In this document: piece by piece, positions 1 to 64,000 of the stretch
Layout: every line of letters begins with the position of its first letter
How positions within the stretch are numbered: the first letter of the stretch is position 1
Source: Dictyostelium discoideum
Lineage: Eukaryota
Reading direction: 5' to 3'
Length of the DNA stretch: 64,000 bases
Assembly: GCA_000004695.1 (NCBI GenBank)
Contig: CM000150.2
Span: forward strand, 4,288,001-4,352,000
Notes under the pieces: generated by a model
Database searches by the model: none
What the model saw: the letters and a program-made list of their open reading frames with translations, nothing else
What the model was told of the DNA's origin: nothing
Translations under genes and position numbers: made by a program

Positions 1-1
1 G

Positions 2-1651
2 CCAAATTTTTATTCAATTAATGGTGGTGCTAATAATAATAGTGGTGGTATAACAAATGAATTTTTAAAAGATACTTTAAAAAGAACATTATCACAACCA
101 ACATCAGTACAATTAATTTTAAGATATTTAAATACATTATCAGTTAAAGAATTATTACCATTTACAACAACTTTATTAGATAATTTATTACCAATTATTA
201 TTAAAAATAGATCTTTACCTTCAGTTTCTGCTTTAATTTCACCATTTGTTGAAATTTGGGAAAGAGTTTTCCCAATTTCTCAATCATCAATTGCATTAAA
301 AACAATTAATATTTTAACATGTATAAATGATGATAAAAGTACAAATAATAATAAAGATTTAGAAGATTATAATAACAATAATAATAATAATAATGATGAT
401 GTTAAAATGAAAGATAAAGAAAAAGAAGATAAAGAAGAAGAAGAAGAAGAAGAAATATTATTACCAATTTCAAATTATACCTATACAGATATTATTTCAG
501 ATCCATTAGTAATTTTTAGAAGTCATCCAACTGTATTTACATGTCCACCATTATTTAAAATTTTATTACAAATTTTATTCTTTTATATGGTTTCTTCAAA
601 AAAGAATTTACAAAATCAATTACATACTAGTAGTGGTAGTGGTAGTGGCACAACAAGTAATGTTACATTAAATAAACAACAACAAGAAGATGTTTCAACA
701 TTAATTTTAACACAAGAATCAACAATAATTCAAATATTATTAGAGATTTGTTTAATTGATGGAATTGATACAAAAGGTTTAAATAAGATATTAAGAAATA
801 AGAATAAAAAGTTTAAAGAATCATATGATCCTGTTGACATTGAAGAGATTAGATGTCAAATTTGTAGTTTTATTCATCAAATGTTTATTGATAAACCATT
901 GATAATTAAATTGGTACATTTCCAAGGCTATTTATCACAACTATTACCAATTACAGTTACATTGATACCAAGTATGCATATTTGTTTCGAATTTATACCA
1001 GAGCTATTAGCACAACCCTCATTGGAGAAACAAATATTCGCAATTCAATTACTATCTTATTTATCAGAGAAATTCCCAATTCCAAAGAGTTTGAAAATTT
1101 GTAGACAATCTCAAACTAGAATCTCTTTTAATTTAAATAGTAATACATTATCCTATGATGATAGAATTAAATTCTTACATTCAATCCTACCATCAATAAC
1201 TAGAATCACTAAAACCTTTCCTTTATTAGCCGAAGATTTCGTTTCAATCCTTATGGAACAATTACCAAACAAACATAATTATCAACAAAATTTAAAATCT
1301 TTTATATCATCAATTGATTTTAATTTAAATTCAAATTTAAATAATTATACGAATTCAATTTATTTACAAAATAATAAGAATAATAATAACTCAAGTAATA
1401 ATAATAATTCAAATAATCAAAATGATTTATTAAATATTGATATTGATAATAATATTAATAGTAATAATAATAATAATTTAAGAAATATAAACTTTAAAAA
1501 AGTTTCAAATGATGATAAATCATTCTTTAGTAAAGTTTCTAAAAATGAATCTTGGCTTTCCATAAAAGAGAATAATGACCCATTTAATATTCCAATTGAA
1601 CAAGAAATTCATCAAGCAATTCAAATAATAATTAAAAACCTTTCAAAATAA
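2..1651 (+). CDS. 3' part of a protein-coding gene whose 5' end lies outside the window. Hypothetical protein, low-complexity N/E-rich.
   Basis: Frame 2 is open from nt 2 to the TAA at 1649-1651. The track ORF 407..1651 is only the part from the first ATG. The codon usage is typical coding AT-rich usage. No family recognised. Confidence 0.5.
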   Translation, partial: PNFYSINGGANNNSGGITNEFLKDTLKRTLSQPTSVQLILRYLNTLSVKELLPFTTTLLDNLLPIIIKNRSLPSVSALISPFVEIWERVFPISQSSIALKTINILTCINDDKSTNNNKDLEDYNNNNNNNNDDVKMKDKEKEDKEEEEEEEILLPISNYTYTDIISDPLVIFRSHPTVFTCPPLFKILLQILFFYMVSSKKNLQNQLHTSSGSGSGTTSNVTLNKQQQEDVSTLILTQESTIIQILLEICLIDGIDTKGLNKILRNKNKKFKESYDPVDIEEIRCQICSFIHQMFIDKPLIIKLVHFQGYLSQLLPITVTLIPSMHICFEFIPELLAQPSLEKQIFAIQLLSYLSEKFPIPKSLKICRQSQTRISFNLNSNTLSYDDRIKFLHSILPSITRITKTFPLLAEDFVSILMEQLPNKHNYQQNLKSFISSIDFNLNSNLNNYTNSIYLQNNKNNNNSSNNNNSNNQNDLLNIDIDNNINSNNNNNLRNINFKKVSNDDKSFFSKVSKNESWLSIKENNDPFNIPIEQEIHQAIQIIIKNLSK

Positions 1652-1929
1652 TAATAATTTTAGTAAAAAAAAAAAAAAAAATAAAAAAAAAAATAATAAA
1701 AAAAAGATAAAAAATAGATTATTTTGTTTTTATTTTTGTTTTTTTATTTTTAATTTTATTTTTTATTTTCACATTTTTTTAATGTGTTGGCGTTTAATTT
1801 TTTATAGTTTTTTTTTTTTTTTTTTTTTCTTTCCATTTATTTTTTTATTTATTTTTTTATTTATTTTTTTATTTTTTTTTTATTTTTTTTGGGCTGCCAT
1901 CTAGTCTCATAGTTATAATAATAGTAAAA

Positions 1930-2114
1930 ATGGCAGATGATTTAATTGATAATCCTTTAAAATTTATGAGGAGAGAAGAAATAAAGAAAGCGAAAAAAGA
2001 AGCAACAAAGAAAGCTGCAATAATGACAAGAGGACAATCAACAATTACCTCATTCATGTCAAGTGGTAATTCACCACCATCAACTAATAAACAACGTCAG
2101 CCAATATCCAATAT

Positions 2115-2185
<71 letters not shown>

Positions 2186-3399
2186 ATAGTAGATTTAGAA
2201 GTAATGGATCATTAAGATCACCACCTTCCTCACCACCTAATGATTGGAAATCAAAACCTGAACATCCAGCAAAGAGAACCATTATATCAAATGGTAGACC
2301 TCCACCAACATCTTCAATTAGAAAACCTCCATCATCATCATCATCTTTATCAAGTAATACAATACCTCCAAAACCAACTTCATCAACTTTAAAAAAGAAA
2401 TCATCAGCTACAACTACAACTACAACATCAACTACAGCAACAGAGAAATCAAATAAAAGAAAAACAATGGATACAAAATCTGATATAGAATCAGAATCTG
2501 ATTATATTTTACCAAAAGGTTCTAAAAAACTATATAACATTTCATTAGATGATTTATTAAAAGAAAAGATTGAAAAAGGTTCATTTCAAGAAAATATCGA
2601 TACTGATAAAATGTTATTCGTTGATGATCCAACTTTAAAAACAAGTAAAATTAAAGATGATTCAAAAATTGATGTAAATTCATTATTAGGAAAAGGTCAT
2701 GATTTTGATGAGAATGCAATTAATCAATTATCAAATGTAAGAATAATAAATAATAAATAATAATAAATAATAATAAATAATGCTAATAATACTAATAATT
2801 ATTATTTATTTTTATTTTTATTTCTATTTTTAGTTATATACTACACAAGATTTATTTTTAGAGAATTCATATCAAAATTGTATAGATACAGATAAACCAA
2901 TACCAAATGTAATCGATTTGAAAATGACCAAAAGTGATCTTTTAAAATATCCAATTTTACAAGTTATTGGAGATTCTGTTGATTTTGCCCTATTAAATAC
3001 TTTACAATGTATGCTCGAAATATCTTCAATTGAAAATTTACCACCAGTTTTCATTCATTATATATTTTCAAATCGTATGTATATTCATCATTATATATAT
3101 ATATATATATATGTTAATAAATATACTAACATATATTATAAATATATATATAGTTTGTTATGAACAAAATGATTTATTAGTTTCACAATCATTTGAATTA
3201 TTAAAATCAGTTAGTAAAAAAATATTTAATTCAAATCATTTTAATGTTGGTGGTGATAAGATTTCAAATACTTTTTTAACATTTAATGATTATATTAGTG
3301 TTTTTAAAAGTTATAATATTGATATTGATTTCGATACAATAAATTATTTTAATGATACTTCAAAATCATTCTCTTCAATTCCTAAAACAAATAGTAAGT

Positions 3400-3439
<40 letters not shown>

Positions 3440-4995
3440 TTAAAATAATACTCTCACTTACTAACTAATTACTTTTTTTTATTATTATTATTTTTAGTTA
3501 GTAAAAATTTCCCATCAATTAATTTATATAAAATTTTAGAATTATTGAAAATATCAATTGAAAAACAAAGTTTTAACATTTATCAAATTAAAAAATTAAT
3601 TAAAATTATTATAACATTATCATTGGATTCAAAATATTCACCAAAGATACCAATGAATCAAAATAATGTTACACCATCAGATGGAAAGAATGGATCACCA
3701 TCTTTTTTAACATCAATTCAAACTTTATCAAAAGATCAAATTACAAGTGAAACTAAATTAATGAATTGTATAACATTAATGAAATCAATTGTAACTCTTT
3801 TATTAAATCAATATTTTGATGAAAATAATCATTTAAAAGAATTTCAATTAAAAAAGAATAATAATAGCAGCAGCAGCAGCAAGAAGAATTTAGATAACGA
3901 TATTGATAATGATTCTGATATTGATATTGATATGGATAGGGATGATGGTATAGATTATAATTTTCAATTTAATTTAATTGAAACTATGGTAGAATTATTT
4001 GAAGAGATAATTTCAGTTGTTGGTGATAAATTTAAATTTAGCTTATATACAAAGATTGCAAAATTTTTACCAACAAATACAAAATATAGAATTCATGAAC
4101 GTTTCTCTTTATTTTGTATTTTTAAAATATTAGAACATAGTAAATCTTTAAAAAAGAAAGAAAAATCGAAAAAAGATAAAAAGAAATCAAAGAAATCAAA
4201 GAAATCAAAGAAATTATCACCTGAAAATGAAAATGAAAATGAAAATGAAAATGAAAATGAAAATGAAAATGATAGTGATATTGAACAAAAAGAAAAAAAA
4301 AAAGAAAAAGAAAAAGAAAAAGAAAAAGAAAAAGAAAAAGAAAAAGAAAAAGAAATGGAGAAAGGTTTTGATATGATATCAGTTGAAATATCTGCAAAAG
4401 ATATACCATCAGTGGTATCACCAACAACAACTACAACAACATCAACAACATCATCATTATCTCCATCAGACTCACCATTATTAACAACTACAACGTCAAC
4501 TTCTACAACGACATCAACAAATGAAATTATTATTGAATTTTTAAAATCAAATGATATTTTAAGCTCATTAATTAAAATGATTGAACCATATGTTTTAAGA
4601 ATTAAACAAAATGATTGTGTAATTTTAATGGTAAATCTTGTTCAATTAGTCAGTATTGCTATTGATAGTGTTTCTGAAATTAGAAAACATGCTTCAGAGA
4701 TTGGTTCTGTCATTAGAAATTGGAATGGAAATATTAGAGAACCTGAAAATATTGATTTTAATAAATCAAGAGTAATCTATTTTTTTTTTTTTTTTTTTTT
4801 TTTTTAATAGATTAAAGATACATTTTTTAATCAGCCAATTAAAAAATTAATTTACTAACTTTTTTTTTTTTTTATTTTTTTTTTTAATAGATTAAAGATA
4901 CATTAGTTTTAATTCAAAGCAAAATATCTGGTTTAGTTATAAAACCAACTGACACAATTGAATGTTATTTCGATAGAATTAAGAAGATTAATTAA
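1930..4995 (+). CDS. Ser/Thr-rich low-complexity protein, 5 exons: join(1930..2736,2834..3074,3154..3393,3498..4771,4891..4995).
   Basis: ATG at 1930 (MADDLIDNPLKFMRREEIKK...). The donors are GTAAGA 2737, GTATGT 3075, GTAAGT 3394 and GTAATC 4772. The acceptors keep the frame into track ORFs 2918.., 3030.. and 3545... The gene contains (AGT)n poly-Ser, ENENEN and KEKEKE repeats. The terminal exon follows a TACTAAC + polyT + AATAG block. An alternative acceptor at 2861 is also in frame. Confidence 0.5.
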
Positions 4996-5248
4996 TAATA
5001 AAATTTTAATTATAATCACGGGATTAAATTTTATTTTTTTTATTTTATTTTATTTTATTTTATTTTATTTTATTTTATTTTATTTTATTTTGTTTTATTT
5101 TATTTTATTCCAATAAAAAGGAGAAAAAAATAAAATGAAAATTAAAAGGAAGGAAAGAAATAATATTATATTAATATTAATAATATATATAGTAGTAGCC
5201 TAAAATTGTCTATACTAAATTTTTTTTTTTTTTTTATAGTTAAATTTT

Positions 5249-5282
<34 letters not shown>

Positions 5283-5862
5283 TTGATTTCTTTGAAAAAT
5301 AAGCTTATTTTTCAATTTTAAATTATAATGGCCAATAACGCCACATTGACACATATGAATTTTTTGATTTGAATAACGGTTTCGTTTCATTTCAGCAAAA
5401 TAGGAGAATTTTTAAAAAAAAAAAATAAAAAAAATGAGAAAAAATAATTAAAAATTTAATTCTTAAATTTTTCCCCCTGATTTTTCCTATTGTTTTTATA
5501 AAAAAAAAAAAATAAAAAAATAAATTTTTTTATCAATTATTTTCACATACACACCCACTCAACAACAATAATAAAAATAATTATTATTATTTAGCTTTTA
5601 GAAAATAAACAAATAAATAAAAAAAATAATAAACTGATCTGTTTATTTAATTTTTTTTTTTTTTTCAATACCAAGTTTCTGTGAATTTTATATATGAATA
5701 ATTTACAATTAATTTTTAAATTAATTAAATTTTATAAAGACTATAGATAACATCTGTCAATTTTCAAATCAAATAAATAATAAATAAATAAATAAATTAA
5801 TAAATAAATAAATAATAAAAGAAATAAAGAAAACATTTCAATAATAAAAGGAATATTTAAGA

Positions 5863-7737
5863 ATGGATGAAGAAGATTCTTACTCTCAATCTCAAGAATT
5901 AGAAGTTTTAAAATCAATCTATGGTGATGATTTTTTCTCTCAAATGGAATATTATGAAAATGATATTCATAACCATAGTAATGAAAATTATAGTAGTGGT
6001 TGTAGTGGAAGTGAAGATGAAGATTTAGAAGATAAACATTCTCAAAACAAAACTTCAACTACAACTACAACCACTACCACCACAACAACAACTACAACAA
6101 CAACAACAACTACTACTACAACTTCATCATATAATGATGATGATAATAATAATAACTATAATGATTATGAAGATGATGATGATGATGATAGTTTTGATGA
6201 AAAATATAAATATAACGTAAGTATTTTAAATAATAATGATAATAATAATAATATAATAATAATAATAATTATAAAATTAAATAATAATAATTATTATTTT
6301 TATTAACATTTTAAAAAAAAATAGATAAAAATTAAAATTGATTTACCAAATGAATATAAAATTAAAATTAAAGATGAAGAATTAGAATATCCAATAGTAT
6401 GTTTACCATCAATTAATCTTGGATTTATTTATCCAAAAGGATATCCAAGTAAAAGAGCACCAATCATTACATTATCATCATGTTGGTTAACATTGAAACA
6501 AATGAAATCATTATTGGATGAATTAATAAATAATCAATGGGAGTGTGGAGAATTGGTAATTTTTAAATATGTAGATTGGTTAAAAACAAATTTGGTCGAT
6601 TATTTAGGATTAAGAGAATCATTGACATTAGATGGTGAACCAATTGATTTCGAGAGTGAATTATGGGATCAAGGTGTATCATGGGATCATGAAGCTGATT
6701 GGCAATCGATGCAAAATGCAATTCCAATGTTAAGATCATACAATTCACATGAAGGTAAAAGAATATTTGATCAACAGTATCATTGTTGTTTAATTTGTGA
6801 TCATGAAGGTTGTGGTCAAACTGATTTCACTCAAATATCAACATGTGCTCATTTCACTTGTAATGAATGTATAGCTAGTATTATCAATGTAAATTTAAGT
6901 AGTGGTCAATTGGCATCAATTAAATGTCCAACACTTGGTTGTAAACAGTTGTTGGATCTTTCAATCATTAGAAAGTATGTTTCATCCGATCAAGATTACA
7001 ATAGATATCAAGATTATTTAAAACAACAAAGAGGTTTAGTAAAATGTTTAAGATGTCCTGATGGTTGGAGTTTTGTTGATAACTTAACAAGATCAACCTT
7101 TTGTTCAACTTGTTATTACTCATTTTGTTTATTTTGTCGTAATCAATTTCATCCTGGTGTAAATTGTGATGATAACAATGCAAAAAGAGGTGACAATAAT
7201 AATAGAATCGATAGAAATAATCCAACTGGTCTTGGTTTAATTAGAATTTGTCCAACTTGTGGTTGTTTAATTACCAAATCTGAAGGTTGTAATAAAATGA
7301 CTTGTTCAAATTGCTCAACTCGTTTTTGTTGGCTTTGTTTGAAAGCAAACATTGACTATAACCATTTCGGTTTACGTTGTGAACTCTTTCAATTCACCCC
7401 TTCAAGAATTAACCATGCCAATAGAATCGTTAACAGTGGTGTTGTCGATGCTACAACCGTTTGTAGATGTAAACAACTTCTTTATCGTCATTCAGGTTCA
7501 AATACAGTGGTTTGTCGTAATTGTGATGCTACCTATTGCTTCCTTTGTAAAACTAAAATTAAAGGTACAAGACATTTTATGAATAGTGATACTTGTACTC
7601 AAAATGGAAATCCTAAAACTTTTAAACCTGATAAATCTTATGTATTTTATAATTTATCAAATAATGAAACAATTACACCAGAAATTAAATCTAAAAAAGA
7701 TTATTATATTTTTGAAGGTTTAATTATAAAAAGATGA
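5863..7737 (+). CDS. RWD domain + RING-IBR-RING (RBR) E3 ubiquitin ligase, RNF14/ARA54-like. Two exons: join(5863..6216,6325..7737).
   Basis: Exon 1 encodes the start of an RWD domain (LEVLKSIYGDDF...) and ends at a GTAAGT donor at 6217. Exon 2, after the AG at 6323-24, continues the RWD domain (PKGYPSKRAPIITLSS) and then a C3HC4 RING, an IBR and a RING2 (CPTCGCLITKSEGCNKMTCSNCSTRFCWLC). The frame is continuous and intron phase 0. Confidence 0.8.
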
Positions 7738-8111
7738 ATTATAATATTAATCAAATAAAAAATAAAAAAATAAAATAAATATAATAAAAATAAATTAAAT
7801 ATTATATAATATTAAATATTATACAATAAAAAAAAGTGAAAAAAAAATATTTTTTTTTTTTTTTTCTTTATTTAAAAAAAAAAAAAATTAACTTTCGGCT
7901 GTTTTTTTTTTATTTTCAAATAAATCAATCAATTTTTAAAAGAATTTGTGATTTTCACTTTTTTTTTTTTTTTTAACTTTTTTTTTTCTGATTTTTCAGA
8001 AAAAAAAAAAAAAAAGTATTTTTTTTTAATATTTAATCTCCTTTTTTTTTTTTTTTTCATTTTTAAAAACTTTAAAGCAAAAAAAAAAAACCAAATAAAT
8101 AAATAAATAAA

Positions 8112-8573
8112 ATGTCAATTACAGTAGCAAATCAACAAGAATTAAATGAAGCATTAGCAACCTTTAAAAATTCACAAAATGGTCATTGGTTACTTGTAAC
8201 TTATAAAACACCAACTCAATTACAATATAAAGCATCAGGTGAAGGTTTAGAAAGTTTAGCTGCCGAGTTGAACGATAAAGAAATTGCCTACTATTTAATT
8301 AGATTAGTTTATAATTCAAATGATGCCGGTTTCAAAGATGCTGTCATTGGTGAAGCTGCAAATACTAAAGATATCTATGTAAACTGGATTGGTAGTGGTG
8401 TTGGTATCATTGAAAAAGGTAAAAAGAAAACTCATTCTGGTGATGCTCAAGCTTTACTCTCCCCACATCATAGTACTTTAGTTCAAACAAGTAAAGATTT
8501 AAATGGTAACTTTACTGAAGCTATCATTAAAGATAGAAGTGGTCCATTATCTGGTTCTCATATTATTGATTAA
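8112..8573 (+). CDS. ADF-H domain protein, coactosin-like (153 aa).
   Basis: Single-exon ORF. The pattern ...HWLLVTYKTPTQL...AYYLIRL...NWIGSGVGIIEKGKKK... matches the coactosin/ADF-H signature (WIG..V....AK). It is a paralog of the next gene. Confidence 0.6.
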   Translation: MSITVANQQELNEALATFKNSQNGHWLLVTYKTPTQLQYKASGEGLESLAAELNDKEIAYYLIRLVYNSNDAGFKDAVIGEAANTKDIYVNWIGSGVGIIEKGKKKTHSGDAQALLSPHHSTLVQTSKDLNGNFTEAIIKDRSGPLSGSHIID

Positions 8574-9044
8574 AAAAAAACAAAAAAAAACATAAACAAA
8601 AAAAAACAAACAATTATTTATTATAAACTTTTAAAAAAAAAAATTATTTATTATTTTATTTATAAAAATATATTTATATATTAAAAAAAAAAAAACATAA
8701 TTAATAAATATTAAATTAATCACGCCTTTTTTTATTTATTGTAAATTAATTTATTTATTTTTTCTAAACACTTTTTTTTTTTTTTTTTTTTTTTTAAAAT
8801 TTTATTTTATTTTAAAAACGAGTTCATCATTTTCAAATAATATTTTATACCCAACCCAAACTTAATTTTTTTTTTTTTTTTGATTTTAATTTTTTTTTTT
8901 TTAATTTTTGATCAATTTATTTTAAAAAAAAAAAAATCAACTGATTTTTAGACTTTTTTTTTTTTTTTATTTTTTTTATTATTATTTTATTTTATTTTTT
9001 TTTTTACCTTCAAACAAAAATAAATTTAAATTTCATTTATTAAA

Positions 9045-9503
9045 ATGGTCTCATTATCAAATCAACAAGAATTAAATAACGCACTTGAAAAATATAATGG
9101 CTCAGAAAATGGTCATTGGGTACTTTTAACTTATAAAACACCAACTCAATTACAATTTAAAACTTCAGGTGATGGTTTACAATCATTGGGTGCAGTATTA
9201 CAAGATAATGAAGTTGCTTACTATAAAATTAGATTAGAATATAATTCAAATGATGCTGGTTTCAAAGATGGTGTTATTGGTAACAAAGCAAATACAAAAG
9301 ATATTTTTGTAGCTTGGACTGGTCCATCTGTTGGTATCATTGAAAAAGGTAAAAAGAAATCTCATGTTGGTGATGCTAAAGCTTTCTTCCAACCATTCCA
9401 TTCTGAACTTACTCAAACTAGTAAAGATCCAAAAGGTAACTTTACTGAAGCAATCCTTAAAGATAGAAGTGGTCCATTATCTGGTTCTCATATTATTGAT
9501 TAA
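9045..9503 (+). CDS. ADF-H domain protein, coactosin-like paralog (152 aa).
   Basis: About 65-70% aa identity to 8112..8573, with the same length and an identical C-terminal DRSGPLSGSHIID. Tandem duplicate 930 bp downstream. Confidence 0.6.
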   Translation: MVSLSNQQELNNALEKYNGSENGHWVLLTYKTPTQLQFKTSGDGLQSLGAVLQDNEVAYYKIRLEYNSNDAGFKDGVIGNKANTKDIFVAWTGPSVGIIEKGKKKSHVGDAKAFFQPFHSELTQTSKDPKGNFTEAILKDRSGPLSGSHIID

Positions 9504-9731
9504 GAATTAAAAAAAAAAAAAATAATAATATATTATTTATTGAAAAAATAGCGAAAATAAATGTATAAGATAAAAATAAAATAAAATAAAATAAAAAAAT
9601 GTAAAATTTATAATAATTAATTAAAATTATTTTTATTTTTTTTTCATTTTAAGTTATATATATAAAAAAAAAGGAATATTTATAGAAAAAAAAAAAAATA
9701 TGTATTATTTGATTAAATTATTAAAATAATT

Positions 9732-10097
9732 TTAATTTATTAATTTTTTAGTTTCATCATCATTATCTTTGCCATTACTTTCAAGATCAACTTGATTTGG
9801 AATTACAAGAGTAAATAAATGAAGATTTTCTTGGTAATATTCCAAAACTGCTGGATTAAAATCAGCTATAGTTGTTTTGAAATATTTAAATATATTATTT
9901 CTTCTTTTTCTTTCAAAATTAGAAATTGTACCATCTGGATAATTCTTTTCTACAAATTTAGTAACTGCTTGGTTAATAGTTTCGAGAGTACAGTATTTTA
10001 ATAGCTTCATTCTTTCCAATGAATTTGCAGAATTTTTTGATTCAACAAATTTAGTCAATGTTAACTCTTGATAATATTCAAAAGTGTTATTATACAT
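9732..10097 (-). CDS. Hypothetical small protein (121 aa).
   Basis: ATG-initiated ORF on the minus strand (MYNNTFEYYQELTLTKF...). Composition is protein-like. No family recognised. An upstream exon is possible. Confidence 0.35.
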   Translation of the reverse strand: MYNNTFEYYQELTLTKFVESKNSANSLERMKLLKYCTLETINQAVTKFVEKNYPDGTISNFERKRRNNIFKYFKTTIADFNPAVLEYYQENLHLFTLVIPNQVDLESNGKDNDDETKKLIN

Positions 10098-10261
10098 TTC
10101 ATATTTCAGATCCTTGAAAATGAATAAAAATTTTATTACCGCAAATAAAATAAACTTTTTGATTAATGTTTTTTATAAAATAAAATAAAATTAAAAAAAA
10201 AAAGAAAAAAATGATATTGAAAATAAAAAAAAAAAATAATTTACAAAATCACTTTCAACTA

Positions 10262-10278
10262 TGGGAATCGAACCGACG
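10262..10278 (-). promoter_or_regulatory. ex-B box (extra B-box, GGTTCGATTCCCA) downstream of tRNA-Val.
   Basis: The minus-strand sequence GGTTCGATTCCCATAG lies about 35 nt 3' of the tRNA. In Dictyostelium, tRNA genes characteristically carry a duplicated B-box downstream. Confidence 0.5.
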
Positions 10279-10313
10279 ATTCTAATCATATGATTTTTAA
10301 AATCGATAGTTTG

Positions 10314-10387
10314 TATTCAGAGCGGGAATCGAACCCACGACCTAATCCGTGTTAAGGATTCGTGATAACCGACTACACCATCCGAAC
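10314..10387 (-). tRNA. tRNA-Val (anticodon AAC).
   Basis: The reverse complement GTTCGGATGGTGTAGTCGGTTATCACGAATCCTTAACACGGATTAGGTCGTGGGTTCGATTCCCGCTCTGAATA folds as a cloverleaf. It has a D-arm GTGTAGTCGGTTATCAC, the anticodon loop CTTAACAC, and a T-arm GTGGG-TTCGATT-CCCGC. It aligns base-for-base with the metazoan tRNA-Val-AAC layout. It is identical to the copies at 13392 and 50908. Confidence 0.85.
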
Positions 10388-10884
10388 AAATCGTTGAAAT
10401 TCAAAAAAAATAGCTTTTCCAATATTTTAATATTTTTTCCCCATAAATAATAATTCTAATAATAATAAAATAAAAAAAATAAATATAATTCAAAAAAAAA
10501 ACCATATTTTAATATTGCTTTCTTACAAAGAAATTTTGAATCATAAAATTATTTATATTTAAAATAATTATAAATTAAAATTAATTTTAATCAACCCACT
10601 TTTATTAATATAATTTATAATTAAAATAAAAAATTATCATACAAAAAACTCTTAAATTTAATATTTTAAGTGTGATACTAAGGTGACATAAAATAATGAA
10701 AGGTTAAATAATTTAATTAATTTTAAATTAATTTTTCAAATCAAAATAATCTCAATTTATATTGATATTATGATAATATTTTCTGAAAACATTATTAACA
10801 TGATTTTCAAAAAAAAAATTTTTAATCTATTTTTAAAAAGATATATAAATTTCCAAAAAAAATTTTTTTTTAAAACAATTCATG

Positions 10885-10919
<35 letters not shown>

Positions 10920-11010
10920 TTTCAAAATAAAAAATAGTTTGGTTATTTATTTTATTTTCTTAAAATTAATTAATAAAAAAACAAAAATAATAAAATATAA
11001 TTTAAGTAAA

Positions 11011-11651
11011 ATGTCAGCCTTTATATATAATAACAGTAATAATAATAATTCGATGCGTCTTTGTGTTATGGGTGATGGTGGTGTTGGTAAAACATCGATT
11101 ACAATCCAATTTATTTCAAACCATTTTGTAAATTGTTATGATCCAACAATTGAAGATTTATATAGAAAACAATGCCTAATTGATGATCAAGTTTATATGT
11201 TAGATATACTTGATACAGCCGGTCAAGATGAATTAAATGCAATTAGAAACCATTGGATAAAATCATGTGAAGGTTTCATATTAGTTTATTCGGTTACATC
11301 AAGATCATCATTTGACCAAATTCAATCATTTTTAGATCAAATTAAATTTTTAAAAAGTGAAAAAGTTCCAATTATAATGATTGCCAATAAATCAGATTTA
11401 GATGATGAAAGACAAGTAACATATCAAGAAGGTGAAAATTTTGCCAATCGATTTGGTATGTCATTCATGGAAGTTTCTGCTAAATATAAATTAAACATTG
11501 ATGAAGTTTTTAATCAAATAGCCCAACATTGTGTGAAAAGAAGATGTGATCACATATATATTAATAAATCAATAAGGAATAAGAATTCAATATTTAAAAA
11601 ATTTAATCAAAAATTAAATAATACATTTCATTCTATTTGTAAAATGATATA

Positions 11652-11652
<1 letters not shown>
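11011..11652 (+). CDS. Ras-family small GTPase (213 aa) with a CKMI CAAX box, resembling the Dictyostelium rasU-rasZ subfamily.
   Basis: It has a G1 motif GDGGVGKT, a switch/G3 motif DTAGQDE, NKSDL and SAK motifs, and a C-terminal CKMI. The ATG is at 11011. The track ORF starts earlier only because poly-T reads as Phe. Confidence 0.8.
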
Positions 11653-11700
<48 letters not shown>

Positions 11701-12315
11701 GTAAATAAAGTTTAATGTTCTTTCAATTTGTTATTGATAGAATTTGTATATATCTTAAAAAATATTATTTCTTTTAAAAAAAAAAAATTAAAATAAAAAC
11801 CATCAAATATTTTTTTTTTTTATAAATTATAAGGAGGGGATATCCTAGATATAAAAACCAAAAATAAAAAAAAAGAGGTGACAATCTCCGCTTAAAATTA
11901 CTTTTCACCACTTTAATTTTTATATCTGGCTAACCTTAATAAATTTTAATTTTTCTTTATAATATAAACCAAAATAAAAAACAAAAAAATAAAAAGATAT
12001 ATTAAAAATAAGATGTTACTTAGTTTCAGAAATATTTTTTTAAAAATTGTTTTCTATTTTTTTATTTGAAATTTAATATTATAATTTATTTTAGCGAAAT
12101 CTATTTAAAGATTTTTTTTTTTTTTTTTTTTTTCAAAAAAAAAAATTCAGAGAAATTTTTTTTTTATTTTTTTTATTTTCTTTGACAAAAAAAAAATATA
12201 TAAAAAGAAAAAAATGATTTTTCCTATCATTCAATTTAAAAATAAACAAATAATTAATATATATAATTTGTAAATAAATATAAATAAATAAATAAATAAA
12301 TATAAAAAATTAAAA

Positions 12316-12960
12316 ATGGCATCATATAAAAATAATAATTTAGTACGTCTTTGTATTATGGGTGATGGTGGTGTCGGTAAAACAGCAGTAACAATTCAAT
12401 TTATTTCAAATCATTTTGTTTATTATTATGATCCAACAATTGAAGATTCATATCGTAAACAATGTGTAATTGATGATCAAGTTTATATGTTAGATATATT
12501 AGATACAGCAGGTCAAGATGAATTAACCGCTATGAGAGATCAATGGATTAGATCATGTGAAGGTTTCGTTTTAGTTTATTCAATTACATCAAGATCGTCA
12601 TTTGATCAAGTTCAATTCTTTAGAGAACAAATTATCCGTGTATTAGATAGAGATGATGTACCAATTATGATGATTGGTAATAAATCAGATTTAGATGATG
12701 AAAGACAAGTAACCTATCAAGAAGGTAAAGATTTAGCACGTTGTTTAGGTATGTCATTCATGGAAGTCTCCGCTAAAAGTAGAGCAAATATTGAAGAAGT
12801 TTTCAATGAAACTGTTCGTTCTGTTAAAAGAAGAGAAGAATCATTATTAAAAAAAGATAAATCAAAAGATGGAAAAGATATTAAAAAGAAAAATTCAATA
12901 ATTAAAAAATTAAATCAAAAAGTAAATAATACTAAAACCTCAATTTGTAAAATGATGTAA
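12316..12960 (+). CDS. Ras-family small GTPase paralog (214 aa) with a CKMM CAAX box.
   Basis: About 75% identical to 11011..11652 ([27 protein letters not shown]...). Tandem duplicate in the same orientation. Confidence 0.85.
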
Positions 12961-13132
12961 ATAACATTTGAAAAAAAAAAAAAAAAATCTGTAAAATATG
13001 TATTCTGTAAATAATAAAATGTACAATAAAAATTAAATCTTTCGATGTGGAATTGGAAGAACGATTTATTTAAAAATAGTTTTTTGTTTTTTTTTTTTTT
13101 GAAATTCCTCATAATCTTTAATATTTTTGGTT

Positions 13133-13323
13133 TAGTTTATGAGGGCATAAAGAGTTTATGTATGGGGTAATATACCACTATTTAGTGGGATCAGGTGAAC
13201 AATCCTAGTTTCATGTATTCGAATTCGATTGCCTTGTTGTTGAATTTTTGTAATTTTAGCTGGACAATAAATTTGATTGTTCAAAAAAGAGTGGTGTAAT
13301 CCATACATAAACTCCTTAAGCCC
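13133..13323. repeat. Imperfect 28-bp terminal inverted repeat flanking a 135-bp GC-richer core. Hairpin, MITE or ncRNA-like element.
   Basis: The left arm TATGAGGGCATAAAGAGTTTATGTATGG is at 13133-13160. The right arm CCATACATAAACTCCTTAAGCCCTCATA is at 13296-13323 and is its reverse complement with 3-4 mismatches. The element lies 70-260 bp 3' of the tRNA-Val. Confidence 0.4.
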
Positions 13324-13343
13324 TCATAATATATTTACCAAAA

Positions 13344-13356
13344 GAGAATCGAACCT
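13344..13356 (-). promoter_or_regulatory. ex-B box downstream of tRNA-Val.
   Basis: The minus-strand sequence GGTTCGATTCTC lies about 35 nt 3' of the tRNA at 13392..13465. Confidence 0.45.
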
Positions 13357-13391
13357 ACGGTCTTACAATCATTAACTTTAAAAGTTAGTTG

Positions 13392-13465
13392 TATTCAGAG
13401 CGGGAATCGAACCCACGACCTAATCCGTGTTAAGGATTCGTGATAACCGACTACACCATCCGAAC
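13392..13465 (-). tRNA. tRNA-Val (anticodon AAC), second copy.
   Basis: Sequence identical to the copy at 10314..10387. Confidence 0.85.
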
Positions 13466-13610
13466 TAATCGATGAAATAATAAATAAATAGCTCAGTGGT
13501 ATTTTTATAAATGAAAAAAATTATCTCATGAAGTAACCAAAAATTGCGTTATTCCATTCAAAAAAAATAAAAGAAAAAAAGATCATTCAATTTTAAGTCA
13601 AAAAACTAGT

Positions 13611-13612
<2 letters not shown>

Positions 13613-13665
<53 letters not shown>

Positions 13666-14140
13666 CCTTTACTGTTTAATATAAATTGAAGGGACACTAA
13701 AATAACTGTCTGACAATAACTACATGAATGGAAAACAATAATAGATAGGTATCTATTAGTATTGAAGGGTCAGAATTATTGATTGTTTATAATTTGGTAT
13801 TGAAATACCAATGAATGATTGTGATATTGATAATGTTTGAATTGGTTTTCAGTTGATGATGCTTTTGAATCGATGATTGCCCATTTAAGAACTACCATAG
13901 TTCGAATTATCATCAACTTGAATTTTAAAGAAGTTTTGCCTGTATCTCCAATTTGTTTTAATGGGCAGTATATTTAATACAAATAGCGAAATTAATGATT
14001 GAAGTTGCTTGATCGAACCATTCTAAAGTTACATCATTTTGATTGGTTAAACCTCTCATTGGGTCTGTCAATGTTTTCAATGGTGTTGGAGTTGGTCGGT
14101 TTTGAATAATTTGATTCTGTAGGATTATCATTAATCAGAT
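13613..14140 (-). mobile_element. Putative degenerate retroelement 3' fragment. A GC-richer non-coding block ends in a 57-nt poly(A), seen as poly(T) on the plus strand. It lies about 150 bp upstream of tRNA-Val.
   Basis: Positions 13667-14140 are about 35% GC, against about 15% in the flanks, and have no ORF of 60 aa or more. They are followed by T57 at 13610-13666. The orientation is poly(A)-tail toward the tRNA. This is consistent with the tRNA-targeted non-LTR elements (TRE family) known in Dictyostelium. The identity cannot be verified here. Confidence 0.25.
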
Positions 14141-14708
14141 TTTTATTATTCATTTCTTTAATTTGTTTTTTTTATAGAAGTTAAAATTTTAAAAATAAAA
14201 AAAAAAATAAAAATTAATTTTTTAAACGTTCCCAAAACTTTTTCATTTTCCACCAATAATTCTTTAATAAACCAATTATTTTATGAAAAATTGTTAATAA
14301 TTTATAATTATTACTAATTTTTTTAAAATTAAAATTTTTTTTTAAATCTTTCTATTAAAAGAAAAATTCAAAAAATTTTCAGTATGATTTTTCAAATTTA
14401 ACTGGTTTAAAATTTAATAGTATCCAATAAAAATCATACTTCTTTAATTTTTTTAAAAATAATAACTACAAATCTTTAATTATTTTTATTGGTTAAGATG
14501 GTTATTTTTTATTTTATAGTCAAAAAAATTGTTTATTATTTTTTTAATTAGAAAAAAAATTTTAAAAAATTTAAGTTGCCTTAAATTTTTTGGGGTTGTT
14601 TTGAATTAAAAATAAAAAAAAGGATGAAAAAAATCAATTTAAACTTTTTTTTTTCCTTATTTCCATATATATTAAACTTTAATTCTTTAAATAAATAAAA
14701 ATAAAAAT

Positions 14709-15116
14709 ATGAAAATTTCTAATAGTTTTGTTTCATTATGTGGAGTATCAAATGCTCAAATGTTTGGTGGTACATGTAAATTACCAGAAATTCCTCAAAC
14801 TATGGATAATGGTTCACAAAGTGTATCTTGTTGGCTCTATTATTACAAAATAATGTTGTTATTAGTTCATATAATCATACATTTCCAAAAGGTACTGGAT
14901 CAACATTTTTCAGTGATTCAAATAAAGATAGTGTTTACAACTGGTGAAAATCTCCATGTTGAATATAAAATAACTAAAGGTTATAGTGGTGTTTTTTATA
15001 GCGAAGATTGCAAAAGTAAAGATCAAATTCCAACTAGTTCGGATATTGTAAAGTCTTATAGTGGTGGTTTTGCTATGATGGGTAGTACATACAATTACCA
15101 ATATAAACTTACTTGA
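14709..15116 (+). CDS. Possible small secreted Cys-containing protein. The exon structure is unresolved.
   Basis: ATG followed by a signal-peptide-like stretch MKISNSFVSLCGVSNA. Two different frames both look protein-like in the middle (SSYNHTFPKGTGSTFFSDSNKDSVYN versus TGENLHVEYKITKGYSGVFYSEDCKSKD). This suggests an unplaced small intron. Confidence 0.3.
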   Translation: MKISNSFVSLCGVSNAQMFGGTCKLPEIPQTMDNGSQSVSCWLYYYKIMLLLVHIIIHFQKVLDQHFSVIQIKIVFTTGENLHVEYKITKGYSGVFYSEDCKSKDQIPTSSDIVKSYSGGFAMMGSTYNYQYKLT

Positions 15117-15850
15117 AGTAAAGTTTAAAAAAAAAAAATTTCTAAATTAAAATAATAATTTATTTCTATTTAGAAAACTTGTTTTGATTTACGTCAAAAA
15201 AAAAAAAAAAGTATTTTTATTTAATACTATTCTCCTTTTACCAACGGCTTTATAATTTTTAAATATATTATTACAAATTGAAAAGAAAGTTCATAAAATT
15301 GTCAGAGAATACTTAAAACTGGAGGGAATTAAATGAATGTCGGTATCTACAGCATTTTCAACAATATCAATATTTAAATGAGCTGTACATCTAATACCAA
15401 TTGATGTATTTAAAATAGTGTAAATATAAAATAATATTAAATTCAATTCAGATTGTTATTCTTGTTTTCTACAGATTGAAGCTACTAATAAATATAAAAA
15501 TAAAAAATAAGAATATTAAATTATATTAATAAAGATAAGAATATCAAAAAAAATAAAGATATAAATAGAGGAAAAATTTATATCTTTATTAGTGAATTTT
15601 TTTTAAAAAAGATTTTATTTAAAGAATTTTTTGTATTTGACACTTTGTCAACTTTCTCTTCTGCTATTGCAAAATTAAATTTATATTCCAATATTCCTTT
15701 AAAAAAAAAGGATTTTTAATAATATTCTTTACAAATTTAAATAAAAATAAAAAAAAAAAAAAAAAAAAAAAAAATAAAAAAAAAAATCAATTAGTTTATA
15801 TTTACATAAACATTGAGAACTGGAATATCCAAGTTCAATATTTTTCTCTC

Positions 15851-15855
<5 letters not shown>

Positions 15856-15936
<81 letters not shown>

Positions 15937-15995
15937 TATTATTATTATTATTTATTATTATTATTATTAATTATTATTATTAATTATCTATTATT
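15856..15995. repeat. (ATT)n microsatellite, about 140 bp.
   Basis: Uninterrupted attattatt... run with a few single-nt variants. Confidence 0.9.
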
Positions 15996-16004
15996 AATTA
16001 TCTA

Positions 16005-17998
16005 TTATTCATTAAAAATTTTTGAAGAAGATCTTCCTTTTAAAGAAAGAAAAGGTTTACTATTCTCTCTAACAGGGCTTAAAGGAGTAATTGGTGAAGA
16101 ATGAAAAGCTGAATGATCAGGAGTTGAAGGTGTAGAATTTGTAGTGGTGGTAGATGATGATGAATCTTTTAATTGTTTATCTTTTTTATCTTTTTTATCT
16201 TTTTCTTTTTTAATATCTTTTTCTTTTTTCTTTTCTTTTAATTTCTCTTGTTCTTTTAATTTCTCTTGTTCTTTTTCTCTACGTTTTTGAGCTTCCAAAG
16301 CTTTCTTTGGTATCATCATATTTGCTTGATCAACATGAGTGAATCTTCGTTGAATGAACCTTGGTACCATATTATCGTCAGGAAAAGTTTGAAAGTATTC
16401 AGTTTCAATTTGATCTCTCATAATTGATCTAAGATGATTTACATCATTTGAAATTTGAGGTTTAATTGATTGACCACCACTATTTGTAATTGTATTCATT
16501 GTTGAATCGATTATATAAATATAATGCATTGATGATAATAATATCTCTCTATATTTTCTATCTGAATCTTTCTTTAAATCTTGTTCTTTCTTTAAATCAG
16601 TTTCTAATTCACCAACTCTTAATCTTAGTAATTGTAATTCCATTTGCATTTTATTAAATTCAATTTGATCAGGTGTTGGTTGTTGTTTTGTTAAAATTAC
16701 AGTATGATTTTTTGAGCCACCACCACCGCCACCATCATCAAGTAAGAATGAAGACGATCTTGAACTTTGATTACTTATTGATAAATCACTATCAGTGACA
16801 CTATCATCACCACCACTACTATTACTTAATAATGATTTTTGATGATTATTAATTATAATTTGTGGTGAAGTAAATTGTTTTGAAGAATTTCTTTGATGGT
16901 TAATTAAATTTGTACGATTTTTAGTGATCCAAGGATGTGATAATAATTCTTTAGCTGTTGCTCTTTCTTCTGTTGATTTACAAAAACAACGTTCCAAGAA
17001 ATTTGCCAATTCTGAAGAGATGTCATCTGGTAGTGGTGGTCTATCATCTTGACAAATTCTATACATTGCACCCAATGGATTTAAATCGAAATAGGGTGGA
17101 TAAGAAGTGAATAATTCAATGATTGTACAACCTAATGACCAAATATCAGATACTTGACAATGACCACTAATCTCTATAACCTCTGGCGCCATCCAATATG
17201 GAGTACCAACCACACTATAACGTTTATCTGATTCCTTTATAATTTCACCTGCAGTACCAAAATCACTCAATTTCGCCTCACCTGCTTTATTTATCAATAT
17301 ATTTGCCGCTTTAATATCCCTATGAATAACACCCTCTTGATGTAAATAAACTAATCCTTTCAATACATTCTCAACATAATTACAAATTAATGATTCTGGA
17401 AATGTTCCAAAATTATTTAAAATCGTTGACAATGAACCATTCTCCATATACTCTAAAAATATATATATATAATTTTCATTCTCTTCCCTACCTAAAATTC
17501 TAACAATATTTTCATGATTTAATCTTTGTAATATATCAAATTCTGTCTATATATATATACATATAAAATAATTAATATATTAAAAATATATATATATTTT
17601 ATTTTATTTTATTTTATTTTATAAACACTTACAGAAACACTTGAATGTTGTTCATTTGAAATTTTTGATTTTTCAAAACGTTTAATTGCAACAAAATCAC
17701 CAGATAATGTATTTAAACCTTTAAAGACAGTTGCAAATGCACCTTTTCCAATTGCAATATCAGAGATTACAAATGCACCAATTGTTTTTTTTGATGCTAC
17801 CATTGATTCCCGAAAATGGGATCTATCAGTTTTATTATTTATTGGTGGTAAATTAGATTGTTGTGGTATTACTTTTGATCTAAAATCAACTGTATCGCTT
17901 TTATTATATGTTTCATCACCACTTCCACCACCATATTCATTATATATATCTGAATCATTACTTCCATTACTATAATTTAATTCACTTTTGATATTCAT
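16005..17998 (-). CDS. STE-group Ser/Thr protein kinase, Cdc7/Cdc15 (septase)-like. Two exons: complement(join(16005..17546,17633..17998)).
   Basis: Exon 1 carries the glycine loop GKGAFATVFKG and VAIK. A GTAAGT donor is at 17632 on the minus strand and the acceptor is ATAG at 17548-47. Exon 2 continues with HENIVRILG, HRDIKAANIL, DFG, GTPYWMAPE and SDIWSLGCT, then a K/E-rich coiled-coil tail. The frame is continuous with phase 0. Confidence 0.8.
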
Positions 17999-18351
17999 TC
18001 TTTTTTTTAAAAAAAATGAATAAATAAATAAATTATAAAAAAAAAAAAAAATTGATTTAAAATATTAGATTTATAAAAATTATTTTATACAATTTTTCTT
18101 AGTTTTTTTTTTTTTTTTTTTTTTTTGTTGGTTTTTGTTTCTATAAAAATAAATAATGGATAATTTTAATTAATTAATTAATTAATTAATCAGCCAATTA
18201 ATTAATTTTTGATTTTTTGTTGGGTTTTTTTTTAATTTTATTCTTTTATTTTATTCTATTTTTATTGTACAAGTTTTATTGATTTTATATTATTAAATTA
18301 TTATTATAAATGATTTGATTAATACGTTATTTATTTGAAAAAGTTTAAGAA

Positions 18352-18382
<31 letters not shown>

Positions 18383-18469
18383 AAAAATTAAAAAAAACTA
18401 TTTTCCAACAAAAAAAAAAAAGTTAAGGTTTGAATCTTTTTTTTATTTTATTTAATTTTTTTTTATTTT

Positions 18470-18512
<43 letters not shown>

Positions 18513-18993
18513 CTTAATGTTATTTAGTTGATTGACAAAAAAAAAAAAAAAAACAAAAAAAACTAAAAAAAAAAAAACAATGTAAAATTAAAAAAAAAAA
18601 AAAAACTTTTAAAATGTGAGTGTGATTATTTGTGAATGTTTTTGTTGATCAGTAGTGGTGCGTTTTGCGTTTGTGATGCAAATATAATGAATTTTTTTTT
18701 TTTTTTTTTTAATTTTTATATTTTTTTTTTTTTTTTTTTTGTTTTTTTTTTAAAAAAAATAAAAAAAAAAAATTTATACAAATCAAATCTCGACAAACTA
18801 AAAATAATTCATAAAAAAATCTTTTTTTTTTTTTTTTAATTTTTTTTCTTTTTTTTTTTTTTTTCTGATGAAGATAAAATTGGGTTGTTTTCATAATAAT
18901 ATGACGTTTGTTGTTATCATGCCAAGGTGAAAACCATATTTTAAATTTTTTTTTTTTTTTTTTTTTTTTAAAACTATAACATATAATTTGTGT

Positions 18994-19030
<37 letters not shown>

Positions 19031-19212
19031 TATTTTTTTCTTTATTTGTTTTATATTAGGGGACAAAAAAAAAAAAAATAAAAAAAAATAGTTCAGGTTT
19101 CCTAAAAAATTAGGATTCCTAAGATTGTTTTAAATTAAATTTTTTTATTAAAAACAATAGTAATGATGATGGTAATTATTTAATTATTTCACCTTTTGAT
19201 GTTTTTGAAATA

Positions 19213-19671
19213 GTGGAAAAAATTACAATGAATAAAAGAAAAATAATTAAAATTAATAATCAAGATAATAATTTATATGAAACAATTTCATATATTGGAG
19301 AGTATATAAATGGAAAAAAAATAAACAGTTTATCTCAATTAGAAGAACAGGTTATTTTTTATTTTGAAAATTTTTCATCAGACTTCAATAACCATTTTTC
19401 TACTCTTGTTTCAATTTTGGTTGACCATTATAATATAAAAAAAAATCAAGTTATAATTAATTTAAAATCAAAAATAACCCATATATTTAATAATTTTAAA
19501 ATAATATATACGACAAATGGTGAATCACTATTTGAAAAAGCTATAACAGATCTATTTATTTATAATATTGGTATTATTATAAAATTTAAAACTATTGAAA
19601 CTATTCATAAAAATAGTTTTACAATTTTAAAAACATTAGAAAAATTGAAAGTAATAATCTTTAAAAAATAA
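19213..19671 (+). CDS. Hypothetical protein (152 aa).
   Basis: ATG ORF (MEKITMNKRKIIKINN...). No family recognised. AT-rich composition. Confidence 0.3.
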   Translation: MEKITMNKRKIIKINNQDNNLYETISYIGEYINGKKINSLSQLEEQVIFYFENFSSDFNNHFSTLVSILVDHYNIKKNQVIINLKSKITHIFNNFKIIYTTNGESLFEKAITDLFIYNIGIIIKFKTIETIHKNSFTILKTLEKLKVIIFKK

Positions 19672-19770
19672 TACTTTAATAGTATATAAATATATTTAAT
19701 AACATATATTAGACTATAATATAATATATAATATACAGTTTATTTTTTTTTTTTTTTTTTTTATATTCAA

Positions 19771-20595
19771 TTAAATACGAGGGATATTTGAGAAAGGATA
19801 GTAATCTTTATTACATTTTTCCCAAACTTTATTTACAGCCATTTCAGCAACATCTTTACAATTTGGATTTGATTGAAGTGAACCAATGGCTCTTCTTTTT
19901 GCACATTCTGCTTGATGATTAAAAACTCCAAAATTTTTTTTAAGTGCTTCTAATTGCCATTTACAATCACCACTTAAATTTGCTGCTCTGATCTAATTTT
20001 TTTTTTTTTTTTTTTTTTTGTGTTAGTAAAAAAAAAAAAAATAATAATAATTTAAATAAATGAATTATATATGTATTTTTATAGTTACTTCAGTACAAGC
20101 TAAATGTTCACAATTAAATGGATTTAATTTATTTTTACACATATCATAAGCATGAACAAATTCATGAACTACAGTATTTCTAATATTTAATGGAAAAGTT
20201 GGCATATTATCACAAATGATAACACCTTTCTTTGGTGTGAAACTACCTAATGCATCTAAAGAATCACATGGTTCACATGTAATTACTGGTGGTAAACAAC
20301 CAAGTTTCATCATTTCCTTTATAATAAATTGAAGTATTGGATCCTCTTTAAATGTTTTTTCAACATTTTCTCTACACATTTGATTTGTTGGTTTACGTAC
20401 ATATTTATTTAATGAACCACCACCATTTGTTGTTGTATCATCATCAGTTGGTGGTATTTCTTCATTCTTTGAATTTATTTTATGGCTACATATTATTACA
20501 TCATAATTATCATTTTCTATTTTATTATTATCATTATTTTTATTATTATTATTTTTTAAAAGTAATATATTTTTAATTGAATCTGAAATAGTCAT
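19771..20595 (-). CDS. ATP23-like mitochondrial inner-membrane metalloprotease (HExxH). Two exons: complement(join(19771..19992,20089..20595)).
   Basis: Exon 1 contains HEFVHAYD and the conserved Cys residues. The donor is GTAACT at 20088. Exon 2, after the acceptor TTAG at 19994-93, encodes [19 protein letters not shown]...[10 protein letters not shown]...SNIPRI*, typical of the ATP23 C-terminus. Confidence 0.75.
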
Positions 20596-21883
20596 TTCTC
20601 TTTAATATAATTTTTTATTCAAACAAAACAAAAAACGAACGAAATTTTTTCATTTTTTTTTTTTTTTAATTTTTTTTTTTTTTTTTATTTTTTTTATTTT
20701 TTTTTTTTTTATTATTCAACTAATTTAAATCTTTTACTTTATATTAAAACCTAAAATAAATAAATTATTTTAAAAAAAAAATTAAACCATGATTATTTAT
20801 TTTTTAGTAAAATAAAAAAAAAAAAAAAAAAATAAGTAAAAAATACATATAAAATTTATATCATGATTTATATTTAATATTTTATTATTATTTTATTTTA
20901 TTATTATTTTATTATTATTTTATTATTATTATATTTTATTTTTATTTTATTTATTTTTTTATTTATTTTTTAATTTTTTTATTTTTAAATTTTTAATATT
21001 TAAAAATTTCGTTGTCAAAATTGTATAAAATAATAATAGTTATTTGCTTTTTTTTTTTTTAAATCACATTTTATTTTCTCTCTCATTCTATCCCCTCTAT
21101 CACACACACTATTTTTTCAATATTAATGAGTATTTGATAATCTATAGATTTTTTTCAACAGAGTTTAAATATCATTCTTTTTAAAATTATCAATAATATT
21201 TTTATGGTTAAATTATAATGAAAAGATTTGCCAAAAAAAAAAAGAAAAATAAAAAATTTTTTAAAACACTTACCACACTTAAAACAAAACAAAAATAAAA
21301 AAATAAAAATAAAAAAACACACACCTACACTTTTTTTTCATTCCCTATTAAATAAAAAAAAAAACTATCTTTACAACAATGAATTTTTTAAATAAAATAG
21401 AATAATAGATTTCTTTTTTTTTTTTTTTTTTTAACTTTTCCACATAATTTTTACATTTTTTTTTATTTAGATGATTTTTTGTGGTTTTGAAATAATTAAA
21501 ATAGATATGTTGTGATATTGTTTACAATATGAGTGGTGTGTTTATTTTTTTTTATTTTTTTTTTTTTAAAGGTGATATGGAAAGATATTGTTTTTAGGTA
21601 CTAATAAAAATATTATTATTATTATTACTACAAATTATGTTTTATTTATTTTATTTTTATTTTTATTTTTTTTTTTTTTTTTTTTTTTTATTTATAAATT
21701 ATTATTTTTACTTTTTTTCTTTTTTTTAATTTTATTTTTACAAATATTAAAAACATAACAAATTCATTTTTATTAAAAATAAAATAAAATAGAAAATCAA
21801 TTAAATAAATAGTATACAAATTATATAACTATTTTCAATATATTTATAATAAATTTAATTTCAAAAATGGTTTCACATAGCAA

Positions 21884-21924
<41 letters not shown>

Positions 21925-23323
21925 AGTCAAAAAAAAAAAAGAAATTTTTTATTAACATTTTTTATATTTTTTTTATTTTTACAAATTAGTTTTATCATCA
22001 TCAATAGTAACTAATATGAATTATAAAATTGAAAGACCAAATAAAATAAAAAGCATAAAAGATATAAATATAGATAATTTATTATCAATAACGTAAGTAT
22101 CAAAAATTAATTATACAAAAGATAAAAAAAAAAAAAAAAAAATATAAACCATTTAATTTTTTTAAAATACTTATGATTTTTTAAATATTATTATTTTTTA
22201 AAATCAGGTTTTTCAGTACCAACTATTTTAAAAACTATATTTCTCAAATTATTACTGCAATTGTATGCATTTGTTTAGTTTTTCATCCAATTGAATTCAA
22301 ATGATTTTCTCAATTTTTTTTAATTATTACAAAAATAATAATAATATAATAATAGTATTACCACAAATAACCTATGTTTGAAAACGAATTTATTCAAACT
22401 GTAAATAAAATCTTTTTAAAATTATGTTTAATTTTTTTTTTTTTTTTAAATTTTTTTTTTTGACAAATATCTAAAAACTGAACTATCAAAAATATTCCAA
22501 GAAGTGTCAATTTTATTTTTTTATTTTCAAATTTTTTTTTTTTTTGTTTTTTTTTTTTTTTTTTCCAAATTGGTTAATTCATTTTTTTTTGTTTTTTTTT
22601 TTTTTTTTTTTTATTTATTTTATTTTATAGTTTCAAAAAAAAAAAAAAAATGAAAAATAATATTGAAGATATAGATAACTGTAGTGATAATACTAAAGAT
22701 TTTATTTTAACTCAAAGTCAAATTCAAAGAAAAATAAAGATAGATTCTGAATATTACCAATTATTTTCAATTGAAGGAACTAATCAAGATCAAGATCTTA
22801 TTGATGCAACCGAGCTCAAAGAACTTAAAGTTCATTGTGAAAGTAAATAATTTTTTTTTTTTTTTTTTAAACATTTTTTTATTTATTTTTAAAATAGTAT
22901 TATTGGAATCAAATAAAAGATGTAAATTCTCAAATAAACTTAATTGAATCAGTTGAAAAATTATCAAAATGTTTGGATAATTTTAAAGAAGAAATTAAAA
23001 ATTAAATTTCAAATAAATTCGATGAATTGAAAAATCAAATTATTGACTCAAATACCGAACTTTTGGGTTGTTTCAATTTAATGAGAGAAGATTATAAAAA
23101 TAAAATTAATATTATTGGAAGCTTTACTTAACAAAATCTCTGATAATAACATTCCAAAAAACATAATAAAAGCTAAAAATGTTAATGGAGGTGTTTAATA
23201 TAAAATTTATAATCATCAACAACCACCTAAAATTAATGAAAATCAAATTGATGATATTATTGAACCAATTGAAAAACCAATAATTAAATCTCCCTCTAAA
23301 AAGCACCCTAAAAATTATAAAAC

Positions 23324-23397
<74 letters not shown>

Positions 23398-23819
23398 TTA
23401 ATAATAATAATAATATTAATAATAATAATAATATTAATAATAATAATAATATTAATAAAATAAATAAATATTATTTTTATTTTTTATTTTAAATTTTCAG
23501 AATTTGGATATTTTTTTTTTAAGGCGATTTTAAAATTAATAGTGTTTTAGATTTTTAAAGAAAAAAAAATTAACAATAATAAAAAAAGAAATTTAATTAA
23601 ATATAATCTAAATTAAACAATTTTTATTTTTTTTTATTTTTTATTTTTTATTTTTTATTTTTATTTTTATTTTTTAAAAAATTCCATCCTATAAAAAAAA
23701 AAAATAAAAAAAAAAATAAAAAAAAATTGAAAATTTATCAATGGATTCGTTCATTAATTATTTTATTTTTTTTAATTCATTTTCATTTATTATTAATACA
23801 CAAATATAAAAGATAAGAT

Positions 23820-24311
23820 ATGTCAGAATTGGAAGTTGATATATTATCATTATCTTTGACATTTGATTTCGAAGCATACTTTACAGATAAAACAGATGGT
23901 GATGGGGATGATAAAGGTTTGATTTTTTTTATTATACAACAACGAAAACAACAATAATATTAAATATTTATAAATACTAATTCATATTTTATTTATTCTA
24001 TAGATGGATCAGACATTTGTAGGTTTTTTTTAAAAGGTTCATGCACCAAAGGTTCTGATTGTCCATATAAACATACAAAAGCAGAAAGAGCAGTAGTTTG
24101 TAAACATTGGTTAAGAGGTCTTTGTAAAAAAGGTGAACTATGTGAATTTTTACACGAATATGATTTACAAAAAATGCCTGAATGTTATTTCTTTTCAAAA
24201 CATGGTATGTATAAATAATAATAATAAAAAAAAAAAAACATTTTATCATACTGATAATAATGATAGTTTTTCATTGAAGAATACATATTAATAAAGATGA
24301 TATAAAAAAAC

Positions 24312-24371
<60 letters not shown>

Positions 24372-25145
24372 ACAAAATAAATGAAAAATGTATTATCAAT
24401 ATAAAACAACACAAAAACAATAATAGGTGAATGTAATAATCAAGAATGTATGTATTTACATGTTAATCCTGAAGAAAAGGTTAGAGAATGTCCATGGTAT
24501 AGTCGTGGATTTTGTAAACATGGTCCAAAATGTAGACATAAACATATAAAGAAATTATTATGTGAAAATTATTATTTAGGTTTTTGCCCAGAAGGCCCGA
24601 AATGTAAATATGGTCATCCTAAATATGAATTACCAAAAGAAGAACCAGAGAAAAAAGTTAATATACAGGAACAATTTGAAATGGAACAGCAACAGCAACA
24701 ACAGCAACAACAACAACAATTTCATCATCATCAACAACAAAATCAACAATTTAACGGAATGGGTGGAAATAATAATAATAATGAATTTAGACCTAAACAA
24801 CAATTTCAACAAAACCAACCATTTAATAAAGGTGGACCAATGGAAAATGGATTCAATCCTAATAAACCAATTATTTGTCATAAATGTGGAACACCTGGTC
24901 ATAAATCGAATGCATGTCCAAATTCTGAACAATTTAAACAAGGTAATGGACCACCAGGCCAACAATCTTATGGTGGCGGCGGTGGAGGTTTTAAACCTCA
25001 ATTTAATAATGGCGGTAACCCTCCAAATTTAGAATCTGTAATTTGTAAAAAATGTCAACAAACTGGTCACTATGCAAACAAAGTAATTATCATATAATAT
25101 TATTTTTATTTTTCTCTTTTTATATTTTTTATTTTTATTTTAACA

Positions 25146-25239
<94 letters not shown>

Positions 25240-25372
25240 TTAGTGTCCGAATAAAAAAGTGGGTGGATACCAAGGTTTTAATAATCAGAATCAACCACCT
25301 CAAGGTGGTCAACAAAATATGTATTATCAACAACAACCACCTCAAGGTGGTCAACCTCCCCCTCATTATTAT

Positions 25373-25403
<31 letters not shown>

Positions 25404-25408
25404 ATTGA
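23820..25408 (+). CDS. CPSF30 (cleavage and polyadenylation specificity factor 30 kDa subunit, CPSF4/Yth1 homolog). Four exons: join(23820..23916,24004..24204,24427..25082,25244..25408).
   Basis: It encodes five CCCH zinc fingers ([99 protein letters not shown]). The match to human CPSF4 is near-colinear. A poly-Q region and a CCHC knuckle CHKCGTPGHKSNAC follow. A final exon follows a (TTA)n intron. Donors and acceptors were checked for phase. Confidence 0.8.
25145..25238. repeat. (TTA)n microsatellite forming most of CPSF30 intron 3.
   Basis: The run lies between the donor at 25083 and the acceptor TTTTAG at 25243. Confidence 0.85.
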
Positions 25409-25686
25409 TGTGTTTTATTTTAAAAAAAAAAAAAAAAAAAAAGAAAAAAAGAAAAAAGAAAGAAATCAAAATAAAAAAAAAGATAAAGAAAAAAAAGAGA
25501 AAAATATATTTGTAAATAATTTAAAAGAAAAATAAAAAAAAAGGTTTTAAAAGAATATTCAACATCAATGAAAAATAATAAAAAATTAAATTTTAAACTA
25601 ATTTATTATAACTAGTTGATTTTTTTATTTTTATTTTTTTAAAGTTTTTTTTATTTATATAATTATTATATGTGATCATTGATATT

Positions 25687-25832
25687 TTATTGACTAAATG
25701 AACCTTGTGCATCATAATAAACTGAGGCATCAGTATCAACATTTGAAGATGAATTTACACTAGAGTTTGGAGAATTGAATATACTATTATCAATGTTTCT
25801 TGATATGTTACTATTATTACTATTATTATTAA

Positions 25833-25898
<66 letters not shown>

Positions 25899-25913
25899 TA
25901 AAATTATTTTGGA

Positions 25914-25953
<40 letters not shown>

Positions 25954-26268
25954 TACACCCAACACAATAGAATCCATTATTGAATCGGTAATCCCTAAAT
26001 CGTTTGTAGGAGGGTTTATATCATAATGGGATTCTGTAAAGTTGGTATAATGTGGATAAAATTGGTCCACTGTTTGAATTGGTTGTTGTGGTTGTTGATT
26101 TAATGGAGTGTGTTCATCTTTTTCATAGAGATCGCTATCTTCTTCGTCACTTTCAATGAAGGGTTTATAAGTTTGTTCGCTATTATCATTATTATTGTTG
26201 TTGTTGTTGTCATTATTGTTGGTAGTTGTAGTAATGGTGGTGGTTTGGTTATTATTATTTACATTTGG

Positions 26269-26364
<96 letters not shown>

Positions 26365-26966
26365 TTCTTGTTGTTCTTGCTGCTGCGATATATTCTGTTC
26401 TTGATATCCTTTATGTAAATCTTTAAATGAGGCTGTCATATATCTTGTATCTTGTTGTTGTTGTTGAAGTTGTTGCATTATTGGTGATTTTATGAATGAT
26501 GTTTTTGGTCTTTGATTTGCATTTGGTGATGGTGGGGAATGAACGTATGTATTATGCTGTTGTTGTTGTTGTTGTTGATCTTGATGATCTTGATTGTATT
26601 GTTGTGGTTGGTACTGTGAATTTCTAGGTTTATTATTATTACTATTATTGTTGTTGTTGCTATAGTATTCATTTACATTTATTACTGAGCTTGAAGTACT
26701 TTCTAAACTATCTCTATAATTTGTATGATCAAGTTGTATAACTGTTGGTGGACTATATGTATCTATTACTCTAGGGTCAAGTGCTTTTTTTTTTTTTTAA
26801 AAAGTAATCGAAAAAGAATAATAGTTAGAATTGGTTTATGAATAATTAAAAAAATGATTAAATACTTACGATTTGGATCATAGTATTCTTCATATTCTTG
26901 GTCATAGATGAATGGATCATAAGGTGTTTGGGACCTTTTGATACAGCAACAACAAATATTACCCAT
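25687..26966 (-). CDS. Q/N-rich (prion-like) protein with the N-terminus MGNICCCC. Two exons: complement(join(25687..26783,26870..26966)).
   Basis: Exon 1 is MGNICCCCIKRSQTPYDPFIYDQEYEEYYDPN. A GTAAGT donor is at 26869. Exon 2 is in phase and carries a long poly-Q (CAA/CAG)n and poly-N. The N-terminal Gly2 plus a Cys cluster suggests acylation. Confidence 0.6.
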
Positions 26967-27700
26967 TGTTTGTTTTTTTTTTTTTTTTTTTGTTTTTTTT
27001 TTTATAAGATTTTAATATATTATTATTATTATTATTATTATTTTTATTGTTAAGTGTTTAAAAATTTTCTATATTTGTGTAGGTTTATTTTTTAAGTAAA
27101 CTAAAATTGATTAAACTAGTTTGTGGAGGTTTTTTTATTTTTTTAAAAACTTTTATTTTTTTTATTTTTATTTTTTTTTTTATTTTTTTATTTTTTTTTT
27201 TTTTGAATAAAATTATGATGTTTTTTGAGTTTTCAAACAATTTTATTAAAAAAATATAATAATTTAATTATTTTTTCGATTCTTTATTATTTCCCTTTTT
27301 TTTTATTTGTTATTTTTATTTTTCAATTCTTTTTAAATTTAATTTGTTATAATATATATATATTTTTTTTTTAAAAAAAAGAAAATATTGAATTGTTTTT
27401 TGTTTTTATTTTTTGAAAAATAAAATAAATAAATAAATAAAAAAATAAAAATAAAATAAATTTTAAATCTTAAATTGAAATTTTATTATTAAAGTGTTTA
27501 ATTTTATTTTTATTTTTATTTTTATTTTTATTTTTATTTTTATTACTATTACTATTATTATTATTTATTATTTTTATTACTATTATTATTATTATTAATA
27601 TTATTATGTTAAAAAAAAAAAAAAGAAAAAAAGAAAAAATAAACAATTAAAAATGGTGGTGTAGTGTGGTGTGTAAATATTAATTAAATTAAATTTTAAA

Positions 27701-27742
<42 letters not shown>

Positions 27743-28256
27743 AAAATAAAAATTAAACAATTATTAAAAATTTACAAAAATACACGATTTGTAAAGGTGG
27801 GGTATCGCATAAAAGAAATTAGGAAATAAACATTAAAATACAATAAAGAAATAATAATTCTTGTTTTCAAATAATACTATTGAAAGAGTGATCAAAAAAA
27901 AAAAAAAAAAAAATAAAAAAATAAAAAAAAAATAAATAAAAAAAAATAAAAATAAAAAAATTAAATTAAATTAAAAAAAAAAAAAAAGAATTTTAATTTT
28001 TATTTTATTTTATTTTTATTTTTATTTTATTTTTTTATTTTTTATTTTTTAAAAAATTAAGAAATGGTGGCAAAATGTACTCAGCAATGCCAGTCTATTT
28101 TTGGGTTTAAAACGTTAGTCTTCTTAAAATAATTTTATCATTAATAATATTTTAATAATCACCAGACATAATTAAACAGTTTTTTTTTATTTTTTTTTGG
28201 AATTCCAAAAAAATAATTGTTTTTTTTTTTTTTTTTATTTTCAATTTTTTAATTTT

Positions 28257-28293
<37 letters not shown>

Positions 28294-28334
28294 CTTTTAA
28301 TATTATTGGTATTTGGTTGAAATTCACACTAAAT

Positions 28335-30020
28335 ATGGGCATCGATAATAAAAAGATAGTTGATGAATTAAATGAATCAACATCATCATCATCGTCATCA
28401 TCATCGTCAACCTCAATAAAACATGTTATTGATAAAGTTTTAATAAGATCAACAAACACAACAACAATATCACCAAATTTAAAATCTTCAAAGAAACCCA
28501 AAAAAACTATTTTGGATAATAAAAAAGATTCAGAAGATTTATTTGAACAACCAGACCAATTAGAAACAAATGTTTCCTCAACAATTTCATATTTAATTGA
28601 ATCAAAGGTAAATTATTAAATTAATAAATTATTAAATTCATAATTTCTAATAATAATTTTTTTTTTAAAAAAAAAAAAAAAAAAGAAAAAACTATTTAAT
28701 CAAGTTCAAATTGAATTAGATAAATCATCAAATAAAAAAATTGGTATTATAAATTTACAAAATGATATTAAAACATTAGAGATTGAAAAAGAGGAAGCTA
28801 TTAAACGAATTAAAGATGCAGAAGATGGTATAATCAATAGAATTGAAAAGACAGTTTCATTCGATAGAGAATTAAGATCAAGATTATCATCAATCGAGAG
28901 TGTAATTAATATAATTGAATATTTTGAACATTACAATCACCTATTACAACAATATCAACAAGAGATTAAAAGTCAACAATTTATATCAGCAACCAACACA
29001 TTCATTAAAATGTCTGATTGGTTCAATCAATCAAACAATCAACCCTATGAATTATCAATGATTCTATCAGCACCAACTCAACAACCAAGAATTATACCAT
29101 CAATTAAAGATCAATTAAAAAAAAGAAAGAATCAATTAAAATCAACATTATTAGAATCTTTTACAAATTCAATTATTATAACTTCAAATTTTGAAATTCA
29201 ATTATTTCAAATTGAAAATAATAATAAAAAATATCAATCATCATCATCTTCATCACAATCTTATACAGTAGATTTAATTCAATCATTAGAATTATTAGGT
29301 TTATTTAATCATACAATTACTTCATTTACATCTACTTTATTTCAATCATTTTTACAACCAATTATAAAGAAATTAAATTCATTAGTTCAAGATGATAATT
29401 ATTTTATTAATAAAATAAATAAACAACAACAACAACAAAGAAACCTATATAAGGAAGAAGAAATTGATAATGGTGAATTAATTTGTTTTAAATTTTGTGA
29501 AAATGATGATAATAATAATAATAATAATATAGGGAAAATAATAACTATTCCAATGATTTATGAGTTTATAATCAAATTATTTGAATTTTTAAAAAGAAAT
29601 TTATTTGGATCGTCAAATGAAGAAATTATTAAAAAATTTGGACAAGAGATTTGGAGTGATCTATCTCAATGTATATTGGATGAATTATTAAAATATAGAA
29701 TACCAAAAGATATAAATCAATTAAATCAATATCATTCAACTATAAAAAATTCAACAATTGATTTTGAATCAAAAATTACGAATGATATTTTATTTTTAAC
29801 AAATAATAATAATATTATCAATTCATCATTATCATCATCATCGTCATCATCAAAAATTATAAAAACCAATCAATTAACAGAATTTGTAAATAATATTGAA
29901 TTCCATTATTCTGAAAGAAAAAGAATGTTACTTTTATCAAAAGCTAGAGAAATTATATTAAAAGATAGATATCAATCAATTCAATCAAATGATTCAATTT
30001 TATTTTCAAATTGTAATATA

Positions 30021-30116
<96 letters not shown>

Positions 30117-31082
30117 TCAATTTGCACAATTCAAGGATATTATTTCGAAAATAGATTAATATTAGAATCAACTAATTCATTATTATCATTATGTATTTCA
30201 ACATTAAAAGAATCAAAAAATGATAGTAATATATCATTTCAAAGTTGTAGAGATATTTTTGACATTTATCAAGCAATCTATTTAAAACATCATATTTCTA
30301 AATTAGAAAAAGTACCAACTTTAGCATGTTTATTTTATAATAGTTGTTTATTCTTTTCTCATTGCTTTTTAATTTTATCAATTGAAAATAATAATAATAA
30401 TAATAATAATAATGATAATAATAATAAAAATGAAATATTTACATTCATTGATTTTTCAAATAAATTTAAAGAAATTGGTAATATATTTTTTAGTAAATAT
30501 ATTAGAGAACAATTGAAATGGATATTATCATTTTTAGAGAATACGGAATTTTCAAATCGTTTAGAGAATACTAAAGATCAATTAGTGTTTAGTAAAATTC
30601 AAAATAATTTCACAAATATGAATAATGAATTAAATAGATTATCATGTATTTGGAAGGACGTTTTCCCAAGAGAAGATTATTTTGAATTAATTTCAAAATT
30701 CTCTGAATCAATCATAGCAACCATTATAAAGATGATTTTAAAATTACAAAATATTGAAATGGTAGAAACTCAAAAATTATCTGAATTAATATCTTCACTA
30801 TATCCAGTTTTCATTAGATTTTTCATTTTCAATGGTGAATCTGAAGATTTACATAAGAATAGAATGAAATTAGTTAAAAGTTGGAAAAAGTTTTGGCAAA
30901 TTAAAATGGTATTAGAATTACCATTAAGTGAAATAGTTGCACTCTATAATAAAGGTCATCTAAATAAATTATCAAATAATGAATTAAGATTATTAATCTT
31001 AAGTATTTTTGATGATTTTGATTTAAAAACTCAATTCTTATCACAATTAAATAAACAAATTCAACAACAATCTAAACAATAA
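28335..31082 (+). CDS. zw10: ZW10 homolog, a kinetochore and RZZ/NRZ-complex protein. Two exons: join(28335..28607,28686..31082).
   Basis: The segment GQEIWSDLSQCILDELLKYRIPKDINQLNQYHSTIKNSTIDFESKI aligns with human ZW10 [45 protein letters not shown]. The C-terminal segments also align. A GTAAAT donor is at 28608. The acceptor AG at 28684-85 keeps the frame. Confidence 0.7.
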
Positions 31083-31352
31083 AAAAAAAAAATAAAAAAA
31101 ATACAAATAAATATTAAACAAAAAAAAAATAATAAAATCAAAGAATGATATATATACATATATAATTATAATTATTATTTATAAAAAAAAAAAAAACATT
31201 TACTTTATTTATTTTTTATTTCTAATTATTATTATTATTTTAATTTTTTTTATTTTATTTTTTTTATTTATTAGGATAATGAGAGAGAAGAGGAAGAGAA
31301 AACGATTGGCGAATGTAAGTGTAGTATAATGATATTATTTTAGATTTTATTT

Positions 31353-31383
<31 letters not shown>

Positions 31384-31398
31384 TTATTATTTATAATT

Positions 31399-33235
<1,837 letters not shown>

Positions 33236-33907
33236 TTTTAGTAAAAGCGTTTATATATATATAATAAATATATAATATATAAACTTTTTTTACACAAATA
33301 ATATTAAAATAAAAAAAATAAAAAAAATAAAAAAATAAAAAAAAAAAAACTAAAAAAAAATTAAAAAATTAAAAAATTTTTTAAAAAAAAAAAAAAAAAA
33401 AAAGGCAAAATATCTTCAAAAAAAAAAAAAAAAAAAATAAAATAAATAAAAAGAAAAATTGAAACAATTTTTGAAAATTCGGAATGTCAACCCCTTTTGT
33501 CAACACATTTTTTTAGTCAATTTTTTTTTATTTTGGTTAATCGCTCACAAATAAATATCAGATTGAGTTTATAAATAGGTTTTAAACATATAAGAGGGAC
33601 TTTAAAATAAAAAACAATTACAAAAAATGAATGATAAATAAATTCTAAAAATTTTTGATAAAAAAAAAAAAACAGAATGGTTACATTCATTTTTTTATAT
33701 TTTTATATATCATTTTGTGTATTTTTGAGTGCTCTATTTTTATATTCTATATTCATATTAAAAATAAAAAAAATTTAATCATTGTTTAAAAAAAAAAAAT
33801 TAATGAAAAAAAAAAAAAAAAAAATGAAAATCTCAGATTTCTTTTTGGTTTTTTTATTTTTTCCCCTCCTCCATATTAATTTTGAAATTATTGGATTTAT
33901 TTATTTA

Positions 33908-35986
33908 TTATTTTTGAATTAAAAATAATTCATCTAATTCAGATTTTGTAACAGTAGCAGGTGAAGAAGTCATTAATTCTTTACCACCAGAAGTTTTTGG
34001 AAAAGCAATAACATCACGAATTGAATTTGAATTTACTAATAGTGAACATAAACGATCAAAACCTAAAGCAATACCACCATGTGGTGGACAACCCATTGAA
34101 AGTGCAGTTAAAAGATGATTGAAACGTTGGACCATGTGTGGTTCCAATTTTAATACTTTTTCTAAAACACGTAATTGTACATCAGAGTTATGAATACGAA
34201 TTGAGCCACCACCCAATTCAACACCATTTATAACGATATCATAATGTTGGCCTCTAATCTTTGAATAATCAGATGGAGTTGATAATGGATTTAACAATAG
34301 ATCAATATCCTCTGGATGAGGAGCTGTGAATGGATGATGGGTTGATAATAGTGCTGATTGTTCATTCATGTAATCTGATGGAGTGAATAATGGGAAATCT
34401 ACAACCCACAAGAAATTGAATTGTTGTGGATCTAATTTTAATAAATTCAACTCTTTTAATAGATTTGCACAATAAATTCTAGTTTTACCAAGTGTTGATT
34501 CAACTTGGAATCTTGGACCAACACTAATTAATAAAACATCACCTTCTTTTAAATTCATTCTTTCAGTGATTAAAGTCTTTTCTTGTTCCGATATACTCTT
34601 TGAAATTAAAGATTTCCATTCATTATTTGATTTAATTTGTACAGTGATTATTGAATTTGATTCTGTAGTGATTTGATCAAGATGTTTGGATTTTAAAGTT
34701 GGTAAAACTTGATCTAATTTTATGCATTTAATGACAGGTTTAGATTCTTTGAAATTGTTTGATGCTTGAGATAATGCATTTTTAAATAGATTAATATTAG
34801 TTTCATCCTTATTGAAACAGTCTGTAATATCGACGAGTTTCATGTCATAACGAGTGTCAGGCTTATCAATACCATAGGTTGATAGAACTTGCTCATAGGT
34901 GTAGAATGGGAACTCATAGTCAATGTTGAAACCAGCCTCTTTCCAAAGTGTTTTAACCAATCCTTCAATGATACGATAAATCATTTGAGTATTTACAAAT
35001 GAAAGTTCCATATCGATTTGAGTGAATTCAGGTTGTCTATCTGAACGTAAATCTTCATCACGATAACAACGTGCCAATTGGAAATATCTGTCAATACCAC
35101 CTACCATAAGTAACTGTTTATATTGTTGGGGTGACTGTGGCAAGCTGTAGAATTGGCCTTGGTGTCTGGTTGGCACCAAATACTCTCTTGCACCCTCTGG
35201 TGTTGGTCTAAAGAGTGTTGGTGTTTCAACTTCAATGAATTGTTGATTGATTAAATAGTTTCTTGCTGCCATTGCTACCTTTGATCTTAATCTGATATTA
35301 CTTTGAACTTTGTCTCTTCTCAAATCAACATAACGATACTTTAATCTTAATTCCTCAGATACCGCAGTTGAATCATGTTCCACTGTAAATGGTAAATCCA
35401 CACAATTATTCAACAATTGTAATTGGTCAACTGAAATTTCAATTTCACCAGTTGACATATTCTTATTTACCATACGTTCTGGTCTTGCTATAACTTTACC
35501 TTTAATTGAAACAATTGATTCTAATTTAAAAAGTTTAATATTCTCTTCAATACTATTACGCTCATTTATATCAATATTTGGAACACTTGATTTTAATATA
35601 CATTGTTGTTTTAAATCAACATAACATTGAACTTTACCATGTCCATCTCTAATCACTAAAAATACGTTATCTCCTAAATTTCTTAATGAATTAATCCAAC
35701 CATAAATTATAACTTCTTTACCAATATCTTTACTTGTAATTTCACCACATGAATGACTTCTTTCAATAATATTTAAAATTTTATTATTTATATTTTCATT
35801 TTTATTATTATTTATGGTATTTGTAAAATTTCTTTTATTAAATTGATTAATTTGTTGATTTTTTATTATCGATGTGGTTGATGAAGTTGTGATATTTAAT
35901 AATGATAAACAATTTTTGTTTTTAATTATTGGTTTATTTAAAACATTTAAAAATATTTTAGAATCTTTTAATATTACTCGATTCAT
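33908..35986 (-). CDS. maspS: Aspartyl-tRNA synthetase, bacterial/mitochondrial type (DARS2-like), single exon of 692 aa.
   Basis: The class-II motifs FRPTPEGAREYLVPTR, QSPQQYKQLLMVGGIDRYFQLARCYRDEDLRSDRQPEFTQIDMELSF and GGGSIRIH...GCPPHGGIALGFDRL are typical of bacterial-type AspRS. The N/S-rich N-terminal extension is consistent with organellar targeting. The gene symbol is my guess at the dictyBase style. Confidence 0.85.
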   Translation of the reverse strand: MNRVILKDSKIFLNVLNKPIIKNKNCLSLLNITTSSTTSIIKNQQINQFNKRNFTNTINNNKNENINNKILNIIERSHSCGEITSKDIGKEVIIYGWINSLRNLGDNVFLVIRDGHGKVQCYVDLKQQCILKSSVPNIDINERNSIEENIKLFKLESIVSIKGKVIARPERMVNKNMSTGEIEISVDQLQLLNNCVDLPFTVEHDSTAVSEELRLKYRYVDLRRDKVQSNIRLRSKVAMAARNYLINQQFIEVETPTLFRPTPEGAREYLVPTRHQGQFYSLPQSPQQYKQLLMVGGIDRYFQLARCYRDEDLRSDRQPEFTQIDMELSFVNTQMIYRIIEGLVKTLWKEAGFNIDYEFPFYTYEQVLSTYGIDKPDTRYDMKLVDITDCFNKDETNINLFKNALSQASNNFKESKPVIKCIKLDQVLPTLKSKHLDQITTESNSIITVQIKSNNEWKSLISKSISEQEKTLITERMNLKEGDVLLISVGPRFQVESTLGKTRIYCANLLKELNLLKLDPQQFNFLWVVDFPLFTPSDYMNEQSALLSTHHPFTAPHPEDIDLLLNPLSTPSDYSKIRGQHYDIVINGVELGGGSIRIHNSDVQLRVLEKVLKLEPHMVQRFNHLLTALSMGCPPHGGIALGFDRLCSLLVNSNSIRDVIAFPKTSGGKELMTSSPATVTKSELDELFLIQK

Positions 35987-36264
35987 TTTTTTTTTTTTTT
36001 AAAAACAAAATAAATTGTTGAAACGAACGAAATGGTTGAATTTTATTTTTTTTTTTTTTTTTAATCACCCAACATTTTTTTTTTTTTTTTTTATTTTGAT
36101 TTTTTTTTTAATTTATTTATTTTTTTTTTTTTTTTTTTTTGGGAAAATTTTACTGAATTTGTGAATTCCCACATCATAATAATTATGTGTAATCCCAATG
36201 AATTTTACCAGGATAATAATGATTTTAATTAAATATTAATTATATTAATAATAAAAATAATAAA

Positions 36265-36345
<81 letters not shown>

Positions 36346-36793
36346 TAGTTTTTAAGTTATTTAAAAAAAAATAATATTTATGGGTTGCTTCAATAAATAA
36401 AAAACATAAAAAAAAAAAAAAAAATTCAAAATGTTTGGAAACAGACATAAATCAAATAAATAAATAATTTTTATTTTCCCACACAAAAAAAAAATTATTT
36501 AAAAATTTACTTTAATTATCTTTTTTTATTAAATCGCCGATTCTTCTGATTAATTTTCTGATTTAATTATTTTTTTCTTTTTTCTTTTTTCTTCATTTAA
36601 TTTTTTTATTTTTTTTATTTTTCCAATTTAAAATCTTCATCGTTACATATCTCATCTGCATTAATAAATCGATTTTTGAGAAACTCATCAATATGTTTTA
36701 AACTTTCCCTAAACTTTATAATCCTCTTTTTTTATTCAACATTTTTTTTTAAATCATTGATGATTCAATCCTGAAATGTATGGCGGTATTCCA

Positions 36794-36830
<37 letters not shown>

Positions 36831-37332
36831 TTAAATATAAAAATAATAAAAATAATAGTAATAATGATAATAATAAAAAATTAAAATAAAAAAATTAAAA
36901 AATAATAATAAATAAAAAAAAAAAAATAATAATAATAATAATTTAAAAAAAAAAAAATTAATATTAATTAATTAATAAAAGATAAGATAAATATATATAT
37001 ATCTTTTTTTTTTTTTTTAGAGTTGTTATTATCATCATCATCATCATCATCATCATCTCAATTTTTTTCTTTTTATGTTATGTATCTATATTGTGTTTTA
37101 AATCTCATGGGGGTCACATAGCATCATGATCAAATAAATTAAAATAAAAAAAAAAAATTAAAAGGGTATTTTTAAAAAAAAAACAAAATAAAATAAAATA
37201 AATAAAAAAAAAAGTAAATTAAAAAAATATTAACAATGTTATAAGATTCAGATTTGTCTAGTTTGGAACAATTATAATAATCAAACAATTAATTTTTATT
37301 GTCAAAAACATTCCCACACCCAATCAAACACA

Positions 37333-37366
<34 letters not shown>

Positions 37367-37779
37367 CTAAAATTATAACATGCCATTATTTTTATTTAAA
37401 AGTTATATTAAAATAATTCCTTTATTTAGGTCTTTCTTAATTTAAAAAAAAAAAAAATTCCTTTTTTTTTATTTTATTTTTTTTTTTTATTTATTTTTTT
37501 TTTTATGATTGTTGACACAATCGTACAAAAAATATGAATATATTTTTGTTTTTATTATTATAATGATATCAATAATTAATTAATTATATAATTAAAAAGA
37601 AAAAAAAAAAATAATAATAATAATAATAATAAAAAAGATTTCGAACTGGTATGATGATCAAATTTAATTTAACCCACTACCACTTATATATAACTACCAA
37701 CCACAGAATTGGAATATATATATACATATATCTATTTTTTTTTTAATTTTATTTTAATTTTTTTTCCTTTTTTTTCTTT

Positions 37780-38080
37780 TGTGGAATTACCCACACAATA
37801 TTGTGAATTAACCACACTCACTCACTCTCTATCATATCAACTACCTACTGTTGTTGTTCCCACCCAACCAAATTAATTTTTGAGTTAGTGAGGGTGGGTA
37901 TATGTTTTTTATTTTTAATTTTTATTTTTTTTTTATTTTTTTTTTATTTTCATTTTGTTGGAAAGATGGTAGTTTGTGTGTGTATGTGCCTCAAAAAAGT
38001 AAAATAATAAGTTTTTTATACACTCCCCTAATATATTAAAAAAATTGGTTATACAAATATACACCCACACTCTCTCAAAC
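37780..38080. promoter_or_regulatory. CA-rich / GGTGGG-containing elements (G-box/CAE-like) in a 3.2-kb bidirectional intergenic region.
   Basis: It contains CACACAATATTGTGAATTAACCACACTCACTCACTC, CCCACCCAACC...GAGGGTGGGTAT and CACCCACACTCTCTCAAACACACACTC. These resemble the CA/GT-rich elements bound by G-box binding factor in Dictyostelium developmental promoters. Confidence 0.3.
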
Positions 38081-38131
38081 ACACACTCTATTTTTTTTTT
38101 ATTCATTTAATTATATAATAATTATTTAATC

Positions 38132-38168
<37 letters not shown>

Positions 38169-38626
38169 CTAAACTAAATTAAAAAAAAAATAATAATAAA
38201 ATAATAAAAAAAAAAACATTAATTAATGGGTTTGTTGTAATTCTGTTAATTATTAAATAAATTAAATAATAAATAGTAACAATAAAAAAAAAAATAATAA
38301 AAATAATAATATCATCTCAATAAAGTTCATATATTAAAAAAAATAAAATAAAAAATAAAATAAAATAATTTAATTTAATTTAACATTGGCATTTATTATA
38401 TTATATTTTTTTTTAATTTATAATAAGCGCAGTGTCATATTTAACCAATTAATAGTATAAAATAATTTTTTTTTTTTTAAAAAAAAATAAATTTATAATT
38501 ATAAATACAATAACAATATAATTAGTATAGATAATCAAAAAAATCTTTAAAACAGTTGGTTTACTTTTTTTTTTTTTTTTTTTTAATTTCTTTATTTATT
38601 TGTTTTATTTTTTTTAACAAATATTG

Positions 38627-38668
<42 letters not shown>

Positions 38669-38855
38669 CACTTCATATACATACTTATATAAAAGTACAT
38701 ATAAGTAAATTTATTATATGTTAAAACATATTATTTATAAATTTTATTTATAAATTTTAAAAATTAAACAATTAATAAAAAAAATGGTTTATTTACATTC
38801 TACACACACACAAATACAAATAAATTCGCACACAAAAAAAAAAACACAGTATCCA

Positions 38856-38905
<50 letters not shown>

Positions 38906-39218
38906 ATAACAATAATAAAAAAAAAATTATATTATAATATTTGTGCCACATTAATAAAAAACTCAAGCAATAATAATAATAAAAAATAATAATAATAATA
39001 ATAATATTGAAAATAATAAAAATAATAAAAATAATAATATTTAATAATAAAACTATAATAATAACAAACCAAGGCCAAATATACTATACAATAAAAATTA
39101 TAATAATAAATAATATAATAAAATAATATAATAAATACTAATAATAATTTATTAGAAAATAGAATAAATAAAAAATAGATATTTAAATATTAAATAAAAA
39201 AAAAAATAAAAAAAAAAA

Positions 39219-40630
39219 ATGTATTATATAAATAACTCTACTGTTACAACGACACCAGCGCCAACACAAACCCCATACGACTCGAGAAGGTGTTACTGTG
39301 ATCCAGTATTTCAATTAGAAGAGGGAGAAGAATGTAACCCTGAAGGATGTTTAACATTATCAATTATATTTTTAATATTATATTTAATTCCAATTGTAAT
39401 TTGTATTTCTCGTTTCTATGAAATGAGAAATAGAAAAGATAGTGCATGGTCAATAGTTTCATTAGTTTTCTTATTTATAACAAGTTTGAGTATGTTTTTT
39501 TAAATAATAATTATTTTTCAAAAAAATTAAAAAAAAATTTATCTAAACACTTTTTTAGGTGAAAAAAAAAAAAAAAAAAAAAAAAAATTATCTGTAAAAA
39601 AAAAAAAATACTAATATTATTATTATTATTATTATTATTTAATAAAAAATTTATTATAGTTAGAATAATAAGATCAATATTATTAATAGTTAAATTTGAA
39701 AATTATTTAATTATGGGTCTTACATTTGTTTTACCTTTAGGTATTTTAATTTGTTCATATTTCAATACACTTTATGTTTGGGTTAAAATTATACATCACA
39801 TTAATTTTTCGAAGATGGTATCAAGAGTATTCCCATTCTTAGGTAAAGTTTTAATAGGTTCTCAAATTGTTTTAATGGTTTTATTAATTGCAACATGTTT
39901 AGCTGGTTGGTCGTTTTATGCAACAAATACACTTTTATTAGTTTTCTTGATTTATGGAGGGTAAAAAAAAAATTAAATATATATTATTTATTTTTAGAAT
40001 TATTCATATAGAATTTATATTTATTTATTAACATTTTATATTTATTTTTTTTAAAAAAAAAAAAAAAAAAAAATTAGTGTTGGATGTATTGTATTTGTAA
40101 AAATGATTTGGCAAGAATATAGAGATTTATCAGATAAAGATTGTGGTGTATTCAGTCAAACTAGTCATGAAAGAATTCAAAAAGTTTTAAAATTATCATC
40201 AACTGCAATCGTTATAACAATATTAACAGTTGGTATGGTAATTTGGAGTTTTAAACTTGAAGGTAAATTACCAATGTCTCAAATTTTAGCATATAATTTT
40301 ATTGGTCGTTTCATTGAAATCGTTTGGATTGGTGTAATGTTATTAGTATTAGCACCAAAATTGCAATCATGGGGTCAAAATTCCTCTTCAAGAACAAATA
40401 GAAACTCTAATCTCGATGATTTAAGTGATTCTTCAATTGACATTGAATCAAATGATGATTCTAGTAAAGAAAAAGATTTAACCTCTTGTAATAATAGCTC
40501 AAATTTAAATATTAATACAAATCATAATACTAGTTCAAGTCCAAATGTAAATAATAATTCAAATCAATCTTTAGAAGTTTCTGAAAATTTAAATAACAAA
40601 GATGATTTAATAGGTGGTGCTGATGTTTAA
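39219..40630 (+). CDS. Multi-pass membrane protein. Three exons: join(39219..39489,39690..39960,40078..40630).
   Basis: Three ATG or alternative-start ORFs link in phase through GTATGT and GTAAAA donors and the AATAG/ATTAG acceptors. There are several hydrophobic helices and a S/N-rich C-terminal tail. The family is not identified. Confidence 0.45.
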
Positions 40631-40689
40631 ATATATAATTTAAATATATTTATTTCTTATTATTATTTTTTTTTTTTCTATATATCTAA

Positions 40690-40720
<31 letters not shown>

Positions 40721-40738
40721 GAAAATTTAAAATTAGAA

Positions 40739-40770
<32 letters not shown>

Positions 40771-40924
40771 AGTATAAAAAAAAAAAGAAAAAAAAAACAA
40801 AAGAAATAAACAAAAAGTAATTAAAAAAAAAAAAAAACTTTTAAACTAAATCAAATTAAGAAATTAAAGGAAATCTCTCTCTAACTCTCTCTCTCCTCCA
40901 ATAAAGATATTGTATTAAGAAAAG

Positions 40925-40969
<45 letters not shown>

Positions 40970-41079
40970 AACAAATTGTGTATATATATTTTTAATATTT
41001 ATTTATTTTTAGATTATTTTTTTTTTTTTTTTTAGATTTTTAGATTTTTAGATTTTTTTTTTAAAATTTTTTTTATTTT

Positions 41080-43224
41080 TTAATGGAACCATTTTTTCTT
41101 CTTTTGAGCATGTTCAGTTGGATTTGATTTATTTTTAAGATAATTATTTGCTAATTGATCAAATGATTCTTCAGATTTTCTTTTTTTAGAAGCAGCATCA
41201 ATAATATTTTGAGGTCTATTTAATAAAATTGATTTATCTTTAGGAATTGTAGTTGAAGTATGAATTGGTTTACCATTTATAAGTTGTTGTTTTTGTGGTG
41301 GTTTTTGTTGTTGTGGTTTTGATATAAATTGTTTAGTTGGTGGTTGTGGTTGTTGTTGTTGTTGTTTATGTTTTTTAATTAATTTTTCTTGAATTTTTTG
41401 AGTAATTTTTGGTTTTTTTGAATTCATATCTTTTAATTGTTGTTGTAATTTCTTCTTTTCAACTACTAATTGTTTTTGTTCATTTAAAGCATCGACATCA
41501 ACACCCTGTGATTCTAATTTAGCTCTTTGTTCTCTCTTCTTTTCTCTTTGTCTTTGACCTCTTGATAATTTCTTTTCAACTGGAATTGGTTTACCATTTT
41601 CATCTAGAGGTTGTTCTTTTCTTTGTTGTTTCTTTAAGATTGAACGTTCAATTTTTTGTTGTTGTTGTCTTTTAGCTTGTTTTTCTAAATAAATATTTTG
41701 TTTTTTAACAGCACGAGCATCTTCAACTGCAAATTGAGTGAATAAACGTTGACCTTTAGATTTTAAATTTGAAGGTGAAAAGAAGATCTTTGAATTGTTA
41801 TTGGTTTTATGAAGAATTTCAAGAGCACCTTGATGAGTTGAACATTCGATGAATGCGAAACCCTTGGATTTTGCTTTACCTTGAGCATTGACTCTTTCAT
41901 TGTCACAGGCTACTTTGGCAAATACAACCTTGTCTTTAATATTGGCAGTTTTTAATATTTTCATTGTGGCATTCTTTAAGATTGTATCGGTTACATGTAA
42001 TGGGAGATTTCTAATACATAAACGGGTTGGAGAAACGTAATAATTTGGATTAACTTTTAATTTTGTTTGATTCTCTTTATCAGCTTGGTTTCTTAATGCC
42101 CAATCTTTTTCATCCAATTCTTTACCTTCGGCAGAGTTTTGAATGATTTTACCAATGTTTAATAAATGTTTGTTCTTTTTATCGACATTTTCAACTTTCT
42201 TCTCTTTGTATGCTGTTGCTTGTTGATGATCAACTGCATAGCATACTACTAAACATCTACCATCCAACATGACACCACCTTGAAGTAATGATGAAACGGA
42301 TAATGAATTCTTTTTACTCTCTTTTTTACTATCCTTTTGATTTTTATTGATCTTGTCTTCCAATGATAAATCATATAATGGTGTACTTGAACATGCTTCA
42401 ACTGCTCTACGAGCATCATCTTGTTCATGATACTTTACAAATGCTTTACCTGTTGGTTTTTGTGTTAACTTATCCAATACTAATCTACAAAATACTAATT
42501 TACCATACTCTTCAAATTTAGCTCCTAAATCTTCTTCTTTTGTATCAAATGCCAAATTTCTAATAAATAATGTTTTTAATTCATCAACTTCTTTTTCTAA
42601 AAAAAAATAAATAAAAATAAATTAATAAATAAATATTTATTTTTAAATATATATATATACTTACTATTTCTAGTATGATCAATAGCCATTTTCTTTTTAA
42701 CATCTAATTTGCTTTCTTTTTTATCACCTTCACCATCTTCATCATCTTCATCATCTTCTCCTTCTTCCATATTATCATCATCTTCATCTTCTTCGTCATC
42801 TTCATCTTCATCATCATCATCAGTTTCTTCTTTCATTTCTTCATCTTCATTCTCATCTTTATTATCTTCTTTATCTTCATCTTCCTCATCTTCATCATCA
42901 TCATCATCATTATCTTTATTTTCTTTAGAATCTTGTTTTTGTTGTTGTTGTTTATCAAATTGTAATTGTTGATAATCATTTTGTTTAAGTGACCAATCAA
43001 TAACGATTTGTCTAGTGTGTATTTTTTCATTATTACATTCTTTAAGTACTTTTTCACTAGATTCTCTTTCTTTAAATGTTAAAAATGCAAAACCTCTTGG
43101 TGTATTTGTTCCTGGTTTTGTTGGTACTTTAACTAAAATTAATTGACCATAACTAGAAAATTTTTCAACAAGAAATTGAATATTTGTCTATTGGGAGGAG
43201 GAAGAGGGGTGAGAGGAAAATAAA

Positions 43225-43256
<32 letters not shown>

Positions 43257-43994
43257 AAAAAGAGAAATCTCTCTATTAATAAACTAAAATAAATAAATTA
43301 AAATAGTAATAATAATAATAAATAGACATACATTAAAACTTAAATTACGAATAATTAATTCATTTGCTTTTAAATTATCATTTTCGACAGCATATAAAAC
43401 TGATTTACCATTATTTTGTTTATTTTTAGTTAATTTTGTAACTACTTGTTTTAAATTTTCTTGATTTTCACAAACGATTCTAATTGCATCATTTGAATGT
43501 GGAATTGAATAAACTGCTTTAATAGTATCTTTCTTTAAACTAAGGAAATTTGAAACAAATACTTTCTCTGCAACTAAATTATTTGCAATTACTGAAAATT
43601 CTTTCTTTGTATTATATTGTTTAACTATTGGTTCTTCTGGTGTAGTGGTAGTAGTAGTAGTAGTTGCAGTTGTAGTATCTTTTGAATCTTTTGAATCTTT
43701 TGAATCTTTTGAATCTTTTGAATCTTTCTTTGATAATTTCTCTTTTGCAATAGAAACATGAATAATTTTACTTTTTAATTGTTTATTATTTTTTTCTTTA
43801 ATTGCTTTTTCAGCATGTTCAGCTAATGCATACCAAACGTATGCAATACCACTACAAACTTTTTCACCCTTTTCATTTTGTTTTGTAACTATAAAACATC
43901 TTTTTAATGGACCAATATCTGAAAAGAAATTTTCAAGATCTTCATTGGTTGTATCTGGTGTTAAACCTTTTACAAAAACTTGTTTATTATTCAT
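41080..43994 (-). CDS. Nucleolar four-RRM protein, Nop4/RBM28-like. Three exons: complement(join(41080..42596,42665..43187,43332..43994)).
   Basis: RRM1 (VFVKGLTPDTTNEDLENFFSDIGPLKRCFIV), RRM2 (GFAFLTFKERESSEKV), an acidic D/E stretch, RRM3 (GKAFVKYHEQDDARRAV), RRM4 (SKGFAFIECSTHQGALE) and a basic C-terminus. The donors GTATGT 43331 and GTAAGT 42664 and the acceptors were phase-checked. Confidence 0.75.
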
Positions 43995-44328
43995 TATTAT
44001 TGATTTGATTTGATTTAATTTTGATTAATAATAATTATAATACTAATAATAAAAATAAAAACAATCGATAATTGGAATGAAAAAAAAAAAAAAATTAAAA
44101 AACGAAGCTTTCGTCGTGAATTTTATTTTTATTTTTTTTAATTTTAATTTTTTTTTATTTTTTATTTTTAATTTTTTTTTGTGTGAAAAAACGATGGGGA
44201 TTTTTTTATTTTTTATTTTTCCAACTTTTTTTTTTTTTTTTCCAACTTTTTTTTTTCCAAACAAATTTTATTATAAATTTGATTTGATTTTTTTTATCTT
44301 CTTTTTTTTTATTTTTTTTTTTTTATTT

Positions 44329-46911
44329 TTAAAAGAAATCTTCATAATCTTCATCTTTTGTTACGAGTGCATTTGGTTCGTTGTCATCATCATCATTGTC
44401 ATTAAATTTAATGGTTGAAGATGGTGGTATTGGTTGAGATTTTGAATTAATTGATGGTGATTTTGGTTTTGAAATTGGAATATTATCATCATCATCATCA
44501 TCTGAACTATCTATATTTTTTTTAACATGTGGATTAAAACTATCATCATCTGATTCTTCATCTTTAAATTTAACTGGTTTAGATTTTGGTTTTGAAATTT
44601 CTGTTGTTTGCTTTTTTACAATTGGTGGCATTATTGTTGTAGTTGTATTAATTTTTGGTGAAGATGATAAAGGAATTGGGTTCATCTTTGGTGAAGAAGA
44701 AGAAGAAGAGTTTGGTGACATTGGAGTAATTTTTGGTGAAGATGATAAAGGAATTGAATTCATTTTTGGTGATGATGACGGTTTTGGTGATAATGATGAT
44801 GTTGTTTGAGTTGAAGTTGGTGAATATGATAATTTTGGTGAGGGAGAAGAAGATTTAATTGGTGGTGATTTCTTTGTTACAGGTTTTTTAATTTCTTCAT
44901 CGTAATCAATATCTTTTGCAACTAAAGGGTTAAAATCATCTTCATCAGAATCATCATTAAATTTAATATTTGATGGTTTTTTATTATTATTATTACTATT
45001 ATTTACAAAACTATTATTTTTAAAGGCATCATCATCATCATCATCATCATCAAATTTAACTTCACTATTGCCAAACGGATTAAAATCATCTAAAGTTGAT
45101 GTATTTACTGATGATTTTTTATTACTATTTATTGTTGCCGTTGCTTTTGATGTCGATGGTGGTGGTGGTGTTGAAGTAACCTTTTTATCATCATCTTTTG
45201 GTTTAGATTGTGATGGTGAGGATTGACTTGAATTTGATGATGGTTTTTGTTGTGTAGAGGTTGTAGATGGAGATGTGGCAATTTTTGCTATTGATGGTTG
45301 TGGTTGTGATGATGTAGTGGAAGTAATTTTTTGTGATTGTTTTTGAGTTGTTGGTGGCGGTTTTTGTTGTGTAGTTTGTTGTTTCTTTTGTGATTTTGTT
45401 GGAGTTTTAGCTGAATAGAAATCATCTTCTTCTTTTGAAACCCAAGGATTATTATCACCATCATCATCGTCATCATCACTTCCAAATTTATCATTAAATT
45501 GTTGTTGTTGTTTATTTCCACCAGTAATAATATTCTTTAAGAAAGTAGTTTTTGAAGTTTTTTCACCATAGAAATCATCATCATCATATCCACCTGCAAC
45601 AAATTCATCAACACTTGATAATACTTTTGGCATTGCTGCAACTACTGATTTATTTTGTTGTATTTGTTTTTGCTGCTGCTGTTGTTGTTCTTGTTGTTGT
45701 TGTTGTTGTTGTTGCTGTTGTATTTGTTGTGAAGTTGACAAATTTGGTTCAGATTTTGAAAATAATCTTGAAAAGAAAGAACCTGATGAAGAAGTACTTG
45801 GTTGTGGTTGTTGTGGTGGTGATGATGAATTTGGTTTTGGTGTTGGTGATACTTGTGCAGGTGTTGGAGTTAGTTGTGATGGTATTGGTTGTGGTAATGG
45901 TATTGGTTGTGGTAATGGTTGATGTGGTTGCTGTATTTGTTGTGGTGGTTGTTGTTTTTGTTGTGTAATTCTCTTAATATGATTATTATAATCAGATTCT
46001 TTTAACATTATTGATAATTCATCTTTTGAAGATTGTAATTCAATTTTATTTCTTTCCAATTGTTGTATTAGTGATTTTCTTTGAATCTCTAGGAATGGTA
46101 TATTAAAGAATCTAACGATGTTTTGTAAACCATATGCATTTAACATTGAAGCTTCAATATGGGTGACATTATCCCTTGAATTGATTAATGTATCTATATC
46201 AGCATAAGTTACAATCGAATTCTTATCTTGAATATTATTATAAATTCCAATTGGATTTCTATCACGAAAGTTTGAAATTATTAAAATGAATTTATCAATT
46301 GGTACTTTATTAAACTCCTTTTCAATATATTTGAATGTCCATCGCTTTGATGGATCCATCATAAATATTACAGCATTAACATTTTTATATACATTAATGG
46401 TTTTTGAATCTAATCCACCAATTTTAAAACTACCTTTACCTTTAAATTTATTCATATCTGTTAATAATTTTGGATCGAATATATCTTCATTATTATTATT
46501 ATCATCATCATCATCATCATCATCAAAAAATGATTCATCAATTTTTTCATTATCATTATCATTATTATTATTATTTGATCTTTGTTGTGATTTATTTGAT
46601 GTTTTTAATGTGGTTGATGTTTTATTACTACTACTACTATTAGTGTTTGCAACATCTACTATATCCCAAATTTCAACATCTACAATATCATCTGTGTCTA
46701 TAAATATAATAATATTAATTAAAAAATGTTCATTCATATGAACTATTTATTATAAATAATAAATACAAACTTTTATAATCCCAATTAATATGTGATATTT
46801 GTATTTCTGGTGTTGGTGTATATAATTCTTTAAATGGTAATCCTTGAAGTCTATTAAATAATGATGTTTTGCCTGTATTTCTATCACCTTTAATAATAAA
46901 TTTCACTGTGA

Positions 46912-46986
<75 letters not shown>

Positions 46987-47222
46987 GTTATTATTATTAT
47001 TATTATTATTGTTGTTGTTGTTGTTATTATTTTTGATTAATAAAAAAAAAAAAAAAAGGAACATTGTATTAATATAAATTATTATTTCTTTATTATCATT
47101 ATTATTATTATTATTATAATTTAATTTTCGATTTGAAATTATTTACAATAATATTTAATTGATTTATTATTTAATTTCATTTTTAATTCAGGTTTCATTA
47201 TAGAAACATCTGAAGGTTTCAT
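44329..47222 (-). CDS. RABL6 (Rab-like protein 6/Parf) homolog. Three exons: complement(join(44329..46697,46771..46905,47147..47222)).
   Basis: [43 protein letters not shown]...TDDIVDVEIWDIVD aligns with human RABL6 [80 protein letters not shown] aligns with FFNIPFLQLQRETLLRQLETN. A long S/T/P/Q-rich and acidic tail follows. Exon 1 is MKPSDVSIMKPELKMKLNNKSIKYY. Intron 2 is an (AAT)n microsatellite. Confidence 0.75.
46914..47030. repeat. (TTA)n/(TTG)n microsatellite that forms the body of RABL6 intron 46906..47146.
   Basis: It reads as (AAT)n on the coding strand. It has TAA in all frames. Confidence 0.85.
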
Positions 47223-47300
47223 TTTTTATTTTATTTTATTTTATTTTTATTTTTATTTTTATTTGATGTATTAGTTTAATAGAAAATATGGGAATGAAAG

Positions 47301-47342
<42 letters not shown>

Positions 47343-47566
47343 TTTTGAAAATTTTTTTATTTTTCTTATATTTAATTTTTTATTTTTATATTTTTTATTT
47401 TTTTATTTTTATATTTTTTTTTGATATTTACAATGAAAGATCGTTCCACATTTTTAAAGTTTAAAATATCTAAAATTGATTATTATTTAAAAAATACCTA
47501 CAATTAAAATGGATGAAAATGATGAATCAGGCAATGAATCGGATGAACAAAGTATTTTTATTAATT

Positions 47567-47601
<35 letters not shown>

Positions 47602-47967
47602 CTGAATAGAGATATACTATTTTGGATTAATGACAAAAAAAAAAATATATATATTGGAGAAGTATTATATATAGAAATAATAAATATAAAAAAAAAAAAA
47701 CTAAAGAGAAAAAAAATATGGAAAGTTAAATATTTTTATAAAATTAATATCTTTATTATTTTTCCTATTACCAAAAAAGCATAAAAAAATAAGAAGCACA
47801 CAATTTTAGTAATTGATTTGTTTTATAAAAATAAAGATCACTAAAAATAAAATCAAAATATAACTCTTTTTTTTTTTTTTTTTTTATTATTATTTTATTA
47901 TTATAATTATTATCATTAATTATTTTTTATTATTTGAATAAAAATTTTTTATAAATTTATTTTTAGT

Positions 47968-47998
<31 letters not shown>

Positions 47999-48074
47999 TT
48001 TATAGTGGCAGTTATTTCAAAAGAAATGTTTAATATTTTTTTTTTTTATTTTTAAATTTCATTTGTTATATTTT

Positions 48075-49602
48075 TTATAGTTTTTTTGGATTTGACCAAA
48101 TATATAATAATTTATCATTACCACCAGAAATTAAGTATTTTGAATCGGGGGACCAAGCAATACTATTAACTTTTGCATGGTTATTACCTAAATGAATGGA
48201 ATCTATTAAATTACCATTTGAGAGATTAAAAAATCCAATAACATTTGTAGTTTGATTAACACCAGCAAATAAAGTACAATCAGGTGAAATTGAAATTATC
48301 TCTATAACACCAATTTCTGATGTAATTGAATATGTACATTCAGGATCAACTTCTAATTTATAATTTACATTTAAATTCCATAATCTAATACTACCATCTT
48401 TTGATGATGTTATAATTTTCAAACCATCTTTTGAAAAATCTATTGAATAAATACATGTCTTTTTATTTAAAATTAGTATAAATTTTATTTTATAATAATA
48501 ATCAATAATTAACTAATTAATAATAACAACATACTTTATAACCAGTTAAAGACATAACTCTTTTACATTCATTAACAGTACCATCTTTCTTTTTAATACA
48601 TTCATAAATTTTAACTTCAGAACTAAAAGAGGCAATAGCAAAGAATCTACCACATTGAGTCATAGCAGCCATATAGTTTTTAATTTGACCATTATTTATT
48701 GTTTGAATGATTTGACCTTTGAGATTAAATATTTTTAAGATTGTATCATCACCACTACATGTTAAAATATAAGGTGATTGAGAACTTGAACAAATTGATT
48801 TAATTCTTGATTTTATCTCTAAATTAACTGAAAATCCATCTTCATATGATTTACCAGTTTGTAAACTTTTCTATAGAATAATAAATTAAAATAAATTAAA
48901 ATTAAAATTTATATAAATTATTAATATTAAAATTAAAATACCTACTTGATCTAAAATATTAAAAGAAACTAATTTTTGAGATTCATTTAAAGTTGCATAA
49001 AGAGTTTTATTACCCCAAGAAATACAAGTTGCATTATCGAATGGAAGTTGAAGATTAAATGATTGTGGTACTTTTGAATTGATTAAACTATCAAATAAAT
49101 ACATTCTGATTAACCTTTCAGTACCACAGAATGATAAATATTTACCATCTTCACTAAATTTAATACAATCTATAACATCACCACCTCTAAAAACTTTAAA
49201 AAATAATTTATGTTCTTGAATTGTTAGTTGTGGTTGTTGTGATATAGAGATTGGGTTTGGTGATGATGATTCTGTATTATTAACTGTTGTTGTTGGTGGT
49301 GGTGGGGATGGAATTGGTGTATCAATATGTTGTTTTTGTTGATTTGATTTTGTTGTATTAGTATTACTAGTAGTTACTGTTGATTGTAATGTTGGAGAAG
49401 GATTCTTCTTTTTATTTTTTTTGTTTGATAATGATGAAGTTGGTGGTGATGATGATGTGGCAGTTACTGTTGTTGTAGGTTTTTTAAAACTTGAAATTAT
49501 AAAAGATACTGTTACAACTAAAAGTAAAATTGGTATTGTTATTAAATATACATTATTTTCAAACTTTAATTTAACAAATTTGATTATTTCATCAAATTCC
49601 AT
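48075..49602 (-). CDS. WD40-repeat protein with an N-terminal transmembrane anchor (TBL2-like). Three exons: complement(join(48075..48458,48535..48870,48946..49602)).
   Basis: The N-terminal hydrophobic segment VYLITIPILLLVVTVSFIISSF is followed by a T/S/P-rich linker and WD repeats (FSEDGKYLSFCG, DFSKDGLKIITSSKDGSIRLWN, AWSPDSKYLISGGNDKLLYIW). The donors GTAGGT 48945 and GTATGT 48534 and the acceptors were phase-checked. Confidence 0.65.
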
Positions 49603-49830
49603 TATTCAATATCTATTGTATTTTTTTTTTTTTTTTCTCTGTTTGATGATCCAAATTTTTAATTAAATAATAAAAAAAAAAAAAAAAAAAAAAAAAAATA
49701 ATATTTTTTTTTTTTTTTTTTTTAAAATTAATATTTTTAATTTTTATTTTATTTTTACTTTTTTTTTTTTTTCCAAACATCATTTCATTTCCTCTCCACA
49801 TCGCTACCCCTTATTTTGAAAAAAAAAAAA

Positions 49831-49862
<32 letters not shown>

Positions 49863-49916
49863 AAATAAAATAAAAATATAAAAAAAAATTATTATTATTA
49901 AAAAAAAGGTACAAAA

Positions 49917-50637
49917 ATGAATGTTCAAAGAATTATAGGAGTTTGTGGATTAAATGCATCTGGTAAAAGTACAATTTGTAATTTTTATAAGAATAAAGGA
50001 TTTACTGTAATCTCATTATCTGATATAATAAGACAAACATTAAAAGAAAGAAATTCACCAGAAACTAGAGATAATTTAATTAATCTTGGAAATGAATTAA
50101 GAAATAGTAAATATCATAATTATTAATTATACTCAATTTTTAGAAAATCAATAATAAAATTAACCAATAAAGAATAATAAAATAATAATAATAATTATAA
50201 TAATATTATAAAATTAAAATTTATCATTAAAAAAAAGAGAAAGTGGTGCAGGAGTTTTAGCAAATTTAACAATTGAAAAATTAAATGAAAATACAAATTA
50301 TGTAATTGACTCAATTAGACATCCAGATGAAGTTACTTGTTTTAGAAATAAATTTAATAAAGATGGAAATAAAGTATTCAATTTAATTGGTATTGATAGT
50401 TCCGCAGAGAGTAGATTTCAAAGAACACAATCGAGAAAAAGAGAAGGTGATACAACAACTTTAGAGGAATTTATGTCTGTTGAAAAAAGAGAAATGAATA
50501 ATCCTGATCCAAAAGGTCAACAAGTTTCAAAGGTTTTAGAAATGTGTGATTATAAAATTTCAAATAATTTAGAACAAACTTTAGATGGTTTATTAAATGA
50601 ATTAAATAATTTAGAAATTAAATTAATTAAAAAATAA
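49917..50637 (+). CDS. P-loop nucleotide kinase-like protein (dephospho-CoA kinase or NMP-kinase-like fold). Two exons: join(49917..50106,50261..50637).
   Basis: Walker A IGVCGLNASGKSTI is at the N-terminus. A GTAAAT donor is at 50107. The acceptor TTTTAG at 50258-60 restores the frame (…DSIRHPDEV…). An alternative acceptor cannot be excluded. Confidence 0.45.
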
Positions 50638-50907
50638 TTAATTTAATGAAATTAGTAAATAAAATAAGAATTTCCAAACAAGTTAAAATTTTTTTTTTTA
50701 TGAATTGGATAATTTTTGATGTCCTAAACAGTTAAATAAATTCTTTTTTTTTTGTGTTTTTTTTTATTATTCATTTCATTCTTTTTTTTTTTCTGGATGT
50801 GTCATTTTCAATAATTTTGCAATAAAAAACTTTTTTTTTTTTTTTTTTTTTTTTGAATTGCAATAAAAAACCCCTTTGAGCTATTTTTTTTAAAATTTCA
50901 TCGATCA

Positions 50908-50981
50908 GTTCGGATGGTGTAGTCGGTTATCACGAATCCTTAACACGGATTAGGTCGTGGGTTCGATTCCCGCTCTGAATA
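50908..50981 (+). tRNA. tRNA-Val (anticodon AAC), third copy.
   Basis: Sequence identical to the two minus-strand copies. Confidence 0.85.
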
Positions 50982-51020
50982 CAAACAAACAGTTTTTAGA
51001 TATTGATGAATAGAATCGCA

Positions 51021-51033
51021 GGCTCGATTCCCA
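51021..51033 (+). promoter_or_regulatory. ex-B box downstream of tRNA-Val.
   Basis: GGCTCGATTCCCA lies about 40 nt 3' of the tRNA. Confidence 0.45.
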
Positions 51034-51529
51034 TAGTTGAAAGTAAATATCTAACATTTAGTTTATTATATATCTAATTAATTAATCATTAAAAAATATA
51101 AATATACATTCATAATTGGCCCATACTACTTTATTACCATTTTCATTTTCTTATAAACAACTGCCTAAATTATGATTTATTTGGGTTAAAAAATAAATTA
51201 AAAAAAAAAAAAAAAAAAACATTTTTATACACTGATATATAAATACAAACATTTCCATCCTCTTGAAGTATAAGTGGTTATCATATGTCCTGGTTATTGT
51301 AATAGTGAAATATTTAAAAAAATAAAACAAAATTTATTATTCTCATACAAATTCAATTATTTTAGTGGTAATTATTATTTTTGTCTTTGATTTATAGAAT
51401 TGTTGTGATTAGTCAATAATTTCTAATAAATTTTTTTTTTTATTTTTTATATACAATTAACTAATAAACTTAACAAGATTTTAATTTACAAAAAAAAAAA
51501 AAAAAAAAAAACCATTATTTTCCCAATTG

Positions 51530-52174
51530 ATGATCGGTAGTCCACAATCGTTGCCATTGGGATTGGGAGTTGGTGGATCAATGTTGTCCTTAATACTTTG
51601 CAATATGCAACAACCTACATATACAACTTATGACACCATTTGGGATGGTCCATTGGATTATAGTGTAAAGAAACCAATTTTAAAAAGTGTTGATAAAAGT
51701 GGTAAAAGTGTAATAGAGTTTGAAGAATTCAGTAAATCGGTTATACCAATTACAGTTGCCAATTATTCAACGTTACATAAAATGGCATTCGTTTCATTTT
51801 GTGTATTCAATGGAATTTCACTATCACCCGCTTTCGGATTACTCCCAGTATCTACAGTTTTGGGGGTCGCAGCTTTAAGTGTATTCGTTACTGGTGGTAG
51901 TGCTTTTGCTGCATTAAAGATGAAACCTGATAGTTTAACCAAATATAAACCAATACTCTATGGTAGCTTGTTTGGTCTTTTCGGATTGGGTTTGGTTTCA
52001 ATTGGTACTTCAATAATGATGGGTGAGAATACTTTCACCCATTTCGCTCAAGAGTTTGATCTCTATTTTGGTCTTGCTTTATTCACTGGTTTAACTGCTT
52101 TAGATACAATGCTGTCAAAACTTTTCAAGAGGGTAAACCAGATAACATTAGAGTTTCAATTGATCTATTTTTAG
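51530..52174 (+). CDS. Multi-pass membrane protein with GC-shifted codon usage. Possibly TMBIM/BI-1-family-like.
   Basis: The ATG is at 51530. There are glycine-zipper TM helices (GSLFGLFGLGLVSIG). The C-terminal LDTMLSKLFK resembles the TMBIM 'DTQ..I' motif. Third-codon positions are unusually G/C-rich for this genome. Confidence 0.4.
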   Translation: MIGSPQSLPLGLGVGGSMLSLILCNMQQPTYTTYDTIWDGPLDYSVKKPILKSVDKSGKSVIEFEEFSKSVIPITVANYSTLHKMAFVSFCVFNGISLSPAFGLLPVSTVLGVAALSVFVTGGSAFAALKMKPDSLTKYKPILYGSLFGLFGLGLVSIGTSIMMGENTFTHFAQEFDLYFGLALFTGLTALDTMLSKLFKRVNQITLEFQLIYF

Positions 52175-52227
52175 ATATTTTAAATATTTTTGTTAGACTT
52201 TTAAGAGCTAGATAGCAATAAGTAACC

Positions 52228-52267
<40 letters not shown>

Positions 52268-52830
52268 CTGTAGATAAAAAAAAAAAAAAAAAAAAAGAAA
52301 TAAAAAATATGGTATTAAAATTTGTAAATAAATAAAGTTGTAATTAAATTTAATCAAATAACAAATTTTATGGAAGAAGATATTTTCCAATTTTTTAAAA
52401 AACAAACAAAAAAAAAAAAAAAAAAAAATAAAAATTATTATGGATGCCAAAAATTGTTGGTTTATAAAATATTTTAAAAATTTTTTATCTTGGTTTAATT
52501 TAAATAATGTTTTGAATTGGTTTTATTAAAAAAAAAATTATTTTTTATTTTCAAAAGTTACATATAATTTTTTTTTTTTTGTTTTAAAATTAAAATGATT
52601 ATTTTAAAAAGTTTAAAGAAATTATCATGTGATTATTTTAAAATTAAATCAAAATAAAAGATATTTATTTTTTAAAAATATCTTTTTCGTCAAAAAAAAA
52701 AAAACCGTCGTTTGTGTAAAAAATAGAAAAAGGACATTATTTTTTAAAAAAAAAAAAAAAAAAAAAAAAGCATTTAATACATTTCGATAAAATTCAAAAT
52801 CAGAAAAAAAAGCTACCTTTTTAACAAAAA

Positions 52831-54379
52831 ATGACAGAAAAATATAAGGTAAACTTTTTTTATATTTTATTTTTATTTTATATTTTAAATTATAATTTCA
52901 ATGTTGTAATTTCAATTTTTCCAACATCATTTTCTCAAATTAATTCAACAAATGGGTTTTTAATATCAGAAGGCAGAAGTTTAATTTCAATTACACATGG
53001 AGACTTGAACGGTGATGGTAATGATGATTTGATATATGCTAAACATTCAGAAGGACTATATGTATTTTATGGGCCATTAGCAAGTAATTTTGATTTTCAA
53101 ACAGACATATCAAAAATCAACGGTTCAAATGGTTTTATTTTTTTAAATACTACTGTTCTAATGTATCGAATAGCTGTTGGTGATATAAATAATGATGGAT
53201 TTGACGATATTGCTTTTTTTTTAAATATTATGCCAGGAAAACTTTGTGTTATCTATGGTACTGATCAAATTATATCACCTTCTACTTTTTCCACAGTGAA
53301 TGGTAATAATGGTTTCTATATTTCTCACGTTTCGTCCTCTAATATTGCATTTGGGCTTGTAAGATCAATCATTGATTTCAATGGTGACTCAATTAAAGAT
53401 TTATTTGTAGGTACATATTTTTTTTATTTTTTTATTTTGTTTTAAAAGTATTGTTGTTAATACAACACATATTTTTTTTTTTTTTTTTTTTTAGGTCTCT
53501 GCAAGTATAGGAACTTATGTAAGTACAGGAACACCAATTTCATATATGATATTTGGTATAAACGGTGGTAAATTTCAAGTTAATTCACAATTTGAATTTG
53601 ACCCTTCAACATTAAATGGGAGTAATGGTTTTTTAATTAATAATTTCAATTCATATGCGGCTTATCCTTATGATATGAATAATGATGGGATTGGTGATAT
53701 AATTATAAATAGGGGACATATAGCAATCGATATTATTTATGGTAGCAGAGGTCCTTTTACCTCACCATATATCCCAGTTTATGATGGTGTCAAAGGTACC
53801 AGTTTCAGCTTTTTAGGTTGCTCAACAAATTATAATGCTCTTCCAAATGCTTTTGGAGATTTTAATAATGATGGACTAAATGATTTTGGTGTAATTTATT
53901 CTTTATTATTTTTTGATTATTCTTATTCTTTATTATCCTTTATTGTTATTATACTAATTTTTACATTTTATTAAATAATTTTAGATTCTTACAAAACATA
54001 CTTCGGGTGACTATATAGCTTTTTTGGTTTGGGGTAAAACAGAATATCCACCAACAACAACATTAAGTATAAATCTAAATCCATCGGATGGTTTGGTTAT
54101 AGCAGTTATTGGCAACACCTATAACTGGGCTTTTTCTCCTAGGTTAGGGGATATAAATAATGATGGATTTGCAGATTTTTTAATCAATGGTAACACTGAC
54201 CTCCCATTCACCATTTTGTATGGTAATAATAAAAATTATGCTTCAAATCCAATTTATTTAAAAGATCAAGTTGGTGATTGTTCAAAAATGTCAATTAATG
54301 GCTATGCTGAGGCTATTGATATTGGTGATTATAACTCTGATGGTATTGATGATATTGTAAGTAATATTATATTAAATCA

Positions 54380-54459
<80 letters not shown>

Positions 54460-56152
54460 CATTATTTTTAACTTTTAAATAACTCTATTCTATCAGACAG
54501 CAGCTATATTAGCAACAGGTTCATATTTAGATATTTATACAATATATGGTCAAACTTCGATTGGTTCAATTTCAATAATTAGTAAATTATTTCAACCAAA
54601 TCCAATGTCAAACTCAATTTATAAATTATTTGAAAATAATATTAATTCAGAAGTTGGACAATGCGCAATTAGAATTGTTACATTAACAATTGAAAATCCA
54701 GCAAATGAAGATCAATTTATTATTAATCCTAGTTTCGATAGTTCAATATATTCAATAACATTTAATAATAATACAAGAGTTAGAATTGAATTAATATTAT
54801 TTGGTGATGAGAGTAAATCAATTGCAAATGATGTTTTACCAAAAATAACAGTTTCATTGTCACCTCAGCTATTTAATAGAACTATATTAATGAAATATGG
54901 TAATCAAGTACAATCAATTAAATTCATTGGTCAACCAAATGCAAATTGTGATACAAAATGTTTAAATGGAGGTACTTGTAATCCACTCACTGGTTGCCAA
55001 TGTATAAATGATCATTATGGTGATTATTGTGAATTAAAAGATTGTACAGTTCCACAATGTTTAAATGGTGGTTCATGTAATACAACAGTTGGTGAATGTT
55101 CATGCACTCAAGGTTATGAAGGTACGGATTGCAGTGGTATTAGTTGTTCAGCTTCATGTTCAAATGGTGGTTCATGTAATACTACAGTTGGTGAATGTTC
55201 ATGTCCTCAAGGTTATGAAGGTGTAGATTGCAGTGGTATTAGTTGTTCAATTTCATGTTTAAATGGTGGTTTATGTAATACTACAGTTGGTGAATGTTCA
55301 TGTATTAATGGCTTTTATGGTGATGATTGTGATACAAAGGATTGTACAGTTCCACAATGTTTAAATGGTGGTTCATGTAATACTACAGTTGGTGAATGTT
55401 CATGCACTCAAGGTTATGAAGGTATAGATTGTAGTGGTATTAGTTGTTCAGTTTCATGTTTAAATGGTGGTTTATGTAATACTACAGTTGGTCAATGTCA
55501 ATGTATAAATGACTTTTATGGTGATAATTGTGGTACAAAGGATTGTGCAGTTCCACAATGTTCAAATGGTGGTTCATGTAATACTACAGTTGGTGAATGT
55601 TCATGCACTCAAGGTTATGAAGGTATAGATTGTAGTGGTATTAGTTGTTCAGTTTCATGTTTAAATGGTGGTTCATGTAATACAACAGTTGGTCAATGTC
55701 AATGTATAAATGACTTTTATGGTGATAATTGTGGTACAAAGGATTGTACAGTTCCACAATGTTTAAATGGTGGTTCATGTAATACTACAGTTGGTGAATG
55801 TTCATGCACTCAAGGTTATGAAGGTATAGATTGTAGTGGTATTAGTTGTTCGGTTTCATGTTTAAATGGTGGTTTATGTAATACTACAGTTGGTCAATGT
55901 CAATGTGTTGAAGATTATGATGGCGATGGTTGTGGTTCTGATAATAAAAAGAAAACAAATATTGGTGTTATCATTGGCCCAATTCTAGGTGGTCTTGCAC
56001 TAATTGCAATTATTGTTGTTGCAATTGTTTTAATTAAAAAGAAGAAGAATGGAAATTCAAAAAAAAATACAAATAACATTGAATTAAGACCTCAAGGTTC
56101 CACTGTTGATATTCAAATGGGTGGTAGAATTAAAAATCTTGATAAATTTTAA
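52831..56152 (+). CDS. Type-I membrane protein: signal peptide, an integrin-alpha-like FG-GAP beta-propeller, about 13 tandem EGF-like repeats, a TM segment and a short basic tail. Four exons: join(52831..53406 or 53410, 53495 or 53529..53890, 53985..54356, 54497..56152).
   Basis: FG-GAP/Ca-binding repeats are GDLNGDGNDDL, GDINNDGFDDIA, DFNGDSIKDLFVG, MNNDGIGDII, FNNDGLNDFG, GDINNDGFADF and GDYNSDGIDDI. The EGF units are CLNGGSCNTTVGECSCTQGYEGIDCSGISCSVS. The TM segment is IGVIIGPILGGLALIAIIVVAIVLI, followed by KKKKNGNSKK. The exon 1/2 junction is ambiguous between two phase-compatible solutions. Confidence 0.75.
54377..54466. repeat. (TTA)n microsatellite in the FG-GAP gene intron 54357..54496.
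   Basis: Run of tta repeats. Confidence 0.85.
55041..55900 (+). repeat. Tandem near-identical 198-bp repeats, each encoding a pair of EGF-like modules, inside the FG-GAP gene.
   Basis: The motif GATTGTACAGTTCCACAATGTTTAAATGGTGGTTCATGTAATAC... recurs with more than 90% nucleotide identity. Confidence 0.7.
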
Positions 56153-56455
56153 ATTTAAAAAGAGATTATTTTAAATCAATTCTGTTGTATTATTATTGTT
56201 TTTTACTTCCAAAAAAAAAAAAAAAAAAAATTTTTGATCAAAATGATTATAATAAAAACCGCAGGGGTTATTTTTAAAAATAATTTGAAAAAATTCAGTG
56301 ATTTCATTTTATTATTATTTTTTTTTTTTTCTTATTTTTTTTTTTGTTTTTTTTTTTTTTTTTTTTTAATAATTTTGTAAAATAAAAATAACTCTTATAA
56401 ATTACATGTTGTATTATTATTTTAAAATTTGTAAATAAATAAATAAATAAATAAA

Positions 56456-56493
<38 letters not shown>

Positions 56494-56497
56494 ATAC

Positions 56498-56548
<51 letters not shown>

Positions 56549-57086
56549 TGATGGGAAAACTAATTTTATCATGGGGTGGATTTTTAAAAAAGATGATTTT
56601 GTCCTAGGTTGGATTTAGAATGGCAATTAAAAAATATTTAATTTTTTTAAAAAAAATTGGTTTAATAATTAATGAATTATATTGGTTGTTTTATAATATT
56701 TTTTTTTTTTTTTTTTTATTTTTTATATCATCATTTAAATTTAATTTCTCTATTGGTTTTCAATAACGTTATATATGTATTGGAAATTCAAACAAGTATA
56801 AAAATTAAATTAAAAGAATTTTATTTTATTTAAAAAAATCTTATTAAAAATTTAAAAAATATCTGAAAATCCAACACACTCCCATTTTATTTAAAATTTA
56901 ATTTTATTTGTTTATTATTTATTTAAAATAAGTTTTTTGTAATGAATTAAAAAAAAAAAAAAAAAAAAAAAATATTACAAAATAAATTGAATTTTTTTTT
57001 TTATTTATTAATTATTAATAAATTTTTAAAAAATATAAAACTTATTTTGTTTAAAAAGAAAAAAAAAAAAAAATAATCAAATTATT

Positions 57087-58771
57087 ATGAAAATGGAAAT
57101 TTGGAAAGTAATATTTTCAATTTGGTTTTTGTTATTCCAAAATTTTGTTTTAAGTGCCAAAAACGATGATAAGTAAATATGAAAATCTTTTTGTTTGATT
57201 AAAATTGGAGTTTGTTTTTAATAAATATTTATTAATAATTTTTATTTAGTAAATTAAAAGTTATAAGAGGAAGAAATGTAATTTATAATGGAAACGTTAT
57301 ACCATTATCAATTTTAATAAGGTATTTATTGAAAAAATGAAAAAAAAAAAAGTTTTAATTGTTAATTGTTTATTTATTTAAAATTTTTAGAAATGGTAAA
57401 ACAATAGGTATTAAAGATTATTCATTTAATCCTAAAAAATTGAATGAAAATTATGAAATTTTATATGATGATCGTGAATGTAATAATAATGAAGATTTTA
57501 TTATAATGGGTGGTTTAGTTGATAGTCATGTTCATGTTAATGAACCAGGTAGAACTGAGTGGGAGGGATTTGAAAGTGCAACAAGTGCAGCAGCAGCTGG
57601 TGGTGTTACTACAATTGTTGATATGCCATTAAACAGTTCACCAGTAACTACAAGCTTTAAAAATTTACTTGATAAAATTGAATCTATGAAAGGTAAATTA
57701 AGAGTAGATGTTGGATTATTGGGTGGTATAGTTCCAGGAAATTCAAAAGAAATAAAAAAAATGGTTTTACAAGGTGGGGTATTAGGATTTAAATCATTTT
57801 TATTACCATCTGGAATTGATGAATTTCCTCCAGTAAATGAGAATGATATTCAAGAAGCAATGAATGAAATGAAATTATTAAAATGTCAATATAATAATTC
57901 AGATGTAATTATGATGTTTCATGCAGAAGTTGAAGAACCAATTAAAGAAGCAACTGTTAGATTAAAAAATGAAAATGCCGATCCAAAATTATATAAAACC
58001 TATTTAGATAGTAGACCTAAAATATCAGAAAATCAAGCAATTTCTAAATTAATTGATATAACTAGACAAAACCAAATCGTATCAACACATATCGTTCATT
58101 TATCATCAAGTGAATCAATTGAACAAATTAGAGAAGCAATGGATCAAGGTGTACCAATTTCCGCAGAAACTACATATAATTATTTACATTTAACTTCTGA
58201 ATCAGTACCTTATGGAAACACATTATTTAAAAGTGCACCACCAGTTAGAGAACATGAAAATAAAGAATTGTTATGGAATGCTATTATTAATGGTACAATA
58301 AAATTAATTGTTTCAGATCATTCACCATGTACAATTAATTTGAAACAATTGAAAGAAGATAATCAATCAATTGGTGATTTCTTAAAAGCATGGGGTGGTA
58401 TTTCATCATTGGAATTAGGTTTACCAATAATTTGGACAGAATGTAAAAATAGAGGTATTCCAATTACACAACTCTCTGAATGGTTATCAAATGGACCATC
58501 TAAATTAGTTGGTTTAAATGATAGAAAAGGTTCAATTGAAATAGGTAGAGATGCTGATTTTGTAATTTTCAATCCAAATGAATCATTCATTGTAAATGAA
58601 AAGAAATTATTTTTAAAAAATAAATTCTCTGCATATAATGGTGAAAAATTATTTGGAGTAGTTTATGAAACAATTTTAAGAGGTAATTCAATTTTTAAAA
58701 AAGGTGATAATAAAATTAAAAAAATTATTGGTCAACGTTTAATTAAATCAAATTTAATAAATAAAAAATAA
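57087..58771 (+). CDS. allB: Allantoinase (cyclic amidohydrolase) with an N-terminal signal peptide. Three exons: join(57087..57172,57250..57321,57391..58771).
   Basis: Exon 1 is [28 protein letters not shown], with a GTAAAT donor. Exon 2 is [24 protein letters not shown]. Exon 3 has [40 protein letters not shown], the metal-binding HxH and carbamoyl-Lys region typical of allantoinase, and ...VSDHSPC. The gene symbol is a guess. Confidence 0.8.
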
Positions 58772-58792
58772 AAAAATAAAAAAAAAACATAA

Positions 58793-58826
<34 letters not shown>

Positions 58827-58843
58827 GATTTATTTTTTTTTTT

Positions 58844-59837
58844 TTAAAATCTACCTTTAACATTTGAAGAAATATCTCTTAAGAAATTATAAAATGATGG
58901 ACCAGCATTATTTTCTTCATCAATTAAAAATTTAGTGAATTCAATTGGATTTTCAATTAATTTACCTTTAAGATATTGAATTTCTGGTACAATTAAACGA
59001 TCTTGTTTACTATTTGAAATGGTTTGACGAATTAAACTTTCAGGTGGTGGTGGGAATTGATGATGTGAAGAAACCTCTTGAAGATTATAGAAAACCACAA
59101 GTTGATCAAAACTATCAACTAAATAGATATGAGATGTACTTGTGAGTATTGTATTTTGAGATAATGGTAAATATTTTGAAGCTAAATTATTTGGTGCACC
59201 ATAACTATACAATACTGGATAGATTGAACGATGTAATAAACGTGGCTCTAGTGTTGAATATAAACATTGATGATAAATCCATTCATCAGATTTCTTCTTT
59301 ATGGTTGATGCTTCAATATCGGTTGTTAGTTCCCTAAGTATTGGTGATTTCATCAATGCAAATACGTATCTTGGTAATGGTCTTAAATGAGAGACTTGTG
59401 AAAAGTTTACATCAATAGATGAAGTTACCGATGACAATATTACAACGTTTTCGTTATATTTTGTAATGATATTCTTTAACCAATCAACTAGTGAAATTCT
59501 TGCCTCTGAAATACCTTTTTCTAAAGTTTCTCTTATTATCTTATTTGTAAGTAATGAAATGGTTGTCTCTAAATCAATTGAATTAAATACTTCAATTGGT
59601 GTATCTGCAACTGGTACTCTAATATTAAATATATGTAATCTTTTCTCTATAATTCTATCAGAATTGCTTGTTGAATTAATAGCACTACTACTATTACCAC
59701 TTGATTTTAAAATATTATTATTTGATGAAAATAAAGTTGGTGATATATTATTTTGTTGTTGATCATTTGATGATCCAATTGGTGGTAAATATGAATAAGA
59801 AAATGCAATTTGTATATTTGGTGAAAAATCCTTACTA

Positions 59838-59879
<42 letters not shown>

Positions 59880-60775
59880 ATTAATAATTGTTTATAATTT
59901 ATTTATATATATATATATATATATATTTAAATATTTATTTAACTTACTCTTGAAAACCTGAAGAATTATTAAATTTAAATTCAAAAGCAATACTTGTAAA
60001 TGGATTAGATGCTTCAATATGGTATAAATTATCATATTGTTTACTTGCAATTGCAGGTCCATATGAACAATCAACAGAGAATTGTTTACTTGTTCTAATT
60101 CTTAATAAACCATGAAATCCCCATCCATATGAAATTAATTTATATCTTTAAAAATAAAAATAAAAAAAAAAAGATTAATAATAATAATAATTATAATAAT
60201 AATTATAATAGATTTATAAAATTATAATACATACATATCTTGTGGTAAAGTACAAGTTGGTAAAAGTTTATTATATCTATAAATTTGACCACCAGTTATT
60301 GTTGAAAGGAATTTTATTGAATCAAAACCAAAAAATTTATCACCTACTGCAAATATATCGAAATGAGCACCAACTTCAATTGCACGTTCTGCTAATTTCC
60401 TATAGATATTAGTTGTTGGTTTAAAAAATTCTTTTTTGCCATAACTATTTGATAAATCTTCAAGTGATGAAAAATTATTTTCAATTGGACTTTCTGAAAT
60501 AAATAATCCAATTTTAACTATTATATATATATTTTTTTTTTTTTAATAATAAAATTAGAATTATTAATTGAATATATAATATATTATATAAATATAAATT
60601 GAGAAATACTATACCATTTAATTTAAATAAATCAATTGATAAATAATCCATTAATAATTTAAGTGTATCAGATAATGCAACAGATTTTAATTTCTTTGAT
60701 ATAGTTTCATTAATTAAAGGTATTGATTGAATTGCTTTAATTATATTTGATTCATTTTTTCCTTTCTATAAAGTT

Positions 60776-60829
<54 letters not shown>

Positions 60830-61734
60830 TAATAATGTAACGATAATAACAATAATAATGATAATAATATTTTAAAATATTATATATCTTACATTTACTA
60901 AAAACTTTTCAATTGATAAAATATCAGAGAAATTAAAATCATTAATATTTTCAACGAATTTAATTAAAGGTGTTGAAGTATTTAAATTGTATAAACCTAT
61001 TCTTGTTGAATAAGTTATTAAACCAAATAATGCGTTATTTGGTAATGCATGTATCAATGCTTCTAATCCTTGTGTGATTGCATCATGTTGTTCTTCATTA
61101 CCTGAATAATCTACAACTGCAATATAAATTGGATTATTTATCAATGGTATCATTGAATATGGTATTGAATCTGGTAATGATGATGACGATGATGATTCTT
61201 GTTGAGTATTATCATAATCACCACCACCACCACTACTACTACCATCAAATTGGTCTTGATCAACTAATAATTCAATTGAATAATTTGATAATTCTGGTAA
61301 TGATTCTCTATTTGGTCTTGCATATCTTGATATTTGTTGTTGTTGTTGTTGTTGATTGTATTGGTTATTATTATAATTATCATTATCACTATCATTATCA
61401 TTATCATTATCAATATTAAAACCTGTATAATTTATCTTATTTAATGATTCACATATATTACATCTCCAACCACCACGTTCAAATTTCACTAAATTATTTA
61501 TATAAGCAAAACATTTTTTACATCTACCTATGTTTTTTGAATTTTCTTGATACCTAAAATTGTTTTTAAATGGTTGAATTACACATCCAAATATTGATCC
61601 TGATCCCTCTTTTACCTCTACTATAAATTAAATTGTTTTTTTTTCTATTAGTAACTTTTGAAACTATATTGTTATTATATTGTACCATTTATATTTACAA
61701 TTAACAGGGAATCTTTGAGAGGAGAATCTAACAT
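58844..61734 (-). CDS. Sec23-like COPII coat family protein (divergent Sec23/Sec24 fold, 790 aa). Six exons: complement(join(58844..59834,59948..60145,60235..60493,60615..60765,60893..61617,61686..61734)).
   Basis: Zn-finger GRCKKCFAYINNLVKFERGGWRCNICESLN. Trunk-domain segments PIYIAVVDYSGNEE...ALFGLITYSTRIGLYNL and YRKLAERAIEVGAHFDIFAVGDKFFGFDSIKFLSTITGGQIYRY. The C-terminal segments SIYPVLYSYGAPN...HIYLVDSFDQLVVFYN...SFYNFLRDISSNV are colinear with Sec23. All six exons are phase-consistent. The total length matches Sec23, about 765 aa. Confidence 0.7.
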
Positions 61735-62289
61735 TCATCAGATTTTTATCTTATTAAACAGTGCACAAACACTTCAATTAAATTTAAAATTTAAAATTAA
61801 AAAAAAAAAAAAAAAAAAAAAATTTCATTTTTTTTTTTTTTTTTTTTTTTTAATATTACAAAAATTAAATCATAATATTTAATTTTAAAATAAATATTTA
61901 TTTGGTATTAAAAATTGAAATAATGGTTCCAAAATAAATTTTAATATTATAACTTTAAAAGACTTATTTATTTATTTGTGTTTGGGGAAAATAAAAAAAA
62001 AAAAAAAAAAAAAAAAAATGAAAATAAATAATATTAACTGTATAATTTTTTTATTCTTTTTTAATTTTATCTTAAATGTAATAAACTCAATATTTCTTTT
62101 AAACTTTTATTTTATTTTATTATTTTAAAAAAAAAAATTAATATCTTTTCCTTTTATCATTTCAATAAATTAGAATTTAGCCCTTTTTTAAATATTCAAT
62201 TTTCAAAGGTTATAAATATATTGTATATAATTTCAAAGAAATTATCAATAACATCAAATGACCAATAACAATAAAGTCAAGTTAAAAAA

Positions 62290-62320
<31 letters not shown>

Positions 62321-62713
62321 CTCTATATTTTTTAAATTAATTATAAAAGCCAGATATCGAATACAATTAAACTCCAAATTAATAAAAAAAGAATCTTTCG
62401 ATTCTAAAAAATCGATTAACCTTATAATCACTATAGATATTTAAAATAAAATTAAATACCTAGCAAAGATTTGTGAAATTTATTTTCAACTTGCACCAAA
62501 TTGTCAAAGATTGGATTTTTTTTTTTTTTTTTTTTTTTTTATAAAATATATTATTTTATTTTGAAATATTAAAATATTAATAAAAAAAAAATAAAAAAAA
62601 AGAAAAAAATCAAAAAGTATGGATTTTTTTTTTTATTAATTATATTTTACTAATACATAAAAAAACCAATTTAATTTTATTACATTTTAATTCAAATAAT
62701 AAACAAAAAAAAA

Positions 62714-62986
62714 ATGGCCAAATGTGAAGCTTGTGGTGGTATTGCATCTGTTACTTGTGGTGTAACTGGTTGTGGAAATAAAGGATGTCTTAATTGTCCA
62801 TATATGACAGCAGTTTCAAGATTTACAAATACTTTCAATGCAAGAAATGTTACAAATACAATTAATCGTAATTCTCCATTCGGTGCAAACATGTCAAATA
62901 CTATGTTTGAATGTGGCGATTGTAGAAATGCTTCCAACACCTCTTCTTCCAACAACTCCACTTCATCTTCTTCTGATGACTCTTAA
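62714..62986 (+). CDS. Small Cys-rich protein (90 aa) with GC-shifted codon usage. Hypothetical.
   Basis: ATG ORF MAKCEACGGIASVTCGVTGCGNKGCLNCPYM... with a Ser-rich C-terminus. An overlapping minus-strand ORF of similar size exists. The coding strand was chosen on the ATG and on codon usage. Confidence 0.3.
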   Translation: MAKCEACGGIASVTCGVTGCGNKGCLNCPYMTAVSRFTNTFNARNVTNTINRNSPFGANMSNTMFECGDCRNASNTSSSNNSTSSSSDDS

Positions 62987-63278
62987 TAAAATAATAAATT
63001 AAACTCCAAATAATTCCATATTAATAAAAAATAAAACTAACTTGGTTATACTATTTAAAAAATTAACAAAAAAAAAAAAAAAATTTAAAAAAAAAATAAA
63101 CAAAAACTAGAATTTTTTATTAAAATTAATAATGTTTTTGGAAATAAATTAATACTTTTATTTATAAAGCAATAAAAAAAAAATGAAAAGGTTTTTATTT
63201 TTTCATTTTTTTTTTATTTTTTTTTTTTAATTTTTATTTTTTTATTTTTTTTTTTTTTCCCTAATAGCGCCACTTGGT

Positions 63279-63354
63279 GGTGCAACGTTGCGATATTCAT
63301 TAAATTTTGACTCTAAAACGATTTCTTTGAAAATTAATATCGCAACGTTGCACC
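63279..63354. repeat. Perfect 18-bp inverted repeat (GGTGCAACGTTGCGATAT / ATATCGCAACGTTGCACC) with a 40-nt spacer. A GC-rich stem-loop island.
   Basis: Read directly from the sequence. Each arm contains the palindrome AACGTT. The flanks are pure A/T. Confidence 0.6.
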
Positions 63355-64000
63355 AAAACAAAAAATCTCCATTGATTTCCAAAATAATTATTTTAATTTT
63401 TTTTTTTTTTTTTTTTTTTAATTTAATTGGTGGGTATTATTGGTTGGTTCAATTTCAATTAAAAAAACACTAAAAACTAAGAAAAAAAAAAGGCACCTAT
63501 TAGTGAATGATTTTATTTTATTTTTTTATTTTTAGCTTTGTAGTTTTTTAAATTTATTAATATTACCTTATAATTTCTTAATATTAGCGGAATCATTTTA
63601 CAGGATTAAAACAACTTTTTTTTTTTGTTTTAATTTTATTTAATTTTTTAAATTTGTTGAACTTGAGGGATAAATACATCGGTCCCTCTTTGAAATACTT
63701 GACGATCATGCGAACGAAGAACATCACTATCTCTTTGAGAATCTTCTTTCCAAGCTTCAAATATTTAGTCTACAAAATATTTAAATAATATTTATTCCAC
63801 CATTGTATATATTTTTGTTACCCCTTTTTTTTTTTTTTATTTTTATACACAATTGCAGGGATGTGTATTCATGATAAATTTAATTTTTCAAAAAGAAGGA
63901 AGTTGTAGATCATTTGCTGTTATTCGTGAACTCATAACCGGTCAAAAATAATAAAAATCTTTTAAAAAGGAAGAAATAATATTTTTATTTATATTTTCAA

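Follow-up and report, generated by a model that had tools for sequence, protein, structure and literature searches.

Immediately behind a tRNA-Val gene of Dictyostelium discoideum AX4 lies a short segment bounded by two nearly complementary arms, and the question that it raises is whether this palindrome is a mobile unit, a gene for a structured RNA or the product of a rearrangement in place. The window, by which we mean the whole 64,000-nucleotide stretch of DNA that was analysed, is presumably part of AX4 chromosome 1, on which the locus follows the 3′ end of rasZ; the product of the ORF at 12316-12960 matches the Ras-like protein rasZ of D. discoideum AX4 with 100% identity. A preliminary description, made from the letters of the window, had seen in the segment a MITE-like foldback element or a structured RNA. 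Comparison of the locus among related genomes leads to a different answer: with a probability that we put at about 0.7, the AX4 palindrome is a lineage-specific inverted duplication that arose in place within a TRE3-like retroelement remnant, and it is probably without function and not a mobile unit.

The arms of the inverted repeat occupy positions 13137-13165 and 13301-13329; they are 29 nt long, complementary at 27 of 29 positions (93%) and separated by a spacer of 135 nt. Both of the imperfect terminal inverted repeats quoted in the preliminary description were found, TATGAGGGCATAAAGAGTTTATGTATGG on the plus strand at 13138-13165 and its imperfect reverse complement at 13301-13328, with two mismatches between them. 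The interval that had been assigned to the element (13133-13323) lies about 5 nt too low, but the 135-nt length given for its core was exact. Beyond the arms, complementarity extends inward at a weaker level, to 47 nt at 83% (13137-13183 versus 13286-13329), and also outward, up to TTTTGGT / ACCAAAA. The core is indeed GC-richer, at 0.32-0.33 versus 0.17 in the flanks, and the position 3′ of tRNA-Val, which had been put at 70-260 bp, was measured as 62-254 nt downstream of the 3′ end of the tRNA.

Because A-run/T-run pseudo-repeats are abundant in the window, the inverted repeats of the 64 kb were scanned with a complexity filter (arms of at least 22 nt, at least 90% complementary, with a GC content of at least 25% and a spacer of at most 400). 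The AX4 palindrome was the sole match. No match was obtained in 60 blockwise dinucleotide shuffles passed through the same filter, and the arm pattern is expected 0.00 times in shuffled sequence. The inverted repeat is far beyond chance. The sole ORF across the element, 50 aa on the minus strand, is not recorded as a called gene product in the gene-position collection, from which the rasZ product and DDB_G0269266 are likewise missing.

The locus was compared among genomes in which it was found via rasZ homologues: two other D. discoideum assemblies (L003 and L004), two genomes of D. cf. discoideum (L005 and L007), D. dimigraforme (L006), D. citrinum (L001) and D. firmibasis (L002). Read along the minus strand, AX4, L003, L004 and L005 all have the same order of features, namely the tRNA, an external B box, a GC-richer segment free of ORFs, an interrupted A-run, TATTTTTAAAT and the rasZ flank. 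The tRNA-Val(AAC) gene, the target of the retroelement, was located by ARAGORN at 13391-13465 on the minus strand and scored 57.9 bits as an Rfam tRNA. The external B box, GGTTCGATTC (13346-13355, minus strand), forms a repeat with the internal B box and is also seen in the alignment of the four genomes; it stands 36-45 nt behind tRNA-Val and is kept in 4/4 genomes of the D. discoideum complex. An external B box ~41 bp downstream has been reported for 66% of D. discoideum tRNA genes (PMC3159450).

The segment behind this box reads, on the minus strand, as the remains of a retroelement that spans 50-311 nt behind tRNA-Val and starts a few bases past the external B box. Its centre (13205-13283) is orthologous in AX4, L003, L004 and L005. 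There follow the left arm with its inner continuation (13137-13204, near-perfect part 13137-13165), which is the source of the inverted copy discussed below, and a 3′-terminal stretch (13101-13136) that reads ...AAAGATTATGAGGAATTTC directly before the A tail. The poly(A) tail itself, A14CA6, lies at 13080-13100 and appears as a T run on the plus strand; its interrupted form, ...ACAAAAAA[C/T]T, is common to AX4, L003, L004 and L005, which points to a single ancestral insertion. Directly after the tail, at 13068-13078, stands TATTTTTAAAT, the 3′ copy of a target-site duplication. The 5′ copy is preserved in L004 and L005, where it separates the external B box from the start of the element; the pairs in the two genomes are TATTTTTAGAT (5′) and TATTTTTAAAT (3′), matching at 10/11 positions, and TATTTTTAAAAT (5′) and TGTATTTAAAT (3′), respectively; an 11-mer of A and T only, such as this duplication, would match by accident in this genome with a probability of roughly a few percent. 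AX4 retains only the 3′ copy and has lost the 5′ one. No ORFs were found in the segment. The poly(A) tail, the ~11-bp target duplication and this lack of ORFs mark the segment as a 5′-truncated non-LTR retroelement remnant; this view is well supported, as is the TRE3-like placement.

According to the literature, TRE3 elements are found ~100 bp downstream of tRNA genes, each terminating in poly(A) (PMC5006619), and 61% of D. discoideum tRNA genes carry a TRE (PMC5006619, PMC5391098). The remnant shares with this family its location behind a tRNA gene and external B box, its orientation, the poly(A) tail, the ~11-bp duplication and a non-coding 3′ end. It differs in that the AX4 remnant has, in place of its 5′ part, a second, inverted version of its 3′ part, an arrangement that TRE3 elements do not have. 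The earlier suggestion that the site falls in the zone where TRE3-type elements insert was borne out, in that the repeat is built from a poly(A)-tailed, 5′-truncated remnant, flanked by a target duplication, in TRE3 position and orientation; the putative assignment to TRE3 is based on this position and orientation, not on a match to a named subfamily. Outside similarity of the remnant consisted of a short match of 31/37 nt between the centre, in its L005 copy, and the 3′ region of a poly(A)-ended retroelement fragment of L009; the two share their orientation and lie at comparable distances from their tails. This fragment lies behind a full-length RT-encoding element of L009, which directly follows the external B box of a tRNA-Trp gene and is oriented as the remnant is. 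The TRE5-type elements of L007 and L008, whose 5′ end faces the tRNA from upstream, showed no similarity to the remnant.

Two minor observations concern the 3′ ends of such elements. The motif CCTCATAAT / TTATGAGG occurs three times at the AX4 locus, once in each arm (13137-13145 and 13321-13329) and a third time in the 3′-terminal stretch (13107-13115). L005 has a small perfect hairpin, CTCATAATGATTATGAG, at the matching 3′ end of its remnant, and the full-length element of L009 ends CATTATAAGTAGTAG before its tail; judging by these occurrences, the motif may be a conserved 3′-terminal motif of this retroelement group. Behind the full-length element, L009 (13290-14560) carries at least three more fragments, each with its own poly(A) run, so that 5′-truncated insertions are piled up in tandem behind a single tRNA gene.

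The rasZ 3′ flank, the tRNA, the external B box and the centre of the remnant are common to AX4, L003, L004 and L005, but the palindrome was not found in L003, L004 or L005. In L005 a diverged left arm and the centre are followed by ~250 bp of other sequence, here called R, which reaches to the external B box. In L003 and L004 the left arm is missing, and the centre (corresponding to 13218-13283 of the window, 83-88% identity) is followed by ~170 bp of R. The right arm is thus confined to AX4, the other three genomes having R in its place (170-250 bp), and the left arm to AX4 and L005; in L005 the left arm has no inverted counterpart.

Pairwise distances were 0.023-0.031 between AX4 and L003/L004, and 0.028-0.040 and 0.030-0.050 for the comparisons involving L005. 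The distance between L003/L004 and L005 is the largest of the three, and the three lineages are close to a trichotomy, with L005, as far as the distances suggest, slightly outside AX4 and L003/L004. Since R is common to L003/L004 and L005, and L005 lies outside, R would be ancestral and would have been lost in AX4; since the left arm is common to AX4 and L005, it would likewise be ancestral and would have been deleted in L003/L004. The polarity suggested here comes from modest differences in distance combined with the comparison of the arms.

More distant relatives do not bear on it. At this locus, D. citrinum and D. firmibasis lack both the tRNA and the element, so that tRNA-Val at this place appears to be confined to the D. 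discoideum complex and D. dimigraforme, the latter with a different downstream sequence. In D. dimigraforme and in L007 tRNA-Val is present and the downstream sequence is non-homologous. Because each of the four outgroup genomes either lacks the tRNA or has non-homologous sequence behind it, all four are uninformative on polarity. The interval between rasZ and the next gene in D. citrinum and D. firmibasis (L001 / L002, 4646-6400) contains no tRNA gene. In L007, the tRNA-Val next after the rasZ-like gene is followed, at 6440-6780, by sequence homologous (79-87% identity) to the region behind the other tRNA-Val of L003-L005, which suggests recombination between the two tRNA-Val loci. L007 also carries, at 1-2400 and beside the ras cluster, an RT-encoding non-LTR element whose ORF2 is followed by an A30 run.

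The right arm of AX4, taken as a whole, extends over 13284-13341 (a feature without strand) and is an AX4-lineage-specific inverted copy of 13123-13183 that replaces R, with its near-perfect part at 13301-13329. Both AX4 arms have the AX4 form TATGAGGGC.TAA.GAGTT, as opposed to AACGGCAGAAAGAGTTGTT in L005, and since this form is common to the two arms, the inverted copy must postdate the separation from L005. The L005 state CACCACTCTTT persists at two inner positions of the right arm, where the left arm has changed to TACCACTATTT; both arms have thus drifted a little since the duplication. The inner junction falls immediately after GATTGTTCA (13275-13283), a sequence that is present in the four genomes and complementary to TGAACAATC (13196-13204) at the inner end of the left arm, the two forming a pre-existing 9-bp inverted repeat at the junction. 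R is continuous into the centre, and the 5′ copy of the target duplication stands at its outer end, which fits R as the original 5′ part of the insertion.

On these grounds we propose that the in-place inverted duplication came about in three steps. First, an ancestor of the D. discoideum complex would have acquired a 5′-truncated TRE3-type non-LTR copy a few bases past the external B box of this tRNA-Val gene, as the poly(A), the target duplication, the position and the orientation suggest; the copy would have had the orientation of the tRNA and would have consisted of ~470 bp of non-coding 3′ sequence and an A tail. Secondly, as the comparison of genomes shows, L005 kept the whole remnant, L003 and L004 lost its last ~105 nt, and AX4 its first ~170-250 bp. 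Thirdly, as the comparison also shows, ~58 nt copied in inverted orientation from the 3′ portion of the remnant itself took the place of the part lost in AX4, perhaps by fold-back or template-switch repair, in which a nascent strand ending GATTGTTCA would have annealed to TGAACAATC and copied back. Since tRNA genes are cited as replication fork pause sites (PMC5391098), a stalled fork next to the tRNA gene could have favoured such a fold-back event. The outcome is the 29-bp near-perfect terminal inverted repeat and a hairpin-prone segment of 193 bp. The divergence of the inner arms (83% complementarity over 47 nt) is above the expectation for a young exact copy, the divergence between strains being 2-6%. 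The palindrome most likely has no dedicated function and is a neutral structural variant of the junk DNA between rasZ and tRNA-Val, although 'no function', which is probably right, is a claim from absence of evidence.

FoSTeS and MMBIR are replication-based models of rearrangement that invoke fold-back priming or template switching at short inverted repeats. Palindromes of this type resemble the AX4 case in three respects: the junction at a 9-bp inverted repeat, the coupling of a deletion to an inverted copy, and the site beside a tRNA gene. The AX4 case differs in that its mechanism would be read from the end product and in that a fold-back at the inner junction requires an extra 12-nt deletion and several substitutions. 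Another known source of inverted retroelement sequence is twin priming, which yields 5′-inverted LINE-1 insertions; there the inverted part is a different, upstream portion of the element, and the inversion arises during integration. A twin-primed LINE-1 has in common with the AX4 remnant that a non-LTR copy has its 5′ portion inverted relative to its 3′ portion, but in AX4 the inverted part is a second copy of sequence that the remnant retains uninverted as well. Moreover, since the tail and the target duplication are common to the genomes, the insertion is older than the rearrangement, unlike in twin priming.

The palindrome could nevertheless have acquired a role as RNA. When the element was folded, as had been proposed for it, the prediction was one long hairpin of ~190 nt, with −72.1 kcal/mol over 206 nt on the plus strand (−0.35 kcal/mol/nt, z −7.6) and −59.2 kcal/mol on the minus strand (z −8.5). 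A young hairpin-RNA locus would be transcribed by read-through from rasZ or from a start of its own, and its stem of ~29-47 bp would be diced, making it a newborn source of miRNA-like RNAs or siRNAs, possibly acting on retroelements with this 3′ sequence. Inverted duplication is a classical route to new hairpin genes. The predicted −0.35 kcal/mol/nt is better than the threshold of −0.2 used for D. discoideum miRNA precursors, and the T-run followed by a G at 13080-13101 resembles a motif upstream of pri-miRNA starts (PMC6161686); dictyostelid miRNAs, furthermore, turn over fast and are mostly species-specific (PMC11014262). Against this, the arms, sought in the searchable published supplements of miRNAs and precursors of Liao 2018 (PMC6161686) and Edelbroek 2024 (PMC11014262), were missing from both, the arm sequences were not found in the searchable literature, and the loci listed by Meier 2016 lie on chromosomes 2-6, with none on chromosome 1. 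T-runs occur everywhere in this genome, and the present one is more plausibly the remnant's poly(A) tail as read from the opposite strand; because it is that tail, with the target duplication behind it, we rejected a start of the pri-miRNA type as its primary reading. The hairpin is also not conserved: the orthologous segments have predicted folds that are not unusual (z −0.05 for L003 and −2.3 for L005), and Rfam 15 gave no match to the element on either strand even at E<=10, so that a conserved structured RNA is not supported. A hairpin-RNA locus at this place is in our estimate unlikely.

The same searches gave some further results. In the whole window only three tRNAs exceeded the Rfam gathering threshold, and the L005 orthologue of the element returned nothing meaningful, only noise. 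The DUSE has the consensus (A/T)CCCA(C/T)AA, and CCCTCATAA, considered as a DUSE-like promoter element of an ncRNA, does not match it. The transposon thug-S was considered as a family for the element and set aside, because in the literature it is a DNA transposon with an intron and not a unit of 190 bp. The thug-S-derived miRNAs of D. discoideum are an example of transposon-derived hairpin miRNA genes (PMC4894637). With these the AX4 palindrome shares a hairpin made from transposable-element sequence via inverted duplication and a predicted fold energy in the range of D. discoideum precursors, but its loop of 135 nt is far larger than those of the listed precursors, and it is missing from the searchable lists. 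That the palindrome might be a newborn hairpin-RNA gene, in which the 3′ end of a TRE3-type element is transcribed and diced, we consider a long shot. If it were true, retrotransposon debris beside a tRNA gene would have become a miRNA-like or anti-transposon siRNA locus within one species complex.

A second alternative reverses the direction of change: the two-arm arrangement of AX4 would be ancestral, and the other lineages would have lost the right arm as R was inserted or converted into its place. Sites close to tRNA genes are insertion hotspots, and with lineages that are nearly equidistant, lineage sorting could put AX4 outside L003/L004 and L005. This tree is, however, the least supported one, the distance between L003/L004 and L005 being the largest and not the smallest, and the reversal requires that R be inserted and the right arm precisely deleted at once. 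R, as described above, runs into the centre, and its outer end bears the 5′ target-duplication copy. The right arm, in addition, has the AX4-specific states of the AX4 left arm and not those of L005. An ancestral palindrome is consequently improbable, and we retain the duplication within the AX4 lineage.

The view that a DNA transposon of the MITE or foldback type inserted behind the tRNA gene has even less to recommend it. Like MITEs and foldback elements, the AX4 repeat has terminal inverted repeats (29 bp, with a short non-coding body of 193 bp), is small, lacks an ORF and has the potential to form a hairpin, and a TA dinucleotide stands on each side of TGAGGG...CCCTCA. It differs from them in having arisen in situ, with no target duplication and no empty site. 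A TA at both ends is uninformative at 80% A+T, and the flanks TTGGTTTAGT / TATATTTACC, in which a target duplication around the arms was looked for, contain no direct repeat; instead they weakly prolong the inverted symmetry. The interior of the supposed mobile unit, and in one case its left arm as well, is orthologous in genomes that have no right arm, and there is no clean empty site. Other copies of the terminal repeats, which a mobile family would be expected to leave and which the preliminary description had proposed to seek, were found neither in the 64-kb window nor in ~115 kb across nine related Dictyostelium loci (about 180 kb in all), and the exact arm pattern had 0 matches in metagenome and viral contigs. 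The MITE-like reading is very unlikely. A chimeric fold-back read in the AX4 reference, that is, an assembly or cloning artefact, can be dismissed as scarcely credible: library artefacts can yield palindromes and the arrangement occurs in one assembly here, but fold-back artefacts give perfect arms, whereas those of AX4 differ at 2/29 positions and by inner indels, and each arm keeps some L005-matching states that the other lacks, which implies evolution after the duplication.

The AX4 palindrome, understood as an inverted duplication within a retroelement remnant, is a structural scar of a known, ordinary kind and matters little for biology at large. It does illustrate that what looks like a textbook 'TIR element' can be an in-place rearrangement of retrotransposon debris, and because it is such a rearrangement, the AX4 repeat should not be annotated as a MITE family or as an ncRNA gene. 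It also illustrates the rapid turnover of the few hundred bases that follow a Dictyostelium tRNA gene, with four states in four genomes of one complex, and it provides a dated and polarised case in which a 9-bp inverted repeat beside a Pol III gene apparently seeded a palindrome. Should small RNAs from the palindrome be found, it would become a useful case of the de novo birth of a hairpin gene.

Some features of the neighbourhood may be added. The window contains three identical tRNA-Val(AAC) genes, at 10313-10387 (minus strand), 13391-13465 (minus strand) and 50908-50982 (plus strand), which are interspersed with a cluster of Ras paralogues (for example, the ORFs at 10882-11652 and 12316-12960). 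The other two tRNA-Val genes have external B-box-like sequences at about 10261-10276 and 51019-51033, and the regions downstream of the three genes are mutually unrelated. On the upstream side of the tRNA-Val gene studied here, AX4 has ~2.2 kb (13519-15700) that are missing from L003 and L004; in those two assemblies the gap measures ~190 bp, and in L005 the segment is matched in position by ~850 bp, most of it different in sequence. The AX4 segment starts ~53 bp upstream of the tRNA, which is the target distance of TRE5-type elements, and contains a 53-nt T run (13613-13665) and an ORF at 14709-15116. The latter encodes the hypothetical protein DDB_G0270144; in other strains, its closest relatives show only 55-59% identity and map to another part of the contig. 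The segment at 13519-15700 looks like a segmental insertion of the AX4 lineage beside tRNA-Val.

Follow-up and report, generated by a model that had tools for sequence, protein, structure and literature searches.

Does a gene with one intron filled largely by AAT triplets and another opening with GTTTGT point to a wrong gene model, to an unusual mode of splicing, or to the ordinary condition of its genome? The question is raised by a locus on the minus strand of a 64,000-nt stretch of Dictyostelium discoideum DNA (the window), where the original prediction had placed a RABL6 homologue in three exons. The explanation that we consider best, at a probability of about 0.85, is an ordinary RABL6 gene with two ancient introns and a neutral repeat expansion in intron 1. 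The oddities that had been flagged are background of a genome with a GC content near 20% and abundant simple repeats, and the result validates the gene model.

Gene model and protein product

The coding sequence is composed of the following segments.

47222..47147 / 46905..46771 / 46697..44329, minus strand: RABL6 coding sequence in three exons
47147..47222, minus strand: exon 1, 76 nt (from the ATG, 25 codons plus 1 nt), encoding MKPSDVSIMKPELKMKLNNKSIKYY
46771..46905, minus strand: exon 2, 135 nt, beginning with a split-codon Leu and carrying the P-loop (G1)
44329..46697, minus strand: exon 3, 2369 nt, ending with the TAA stop

Reading from the ATG at 47222, which has an in-frame TAA two codons 5' of it, to the TAA stop ending at 44329, the spliced coding sequence has 2580 nt, stays in frame and gives a clean ORF of 859 amino acids. 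Three HSPs, one per exon, were obtained by tblastn: exon 1 forms an HSP of its own at 47225..47142 (46% identity, E = 0.009, with the Acytostelium orthologue as query) and was aligned with residues 14–38 of four dictyostelid orthologues, and the exon 2 HSP is 75% identical to Acytostelium and 56–69% identical to animal RABL6. Exon 3 completes the GTPase-like domain, in which it carries a low-complexity insert, and adds a long disordered tail; it is single and uninterrupted in the dictyostelid orthologues as well. The alignments cross both junctions without gaps (KY-x-(L/V)K.. at intron 1 and NW-x-YKNTDDIVDVE at intron 2). On the basis of the gapless junctions, the three HSPs and the intron codons and phase common to four dictyostelids, the three-exon minus-strand model is predicted to be correct to the base, the junctions resting on homology and on comparative gene structure in which the orthologue models are themselves genome annotations. 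All coordinates given in the body of the original prediction proved exact. The gene order WD40–RABL6–RRM is common to Polysphondylium violaceum and the present locus. An exact look-up of the 859-aa product in the protein collection gave no identical entry.

The product is classified by sequence as an orthologue of Rab-like protein 6 (RABL6), as had been proposed. A single-sequence search with residues 1–314 of the model as query returned 7 proteins including UniRef 'Rab-like protein 6' (E down to 1e-42), and a profile search returned 47 proteins at E<=1e-10, among which named RABL6 matches reached 1e-190. The named relatives came from Cacopsylla, Patiria, Hydra, Hydractinia, Podila and Caenorhabditis with coverage of 93–99%, and the four dictyostelid orthologues showed 43–54% identity over the domain in the profile search; no group-4 Dictyostelium orthologue was among the matches of either search. 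A PDB match to Rab7 was marginal (E = 0.007), and the Pfam scores for Roc (24.9 bits) and Ras (16.3 bits) both fell under their gathering cut-offs (27 and 21.6 bits). The P-loop G1 motif (GxxxxGK[ST]) is present as GDRNTGKT, with G32, G37, K38 and T39 invariant in the alignment. Switch II has the atypical form W-D-(I/V)-V-D, whose W81, D82, V84 and D85 are invariant in amoebozoan, animal and fungal sequences; this motif in place of DxxGQ is characteristic of RABL6. Past residue ~310 follows a C-terminal tail of about 550 aa, acidic, disordered and rich in Q, S, P and D, in which DNNPWVSKE was aligned with NPLV and NPMVAGF of the orthologues, representing a conserved NP(L/M/W)V motif.

The protein thus described resembles animal and fungal RABL6 (Parf, RBEL1, C9orf86) in its N-terminal Ras-like domain with the G1 motif and WD(I/V)VD replacing DxxGQ, in an N-x-RD G4-like motif and a conserved NIPFL..QR helix, and in the long acidic disordered C-terminal tail with its NP(L/M/W)V motif, the identity being 32–38% across at least 93% of the 314-aa domain. 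It differs from them in a low-complexity insert of ~70 aa (N, S and D runs) after the WDIVD motif, and in a tail bearing five D-D-F-N-P-x-V-like motifs and poly-Q. The roles of RABL6 are poorly understood even in model taxa (PMC13393502); that there is a tractable amoebal orthologue is a point of minor value.

The two introns and the history of the AAT repeat

The introns and the elements within the first of them are as follows.

46906..47146, minus strand: intron 1, 241 nt, phase 1, GTAAAT...TTCACAG, GC 8%, splitting a Leu codon T/TG
47078..47121, minus strand: second array, imperfect (AAT)~15 in the 5' half of intron 1 (TRF, period 3, 78% matches)
47042..47057, minus strand: T16 tract of intron 1, lying 136 nt 5' of the acceptor
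46912..47031, minus strand: main microsatellite, 120 nt, (AAC)5(AAT)~35 on the gene strand (TRF)
46698..46770, minus strand: intron 2, 73 nt, phase 1, GTTTGT...TTTATAG, GC 11%, splitting an Asn codon A/AC

The heading of the original prediction had assigned the microsatellite to the second intron together with the GTTTGT donor; it lies in the first, whose donor is GTAAAT, and GTTTGT is the donor of the 73-nt second intron, within which no microsatellite was found. Intron 1 had also been described as composed almost entirely of AAT. The repeat is real, but its extent had been overstated: 164 of the 241 nt (68%) lie in TRF arrays and 144 (60%) in strict triplet runs, the sequence outside the repeats including the T16 tract and unique AT-rich sequence. 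TRF reported the main array as (ATT)40 (period 3, 96% matches, score 198), including a perfect ATT run of 75 nt at 46912–46986, and the array ends 6 nt before the acceptor AG. Intron 1 contains one internal GT and one internal AG, the latter 182 nt from the 3' end, so that the last 182 nt hold no AG before the acceptor; 41 ATAAT sites were counted. Branch sites of D. discoideum most often read ACTAAT, and polyT peaks 15–40 nt from the acceptor (PMC2483917), whereas intron 1, atypically, lacks a CTAAT-type motif, has repeated AATAAT only, and has its T16 tract 136 nt away. This tract is probably the original polypyrimidine region, pushed away by the repeat.

For comparison we used Polysphondylium violaceum, Tieghemostelium lacteum, Cavenderia fasciculata and Acytostelium subglobosum, which span the major dictyostelid groups. 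Their orthologues ('Rab GTPase domain-containing protein') likewise have three exons, with both introns in phase 1 at the codons (Leu/Val and Asn) that are interrupted here. On the other hand, their intron 1 measures only 72, 61, 76 and 83 nt, respectively, and bears a microsatellite in none of the four, in contrast to 241 nt with (AAT)n here. Since intron 1 is 61–83 nt long and repeat-free in the other four species, the AAT array is a lineage-specific expansion, and RABL6 intron 1 offers a clean case of intron inflation by a microsatellite (from 61–83 to 241 nt). One further locus (P0002), without introns, looks like a transcript assembly and is therefore silent on intron positions beyond the dictyostelids.

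Although the original prediction had implied that such an intron is unusual, AAT-filled introns are routine in this genome. The window contains 28 A/T-only period-3 arrays, among which that of intron 1 is the eighth longest, and TRF arrays cover 19.5% of the window; the intron 1 repeat is far above the chance expectation for random sequence but not above the background of this genome. In the neighbouring VPS26 gene of the same window, whose spliced product aligns gaplessly with PDB 2r51 (E = 4e-124), both introns (285 and 222 nt) are filled with (AAT)n, and the second (31940..31719) has its repeat against the acceptor, the same anatomy as RABL6 intron 1. Simple repeats make up 11–14% of Dictyostelium genomes, with 1,436 repeats >100 bp in D. 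discoideum (PMC3188802, PMC6387519), and its 17,300 introns are 89% AT with a median length of 103 nt and a mean of 143 nt (SD 158 nt; PMC2483917). An intronic A/T-only triplet repeat of >100 bp is in keeping with the simple-repeat-rich non-coding DNA of D. discoideum and shows nothing distinctive. The arrays adjoining the acceptor in RABL6 and VPS26 suggest that AAUAAU tracts are tolerated by the Dictyostelium spliceosome in the place of the branch region, or even serve it as such. In an Rfam scan neither RABL6 intron matched a snoRNA or any further RNA family, the matches being three tRNA genes elsewhere in the window.

The following history would account for these features. Both introns would be ancient, phase-1, U2-type GT-AG introns, the first with an ancestral length of about 60–100 nt. 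In this lineage, replication slippage may have expanded AAT triplets and brought intron 1 to 241 nt. Because neither GT nor AG occurs in an (AAT)n tract, it would create no cryptic splice sites; moreover, a single base separates each AATAAT from ACTAAT, the most frequent branch hexamer of D. discoideum, and branch sites within the repeat may be used. For these two reasons the array would have been tolerated in its place, with the old T-tract on one side and the acceptor on the other, and the first AG past the array would serve as acceptor. The array itself would be a neutral passenger rather than a functional element.

The GTTTGT donor and the efficiency of splicing

Removal of the two introns restores one ORF and read-through gives stops, including a stop on reading through intron 2, and both are assigned from these features to the U2-type GT-AG class. 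A non-canonical or U12-type intron was rejected, as both have GT-AG ends, without GC-AG or AT-AC ends or an (A/G)TATCC donor. Regarding the GTTTGT start of the 73-nt intron, the departure from consensus that had been pointed out is genuine, but a non-canonical status is not: GTTTGT is predicted to be a real, derived and weak donor that is still canonical GT-AG. The orthologous donors are GTAGGT, GTAGGT, GTAAAT and GTAGGG (intron lengths 67, 82, 67 and 83 nt), in all four of which position +3 is A, compared with T here. Intron 2 would then be a typical short intron whose donor drifted from a GTAGGT-like sequence to GTTTGT, with weaker U1 pairing at +3 and +4 while G+1, U+2, G+5 and U+6 were kept. 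On direct reading of the sequence, other donor/acceptor pairs for intron 2 (46766, 46692, 46680) each meet a stop or lose conserved KNTDDIVD residues. A different acceptor in the DTDDIV region, named beforehand as a possible weakness of the model, likewise fails, because the other AGs would delete residues conserved in the orthologue alignments.

The hexamer of intron 2 is identical to the 5' splice site of Entamoeba, another amoebozoan lineage, where GUUUGU is the consensus donor in 88–90% of introns, and the authors of that preprint suggest that it may pair better with the U6 ACAGA (bioRxiv 10.1101/2022.06.08.495308). In Entamoeba, however, the motif occurs throughout the genome together with a co-evolved U1 snRNA (ACAAAC), whereas the present case is one derived donor surrounded by donors of the GTA type. 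GTA-type donors dominate the candidate gaps in an ORF-continuity census of introns in the window, a census that is noisy, with several gaps on both strands, and from which no frequencies can be derived. The Rfam scan found no U1 gene in the window, and there is no indication of an altered U1.

These features could alternatively be taken as signs of inefficient or regulated splicing, in which the weak GTTTGT, the displaced T-tract of intron 1 and tandem in-frame acceptors (TATAG/ACACAG/) lead to retention with a premature stop or to an isoform shorter by 2 aa, and the repeat length tunes RABL6. In its favour, the donors of introns 1 and 2 each match CAG/GTAAGT at only 5 of 9 positions, the +3 position of intron 2 has changed from the A of all four orthologues, and this homology-supported donor is set against the GTA type in most of the candidate gaps of the noisy census. 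In addition, a second AG lies in frame 6 nt downstream, at 46692, and the T16 tract is well outside the usual 15–40 nt from the acceptor (PMC2483917). On the other hand, the repeat-against-acceptor anatomy recurs in the intron at 31940..31719 of the housekeeping gene VPS26, which argues for a general tolerance of the arrangement; the 3' end of intron 2 is ordinary, with TTAAT motifs 25 and 21 nt and a T6 run 23 nt from its end; and the shorter isoform would lose conserved residues, since KNTDD is shared by sequences from amoebae to insects. We consider regulated splicing unlikely, and intron 2 is most likely still spliced constitutively.

An effect of repeat length on splicing efficiency, which had been suggested at the outset, is speculation. 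In its most elaborate form, the (AAT)n array, placed between the old polypyrimidine tract and the acceptor of intron 1, would act as tandem near-consensus branch sites (AAUAAU compared to ACUAAU). The length of the array, prone to slippage, and the weak GUUUGU donor of intron 2 would then jointly set the splicing efficiency, and with it the dosage, of RABL6 at levels that differ between strains. If true, the array would be a heritable, tunable expression knob and not junk; we regard this as highly improbable, and neutral expansion of the repeat stays the preferred reading.

The 5' end and the coding reading of the repeat

In the four other dictyostelids, the Met that aligns with Met1 here is preceded by an N-terminal extension of 13 residues (MGNENGR(I/M)L..EE). 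Because this extension is absent from the present model, the true 5' end of RABL6 is slightly uncertain. A different or additional 5' exon might encode the MGNENGR... N-terminus, in which case the start of exon 1 would be wrong, and a candidate for it was seen in ATGTGGAACGA at 47451–47441, which resembles ATGGGTAACGA of the orthologues at 9 of 11 positions. However, the ORF of ATGTGGAACGA ends after 7 codons, and its sole donor, GTAAAT, is phase-incompatible with the sole usable acceptor. Such an 11-mer match is expected ~0.05 times by chance in the 850-nt stretch, and the whole window has 10 of them compared to 7.7 expected, placing the look-alike near chance level. An MGNEN-like peptide is absent from all minus-strand frames between 47140 and 48200, up to the stop of the upstream WD40 gene, nor did the 850 nt that separate RABL6 from this gene yield the upstream replacement exon about which the original prediction had been cautious. 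Exon 1 itself shows homology to the orthologues, with a conserved 3' junction, and introns 1 and 2 would therefore be unaffected by any change at the 5' end. We consider a missing 5' exon very unlikely.

The last alternative takes the AAT tract for exon rather than intron, encoding poly-asparagine as many Dictyostelium exons do, and has practically no chance: the tract does read as AAT/AAC (Asn) in one frame of the gene strand, an ATG-initiated ORF of MFLFFFFLLIKN(n)SQ and a stop covers 47064..46903, and poly-N tracts are common in the D. discoideum genome (for instance, the ORF at 29010–31082), but the reading is ruled out by frame and by orthologues, since this ORF is out of frame with exon 2, whose start its TGA overlaps, the exon 2 frame reads the tract as a run of TAA stops, and none of the four orthologues has poly-N at a position where all carry a 61–83-nt intron instead. 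The GC content of the segment, 8%, is likewise that of an intron.

Identity and exon-intron structure of the RABL6 gene

The gene model appears correct and describes an ordinary orthologue of RABL6 whose two introns are both ancient; the first is inflated by an AAT microsatellite of the kind filling many introns of this genome and the second has a weak but canonical donor; the locus is of a kind already known.

47222..47147, 46905..46771 and 46697..44329, minus strand: RABL6 exons (spliced assembly)
47146..46906, minus strand: intron 1, 241 nt, GTAAAT...TTCACAG, 8% GC
46770..46698, minus strand: intron 2, 73 nt, GTTTGT...TTTATAG, 11% GC
43800-49602, minus strand: conserved gene order WD40-repeat gene, RABL6, RRM-protein gene, shared with the Polysphondylium violaceum locus L003

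The spliced coding sequence was 2580 nt, in frame, and encoded 859 amino acids (TAA at 44331-44329). Pfam gave weak Roc and Ras matches at the P-loop region of the product, both below the gathering cut-offs, and Rab7 in PDB was a marginal match. A search of the protein collection gave 7 matches, including Acytostelium subglobosum (48% identity) and a UniRef 'Rab-like protein 6', and a profile built from these 7 retrieved 47 proteins at E<=1e-10, among them named Rab-like protein 6 from sea star, Hydra, Hydractinia, Caenorhabditis and the fungus Podila, and orthologues from P. violaceum (54%), Tieghemostelium lacteum (53%) and Cavenderia fasciculata (43%). The best protein relatives were dictyostelid; the exact 859-aa product and the close orthologues of group 4 Dictyostelium were not returned from this collection, and more distant dictyostelids were. 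In the alignments, the product had in common with the RABL6 family the P-loop GDRNTGKT, an invariant W-D-x-V-D where DxxGQ is expected, the NIPFL..QR helix and an acidic tail of great length that carries NP(L/M/W)V. RABL6 lay between an upstream WD40 gene and a downstream RRM gene on the same strand, both in the window and in P. violaceum. The named matches, the family motifs and this gene order bear out the homology to RABL6 originally proposed, and orthology is well supported.

With the Acytostelium protein as query, tblastn against the window gave three HSPs corresponding to the three exons (exon 1 HSP alone: 46% identity, E=0.009), and protein alignments were gapless over both junctions, that of intron 2 reading NWDYK-N-TDDIVDVEIWD. 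When annotated orthologous proteins of four other dictyostelids were mapped onto their own genomic loci, every gene had exactly two introns, both phase 1, the first splitting the Leu/Val codon following K-Y-x and the second the Asn codon in YK-N-TDD; both RABL6 introns in the window were identical to these in position and phase. Unspliced reading through either intron led to stops. As read from the sequence, every other GT/AG pair around intron 2 either reached a stop or deleted conserved residues, which argues against the alternative junctions feared there. Minus-strand reassembly reproduced exactly the coordinates and lengths that the body of the original prediction gave, and its three-exon model, upheld by the HSPs, the gapless junctions and the conserved intron positions and phase, is as well constrained as possible short of transcripts.

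The AAT array of intron 1

46912-47031: main array (ATT)40 in intron 1 (TRF, 96% matches, score 198)
47078-47121: imperfect array (ATT)15 in intron 1 (TRF)
32726..32442 (285 nt) and 31940..31719 (222 nt), minus strand: VPS26 introns, both (AAT)n-filled, donors GTATGT and GTAAGT

The title of the original prediction had paired the microsatellite with the GTTTGT donor; the microsatellite intron is the first, with donor GTAAAT, and the GTTTGT intron is repeat-free. Its description of the 241-nt intron as almost entirely AAT was overstated, the triplet array making up 60-68% and the remainder including a T16 tract and unique AT-rich sequence. Intron 1 of the four other dictyostelids was 72, 61, 76 and 83 nt long without a microsatellite, and intron 1 minus its two arrays retained ~97 of 241 nt, near the median of 103 nt published for D. 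discoideum (PMC2483917), so the array is a lineage-specific expansion within an old intron. A poly-Asn coding reading was excluded by frame, since the array reads TAA in the frame of exon 2 and the AAT-frame ORF, MFLFFFFLLIKN(n)SQ*, ends at a TGA that overlaps the start of exon 2.

VPS26 served as a homology-verified control for AAT-filled introns. The gene was rebuilt at 32952..31399 on the minus strand, and its spliced product matched PDB VPS26B (2r51) at E=4e-124, gapless over both junctions. Its 285-nt intron held a 193-nt array (32503-32695), and its 222-nt intron a perfect 116-nt array (31723-31838) ending 4 nt short of the acceptor AAAAAG. This second intron is built like RABL6 intron 1, which argues that an array set against the acceptor is generally tolerated.

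GC was 15-30% across the whole window, TRF arrays made up 19.5% of it, and ten perfect AAT/ATT runs of at least 60 nt were present; among 28 A/T-only period-3 arrays, that of RABL6 intron 1 ranked eighth by length. The low GC, the array coverage and the dictyostelid protein relatives of RABL6 mark this as the genome of a social amoeba of D. discoideum type (group 4). Simple repeats account for 11% of the D. discoideum genome, and 1,436 of them exceed 100 bp (PMC3188802); their coverage, 14.3% in another survey, was the highest of 719 eukaryotes (PMC6387519), and trinucleotide repeats are the predominant class (PMC9234386). Given the 28 window arrays, the VPS26 introns and these published figures, the intron 1 array is unremarkable for this genome. 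A 690-aa ORF at 29010-31082 (plus strand) includes a perfect run of (AAT)32 that encodes poly-Asn (30021-30116), so a repeat of this class forms part of the coding sequence of a neighbouring gene. The window also holds three tRNA-Val(AAC) genes, at 10313-10387 (minus), 13391-13465 (minus) and 50908-50982 (plus), each scoring 57.9 bits in Rfam.

Regarding splicing, no AG precedes the acceptor in the final 182 nt of intron 1, and the T16 tract lies 136 nt upstream of the acceptor, the usual distance of a T-tract being 15-40 nt (PMC2483917). An expanding AAT array would make no cryptic splice sites because AAT contains neither GT nor AG. ACTAAT is the most frequent branch hexamer of D. discoideum (PMC2483917), and AATAAT is a single base away from it, so the array could supply many near-consensus branch sites at a suitable distance from the AG, and T16 would be the original tract, now at 136 nt. 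We infer these steps from the anatomy, which alone was observed directly.

The GTTTGT donor of intron 2

The conserved protein fits no alternative donor, so GTTTGT is real; it is also derived, since the orthologous donors (GTAGGT, GTAGGT, GTAAAT and GTAGGG) have A at +3 in 4/4. GTA-type donors (GTAAGT, GTATGT, GTAAAT, GTAGGT) stood at most candidate gaps when ORF continuity was roughly surveyed across the window, and three of the four homology-checked donors there were GTAAGT, GTATGT and GTAAAT, the fourth being GTTTGT. The site is therefore off-consensus, yet it is a GT-AG, U2-type site and retains G+1, U+2, G+5 and U+6. The 3' end of the intron is ordinary, with TTAAT at 21-25 nt and a T6 run at 23 nt from the AG. 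This end also has two acceptors in tandem, TATAG|ACACAG|, in frame with each other at a distance of 6 nt (46692-46698, minus strand); use of the distal one would remove two conserved KNTDD residues.

In Entamoeba, whose U1 has co-evolved, GUUUGU is the donor consensus, and the authors of that preprint suggested that its pairing with U6 ACAGA could be better (bioRxiv 10.1101/2022.06.08.495308). A literature search found no genome-wide GTTTGT donor frequency for Dictyostelium, and nothing suggests more than a single drifted site here. Repeat length or the weak donor might still modulate RABL6 splicing.

The 5' end and the C-terminal tail

The four other dictyostelid proteins (loci L001, L003, L004 and L005) begin with MGNENGR(I/M)L..EE, 13 residues ahead of the Met aligned with Met1 of the window model; by our own reading this fits the loose PROSITE N-myristoylation pattern, and several protist homologues also have an MG start. 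In the window, the ATG has a TAA two codons ahead of it, the 13-residue extension is absent, and no MGNEN-like peptide was found in any minus-strand frame from 47222 up to the stop of the WD40 gene (~48075). At 47451-47441 (minus strand), ATGTGGAACGA is alike the orthologues' ATGGGTAACGA at 9/11 positions. As an upstream coding start it was rejected: its ORF has 7 codons only (MWNDLSL*), there is no in-frame splice to exon 1, and the match is near chance (~0.05 expected in the upstream stretch; window-wide, 10 observed vs 7.7 expected). It may be what remains of the ancestral start, or a uORF of 7 codons. The upstream replacement exon that had been feared thus finds no candidate, and the extension was most likely lost in this lineage; the uncertainty at the 5' end leaves both introns unaffected. 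Within the AT-rich intergenic region, a small island of higher GC (47509-47560, plus strand) opens a plus-strand ORF, MDENDESGNESDEQS..., that continues into a poly-T tract; the island could reflect a promoter element, a mini-exon or chance.

The C-terminal tail (44329-45500, minus strand) carries five acidic D-D-F-N-P-x-V-like motifs (DNNPWVSKE, DDFNPFGNSE, DDFNPLVAKD, DSFNPHVKKN and NEPNALVTKD; NPF in one), whereas animal RABL6 has a single NP(L/M)V motif, aligned with the first of them. The repeated motif may be a short linear binding motif.

Follow-up and report, generated by a model that had tools for sequence, protein, structure and literature searches.

DDB_G0271042 of Dictyostelium discoideum, a putative surface receptor with a seven-bladed FG-GAP propeller and ten EGF modules

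The D. discoideum AX4 gene DDB_G0271042, labelled "hypothetical protein" in the database, occupied positions 52831–56152 (+) of the window, by which we mean the whole 64,000-nt stretch of DNA analyzed. Its product has a head built from an FG-GAP propeller of seven blades, each with its own Ca2+ loop, and a linker domain that follows the propeller. We consider it reasonably likely that the product is a type I, heavily N-glycosylated plasma-membrane protein of a Dictyostelia-wide family, and a putative Ca2+-dependent adhesion or recognition receptor. The head is carried on ten EGF modules and anchored by a glycine-zipper transmembrane (TM) helix and a short conserved tail. The stiff glycosylated stalk would set the distance of the head from the membrane, the glycine zipper may support helix-helix association, and the tail motif GGx[IV]xx[IL]DKF could be a docking site for a cytoplasmic partner.

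Dictyostelium serves as a main model in work on cell adhesion and phagocytosis and on how multicellularity arose. In the current view it has no integrins and depends instead on the Sib proteins, which are beta-like (10.1101/2020.04.29.069435; PMC13199403). The family supplies knock-out-ready candidates for an alpha-like partner of the Sib proteins, for prey or substratum receptors and for strain-variable recognition molecules. The gene was already annotated and its domains are detectable with standard tools; literature searches for the gene name, its paralogs or accessions found no paper, and those for related work yielded nothing relevant.

Gene model and propeller head

The spliced product of our own model, 999 aa long, was exactly identical to XP_646589.1 / DDB_G0271042. 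The coordinates given in the initial annotation were borne out, with the ATG at 52831 and the stop codon at 56150–56152. The junction between exons 1 and 2, which it had left in doubt, had to be moved. The 'gtaaac' near 52849 codes for part of the signal peptide, and the first intron is the one at 53407–53494. A candidate intron starting at 52849 was rejected, since splicing to the nearest downstream AG would remove the signal peptide and since the coding sequence continues across this point in the annotated protein and its homologs. Other splice pairs for the three introns were set aside, because the chosen trio reproduced XP_646589.1 exactly (Table 1). The reading frame, every splice site, all seven Ca2+ loops and all 60 EGF cysteines were undamaged. 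Intron 3 contained an (ATT)30 microsatellite (54380–54470). No second copy of the gene was found within the window by tblastn.

Table 1. Positions of the gene, its introns, the encoded domains and the duplicated segment
Feature	Position	Strand	Details	Basis
Segmental duplication cassette, ~5 kb	51516–56548	+	93.9% identical to the chr2 copy bearing DDB_G0275659	
Whole gene DDB_G0271042, 4 exons	52831–53406, 53495–53890, 53985–54356, 54497–56152	+		Splice model identical to XP_646589.1
Signal peptide (predicted)	52831–52935	+	aa 1–~35, hydrophobic core aa 9–30	Hydrophobicity and homologs
Seven-bladed FG-GAP beta-propeller	52936–54547	+	aa 36–465, split by three introns	
Intron 1	53407–53494	+	88 nt, GTAGGT..TAG, phase 0, 2 residues past the blade-3 Ca2+ loop	
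Intron 2	53891–53984	+	94 nt, GTAATT..TAG, phase 0, 2 residues past the blade-5 Ca2+ loop	
Intron 3	54357–54496	+	140 nt, GTAAGT..CAG, phase 0, 1 residue past the blade-7 Ca2+ loop	
Linker domain	54548–54946	+	aa 466–598, without Pfam family	Conservation map and dictyostelid homology
Linker sub-module	54680–54913	+	aa ~510–587, related to an unnamed bacterial tandem repeat of ~85 aa	Profile search, alignments, hhalign
Ten tandem EGF modules	54947–55933	+	aa 599–927	
Near-identical EGF core	55156–55906	+	201-bp double unit, 3.7 copies, 96% matches, no indels	TRF, pairwise identity matrix
TM helix	55961–56035	+	aa 937–961, glycine zipper G938xxxG942xxxG946	
Basic cytoplasmic tail and stop codon	56036–56152	+	38 aa	

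Only two hydrophobic segments occurred in the whole protein, the predicted signal peptide and the TM helix. The layout of the signal peptide was the same in the D. purpureum, Heterostelium and Tieghemostelium homologs, and a conserved motif, FP[ST]S[FY]xQ[IV]NxTNGF, followed directly after it.

The "at least seven" FG-GAP/Ca2+-binding motifs noticed initially proved to be seven, one per blade. They began at aa 58, 118, 182, 252, 314, 380 and 439, with a spacing of 59–70 aa. Six had the strict form D-x-N-x-D-G-x-x-D, and that of blade 3 read DFNGDSIKD. The number expected in the shuffled propeller region was 0.011. In the Pfam search proposed with that annotation both FG-GAP and EGF models matched above the gathering cut-offs (FG-GAP, PF01839, E = 2.7e-13; FG-GAP_3; EGF_2; EGF_TEN). 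The structure prediction proposed alongside it also gave a propeller: the AlphaFold2 model had a pTM of 0.70, with pLDDT 80–95 in the propeller.

Linker, stalk and membrane anchor

The linker was the most conserved part of the ectodomain. A low-confidence model (pLDDT 58) suggested a fold that may be all-beta with one helix. A disulfide bond between C423 and C504 is proposed for the head. The linkers of Tieghemostelium and Heterostelium were homologous to that of D. discoideum. A local jackhmmer search seeded with the D. discoideum linker recruited no Tieghemostelium proteins; profile-profile comparison did find them.

The bacterial repeat related to the linker sub-module occurs in giant bacterial surface and type I secretion proteins. 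An exhaustive search with the linker profile gave matches in such giant proteins at E = 4e-12 to 2.6e-8. Direct comparison of the sub-module with the repeat by hhalign gave a probability of 93.3% (E = 2.6e-7), in a test that was partly circular because the bacterial segments had been picked with the dictyostelid profile. Single repeat stretches matched the linker weakly, at 5–10 bits each. In the cyanobacterial protein Desmonostoc P0083, a linker-related module (residues 513–599, 58 bits) adjoined the propeller C-terminally. A cadherin-like linker was also considered and rejected: the profile match to P0245, which has Cadherin/Big_9 repeats, was confined to a short strand motif.

The EGF array, put at about 13 repeats in the initial annotation, contained exactly ten modules. 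They largely alternated between two types, 34 and 33 aa long, and nine of the ten carried an NTT glycosylation sequon. All ten fitted C-x(2-4)-C-x(5)-C-x(5-6)-C-x-C-x(8)-C, about 33 aa each, which is the tenascin/teneurin type, and Pfam matched the stalk with EGF_TEN (E = 1.4e-38) and EGF_2 (E = 1.4e-28). No EGF_CA match was obtained. D-x-[DN]-E-C was absent, and the sequences between modules were ...DCSGISC... and ...CGTKDC.... Judged by these patterns, the modules are of the tenascin/teneurin, non-Ca2+-binding type.

The identity of more than 90% between EGF pairs at the DNA level, claimed at the outset, agreed with the 90–100% found among the interior units and with the match level of the double unit in Table 1. 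Modules 5 and 9 did not differ at all over 102 bp (100% identity). Counts of 4 to 10 modules were found among paralogs, strains and species, the interior modules were homogenized within each protein, and the copy number of family genes varied between strains. These findings supported the earlier suggestion that the array had been amplified recently or had evolved in concert, and that its copy number might be polymorphic. The number of modules shifts rapidly through unequal crossing-over.

The single TM helix and the 38-aa basic tail lacking NPxY were present as first described. The tail sequence is KKKKNGNSKKNTNNIELRPQGSTVDIQMGGRIKNLDKF. The motif N[IV]GVI[IV]GPI[ILV]GG was kept in the TM helix of all TM-bearing members examined, and the tail ended in the motif GGx[IV]xx[IL]D[KR][FY]-COOH from Heterostelium to Dictyostelium. 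Both were common to D. purpureum, Heterostelium album and a second Dictyostelium subfamily.

Family variation and relatives

The family evolves fast and spans the Dictyostelia, with identity down to 40% in D. purpureum and beyond. The head, TM helix and tail were conserved from Heterostelium to Dictyostelium. The stalk, on the other hand, was exchangeable, being made of EGF modules in DDB_G0271042 and mucin-like in other subfamilies. This is a case of modular receptor evolution, with one head and anchor and a mucin stalk in some members, EGF in others. About 20 Tieghemostelium paralogs had the same head and a mucin-like stalk, lacked the TM helix and ended in a C-terminal Cys-rich knot. AX4 has five family members, DDB_G0285585 among them; the two on chr4, DDB_G0285745 and DDB_G0285565, were fragmentary. 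Besides the promoter and the entire DDB_G0271042, the duplicated cassette shared with chr2 took in the 3' part of a Bax1-I gene.

Variable sites were analyzed with the Ca2+-loop motifs as anchors. Variability in the head was periodic, with peaks at offsets -10 to -5 and +12 to +17 of each loop. These zones held 23 of the 27 differences that separate the propellers of the two AX4 paralogs (p = 6e-6). The Ca2+ loops, the inter-blade connectors, the linker, the TM helix and the tail were nearly invariant between them. Judged from blade topology rather than from coordinates, the variable loops would all lie on the propeller face that points away from the Ca2+ loops. By analogy this face would be the one with which integrin propellers bind ligands, and for that reason it is probably a diversifying ligand-binding surface.

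By sequence, the closest relatives outside the dictyostelids were bacterial FG-GAP proteins, among them a Nostoc match with 33% identity (E = 9e-41). In an alignment with 54 non-dictyostelid homologs, mostly bacterial or metagenomic, the D/N/G columns were invariant in every blade. The relatives compared were the 'beta strand repeat-containing' proteins of Nostoc and Desmonostoc and T9SS proteins of Bacteroidota. Like DDB_G0271042, the bacterial proteins had the Ca2+ loop and an L-N-G-x-N-G-F connector in all seven blades, and Desmonostoc P0083 had the same order of propeller and linker-related module. The head resembles bacterial FG-GAP adhesins both in sequence and in domain order, and it may be of bacterial origin. 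On the other hand, the bacterial proteins have RTX repeats or T9SS sorting domains at their C-terminal end, and they have neither a signal peptide of the eukaryotic kind nor an EGF stalk, TM helix or tail. Pfam detected no bacterial secretion signal (HemolysinCabind or T9SS domain) in DDB_G0271042, which, unlike its bacterial relatives, has three spliceosomal introns and the AT-rich composition of its host.

Among animal proteins, a Foldseek match was obtained to CRTAC1 (9etn_A, E = 9.6e-8), which likewise combines a propeller of the FG-GAP class with an EGF domain. CRTAC1 is secreted and has a single Ca2+-binding EGF and an ASPIC/UnbV domain. Pfam found neither UnbV_ASPIC nor EGF_CA in DDB_G0271042, which has a TM helix, unlike secreted CRTAC1. 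The metazoan propeller proteins ITFG1/LINKIN, ITFG2 and FAM234A/B, which are of the FG-GAP kind but not integrins, have no EGF stalk and differ in TM helix and tail; ITFG2 is cytosolic and a member of the KICSTOR complex. The Pfam model Beta-prop_FAM234A_B did not match DDB_G0271042.

Relation to integrins and alternative explanations

The initial description of the protein as integrin-alpha-like held for the fold of the head, and failed for the rest of the chain. The seven-bladed FG-GAP head is shared with metazoan integrin alpha chains (alpha-V, alpha-5, alpha-6, alpha-IIb), which form obligate heterodimers with a beta subunit. These chains, however, have thigh/calf legs and GFFKR. In DDB_G0271042 no Pfam match to thigh, calf-1 or calf-2 was found with Integrin_alpha2 and related models, and the membrane-proximal GFFKR motif (KxGFFxR) was absent from the tail. 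The Ca2+ loops occupy the last three to four blades in integrin alpha and all seven here. An EGF stalk in integrins belongs to the beta chain, not the alpha chain, whereas here it is on the alpha-like head chain. We conclude that the product is not an integrin alpha chain.

Sib proteins are beta-chain-like, with a VWA domain and an NPxY tail. Like DDB_G0271042, they are single-pass Dictyostelium surface proteins that recall one integrin chain, but they resemble the beta chain, and the DDB_G0271042 family resembles only the head of the alpha chain. Mediation of substrate adhesion is ascribed to SibA and SibC (cited in PMC13199403).

The initial annotation had also called the architecture unusual for an amoebozoan. 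This needs qualification: the family is Dictyostelia-wide, and a related EGF-bearing 'type II ITGA' was described in Flabellula (10.1101/2020.04.29.069435). In Flabellula citata paralog 1 a single EGF-like domain lies on the C-terminal side of the head, compared with ten in DDB_G0271042; some other 'type II ITGA' have cadherin-like or Ig-like domains adjoining the head, and a signal peptide together with a TM helix occurs in some (10.1101/2020.04.29.069435). No ITGA was reported there in Dictyostelium spp. By its descriptive domain features DDB_G0271042 falls in this class, which combines a signal peptide and/or TM helix and three or more FG-GAP blades bearing cation motifs with a flanking domain foreign to metazoan ITGA. 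The likeness to the 'type II ITGA' of Kang et al., a propeller head joined to non-integrin domains, is one of domain description.

The protein could instead be a genuine divergent integrin alpha of 'type II', putatively pairing through its propeller and TM helix with a beta-like subunit such as SibA or SibC in a non-canonical adhesion heterodimer. We regard this as unlikely. Integrin TM helices bear a GxxxG-type motif, and one is present in the TM helix of DDB_G0271042. The signal peptide, the seven-blade cation-motif head and the single TM helix correspond to the minimal criteria of 10.1101/2020.04.29.069435, and the amoebozoan ITGA described there include one with a C-terminal EGF domain and others with cadherin-like or Ig-like domains beside the head. 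With the family profile, moreover, integrin alpha chains alone made up the best 60 of 71 PDB matches (E = 3e-17). The single sequence, on the other hand, found no PDB integrin at E <= 1, against E = 1e-41 to 1e-25 for bacterial proteins. The lack of Pfam matches to leg domains, the absent GFFKR and the loops in all seven blades also argue against this assignment, as does the statement that Dictyostelium lacks canonical integrins, with no canonical beta partner reported (10.1101/2020.04.29.069435; PMC13199403). A bolder combined reading, which we hold to be very improbable, has dictyostelids building their adhesion receptors from bacterial parts. An early dictyostelid would have acquired the whole head, propeller and adhesin repeat module alike, horizontally from a bacterial donor (perhaps a cyanobacterium); a stalk of eukaryotic type, the glycine-zipper TM helix and the tail would have been joined to it later, and the family would supply the missing alpha-like partner of the Sib proteins. 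If so, Dictyostelium would possess an independently assembled, non-canonical two-chain 'integrin' whose ligand face and stalk length diversify between strains.

The variability could also reflect relaxed constraint in a recent redundant or decaying duplicate that evolves neutrally, instead of diversification for ligands. Between the chr1 and chr2 AX4 copies pN/pS was about 1.1 for the propeller, from the small counts of 30.3 nonsynonymous and 7.7 synonymous changes, and about 0.96 for the EGF array. A pN/pS near 1 in the propeller could come from relaxed constraint rather than diversifying selection. The gene also sits in a dispersed 5-kb duplication with a truncated Bax1-I gene, and two AX4 members are fragmentary. 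Against this stand the intact frame, splice sites, Ca2+ loops and EGF cysteines, the strongly non-random positions of the paralog differences (p = 6e-6), the almost unchanged loops, connectors, linker, TM helix and tail, and the retention of the family at 40% identity in D. purpureum and beyond. We give this explanation little credence. It is not probable either that the protein is mainly a building element or matrix constituent (of the slime sheath, the stalk or a spore-coat-type matrix), possibly shed from the membrane, instead of a signalling or adhesion receptor. EGF and mucin stalks are frequent in Dictyostelium matrix proteins, and the TM-less Tieghemostelium paralogs, with their mucin-like stalk and Cys-rich knot, are typical of secreted ones. 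However, the TM helix and tail motif were highly conserved in all Dictyostelium, D. purpureum and Heterostelium relatives examined, which favours a role anchored in the membrane and a partner in the cytoplasm.

Gene model and domain architecture

DDB_G0271042, a gene of Dictyostelium discoideum, is composed of four exons separated by three phase-0 GT..AG introns. The spliced product, 999 aa long, was identical to XP_646589.1, which settled the exon structure. The initial annotation had doubted the junction of exons 1 and 2, but the 'gtaaac' at 52849 is unspliced and lies within the signal-peptide coding sequence. In the databases, XP_646589.1 and DDB_G0271042 are labeled only 'hypothetical protein' or 'EGF-like domain-containing protein'.

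Features of the DDB_G0271042 region (window positions)
Feature	Positions	Strand	Remark
DDB_G0271042, four exons	52831-53406, 53495-53890, 53985-54356, 54497-56152	+	splice model
Duplicated cassette (~5 kb) with DDB_G0271042	51516-56548		93.9% identity to the chromosome 2 segment with DDB_G0275659
Bax1-I ORF (3' part of upstream gene)	51527-52174		Pfam Bax1-I E = 1.9e-8
(ATT)30 microsatellite	54380-54470		within intron 3 of DDB_G0271042

Pfam scanning of the product detected FG-GAP (E = 2.7e-13), FG-GAP_3 (E = 1.8e-17), EGF_2 (E = 1.4e-28) and EGF_TEN (E = 1.4e-38), all above gathering cut-offs. Exactly seven Ca2+-loop motifs were present, spaced by 59-70 residues (0.011 expected from shuffles), in agreement with the earlier claim of at least seven. 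An AlphaFold2 model of aa 36-630, built from 63 aligned homologs, gave a pTM of 0.70 and a propeller of 28 strands at pLDDT 80-95. The top Foldseek matches were ITFG2, BBS7/BBS9, CRTAC1 and several integrin alpha chains. The structure prediction proposed at the outset thus yielded a seven-bladed propeller, and the head is of the FG-GAP class. The predicted structure alone does not single out integrins.

The tandem EGF array was also found as proposed, but with exactly ten six-cysteine modules (aa 599-927) instead of about thirteen. Two main types, of 34 and 33 aa, alternate across most of the array. Over 102 bp, identity reaches 100% between modules 5 and 9; it is 98-100% among modules 5, 7 and 9, and 98% between 6 and 8. 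TRF reported a 201-bp unit in 3.7 copies with 96% matches. These values bear out the identity of over 90% noted for EGF pairs in the DNA.

Apart from the signal peptide, the product has just one hydrophobic segment, a TM helix (aa 937-961), and it ends in a basic cytoplasmic tail of 38 aa with neither NPxY nor GFFKR. This is the single-pass topology, with a tail lacking NPxY, described initially. A single exon holds everything from the last strands of blade 7 through the linker and EGF array to the TM helix and tail, so the propeller and EGF parts cannot belong to separate genes unless intron 3 is unspliced. The fusion is also present in orthologs from five other species or strains, and the one-gene reading was upheld.

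The donor sites at 53407, 53891 and 54357 lie 1-2 codons past the Ca2+ loops of blades 3, 5 and 7, and the introns occupy near-equivalent positions in alternate blades. This spacing could go back to duplication of a two-blade unit, or introns could have been gained repeatedly at comparable sites. They would be later gains if the head came from bacteria. Intron 3 of the chromosome 2 paralog differs from that of the chromosome 1 copy at 27 gapped alignment positions.

All but four of the cysteines belong to the EGF array. Homologs inspected by eye kept C423 (blade 7, ~54281), and a 20-sequence linker alignment of Dictyostelium and Tieghemostelium showed C504 (linker, ~54662) to be invariant. A C423-C504 disulfide may staple the linker to the propeller.

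Relation to integrins and to bacterial proteins

The product is not an integrin alpha. Pfam found no thigh or calf domains in it, and a fold search on the low-confidence linker model gave no support for a leg-like domain. Integrin alpha carries Ca2+ loops in the last three or four blades, whereas DDB_G0271042 has them in all seven. Integrin alpha chains are abundant in the PDB. A search of the PDB with the protein alone returned no chain at E <= 1.

A Nostoc FG-GAP protein matched with 33% identity (E = 9e-41), and many proteins of cyanobacteria and Bacteroidota had E-values from 1e-30 to 1e-16. When the family and its bacterial relatives were combined into a profile, that profile picked up the blades of integrin alpha-V (E = 3e-17). 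As judged from sequence, the relation of the head to integrin alpha-V is homology at the superfamily level.

Canonical integrins are reported to be absent from Dictyostelium (10.1101/2020.04.29.069435; PMC13199403). A 'type II ITGA' with C-terminal EGF has been reported in Flabellula, and none in Dictyostelium (10.1101/2020.04.29.069435). Under the relaxed criteria of that study, DDB_G0271042 would qualify as one.

The linker, ~130 residues that join the propeller to the first EGF module, is the best-conserved part of the ectodomain and had no Pfam match. An exhaustive profile search of 1.84 billion proteins gave only 21 matches. These included Tieghemostelium lacteum members, one Heterostelium album member, the second Dictyostelium subfamily and giant bacterial surface proteins, such as a 3647-aa Pseudomonas type I secretion protein. 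In the latter, linker positions ~45-118 align to 3-10 tandem repeats outside the Pfam-annotated regions, with weak scores for individual repeats. A profile of the bacterial repeats alone matched the dictyostelid linker profile at 93.3% probability, the bacterial segments having been chosen with the dictyostelid profile. It also found the module in a Desmonostoc FG-GAP/RTX protein (P0083), at residues 513-599, immediately after the propeller. The order of propeller and linker-like module thus exists in cyanobacteria.

An ~85-aa tandem repeat is common to the giant bacterial surface and T1SS proteins P0239, P0240, P0242, P0243, P0247, P0248, P0250, P0251 and P0083. No Pfam model covered it in scans of those proteins. 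Its consensus is ..LTGATVTIxNxQxGDxLNFTxQNGITGSYSxGVLTLTGxATxAQYQxALQSVTFSTTSxNTxxRTIxVVAxD.

Exchangeable stalk and gene copies

The same head was found on Thr/Ser-rich, mucin-like stalks in a Heterostelium member, in P0252 (second Dictyostelium subfamily) and in the related Logan-assembly protein P0143. All three keep the TM cassette N[IV]GVIIGPI[IL]GG, a GxxxGxxxG glycine zipper, and the tail end GGx[IV]xx[IL]D[KR][FY]. Since these members join the same head to mucin-like stalks, the EGF array is the stalk variant of one Dictyostelium subfamily.

Tieghemostelium lacteum has about 20 paralogs, auto-named 'tenascin X' (P0124-P0142, P0237, P0238, P0246, P0249). Those examined lack a TM helix; they have the same head followed by a Thr/Ser-rich mucin stalk and end in a Cys-rich knot. 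P0134 and P0135 carry an additional ~250-aa insert.

Within D. discoideum, the EGF array had 10, 10 and 8 modules in the AX4 paralogs, and 10, 10, 8, 6 and 6 in further assemblies of the species. D. cf. discoideum had 9, D. citrinum 7 and 5, D. dimigraforme 9 and D. purpureum 4. Interior modules were 0.93-1.00 alike within a protein, compared with 0.67-0.90 against any one from a different species. Positional orthology was retained instead by the modules at the two ends of the array. Module order differs internally between the two ten-module AX4 copies. Homogenized interiors between orthologous ends are what unequal crossing-over and concerted evolution would leave. Together with the counts in other assemblies, they agree with the recent amplification and copy-number variation foreseen initially.

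The cassette, a dispersed segmental duplication shared by chromosomes 1 and 2, was compared with loci L002 (8594-13754), L003 and L004. It also contains the 3' part of the upstream Bax1-I gene. On chromosome 4, DDB_G0285585 is preceded by a full-length Bax1-I gene, and this locus is the probable source of the cassette. The same locus as found in another strain (L003) holds a tandem pair of family members, of 866 and 1000 aa.

At L002 2967-9318, the newer assembly calls a 1906-aa product from an RNA polymerase Rpb1 gene and the co-duplicated Bax1-I fragment. This fusion probably arose as an artefact of annotation owing to the duplication. Two chromosome 4 family members of AX4, DDB_G0285745 (P0015, 507 aa) and DDB_G0285565 (P0016, 380 aa), are annotated as truncated, starting in blade 7. 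A newer assembly has longer models at these loci, P0005 (912 aa) and P0013 (829 aa), and in the latter a short-chain dehydrogenase is fused on. The two AX4 members may be either pseudogenes or full genes with faulty annotation.

Predicted variable face of the head and likely function

Among eleven close homologs, variability peaked at offsets -10..-5 and +12..+17 from every Ca2+ loop, and the loops and inter-blade connectors were nearly invariant. The two AX4 copies have 27 differences in the propeller, and 23 of them fell within the flanking zones, where 42% of the residues lie (p = 6e-6). In an antiparallel blade, each loop emerges on the opposite propeller face from the one before, so both variable zones should lie on the face opposite the Ca2+ loops. 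From topology, this would correspond to the ligand-binding face established for integrin propellers.

We favor, with some confidence, a membrane-anchored, Ca2+-dependent adhesion or recognition receptor. The variable face probably binds a putative extracellular ligand, protein or glycan, on prey, substratum or another cell. The N-glycosylated EGF stalk would set the reach of the head, and unequal crossing-over readily alters its length. Through its conserved glycine-zipper TM helix and the motif at the end of its tail, the protein probably connects to putative partners.

A true divergent integrin alpha, paired with the integrin-beta-like Sib proteins, would share the FG-GAP propeller, and to that extent 'integrin-alpha-like' was apt; without thigh/calf domains or GFFKR, and with Ca2+ loops in 7/7 blades, this identity is improbable. 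We regard a mainly matrix or structural role as equally improbable. Neutral drift of a duplicate is slightly less probable. For the two AX4 copies, pN/pS came to about 1.1 over the propeller and 0.96 or so over the EGF array, from counts too low to distinguish relaxed constraint from positive selection; hardly any change was seen in the linker, TM helix or tail.

The receptor reading places DDB_G0271042 among FG-GAP propeller surface receptors. Its sequence and domains are not new, being already in public databases. As far as the searched literature shows, the following are undescribed: a Dictyostelia-wide family in which head and anchor are conserved and the stalk is exchangeable, a head arranged as in bacterial proteins, the periodicity of the hypervariable loops, and between-strain variation in stalk length and gene copy number.

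A 1093-aa protein from a JGI metagenome (P0141) has two consecutive FG-GAP propellers of bacterial-like consensus with Pro/Ser-rich linkers, and ends in a glycine-rich TM helix plus tail. It matched a Tieghemostelium protein at E = 1.7e-33, far better than any bacterial protein did. An uncultured amoeba may be the source of P0141, and this would suggest that the family extends beyond the sequenced dictyostelids.

Follow-up and report, generated by a model that had tools for sequence, protein, structure and literature searches.

The window, the whole 64,000-nucleotide stretch of Dictyostelium discoideum DNA analysed here, carries a gene that had been read from its letters alone as a divergent Sec23-like paralogue of the COPII family. 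The locus raises the question of what such a gene encodes: the housekeeping Sec23, a second and specialised protein of the Sec23/Sec24 fold, or unrelated open reading frames joined by a wrong exon model. Judged by its sequence, the gene represents, in D. discoideum, the ancient 'Sec24III' lineage within the Sec23/Sec24 superfamily. This family has already been described (it was recognised in 2014-2015) and the window gene is part of the 2015 data set; the finding in the window is itself a re-discovery of a described family.

Gene structure and product

Independent rebuilding of the gene from the window DNA yielded a Sec23/Sec24-family gene on the minus strand at 58844-61738, with six exons:

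Exon 1, 61699-61738, minus strand: ATG at 61738; codes for MNVRFSSQRFPVN plus 1 nt; first beta-strand of the beta-sandwich
Exon 2, 60893-61620, minus strand: zinc finger, two low-complexity inserts and first half of the trunk domain
Exon 3, 60615-60765, minus strand: trunk domain
Exon 4, 60235-60517, minus strand: end of the trunk; carries the family-invariant TGG..Y..LPQD
Exon 5, 59948-60145, minus strand: beta-sandwich, with RIRTS
Exon 6, 58844-59834, minus strand: end of the beta-sandwich, low-complexity insert, helical domain, gelsolin-like domain and stop codon (58844-58846)

The five introns are all GT..AG, 78-127 nt long, with an A+T content of 85-96%. The coding sequence of 2391 nt (stop included) encodes 796 aa, and the product is identical letter for letter to GenBank KAM9940747.1 ('hypothetical protein ACTFIT_007259 [Dictyostelium discoideum]'). 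The six exons of the sequence-only reading were thus recovered by the rebuild and by the exact match to KAM9940747.1, whereas its length of 790 aa and its gene end at 61734 have to be corrected: the conserved start codon lies at 61738, and it is the older AX4 reference model that has its ATG at 61734. The N-terminus encoded by exon 1 is kept in dictyostelids and plants (MNVKFS.., MAVRAT..RFP) and corresponds to strand 2-5 of the AlphaFold2 (AF2) model, with a pLDDT of 95.

The window product and XP_646591.1 of strain AX4 fall into a common 90% cluster, and by sequence the window gene is AX4 DDB_G0271044. Alternative splice choices in the window DNA yield exactly the AX4 reference protein (782 aa); one of them excises 52 nt of exon 4 as an 'intron'. 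The AX4 model uses the junctions 61686|61617 and 60329|60276. Two of its junctions are probably spliced wrongly, and it should be corrected before constructs are designed. In tblastn searches with Sec23/Sec24-family queries, no further Sec23/24-like sequence was found in the window.

Domain organization and predicted structure

The domains and inserts of the protein are as follows:

Zinc finger, aa 46-76, 61433-61525, minus strand: R46-C47-x-x-C50 ... C67-x-x-C70; Pfam PF04810 (zf-Sec23_Sec24), E 4.5e-07
Low-complexity insert 1, about aa 78-112, 61325-61429, minus strand: Asn/Asp/Gln-rich; predicted disordered, pLDDT <50
Low-complexity insert 2, about aa 136-165, 61166-61255, minus strand: Gly/Ser-rich
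Trunk (vWA-like) domain, aa 176-390, 60267-61135, minus strand: across introns 2 and 3; Pfam Sec23_trunk, 7.9e-22
Beta-sandwich core, aa 410-481, 59792-60120, minus strand: across intron 5; Pfam PF08033 (Sec23_BS), 24.3 bits (gathering cut-off 33.5 bits, so below it), E 4.8e-05
Low-complexity insert 3, about aa 484-527, 59654-59785, minus strand: Asn/Ser/Gln-rich loop in the beta-sandwich
Helical domain, aa 554-667, 59234-59575, minus strand: Pfam PF04815 (Sec23_helical), E 5.7e-14
Gelsolin-like domain and C-terminal helix, aa 668-796, 58847-59233, minus strand: no match in the Pfam search of the window protein

PF04810 and PF04811 exceed their cut-offs and place a vWA-like trunk domain after a Cys4 zinc finger, as in the Sec23/Sec24 superfamily. 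The AF2 model, built on allele P0001 (96% identical to the window protein; pLDDT 82.3, pTM 0.84), contains the beta-sandwich (strands 404-478 and 524-533), the helical domain and the gelsolin-like domain. It aligns with Sec24 and Sec23 chains over 611-639 residues, the Foldseek matches covering whole chains. On this model, the window protein is predicted to have the full five-domain Sec23/Sec24 fold, and the colinearity with Sec23 domains that had been noticed in the letters stands far above chance in both the Pfam and the AF2 comparisons.

Insert 1 differs in length between D. discoideum isolates, which show 6-11 substitutions per 687 core residues and carry every indel within the disordered inserts; dictyostelid orthologues are 42-92% identical to the window protein. 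From these comparisons, the gene appears to be under functional constraint. A decaying, non-functional duplicate, or an exon model that fuses unrelated reading frames, might also account for a strong divergence from the canonical members, for three low-complexity inserts and for a Pfam profile with a sub-threshold beta-sandwich and without a gelsolin match. However, the frame is intact, the splice sites are canonical, the product matches an annotated protein exactly, the protein is conserved over its whole length between dictyostelids and plants, its five domains are modelled with confidence and variation within the species is almost all in the disordered inserts. The intact frame, the annotated match and the end-to-end conservation effectively refute a pseudogene or a chimaera of unrelated ORFs, an explanation that we hold to be extremely improbable.

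An ancient family apart from canonical Sec23 and Sec24

Homologues aligning from end to end, with 27-35% identity and E values of 1e-53 to 1e-103, were found as plant SEC23 D and in streptophyte algae and other protists. About 100 family representatives (50% identity level), 30 of which were named through cluster look-ups, form one group apart from Sec24 and Sec23. Confirmed taxa comprise a glaucophyte, a red alga, brown algae, Paulinella, a haptophyte, a cryptophyte, Balamuthia, Rhizamoeba and all dictyostelids sampled. The window protein retrieves plant SEC23 D at 2.8e-87 and its best canonical Sec24 at 1e-8; in the other direction, a tblastn search with plant SEC23D finds the window locus at 1.6e-48. 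Likewise, the best matches of the Salpingoeca and Porphyridium members are family members, not canonical Sec23 or Sec24. At2g27460 and other D. discoideum Sec23/24 paralogues were absent among the matches listed in the word-indexed homology searches (19-30 matches each). The plant member AtSEC23D is AtSec23/Sec24L1 (At2g27460), and by its length and its names, we take NP_565651.1 (745 aa) to be At2g27460. The transcriptome of a choanoflagellate, Salpingoeca urceolata, contains one family member.

These observations agree with a published classification. XP_646591.1 is listed as DdisSec24B, and the 662-aa orthologue of Heterostelium as PpalSec24B, by Schlacht & Dacks (2015, Genome Biol Evol 7:1098, PMC4419792), who describe Sec24III as a third Sec24-like clade of plants, SAR and Amoebozoa whose members retrieve one another, not Sec24I/II. 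The assignment of DdisSec24B to Sec24III is likely by elimination and similarity, because DdisSec24A and DdisSec24C show canonical sizes and canonical best human matches. According to its supplementary table, the canonical Sec23 of D. discoideum is DdisSec23A (XP_640392.2, 750 aa), and the species also has a long-branch Sec23B and two canonical Sec24s. The possibility that the window gene is the only Sec23 of the genome was rejected on this table, in which the more conserved Sec23 that the sequence-only reading had proposed to look for is XP_640392.2.

The phylogenetic placement points the same way. In a neighbour-joining tree (Kimura distances, 619 columns, 114 sequences, 100 bootstraps), the eight canonical Sec24 sequences form a clade in 100/100 bootstraps and the Sec23 group is supported at 100%; the window protein stands outside both, and monophyly of the Sec24III family is recovered in 63/100. 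With DdisSec23A listed separately in PMC4419792, the view that this is not the housekeeping Sec23 is borne out. That it is a second, specialised protein of this fold holds in so far as it is a divergent, second-tier member; it is not a new idea, the lineage having been recognised in 2014-2015.

Resemblance to the Sec24 side

The similarity to the canonical proteins is low, as had been stated: the identity to yeast Sec23 and Sec24 is 21-23%, and pairwise BLAST against each gives E values of about 1e-9 to 1e-10, which are uninformative. The yeast Sec23 and Sec24 references were checked residue by residue against PDB chains, and human SEC23A by its full-length match to 5kyn_A (1789.3 bits, residues 1-765); the human Sec24B reference comprises residues 44-749, taken from the profile alignment. 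The family profile run against the PDB scored 205-219 bits with human Sec24B/A/C, 139 with yeast Sec23 and about 121 with human Sec23A. Foldseek of the AF2 model gave 3e-46 for Sec24 and 1e-36 for Sec23, and when canonical queries were run on the window by tblastn, only Sec24 gave matches. The mean Kimura distances are about equal for the two sides (family-Sec24 2.16, family-Sec23 2.14), and the term 'Sec24-type' is thus based on the profiles, the structure and a small number of motifs. Together, the scores favour a lineage that resembles the cargo-binding Sec24 more than Sec23, while by distance it is not nearer to Sec24.

Residues were mapped with MAFFT on sequences that are about 20% identical; in this alignment, the register of the gelsolin domain near Arg722 is uncertain. 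Three positions define the features used below:

R46 codon, 61523-61525, minus strand: yeast Sec24 B-site R230; R in 87/88 family sequences
R416-I417-R418 codons, 60094-60102, minus strand: yeast Sec24 R559/R561, human Sec24A R750/R752
L397-P398-Q399-D400 codons, 60237-60248, minus strand: family signature, invariant in family alignment A1

The B-site arginines R230, R559 and R561 are present in 8/8 Sec24 sequences and in neither Sec23. The R416 and R418 columns hold R in 98/104 and 100/104 family sequences, and in the pairwise alignment LLRIRTSK of the window protein lies opposite VMRIRCTK of Sec24. The B-site arginine cluster binds cargo carboxylates (PMC5464768, PMC4831881), with human Sec24A R750/R752 contacting the carboxylate (PMC5464768). 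As far as sequence can tell, the lineage-wide retention of these Sec24-type arginines argues for cargo binding. Among five B-site positions that were examined, two are altered (R235 is F51, L616 is S479); the position of C-site R342 is N209, without the insertion, and that of A-site W897 is E765. None of these four columns (R235, L616, R342, W897) has a Sec24-like conservation in the family.

The zinc-finger spacing is CxxC, the Sec24 type (CxxxxC in Sec23), and its four cysteines are kept in 88-92 of 104 family sequences, the remainder being gaps and one Ser. The C-terminal 'LIEE...SFxxFL' motif, of Sec24 type, is also present. The window protein has all signature motifs (RCxxC-aromatic, LFGL, TGG..Y, LPQD, RxRTS, LIEE..SFxxFL), and in alignment A1 these are invariant or almost invariant; for LPQD, the counts are L 80, P 73, Q 64 and D 95, each of 104. 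The trunk motif LPNNALFGLITY resembles LPPNALIGLITY of Sec23, and the protein begins at the first core beta-strand, without an N-terminal disordered extension.

The last two features bear on whether the protein is instead a Sec23-type subunit that binds Sar1-GTP and pairs with a canonical Sec24, an alternative and possibly GAP-weak Sec23 that would alter coat dynamics for particular cargo. NCBI and TAIR name the plant protein SEC23 D, the size is Sec23-like, the trunk motif is almost that of Sec23, the Sec24-specific C-site insertion is missing, the mean distance to Sec23 does not exceed that to Sec24, and AtSEC23D is redundant with the divergent Sec23 AtSEC23A in exine formation (PMC5889017). 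However, the catalytic and the Sec31-contacting residue of Sec23 are not kept. In the column of the catalytic arginine finger (yeast R722), the window protein has K768 and the family S/A/R/Q/K/N/E, with Arg in 13/104; no conserved Arg was found in the neighbouring columns among the 104 family sequences, where the register is uncertain. The Sec31-contacting Phe (human F382, yeast F380) is replaced by Leu397, the first residue of LPQD. Both changes have likewise been reported for AtSEC23D (PMC5889017). As Sec24 is also favoured in all profile and structure rankings, and as the family at large retains the three Sec24-specific B-site arginines, a knuckle spaced as CxxC and a C-terminal motif of Sec24 type, we consider a Sec23-type subunit improbable. 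Of the label 'Sec23-like', the fold stands; the assignment to Sec23 does not, with Sec24 scoring higher, Arg722 and the Sec31-contacting Phe not conserved and Sec24 features present.

A probable specialised cargo adaptor of the COPII coat

The most likely role of the window gene, with a probability of roughly 0.6, is that of a Sec24III member acting as a specialised inner-coat cargo adaptor of COPII. The evidence leans towards the alternative cargo adaptor that the sequence-only reading had listed among candidate roles. The exon structure, the fold, the place in the family and the conserved residues are shown here, and from them we infer the partner, the localisation and the cargo binding in Dictyostelium. 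In this mechanism, the Sec24III protein would be the cargo-selecting subunit of a COPII-type inner coat, pairing via the trunk with a partner of Sec23 type (the canonical Sec23 or the divergent Sec23B), which Sar1-GTP would hold on the ER membrane at exit sites. The R46/R416/R418 cluster would be the counterpart of the Sec24 B-site pocket, gripping the carboxylate of acidic or C-terminal export signals and packing a specialised set of membrane cargoes or cargo receptors into vesicles. We propose that the protein itself would not stimulate GTP hydrolysis by Sar1, because the arginine finger is absent. The hydrophobic half of the pocket would be remodelled (R235 to an aromatic, L616 to a small or polar residue), so that the signal specificity should differ from that of canonical Sec24.

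A different reading takes the protein out of the standard COPII inner coat and makes it part of a separate ancient coat or scaffold, either in a parallel pre-budding complex with the long-branch Sec23 (DdisSec23B; At4g01810) and perhaps SarB, or in a structural role apart from vesicle budding. The distribution of the lineage, in our searches and in PMC4419792, is patchy yet very wide with repeated losses, D. discoideum keeps both the long-branch Sec23B and SarB (as given in PMC4419792 and PMC8358228), and De Craene et al. proposed that the two plant proteins represent a new COPII-like family (PMC3934973). The family-specific, invariant LPQD may mark a conserved partner surface of its own, and Sec23 and Sec24 proteins are non-vesicular and structural in the Toxoplasma pre-conoid ring (PDB 9ya0). 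Against a separate coat, AtSEC23D is located together with AtSEC24A, a canonical marker, at ER exit sites (PMC5889017), SarB's phylogenetic profile and that of Sec24III overlap poorly (PMC8358228), and the combination of mild atsec23a and atsec23d single mutants with a severe double mutant is more readily explained by redundancy than by an obligate pair (PMC5889017). We regard a separate coat as rather unlikely.

A bolder and quite doubtful proposal is that a second inner-coat heterodimer, as old as LECA, has Sec24III in the Sec24 position and the long-branch Sec23 (DdisSec23B, XP_629583.1; At4g01810 in plants) in the Sec23 position. If so, the Dictyostelium complex might be driven by SarB and not Sar1, the LPQD surface would substitute for the Sec31-binding site of Sec23 as partner interface, and a parallel ER-export route would have been lost in most opisthokonts, while some choanoflagellates may retain it.

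The lineage represents an ancient trafficking protein that is widely but patchily kept and missing from yeast and animals. Because Dictyostelium is tractable and carries Sec24III, a divergent Sec23 and SarB, the window gene offers a practical entry point to the question of whether early eukaryotes had more than one ER-export inner coat. What the present analysis adds to the described family is the lineage-wide presence of B-site arginines, the presence of the gelsolin and beta-sandwich domains and the need to correct the AX4 model.

Comparison with known systems

With canonical Sec23, the Sar1 GAP, the window protein shares the five-domain fold, a similar length, the start without an N-terminal extension and a very similar trunk strand, LPxNAL(I/F)GLITY. 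Unlike Sec23, it lacks a conserved arginine finger and the Sec31-contact Phe, has another zinc-knuckle spacing and scores lower in profile and structure searches. Canonical Sec24 (yeast Sec24, human Sec24A-D), the COPII cargo adaptor, provides its best profile and structural matches: both have the R-CxxC zinc knuckle and the B-site arginines R230/R559/R561, and the Sec24 C-terminal motif LIED/LVED...SYxxFL has a counterpart in the window protein. In contrast to canonical Sec24, the N-terminal disordered region is missing, R235 and L616 are altered, and neither the C-site insertion with R342 nor A-site W897 is conserved.

Plant proteins of the AtSEC23D type ('SEC23 D') are full-length homologues with 27-33% identity and the same motifs, and the arginine finger and Sec31-contact Phe are missing in both AtSEC23D and the window protein. 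AtSEC23D is found at ER exit sites with AtSEC24A and is required for tapetal secretion and pollen exine (PMC5889017); its phenotype and localisation are thus known, whereas the Dictyostelium protein is known here from its sequence and predicted structure. In yeast, neither sec24-11 nor lst1-delta was complemented by the plant protein, in assays in which its expression was not verified (PMC3934973). A Pfam-based analysis reported the beta-barrel and gelsolin domains of AtSEC23D as missing (PMC5889017); in contrast, our alignment and AF2 model indicate that both are present in the family. Finally, the mutual retrieval described for Sec24III by Schlacht & Dacks (2015) was reproduced here. By distance, however, our clade lies no nearer to Sec24 than to Sec23, and our sampling extends theirs by a glaucophyte, a red alga, a haptophyte, a cryptophyte, Rhizaria and one choanoflagellate transcript.

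Gene structure and reference models

The region 58844–61738 is A+T-rich, and its minus strand carries long open reading frames (ORFs) alternating with short, very A+T-rich gaps. Splicing of these ORFs at canonical GT..AG sites yielded six exons and a coding sequence of 2391 nt, encoding a protein of 796 amino acids:

Exons of the Sec24III gene
61738-61699, minus strand: exon 1
61620-60893, minus strand: exon 2
60765-60615, minus strand: exon 3
60517-60235, minus strand: exon 4
60145-59948, minus strand: exon 5
59834-58844, minus strand: exon 6

The five introns are 78–127 nt long, with 85–96% A+T. A sequence-only reading had placed a divergent Sec23-like COPII-family paralogue of 790 aa at 58844–61734; a Sec23/Sec24-fold gene is indeed present and the coordinates were correct within 4 nt, the length being 796 aa. 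The protein is identical over its full length to KAM9940747.1 (GenBank, 'hypothetical protein ACTFIT_007259 [Dictyostelium discoideum]'), and its source assembly, GCA_054883475.1, is 99.8% identical to the window DNA across 9.2 kb. The older AX4 reference protein (DDB_G0271044 / XP_646591.1 / Q55C90, 782 aa) belongs to the same 90% cluster, its UniRef name being 'Protein transport protein SEC24'. It was rebuilt exactly from the window DNA with four alternative choices:

Choices that yield the AX4 model
61734, minus strand: start ATG, 4 nt downstream of the 796-aa start, and the end coordinate of the sequence-only reading
61685-61618, minus strand: alternative intron 1 (AX4 exon 1, 61734-61686)
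60328-60277, minus strand: additional 52-nt 'intron' inside exon 4
60231, minus strand: donor site moved by 4 nt

The AX4-only intron has 73% A+T, versus 84–96% in the others. In the AX4 model the N-terminal strand MNVRFSSQRFP, shared by dictyostelids and plants and alignable to strand 1 of both Sec23 and Sec24, is replaced, and the family-invariant TGG..Y..LPQD is deleted or frame-shifted. Because these two conserved elements are removed, the AX4 model is probably mis-spliced; the 796-aa model, carried by newer strain annotations, is the conserved one.

Surrounding genes

Neighbouring features
51527-52174, plus strand: Bax-inhibitor-1-like ORF (Bax1-I, E 1.9e-08, just over the Pfam cut-off)
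52831-54482, plus strand: FG-GAP repeat ORFs, further upstream beyond the amidohydrolase gene
54605-56152, plus strand: ORF with EGF-repeat matches, many teneurin-type, and a C-terminal transmembrane segment
57359-58771, plus strand: convergent amidohydrolase gene (Amidohydro_1, E 1.6e-21), allantoinase or dihydroorotase-type-like
62714-62983, plus strand: small Cys-rich ORF (peptide MAKCEACGGIASVTCGVTGCGNKGCLNCPYM..., Ser/Asn-rich tail)

The amidohydrolase gene (510 aa as annotated in the related assembly GCA_054883475.1) ends 72 bp from the Sec24III stop codon, and the Cys-rich ORF lies ∼1 kb upstream of the Sec24III start on the opposite strand. The FG-GAP and EGF ORFs (52831–56152) form a single gene in the related assembly, and its 999-aa product is a putative integrin-alpha-like or teneurin-like surface protein. 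Nothing among the neighbouring genes indicated a functional cluster, and no second Sec23/24-like locus was found within the window.

Fold, domains and constraint

Domains of the window protein
aa 46-76: zinc finger (Sec23/Sec24), Pfam, above threshold
aa 176-390: trunk, Pfam, above threshold
aa 410-481: beta-sandwich, Pfam, below threshold
aa 554-667: helical domain, Pfam, above threshold

No Pfam match was found for a gelsolin domain. An AlphaFold2 model was built for P0001, an allele 96% identical to the window protein, with 17 family sequences (pLDDT 82.3, pTM 0.84). Residues 668–789 form strands and helices throughout; apart from the three low-complexity inserts and a short loop in the trunk, no part of the model has low confidence. 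Whole-chain Foldseek searches with this model retrieved Sec24A/B/C/D first (E 3e-46 to 1e-40, TM 0.70–0.78) and Sec23 next (E 1e-36 and weaker); plant family members were alignable across the gelsolin-like region too. The model and these alignments indicate that the five-domain architecture is complete, with a predicted gelsolin-like domain overlooked by Pfam; the proposed colinearity with Sec23 is thus borne out.

Low-complexity inserts, all predicted to be disordered
61325-61429, minus strand: insert 1
61166-61255, minus strand: insert 2
59654-59785, minus strand: insert 3

These inserts, rich in Asn/Asp/Gln/Ser/Gly, are absent in non-dictyostelid homologues and account wholly for the differences in allele length between isolates (776–796 aa). 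D. discoideum isolates, excluding the AX4 entry, which differs only via its gene model, carry 6–11 substitutions across 687 core residues, and all indels fall within the 109 insert residues. A relic gene is a very unlikely explanation, as few core substitutions and indels confined to the inserts argue for a functional protein.

A third lineage, already described

Close orthologues occur in all dictyostelids sampled (42–92% identity). Full-length homologues at 27–35% identity come from plants (NCBI name 'protein transport protein SEC23 D'), from Selaginella and from streptophyte algae. When 1.84 billion representatives were searched exhaustively with a profile, 4904 proteins matched at E <= 1e-3, of which 723 reached E <= 1e-30; the best 150 all score at least about 220 bits, roughly where canonical Sec24 starts. 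Members include Balamuthia, Rhizamoeba, Gloeochaete, Porphyridium, Ectocarpus, Chrysoparadoxa, Paulinella, Diacronema and Hanusia sequences. Database names for this one lineage are contradictory: 'SEC23 D' (plants, NCBI), 'Sec24B' (Balamuthia), 'Protein transport protein SEC24' (UniRef; Dictyostelium, Cavenderia), 'Sec24-like At3g07100' (Ananas), 'SEC23' (Hanusia) and 'VWFA domain-containing protein' (Heterostelium).

In a neighbour-joining tree of 114 sequences (619 columns), the 104 family representatives grouped together in 63/100 bootstraps, the 8 canonical Sec24 and the 2 Sec23 each in 100/100. Given these separate groups and near-equal mean distances (family-Sec24 2.16, family-Sec23 2.14, Sec24-Sec23 2.30), the family appears to behave as a third lineage of depth comparable to Sec23 and Sec24. 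Its deepest branch in this tree, lacking the LPQD motif, is P0134, an 820-aa transcript of the choanoflagellate Salpingoeca urceolata (EukProt EP00051; contamination possible), which matches plant SEC23D at 8e-51 versus 1e-15 for yeast Sec23 and 1e-14 for yeast Sec24. Sec24III has been described as lost from opisthokonts.

The finding is already known, since both family and gene have been published. De Craene et al. (2014) named Arabidopsis At2g27460 AtSec23/Sec24L1 and At4g01810 L2 (PMC3934973). Schlacht & Dacks (2015) defined the 'Sec24III' clade in plants, SAR and Amoebozoa, inferred it for LECA, and listed XP_646591.1 as DdisSec24B beside canonical DdisSec23A (XP_640392.2, 750 aa), a long DdisSec23B (1121 aa), DdisSec24A and DdisSec24C (PMC4419792). 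Our literature search found no study of the Dictyostelium gene.

Probably Sec24-like rather than Sec23-like

Family profile against PDB
Sec24B: 218.6 bits
Sec24A: 208.8 bits
Sec24C: 204.5 bits
yeast Sec24: 161 bits
yeast Sec23: 138.7 bits
human Sec23A: about 121 bits

For residue checks, the yeast Sec23 and Sec24 references were verified as identical to the PDB chains and human SEC23A by a full-length match (1789.3 bits, residues 1–765); human Sec24B was copied from the family-profile alignment. A Sec23-type role, an unlikely alternative, would fit the trunk strand LPNNALFGLITY, which resembles Sec23 LPPNALIGLITY. However, the four conserved zinc-finger Cys have the CxxC spacing of Sec24, not the CxxxxC of Sec23, and the C-terminal 'FLIDEE..SFYNFL' corresponds to Sec24 'LIEDR..SYYEFL'. 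The Sec23 Arg722 column is variable (K768 in the window protein; Arg in only 13/104), and that of the Sec31-contacting Phe holds Leu397, within the invariant LPQD. The Sec24 B-site residues R230, R559 and R561 align with R46, R416 and R418, and Arg occupies these columns in 87/88, 98/104 and 100/104 family members, 8/8 Sec24 and 0/2 Sec23. R416 and R418 align directly with human Sec24A R750/R752, the residues that form bonds to the carboxylate of cargo (PMC5464768). Unlike in Sec24, the B-site R235 position is aromatic and L616 small or polar, and the C-site insertion (R342) and A-site Trp are not conserved. The protein thus reads as a mosaic of Sec23-like and Sec24-like features, of which the function-linked ones point to cargo binding over GAP activity. 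The original interpretation is partly supported: a divergent paralogue and candidate cargo adaptor, as first proposed, stands; the label 'Sec23-like' does not suit the profile, structure and residue results, and the idea is not new.

Proposed role and comparison with known systems

The analysis establishes how the gene is built, its fold, where it sits in the family and which residues are conserved. The window protein is most likely a Sec24-position inner-coat subunit. Judging from the family and from Arabidopsis data, it would be recruited to ER exit sites through a Sec23-type partner and Sar1-GTP, and it may pick a specialised cargo set with an arginine pocket that resembles the B site but would differ in hydrophobic specificity. 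SarB is equally patchy, with a phylogenetic profile unlike that of Sec24III (Vargová et al. 2021, PMC8358228).

A parallel or non-COPII complex is a less probable alternative. L1 and L2 were proposed as a possible new COPII-like family (De Craene et al., PMC3934973), and in a recent cryo-EM structure (PDB 9ya0) Toxoplasma Sec23 and Sec24 proteins are part of the pre-conoid ring, a precedent for structural, non-vesicular use of this fold. Bearing on the Sec24-position subunit, AtSEC23D (At2g27460) is found at ER exit sites alongside AtSEC24A, lacks the Arg722 and Phe382 equivalents and is required jointly with AtSEC23A for tapetal secretion and pollen exine (Aboulela et al. 2018, PMC5889017).

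What the first reader, a model, noticed from the sequence alone, without database searches (positions are those of the whole stretch)
63279..63354. Perfect 18-bp inverted repeat with AACGTT cores in a GC island
GGTGCAACGTTGCGATAT and its exact reverse complement are separated by 40 nt, in an otherwise pure A/T intergenic region downstream of a small Cys-rich ORF. A perfect 18-bp stem is unlikely by chance in this composition. Candidate roles are a structured ncRNA, a terminator-like hairpin, a dimeric transcription-factor site, or a MITE terminus.
Basis: seen in the sequence. Interest (0 to 1): 0.5.

Follow-up and report, generated by a model that had tools for sequence, protein, structure and literature searches.

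The report
Perfect inverted repeat between tandem paralogues
A real, far-from-chance 20-bp perfect inverted repeat lies in the non-coding spacer between two young duplicate genes of Dictyostelium discoideum; it fits no known RNA or transposon class, looks like a recent local inverted copy of a GC-rich box, and has no demonstrated function.

Summary
The perfect arms are 20 bp (63278-63297 / 63336-63355), or 23 of 24 positions out to 63301/63332. Each arm contains the 10-bp palindrome GCAACGTTGC. About 6e-9 such repeats are expected per 64 kb.

The window is D. discoideum AX4 chr1:4288001-4352000. The repeat lies 292 nt after the stop of orphan gene DDB_G0270164 and 1269 nt before its tandem paralogue DDB_G0270166. 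On the minus strand it is 99-176 nt upstream of the mapped 5' end of a published antisense RNA.

It is not a tRNA, an Rfam family, a class I RNA, a snoRNA, a catalogued miRNA, coding sequence, a terminator or a MITE with target-site duplications. There is no other copy in the window or in the viral, metagenome, prokaryote or plasmid collections.

The left arm continues into a GC-rich flank, while the right arm sits in A/T. This suggests the right arm is a secondary reverse-complement copy made by replication template switching. My best guess (0.35) is a doubled palindromic protein-binding box. Neutral scar (0.25) and hairpin RNA (0.2) remain open. Interest is modest.

The parts
63259..63277 (.). 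GC-rich left flank (CCCTAATAGCGCCACTTGG, 58% GC), contiguous with the left arm. Together with that arm it forms the presumed ancestral GC box.
63278..63297 (.). Left arm of the perfect 20-bp inverted repeat (TGGTGCAACGTTGCGATATT).
63282..63291 (.). Nested 10-bp perfect palindrome GCAACGTTGC, copy 1.
63298..63335 (.). 38-nt spacer or loop at background composition (21% GC). Its outer 4 nt on each side extend the repeat to 23 of 24 positions.
63336..63355 (.). Right arm (AATATCGCAACGTTGCACCA), flanked by A/T on both sides. It is the presumed secondary reverse-complement copy.
63342..63351 (.). Nested 10-bp perfect palindrome GCAACGTTGC, copy 2, 60 nt from copy 1.
63183..63258 (.). Near-homopolymer tract (T-rich on +, A-rich on -) that separates the island from the mapped 5' end of the antisense RNA.
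62889..63179 (-). Context: published 290-nt antisense RNA (chr1:4350889-4351179, minus) overlapping the 3' end of DDB_G0270164. On the minus strand the hairpin island lies 99-176 nt upstream of its mapped 5' end.
   Evidence: supplementary files of PMC5295588
62714..62986 (+). Context: DDB_G0270164, a 90-aa Cys-rich orphan protein. Its tandem paralogue DDB_G0270166 lies at window-equivalent 64624-64878 (+), outside the window.

Best explanation
This is a single-copy, locally generated inverted duplication, not a gene of any known RNA class and not a mobile element. A pre-existing GC-rich box (about 63259-63301) contained the palindrome GCAACGTTGC. A 20-24-nt piece of that box was copied in reverse complement 38 nt further on, most simply by a short replication template switch. 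The result is a perfect hairpin- or cruciform-capable repeat and, at the DNA level, two identical palindromic 10-bp boxes 60 bp apart. If the repeat does anything, I propose that it acts as double-stranded DNA: a doubled binding site for a homodimeric DNA-binding protein. It sits in the unusually long (1637-bp) regulatory spacer between the tandem paralogues DDB_G0270164 and DDB_G0270166, 99-176 bp upstream of the antisense RNA that overlaps DDB_G0270164. Shown: the repeat, its non-random nature, its uniqueness in the window, the nested palindromes, the genomic position, and the failure of all tested ncRNA and transposon memberships. Inferred: the template-switch origin, which arm is ancestral, and all of the protein-binding function.
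For: The repeat is perfect over 20 bp, with no G-T or G-U pair and no mismatch, and matches at 23 of 24 positions. This is expected for a one-step reverse-complement copy or for a DNA-level constraint, and is unusual for an old RNA stem in an AT-biased genome. The context is asymmetric: the left arm continues into a 58% GC flank, while the right arm is embedded in a 21% GC loop and a 26% GC flank. Template switching is a documented one-step source of perfect stems (PMC8794818, PMC5453318). Each arm carries a perfect 10-bp palindrome, which has p of about 0.011 for a random 20-mer of this composition. That is the classic form of a homodimer site and makes the element independent of orientation. 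The published gene and transcript coordinates place the repeat in the spacer between tandem genes, 99-176 nt upstream of a mapped minus-strand 5' end. All tested RNA-gene and transposon features are absent, the arm is missing from four miRNA data sets, and neither the hairpin nor 63560-64000 is coding. It is established knowledge, not tested here, that cis-regulatory elements of Dictyostelium promoters are typically short G/C-containing boxes in very AT-rich DNA, often repeated or inverted.
Against: No protein is known to bind GCAACGTTGC or CAACGTTG in Dictyostelium; the literature searches found only unrelated oligonucleotides and primers. The motif occurs nowhere else in 64 kb, even with one mismatch, so there is no evidence of a regulon. 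A factor that read only the palindrome would not need the non-palindromic flanks (TGGT and GATATT) to be conserved in inverted orientation. That conservation points to the mutational event, not to selection. The antisense RNA is weakly expressed (33 against 195 in the paper's table), and its true start may lie elsewhere. Without an outgroup, neither the direction of copying nor any constraint is demonstrated. GC-containing palindromes of 10 bp or more are not rare in the window (15 observed, 11.8 expected).
Confidence: 0.35

Rival explanations
1. Neutral mutational scar. The origin is the same (a template-switch or fold-back repair copy in a young, fast-evolving lineage-specific locus), but there is no function. 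The GC-rich sequence persists only because the event, and possibly the whole island, is recent.
For: The arms are perfect, the loop and right flank have background composition, and the repeat is single-copy in the window. The locus is evolutionarily young: DDB_G0270164 and DDB_G0270166 have no homologue outside D. discoideum among 5.8 billion proteins. There is no promoter element, transcript, catalogue entry or known binding motif. Template switches create such structures without selection.
Against: It does not explain why a 43-nt stretch of 50-58% GC exists in a 7-12% GC spacer in the first place. That stretch is not coding, not a decayed copy of the neighbouring gene, and not detectably foreign DNA. 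It also does not explain the nested 10-bp palindrome (p about 0.011). Strong AT-biased mutation should erode unconstrained G/C quickly.
Confidence: 0.25
2. Transcribed hairpin RNA. This would be either a young miRNA-like Dicer (DrnB) substrate or a structured 5' element of the minus-strand antisense transcript. In the second case the assembled antisense model stops at the unmappable A/T tract just short of the hairpin.
For: The fold is very stable on both strands: -0.41 to -0.44 kcal/mol/nt at 37 C and -41 to -44 kcal/mol at 22 C, with z of -5.5 to -6.0. That passes the energy criterion of below -0.2 kcal/mol/nt used for Dictyostelium miRNAs. A 20-24-bp stem can yield one 21-nt duplex. Most Dictyostelium miRNA loci are intergenic, a mapped pri-miRNA start is preceded by a long T run, and 14 T directly precede the island on the + strand. 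Dictyostelid miRNAs turn over rapidly and are mostly recent innovations. An antisense RNA maps about 100 nt away on the minus strand, beyond a homopolymer tract that would break read assembly.
Against: The arm sequence is absent from the mature-miRNA tables of Liao 2018, Edelbroek 2024 and Meier 2016. No lncRNA or antisense model in the held files of Rosengarten 2017 covers 63259-63400. There is no DUSE and no Rfam family above noise. The 30-38-nt AT-rich loop and the complete lack of bulges or G-U pairs are unlike the published precursors of 100-150 nt. The left-right asymmetry of the flanks is not expected for an RNA gene.
Confidence: 0.2
3. Miniature foldback or MITE-like element, or a pair of solo terminal inverted repeats left by a DNA transposon.
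For: Two perfect 20-bp terminal inverted repeats enclose a short AT-rich interior. Dictyostelium has hairpin-forming DNA transposons such as thug-S.
Against: There is no target-site duplication of 2-10 bp at any of five tested boundary choices. There is no second full or partial copy in 64 kb, even with 3 mismatches. At 78 bp it is extremely small. The GC-rich left flank lies outside the repeat, which is not expected for an insertion into AT-rich DNA.
Confidence: 0.05

Closest known systems
Hairpins created by short replication template switches (Loytynoja & Goldman 2017, PMC5453318; Monttinen & Loytynoja 2022, PMC8794818)
   Same: A perfect reverse-complement copy of a nearby 20-24-nt segment, made in one step. 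It is single-copy, lacks target-site duplications, and has one arm in its native context and the other embedded in unrelated sequence.
   Different: The defining evidence, an ancestral or outgroup sequence that lacks the copy, could not be obtained here. The nested palindrome is not required by that mechanism.
G/C-containing cis-regulatory boxes of Dictyostelium promoters, for example the G-box/CAE elements bound by GBF and the inverted TTGA repeats bound by STATa (recalled from established literature, not tested here)
   Same: A short GC-richer box in extremely AT-rich non-coding DNA, present in two copies with dyad symmetry, within about 200 bp of a transcript start.
   Different: The sequence GCAACGTTGC matches none of those motifs, no binding factor is known, and no second occurrence was found in 64 kb.
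Dictyostelium miRNA precursors (mir-1176, mir-1177 and others; Liao 2018, PMC6161686; Edelbroek 2024, PMC11014262)
   Same: An intergenic hairpin with strong folding energy, a T run upstream, and a stem long enough for one 21-nt duplex.
   Different: It is not in any catalogue. The stem is perfect, without bulges, and only 20-24 bp long with a 30-38-nt loop, whereas the published precursors are 100-150 nt. No small-RNA evidence exists.
Dictyostelid class I RNAs (Kjellin 2021, PMC7919456)
   Same: A small GC-richer island in intergenic DNA whose two ends pair.
   Different: Class I RNAs are 42-65 nt with a 6-bp terminal stem, an 11-nt motif and a DUSE about 60 nt upstream. This element has a 20-bp stem, spans 78 nt and has no DUSE.
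MITEs and foldback elements (for example thug-S in Dictyostelium)
   Same: Terminal inverted repeats around an AT-rich interior.
   Different: There is no target-site duplication, no other copy in the window, and the element is far smaller.

Membership tests
Class I RNA (Dictyostelia) | DUSE ([A/T]CCCA[C/T]AA) about 60 nt upstream of the RNA start, or of a TGTG box | tested here: not met
   There is no exact DUSE within about 23 kb of the hairpin (nearest at 39711). The nearest one-mismatch hits (63444 and 63435, minus strand) are uninformative, because such hits occur at 2.5 per kb. No AAATGTG box is present.
Class I RNA (Dictyostelia) | Length of 42-65 nt with a short (6-bp) terminal stem | tested here: not met
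   The stem is 20 bp perfect (23 of 24) and the element spans 78 nt.
Class I RNA (Dictyostelia) | Conserved 11-nt motif next to the 5' half of the stem | tested here: inconclusive
   A motif recalled from memory (CCTTACAGCAA) has no hit with 2 or fewer mismatches near the locus. The paper text I could read does not spell out the motif.
miRNA precursor (Dictyostelium criteria, Liao 2018) | Hairpin folding energy below -0.2 kcal/mol/nt with at least 60% of the duplex paired | tested here: met
   Energy is -0.41 (+) and -0.44 (-) kcal/mol/nt and the stem is fully paired.
miRNA precursor (Dictyostelium criteria, Liao 2018) | At least 10 precise 5p and 3p reads, with DrnB dependence | not testable with these tools
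   Raw reads cannot be reached. Indirectly negative: the arm sequence is absent from the miRNA tables of three studies.
MITE / DNA-transposon remnant | Target-site duplication flanking the terminal inverted repeats | tested here: not met
   No 2-10-bp direct duplication is present at any of five boundary choices.
MITE / DNA-transposon remnant | Multiple dispersed copies | tested here: inconclusive
   There are no other copies in the 64-kb window with up to 3 mismatches. The rest of the 34-Mb genome could not be searched.
Box C/D or H/ACA snoRNA | C (RUGAUGA) and D (CUGA) boxes next to the terminal stem, or a pseudouridylation pocket about 14-16 nt from an ACA box | tested here: not met
   No C or D box occurs on either strand in 63240-63400. 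One ACA lies at 63358, but the uninterrupted 20-bp stem leaves no pocket.
tRNA or any Rfam family | Covariance-model match at or near the gathering score | tested here: not met
   ARAGORN finds none here. There is no Rfam gathering hit. The best permissive hit is MIR5998 at 21 bits against a gathering score of 180.
Intrinsic-terminator-like hairpin | GC-rich stem with a short loop, followed directly by a T run | tested here: not met
   There are 0 terminator-like sites in 62900-63700. The loop is 30-38 nt, and A-rich sequence follows the stem on both strands.
Template-switch-generated inverted repeat | Exact reverse-complement copy of an adjacent segment, with one arm in native context | tested here: met
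   The arms are identical at 20 of 20 positions (23 of 24). The left arm is continuous with a 58% GC flank, and the right arm is flanked by 21-26% GC.
Template-switch-generated inverted repeat | An ancestral or outgroup sequence that lacks the second arm | not testable with these tools
   No other dictyostelid or D. discoideum strain genome can be reached.
Paired site for a dimeric DNA-binding protein | Dyad-symmetric core present in more than one copy | tested here: met
   GCAACGTTGC is a perfect palindrome and occurs twice, 60 bp apart. The chance of a nested palindrome is p of about 0.011.
Paired site for a dimeric DNA-binding protein | A known cognate factor, or recurrence of the motif in other regulatory regions | tested here: not met
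   No other occurrence exists in 64 kb with 1 or fewer mismatches. The partial look-alike at 62473-62501 scores 29, against an AT-rich background of 26. No such motif is reported in the literature.

The most novel reading that the evidence does not exclude
The hairpin is one member of an undescribed family of GC-rich palindromic foldback elements scattered through the AT-rich D. discoideum genome, analogous to the mobile GC clusters of yeast mitochondrial DNA. Alternatively, it is a lineage-specific hairpin RNA at the 5' end of the antisense transcript that feeds the DrnB/RNAi pathway to control the young DDB_G0270164/DDB_G0270166 gene pair. Uniqueness in a window that covers only 0.2% of the genome, and absence from catalogues that require at least 10 reads, exclude neither reading.
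Probability: 0.1. Interest if true: 0.6.

Novelty: new member of a known kind. Interest (0 to 1): 0.3.

Why it matters
If the doubled palindrome is a real protein-binding module, it would supply a new cis-element, and a way to find its factor, in an organism where few transcription-factor motifs are known. It would also be a concrete case of a template switch duplicating a regulatory site next to newly born orphan genes. If it is transcribed, it would be a snapshot of a hairpin at the very start of miRNA-like evolution, in a lineage where miRNAs are known to turn over quickly. If it is a neutral scar, it is simply a clean example of how perfect stems arise in one mutational step, and a warning that a perfect GC-rich hairpin in AT-rich DNA is not in itself evidence of an RNA gene.

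Tried and rejected
1. Known RNA classes. tRNA scan, Rfam at gathering thresholds and permissive Rfam over 63000-64000 gave only generic hairpin noise.

2. DUSE-driven ncRNA gene. There is no exact DUSE, and the near-DUSE on the minus strand is meaningless at 2.5 hits per kb. None of the six exact DUSE hits in the window precedes a GC-richer RNA body.

3. snoRNA boxes, H/ACA layout and an intrinsic terminator were all absent.

4. Catalogued miRNA. The arm is absent from the supplements of Liao 2018, Edelbroek 2024 and Meier 2016. Hinas 2007 has no held supplement.

5. Convergent-gene terminator or roadblock. I first read 63655-63770 (-) as a coding exon of a convergent neighbour. This was rejected: no reading frame of 63560-64000, nor the ORF across the hairpin, matches any catalogued protein, and published coordinates show that the next gene is the tandem paralogue on the + strand.

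6. Centre of a large palindromic duplication. Apart from the arms themselves, no GC-containing similarity between 62000-63316 and 63317-64000 was seen in the readable part of that truncated output, and the neighbouring gene with its flanks (62401-63100) does not align to 63240-64000 above shuffled controls.

7. Decayed third copy of the Cys-rich gene as the source of the GC island. Alignment scores do not exceed shuffled controls.

8. Foreign DNA. There were 0 hits for the double-palindrome architecture in metagenome and viral contigs. One hit for a single arm (L001) is a 55% GC bacterial contig without the partner arm and is a chance match. There were 0 hits for flank plus arm in 185,579 prokaryotic genomes and none in plasmids.

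9. Known binding motif. Literature hits for GCAACGTTGC, CAACGTTG and AACGTT are primers, CpG oligonucleotides or arbitrary test DNAs, including the MatA/MatB paper.

10. Shared promoter motif with DDB_G0270164 (62473-62501). The score is only marginally above background.

11. Orthologous loci. The gene is not on record for contig look-up and has no orthologues.

12. Larsson 2008, the de novo GC-island ncRNA search, is not held.

Full report
OBSERVATION

The 18-mer GGTGCAACGTTGCGATAT is at 63279-63296, and its exact reverse complement is at 63337-63354. The perfect repeat is one base longer at each end of each arm: 63278-63297 / 63336-63355, 20 bp with a 38-nt spacer. With one mismatch it reaches 23 of 24 positions (63278-63301 vs 63332-63355).

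Each arm contains the self-complementary 10-mer GCAACGTTGC (63282-63291 and 63342-63351). That core is therefore present both as a direct and as an inverted repeat, 60 nt apart.

The window is 21% GC. Among 2236 perfect inverted repeats of at least 10 bp with a loop of at most 150 nt, only three have 4 or more G/C, and the runner-up is 14 bp. In 100 simulated windows the longest such arm was 16 bp with 4 G/C. The analytic expectation for a 20-bp repeat with 9 or more G:C pairs is 5.8e-9 per 64 kb.

As RNA the region folds at -33.8 kcal/mol (+ strand, z = -5.5) and -38.9 kcal/mol (- strand, z = -6.0). As DNA it folds at -25.1 kcal/mol (z = -7.5).

WHERE IT IS

The Cys-rich ORF 62714-62986 is DDB_G0270164 of Dictyostelium discoideum AX4 chromosome 1. 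The supplementary tables of Rosengarten et al. 2017 give DDB_G0270164 as chr1:4350714-4350986 (+), so the window is chr1:4288001-4352000.

The only homologue of this protein among 5.8 billion sequences is DDB_G0270166 (88% identical). That gene lies at chr1:4352624-4352878 (+), which is window-equivalent 64624-64878, just past the window end.

The hairpin therefore sits in a 1637-bp spacer between two tandem, lineage-specific paralogues. It is 292 nt after the first gene's stop and 1269 nt before the second gene's start. For comparison, the average intergenic distance in this genome is about 700 bp.

I had first read 63655-63770 on the minus strand as the last exon of a convergent gene. That was wrong. 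No reading frame of 63560-64000, and no ORF across the hairpin, matches any catalogued protein.

The same study annotates one non-coding transcript nearby: a 290-nt antisense RNA at chr1:4350889-4351179 (-), window 62889-63179, overlapping the 3' end of DDB_G0270164. On the minus strand the hairpin island lies 99-176 nt upstream of that mapped 5' end. An almost pure A/T homopolymer tract (63183-63258) separates the two. No transcript model in the held files covers the hairpin itself.

WHAT IT IS NOT

- tRNA or Rfam family. There is no tRNA and no Rfam family at gathering thresholds. Permissive scans give only generic miRNA-hairpin noise, 21 bits against a gathering score of 180.
- Class I RNA. 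These are 42-65 nt with a 6-bp stem, an 11-nt motif and a DUSE about 60 nt upstream. Here the stem is 20 bp and there is no exact DUSE within about 23 kb. The one-mismatch DUSE-like sites on the minus strand are uninformative, because such sites occur 2.5 times per kb.
- snoRNA. There are no C or D boxes, and the uninterrupted stem leaves no H/ACA pocket.
- Terminator. No T run follows the stem on either strand.
- Catalogued miRNA. The arm sequence is absent from the mature-miRNA tables of Liao 2018 (which list the sequences as DNA), Edelbroek 2024 and Meier 2016.
- MITE. No 2-10-bp target-site duplication exists at any of five boundary choices, and no other copy occurs in the window with up to three mismatches.
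- Centre of a larger palindrome, or a decayed copy of the neighbouring gene.
- Detectable foreign DNA. The double-palindrome architecture has no match in the metagenome or viral collections. A single-arm 20-mer hit (L001) is a 55% GC bacterial contig without the partner arm, at the expected chance rate. The flank-plus-arm 21-mer is absent from 185,579 prokaryotic genomes, and the island has no plasmid match.

ANATOMY THAT CONSTRAINS THE EXPLANATION

Three features stand out.

1. All 20 pairs are Watson-Crick, with no G-T pair, in a genome under strong AT-biased mutation. This fits a recent one-step copy or a constraint on double-stranded DNA better than a long-maintained RNA stem.

2. The element is asymmetric. 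The left arm is continuous with a 58% GC flank (63259-63277). The right arm is embedded in sequence of background composition, with a 21% GC loop and a 26% GC right flank. The simplest reading is that a GC-rich box at about 63259-63301 came first, and that the right arm is a secondary reverse-complement copy of part of it. Short replication template switches are documented to create such perfect stems in a single event.

3. The copied piece contains a perfect 10-bp palindrome. For a random 20-mer of this composition that has a probability of about 1%. GC-containing palindromes as such are not unusual in the window, with 15 observed against about 12 expected.

BEST EXPLANATION AND RIVALS

I favour, at 0.35, a DNA-level element. 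In this reading a template-switch copy doubled a palindromic protein-binding box inside the regulatory spacer of a young tandem gene pair, about 100-175 bp upstream of the antisense transcript.

The repeat, its uniqueness in the window and its position are shown. The origin and, above all, the binding function are inferred. No factor or recurrent motif supports them: the literature searches returned only primers, CpG oligonucleotides and arbitrary test DNAs, and the weak look-alike upstream of DDB_G0270164 (62473-62501) scores 29 against an AT-rich background of 26.

A neutral scar of the same origin (0.25) explains everything except why a GC-rich box and a nested palindrome are there at all.

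A transcribed hairpin (0.2) is supported by several points. The energy of -0.41 to -0.44 kcal/mol/nt passes the published criterion. The stem has a suitable length. A T run lies upstream, as at a mapped pri-miRNA start. Dictyostelid miRNAs turn over rapidly. The antisense RNA lies nearby. Against it stand the absence from every catalogue and transcript model that I could read, and the asymmetry of the flanks.

A MITE-like remnant (0.05) fails the target-site duplication test.

LIMITS

Those checks are a genome-wide copy count, conservation in related species and RNA coverage. Larsson et al. 2008, the one study that screened this genome for GC-island ncRNAs, is not held.

VERDICT

This is a genuine and statistically extreme feature, but it is single-copy as far as the window shows and remains uncharacterised. 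It is best classed as a locally generated inverted duplication, with a possible cis-regulatory role or a less likely hairpin-RNA role. It does not belong to any known Dictyostelium ncRNA or transposon family. Interest is modest (0.3). It would rise if reads, conservation or further genomic copies were found.

Noticed in passing
window 10313-10387 (-), 13391-13465 (-), 50908-50982 (+): Three sequence-identical tRNA-Val(AAC) genes. The copies share only about 120-165 nt at 87-93% identity, that is the gene plus short flanks, and not larger duplicated blocks.
   Followed up: partly
window 11037-11674 and 12327-12987: A 666-nt repeat pair at 79% identity lying between two of the tRNA-Val genes. 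Each copy carries an exact DUSE (ACCCATAA at 11066-11073 and 12356-12363, minus strand), but the sequence 60-140 nt downstream is only 6-9% GC, so no obvious ncRNA body follows. None of the six exact DUSE hits in the window precedes a GC-richer RNA-like segment.
   Followed up: partly
window 13152-13314: A 163-nt GC-richer segment closed by a perfect 14-bp inverted repeat (GAGTTTATGTATGG / CCATACATAAACTC), 77 nt from the tRNA-Val gene at 13391-13465. It is the second most notable GC-containing inverted repeat in the window and could be a small structured RNA or a transposon remnant.
   Followed up: no
window 63647-63761 and 63889-63950: Two further GC-richer islands (35-42% GC) in the same DDB_G0270164/DDB_G0270166 spacer. 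They have no protein match in any frame, no Rfam hit and no similarity to the neighbouring gene; the first island, the only one folded, shows no unusual fold (z = -0.9). Their nature is unknown.
   Followed up: partly
window 62714-62986 (+) and chr1:4352624-4352878 (outside the window): DDB_G0270164 and DDB_G0270166 are a tandem pair of small Cys-rich orphan proteins (88% identical) with no homologue outside D. discoideum among 5.8 billion proteins. In the Rosengarten 2017 expression table DDB_G0270164 peaks sharply at the second time point of each of the row's two 13-value series.
   Followed up: partly
window 62889-63179 (-): A published 290-nt antisense RNA (chr1:4350889-4351179) overlaps the last 98 nt of the DDB_G0270164 coding sequence and its 3' UTR. 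It is weakly expressed relative to the sense strand (33 against 195 in the paper's table).
   Followed up: partly
window 5993-6006 / 6064-6077: A perfect 14-bp inverted repeat (GTAGTGGTTGTAGT / ACTACAACCACTAC) inside what looks like low-complexity coding sequence. It is probably a by-product of repetitive codons rather than a structural element.
   Followed up: no
window 60872-61489 (-) and 58844-59437 (-): Long minus-strand ORFs with a CxxC zinc-finger-like start (GGWRCNICESLN) and a trunk-like segment. From memory they resemble a Sec23/Sec24-family coat protein split by introns. This was not tested.
   Followed up: no
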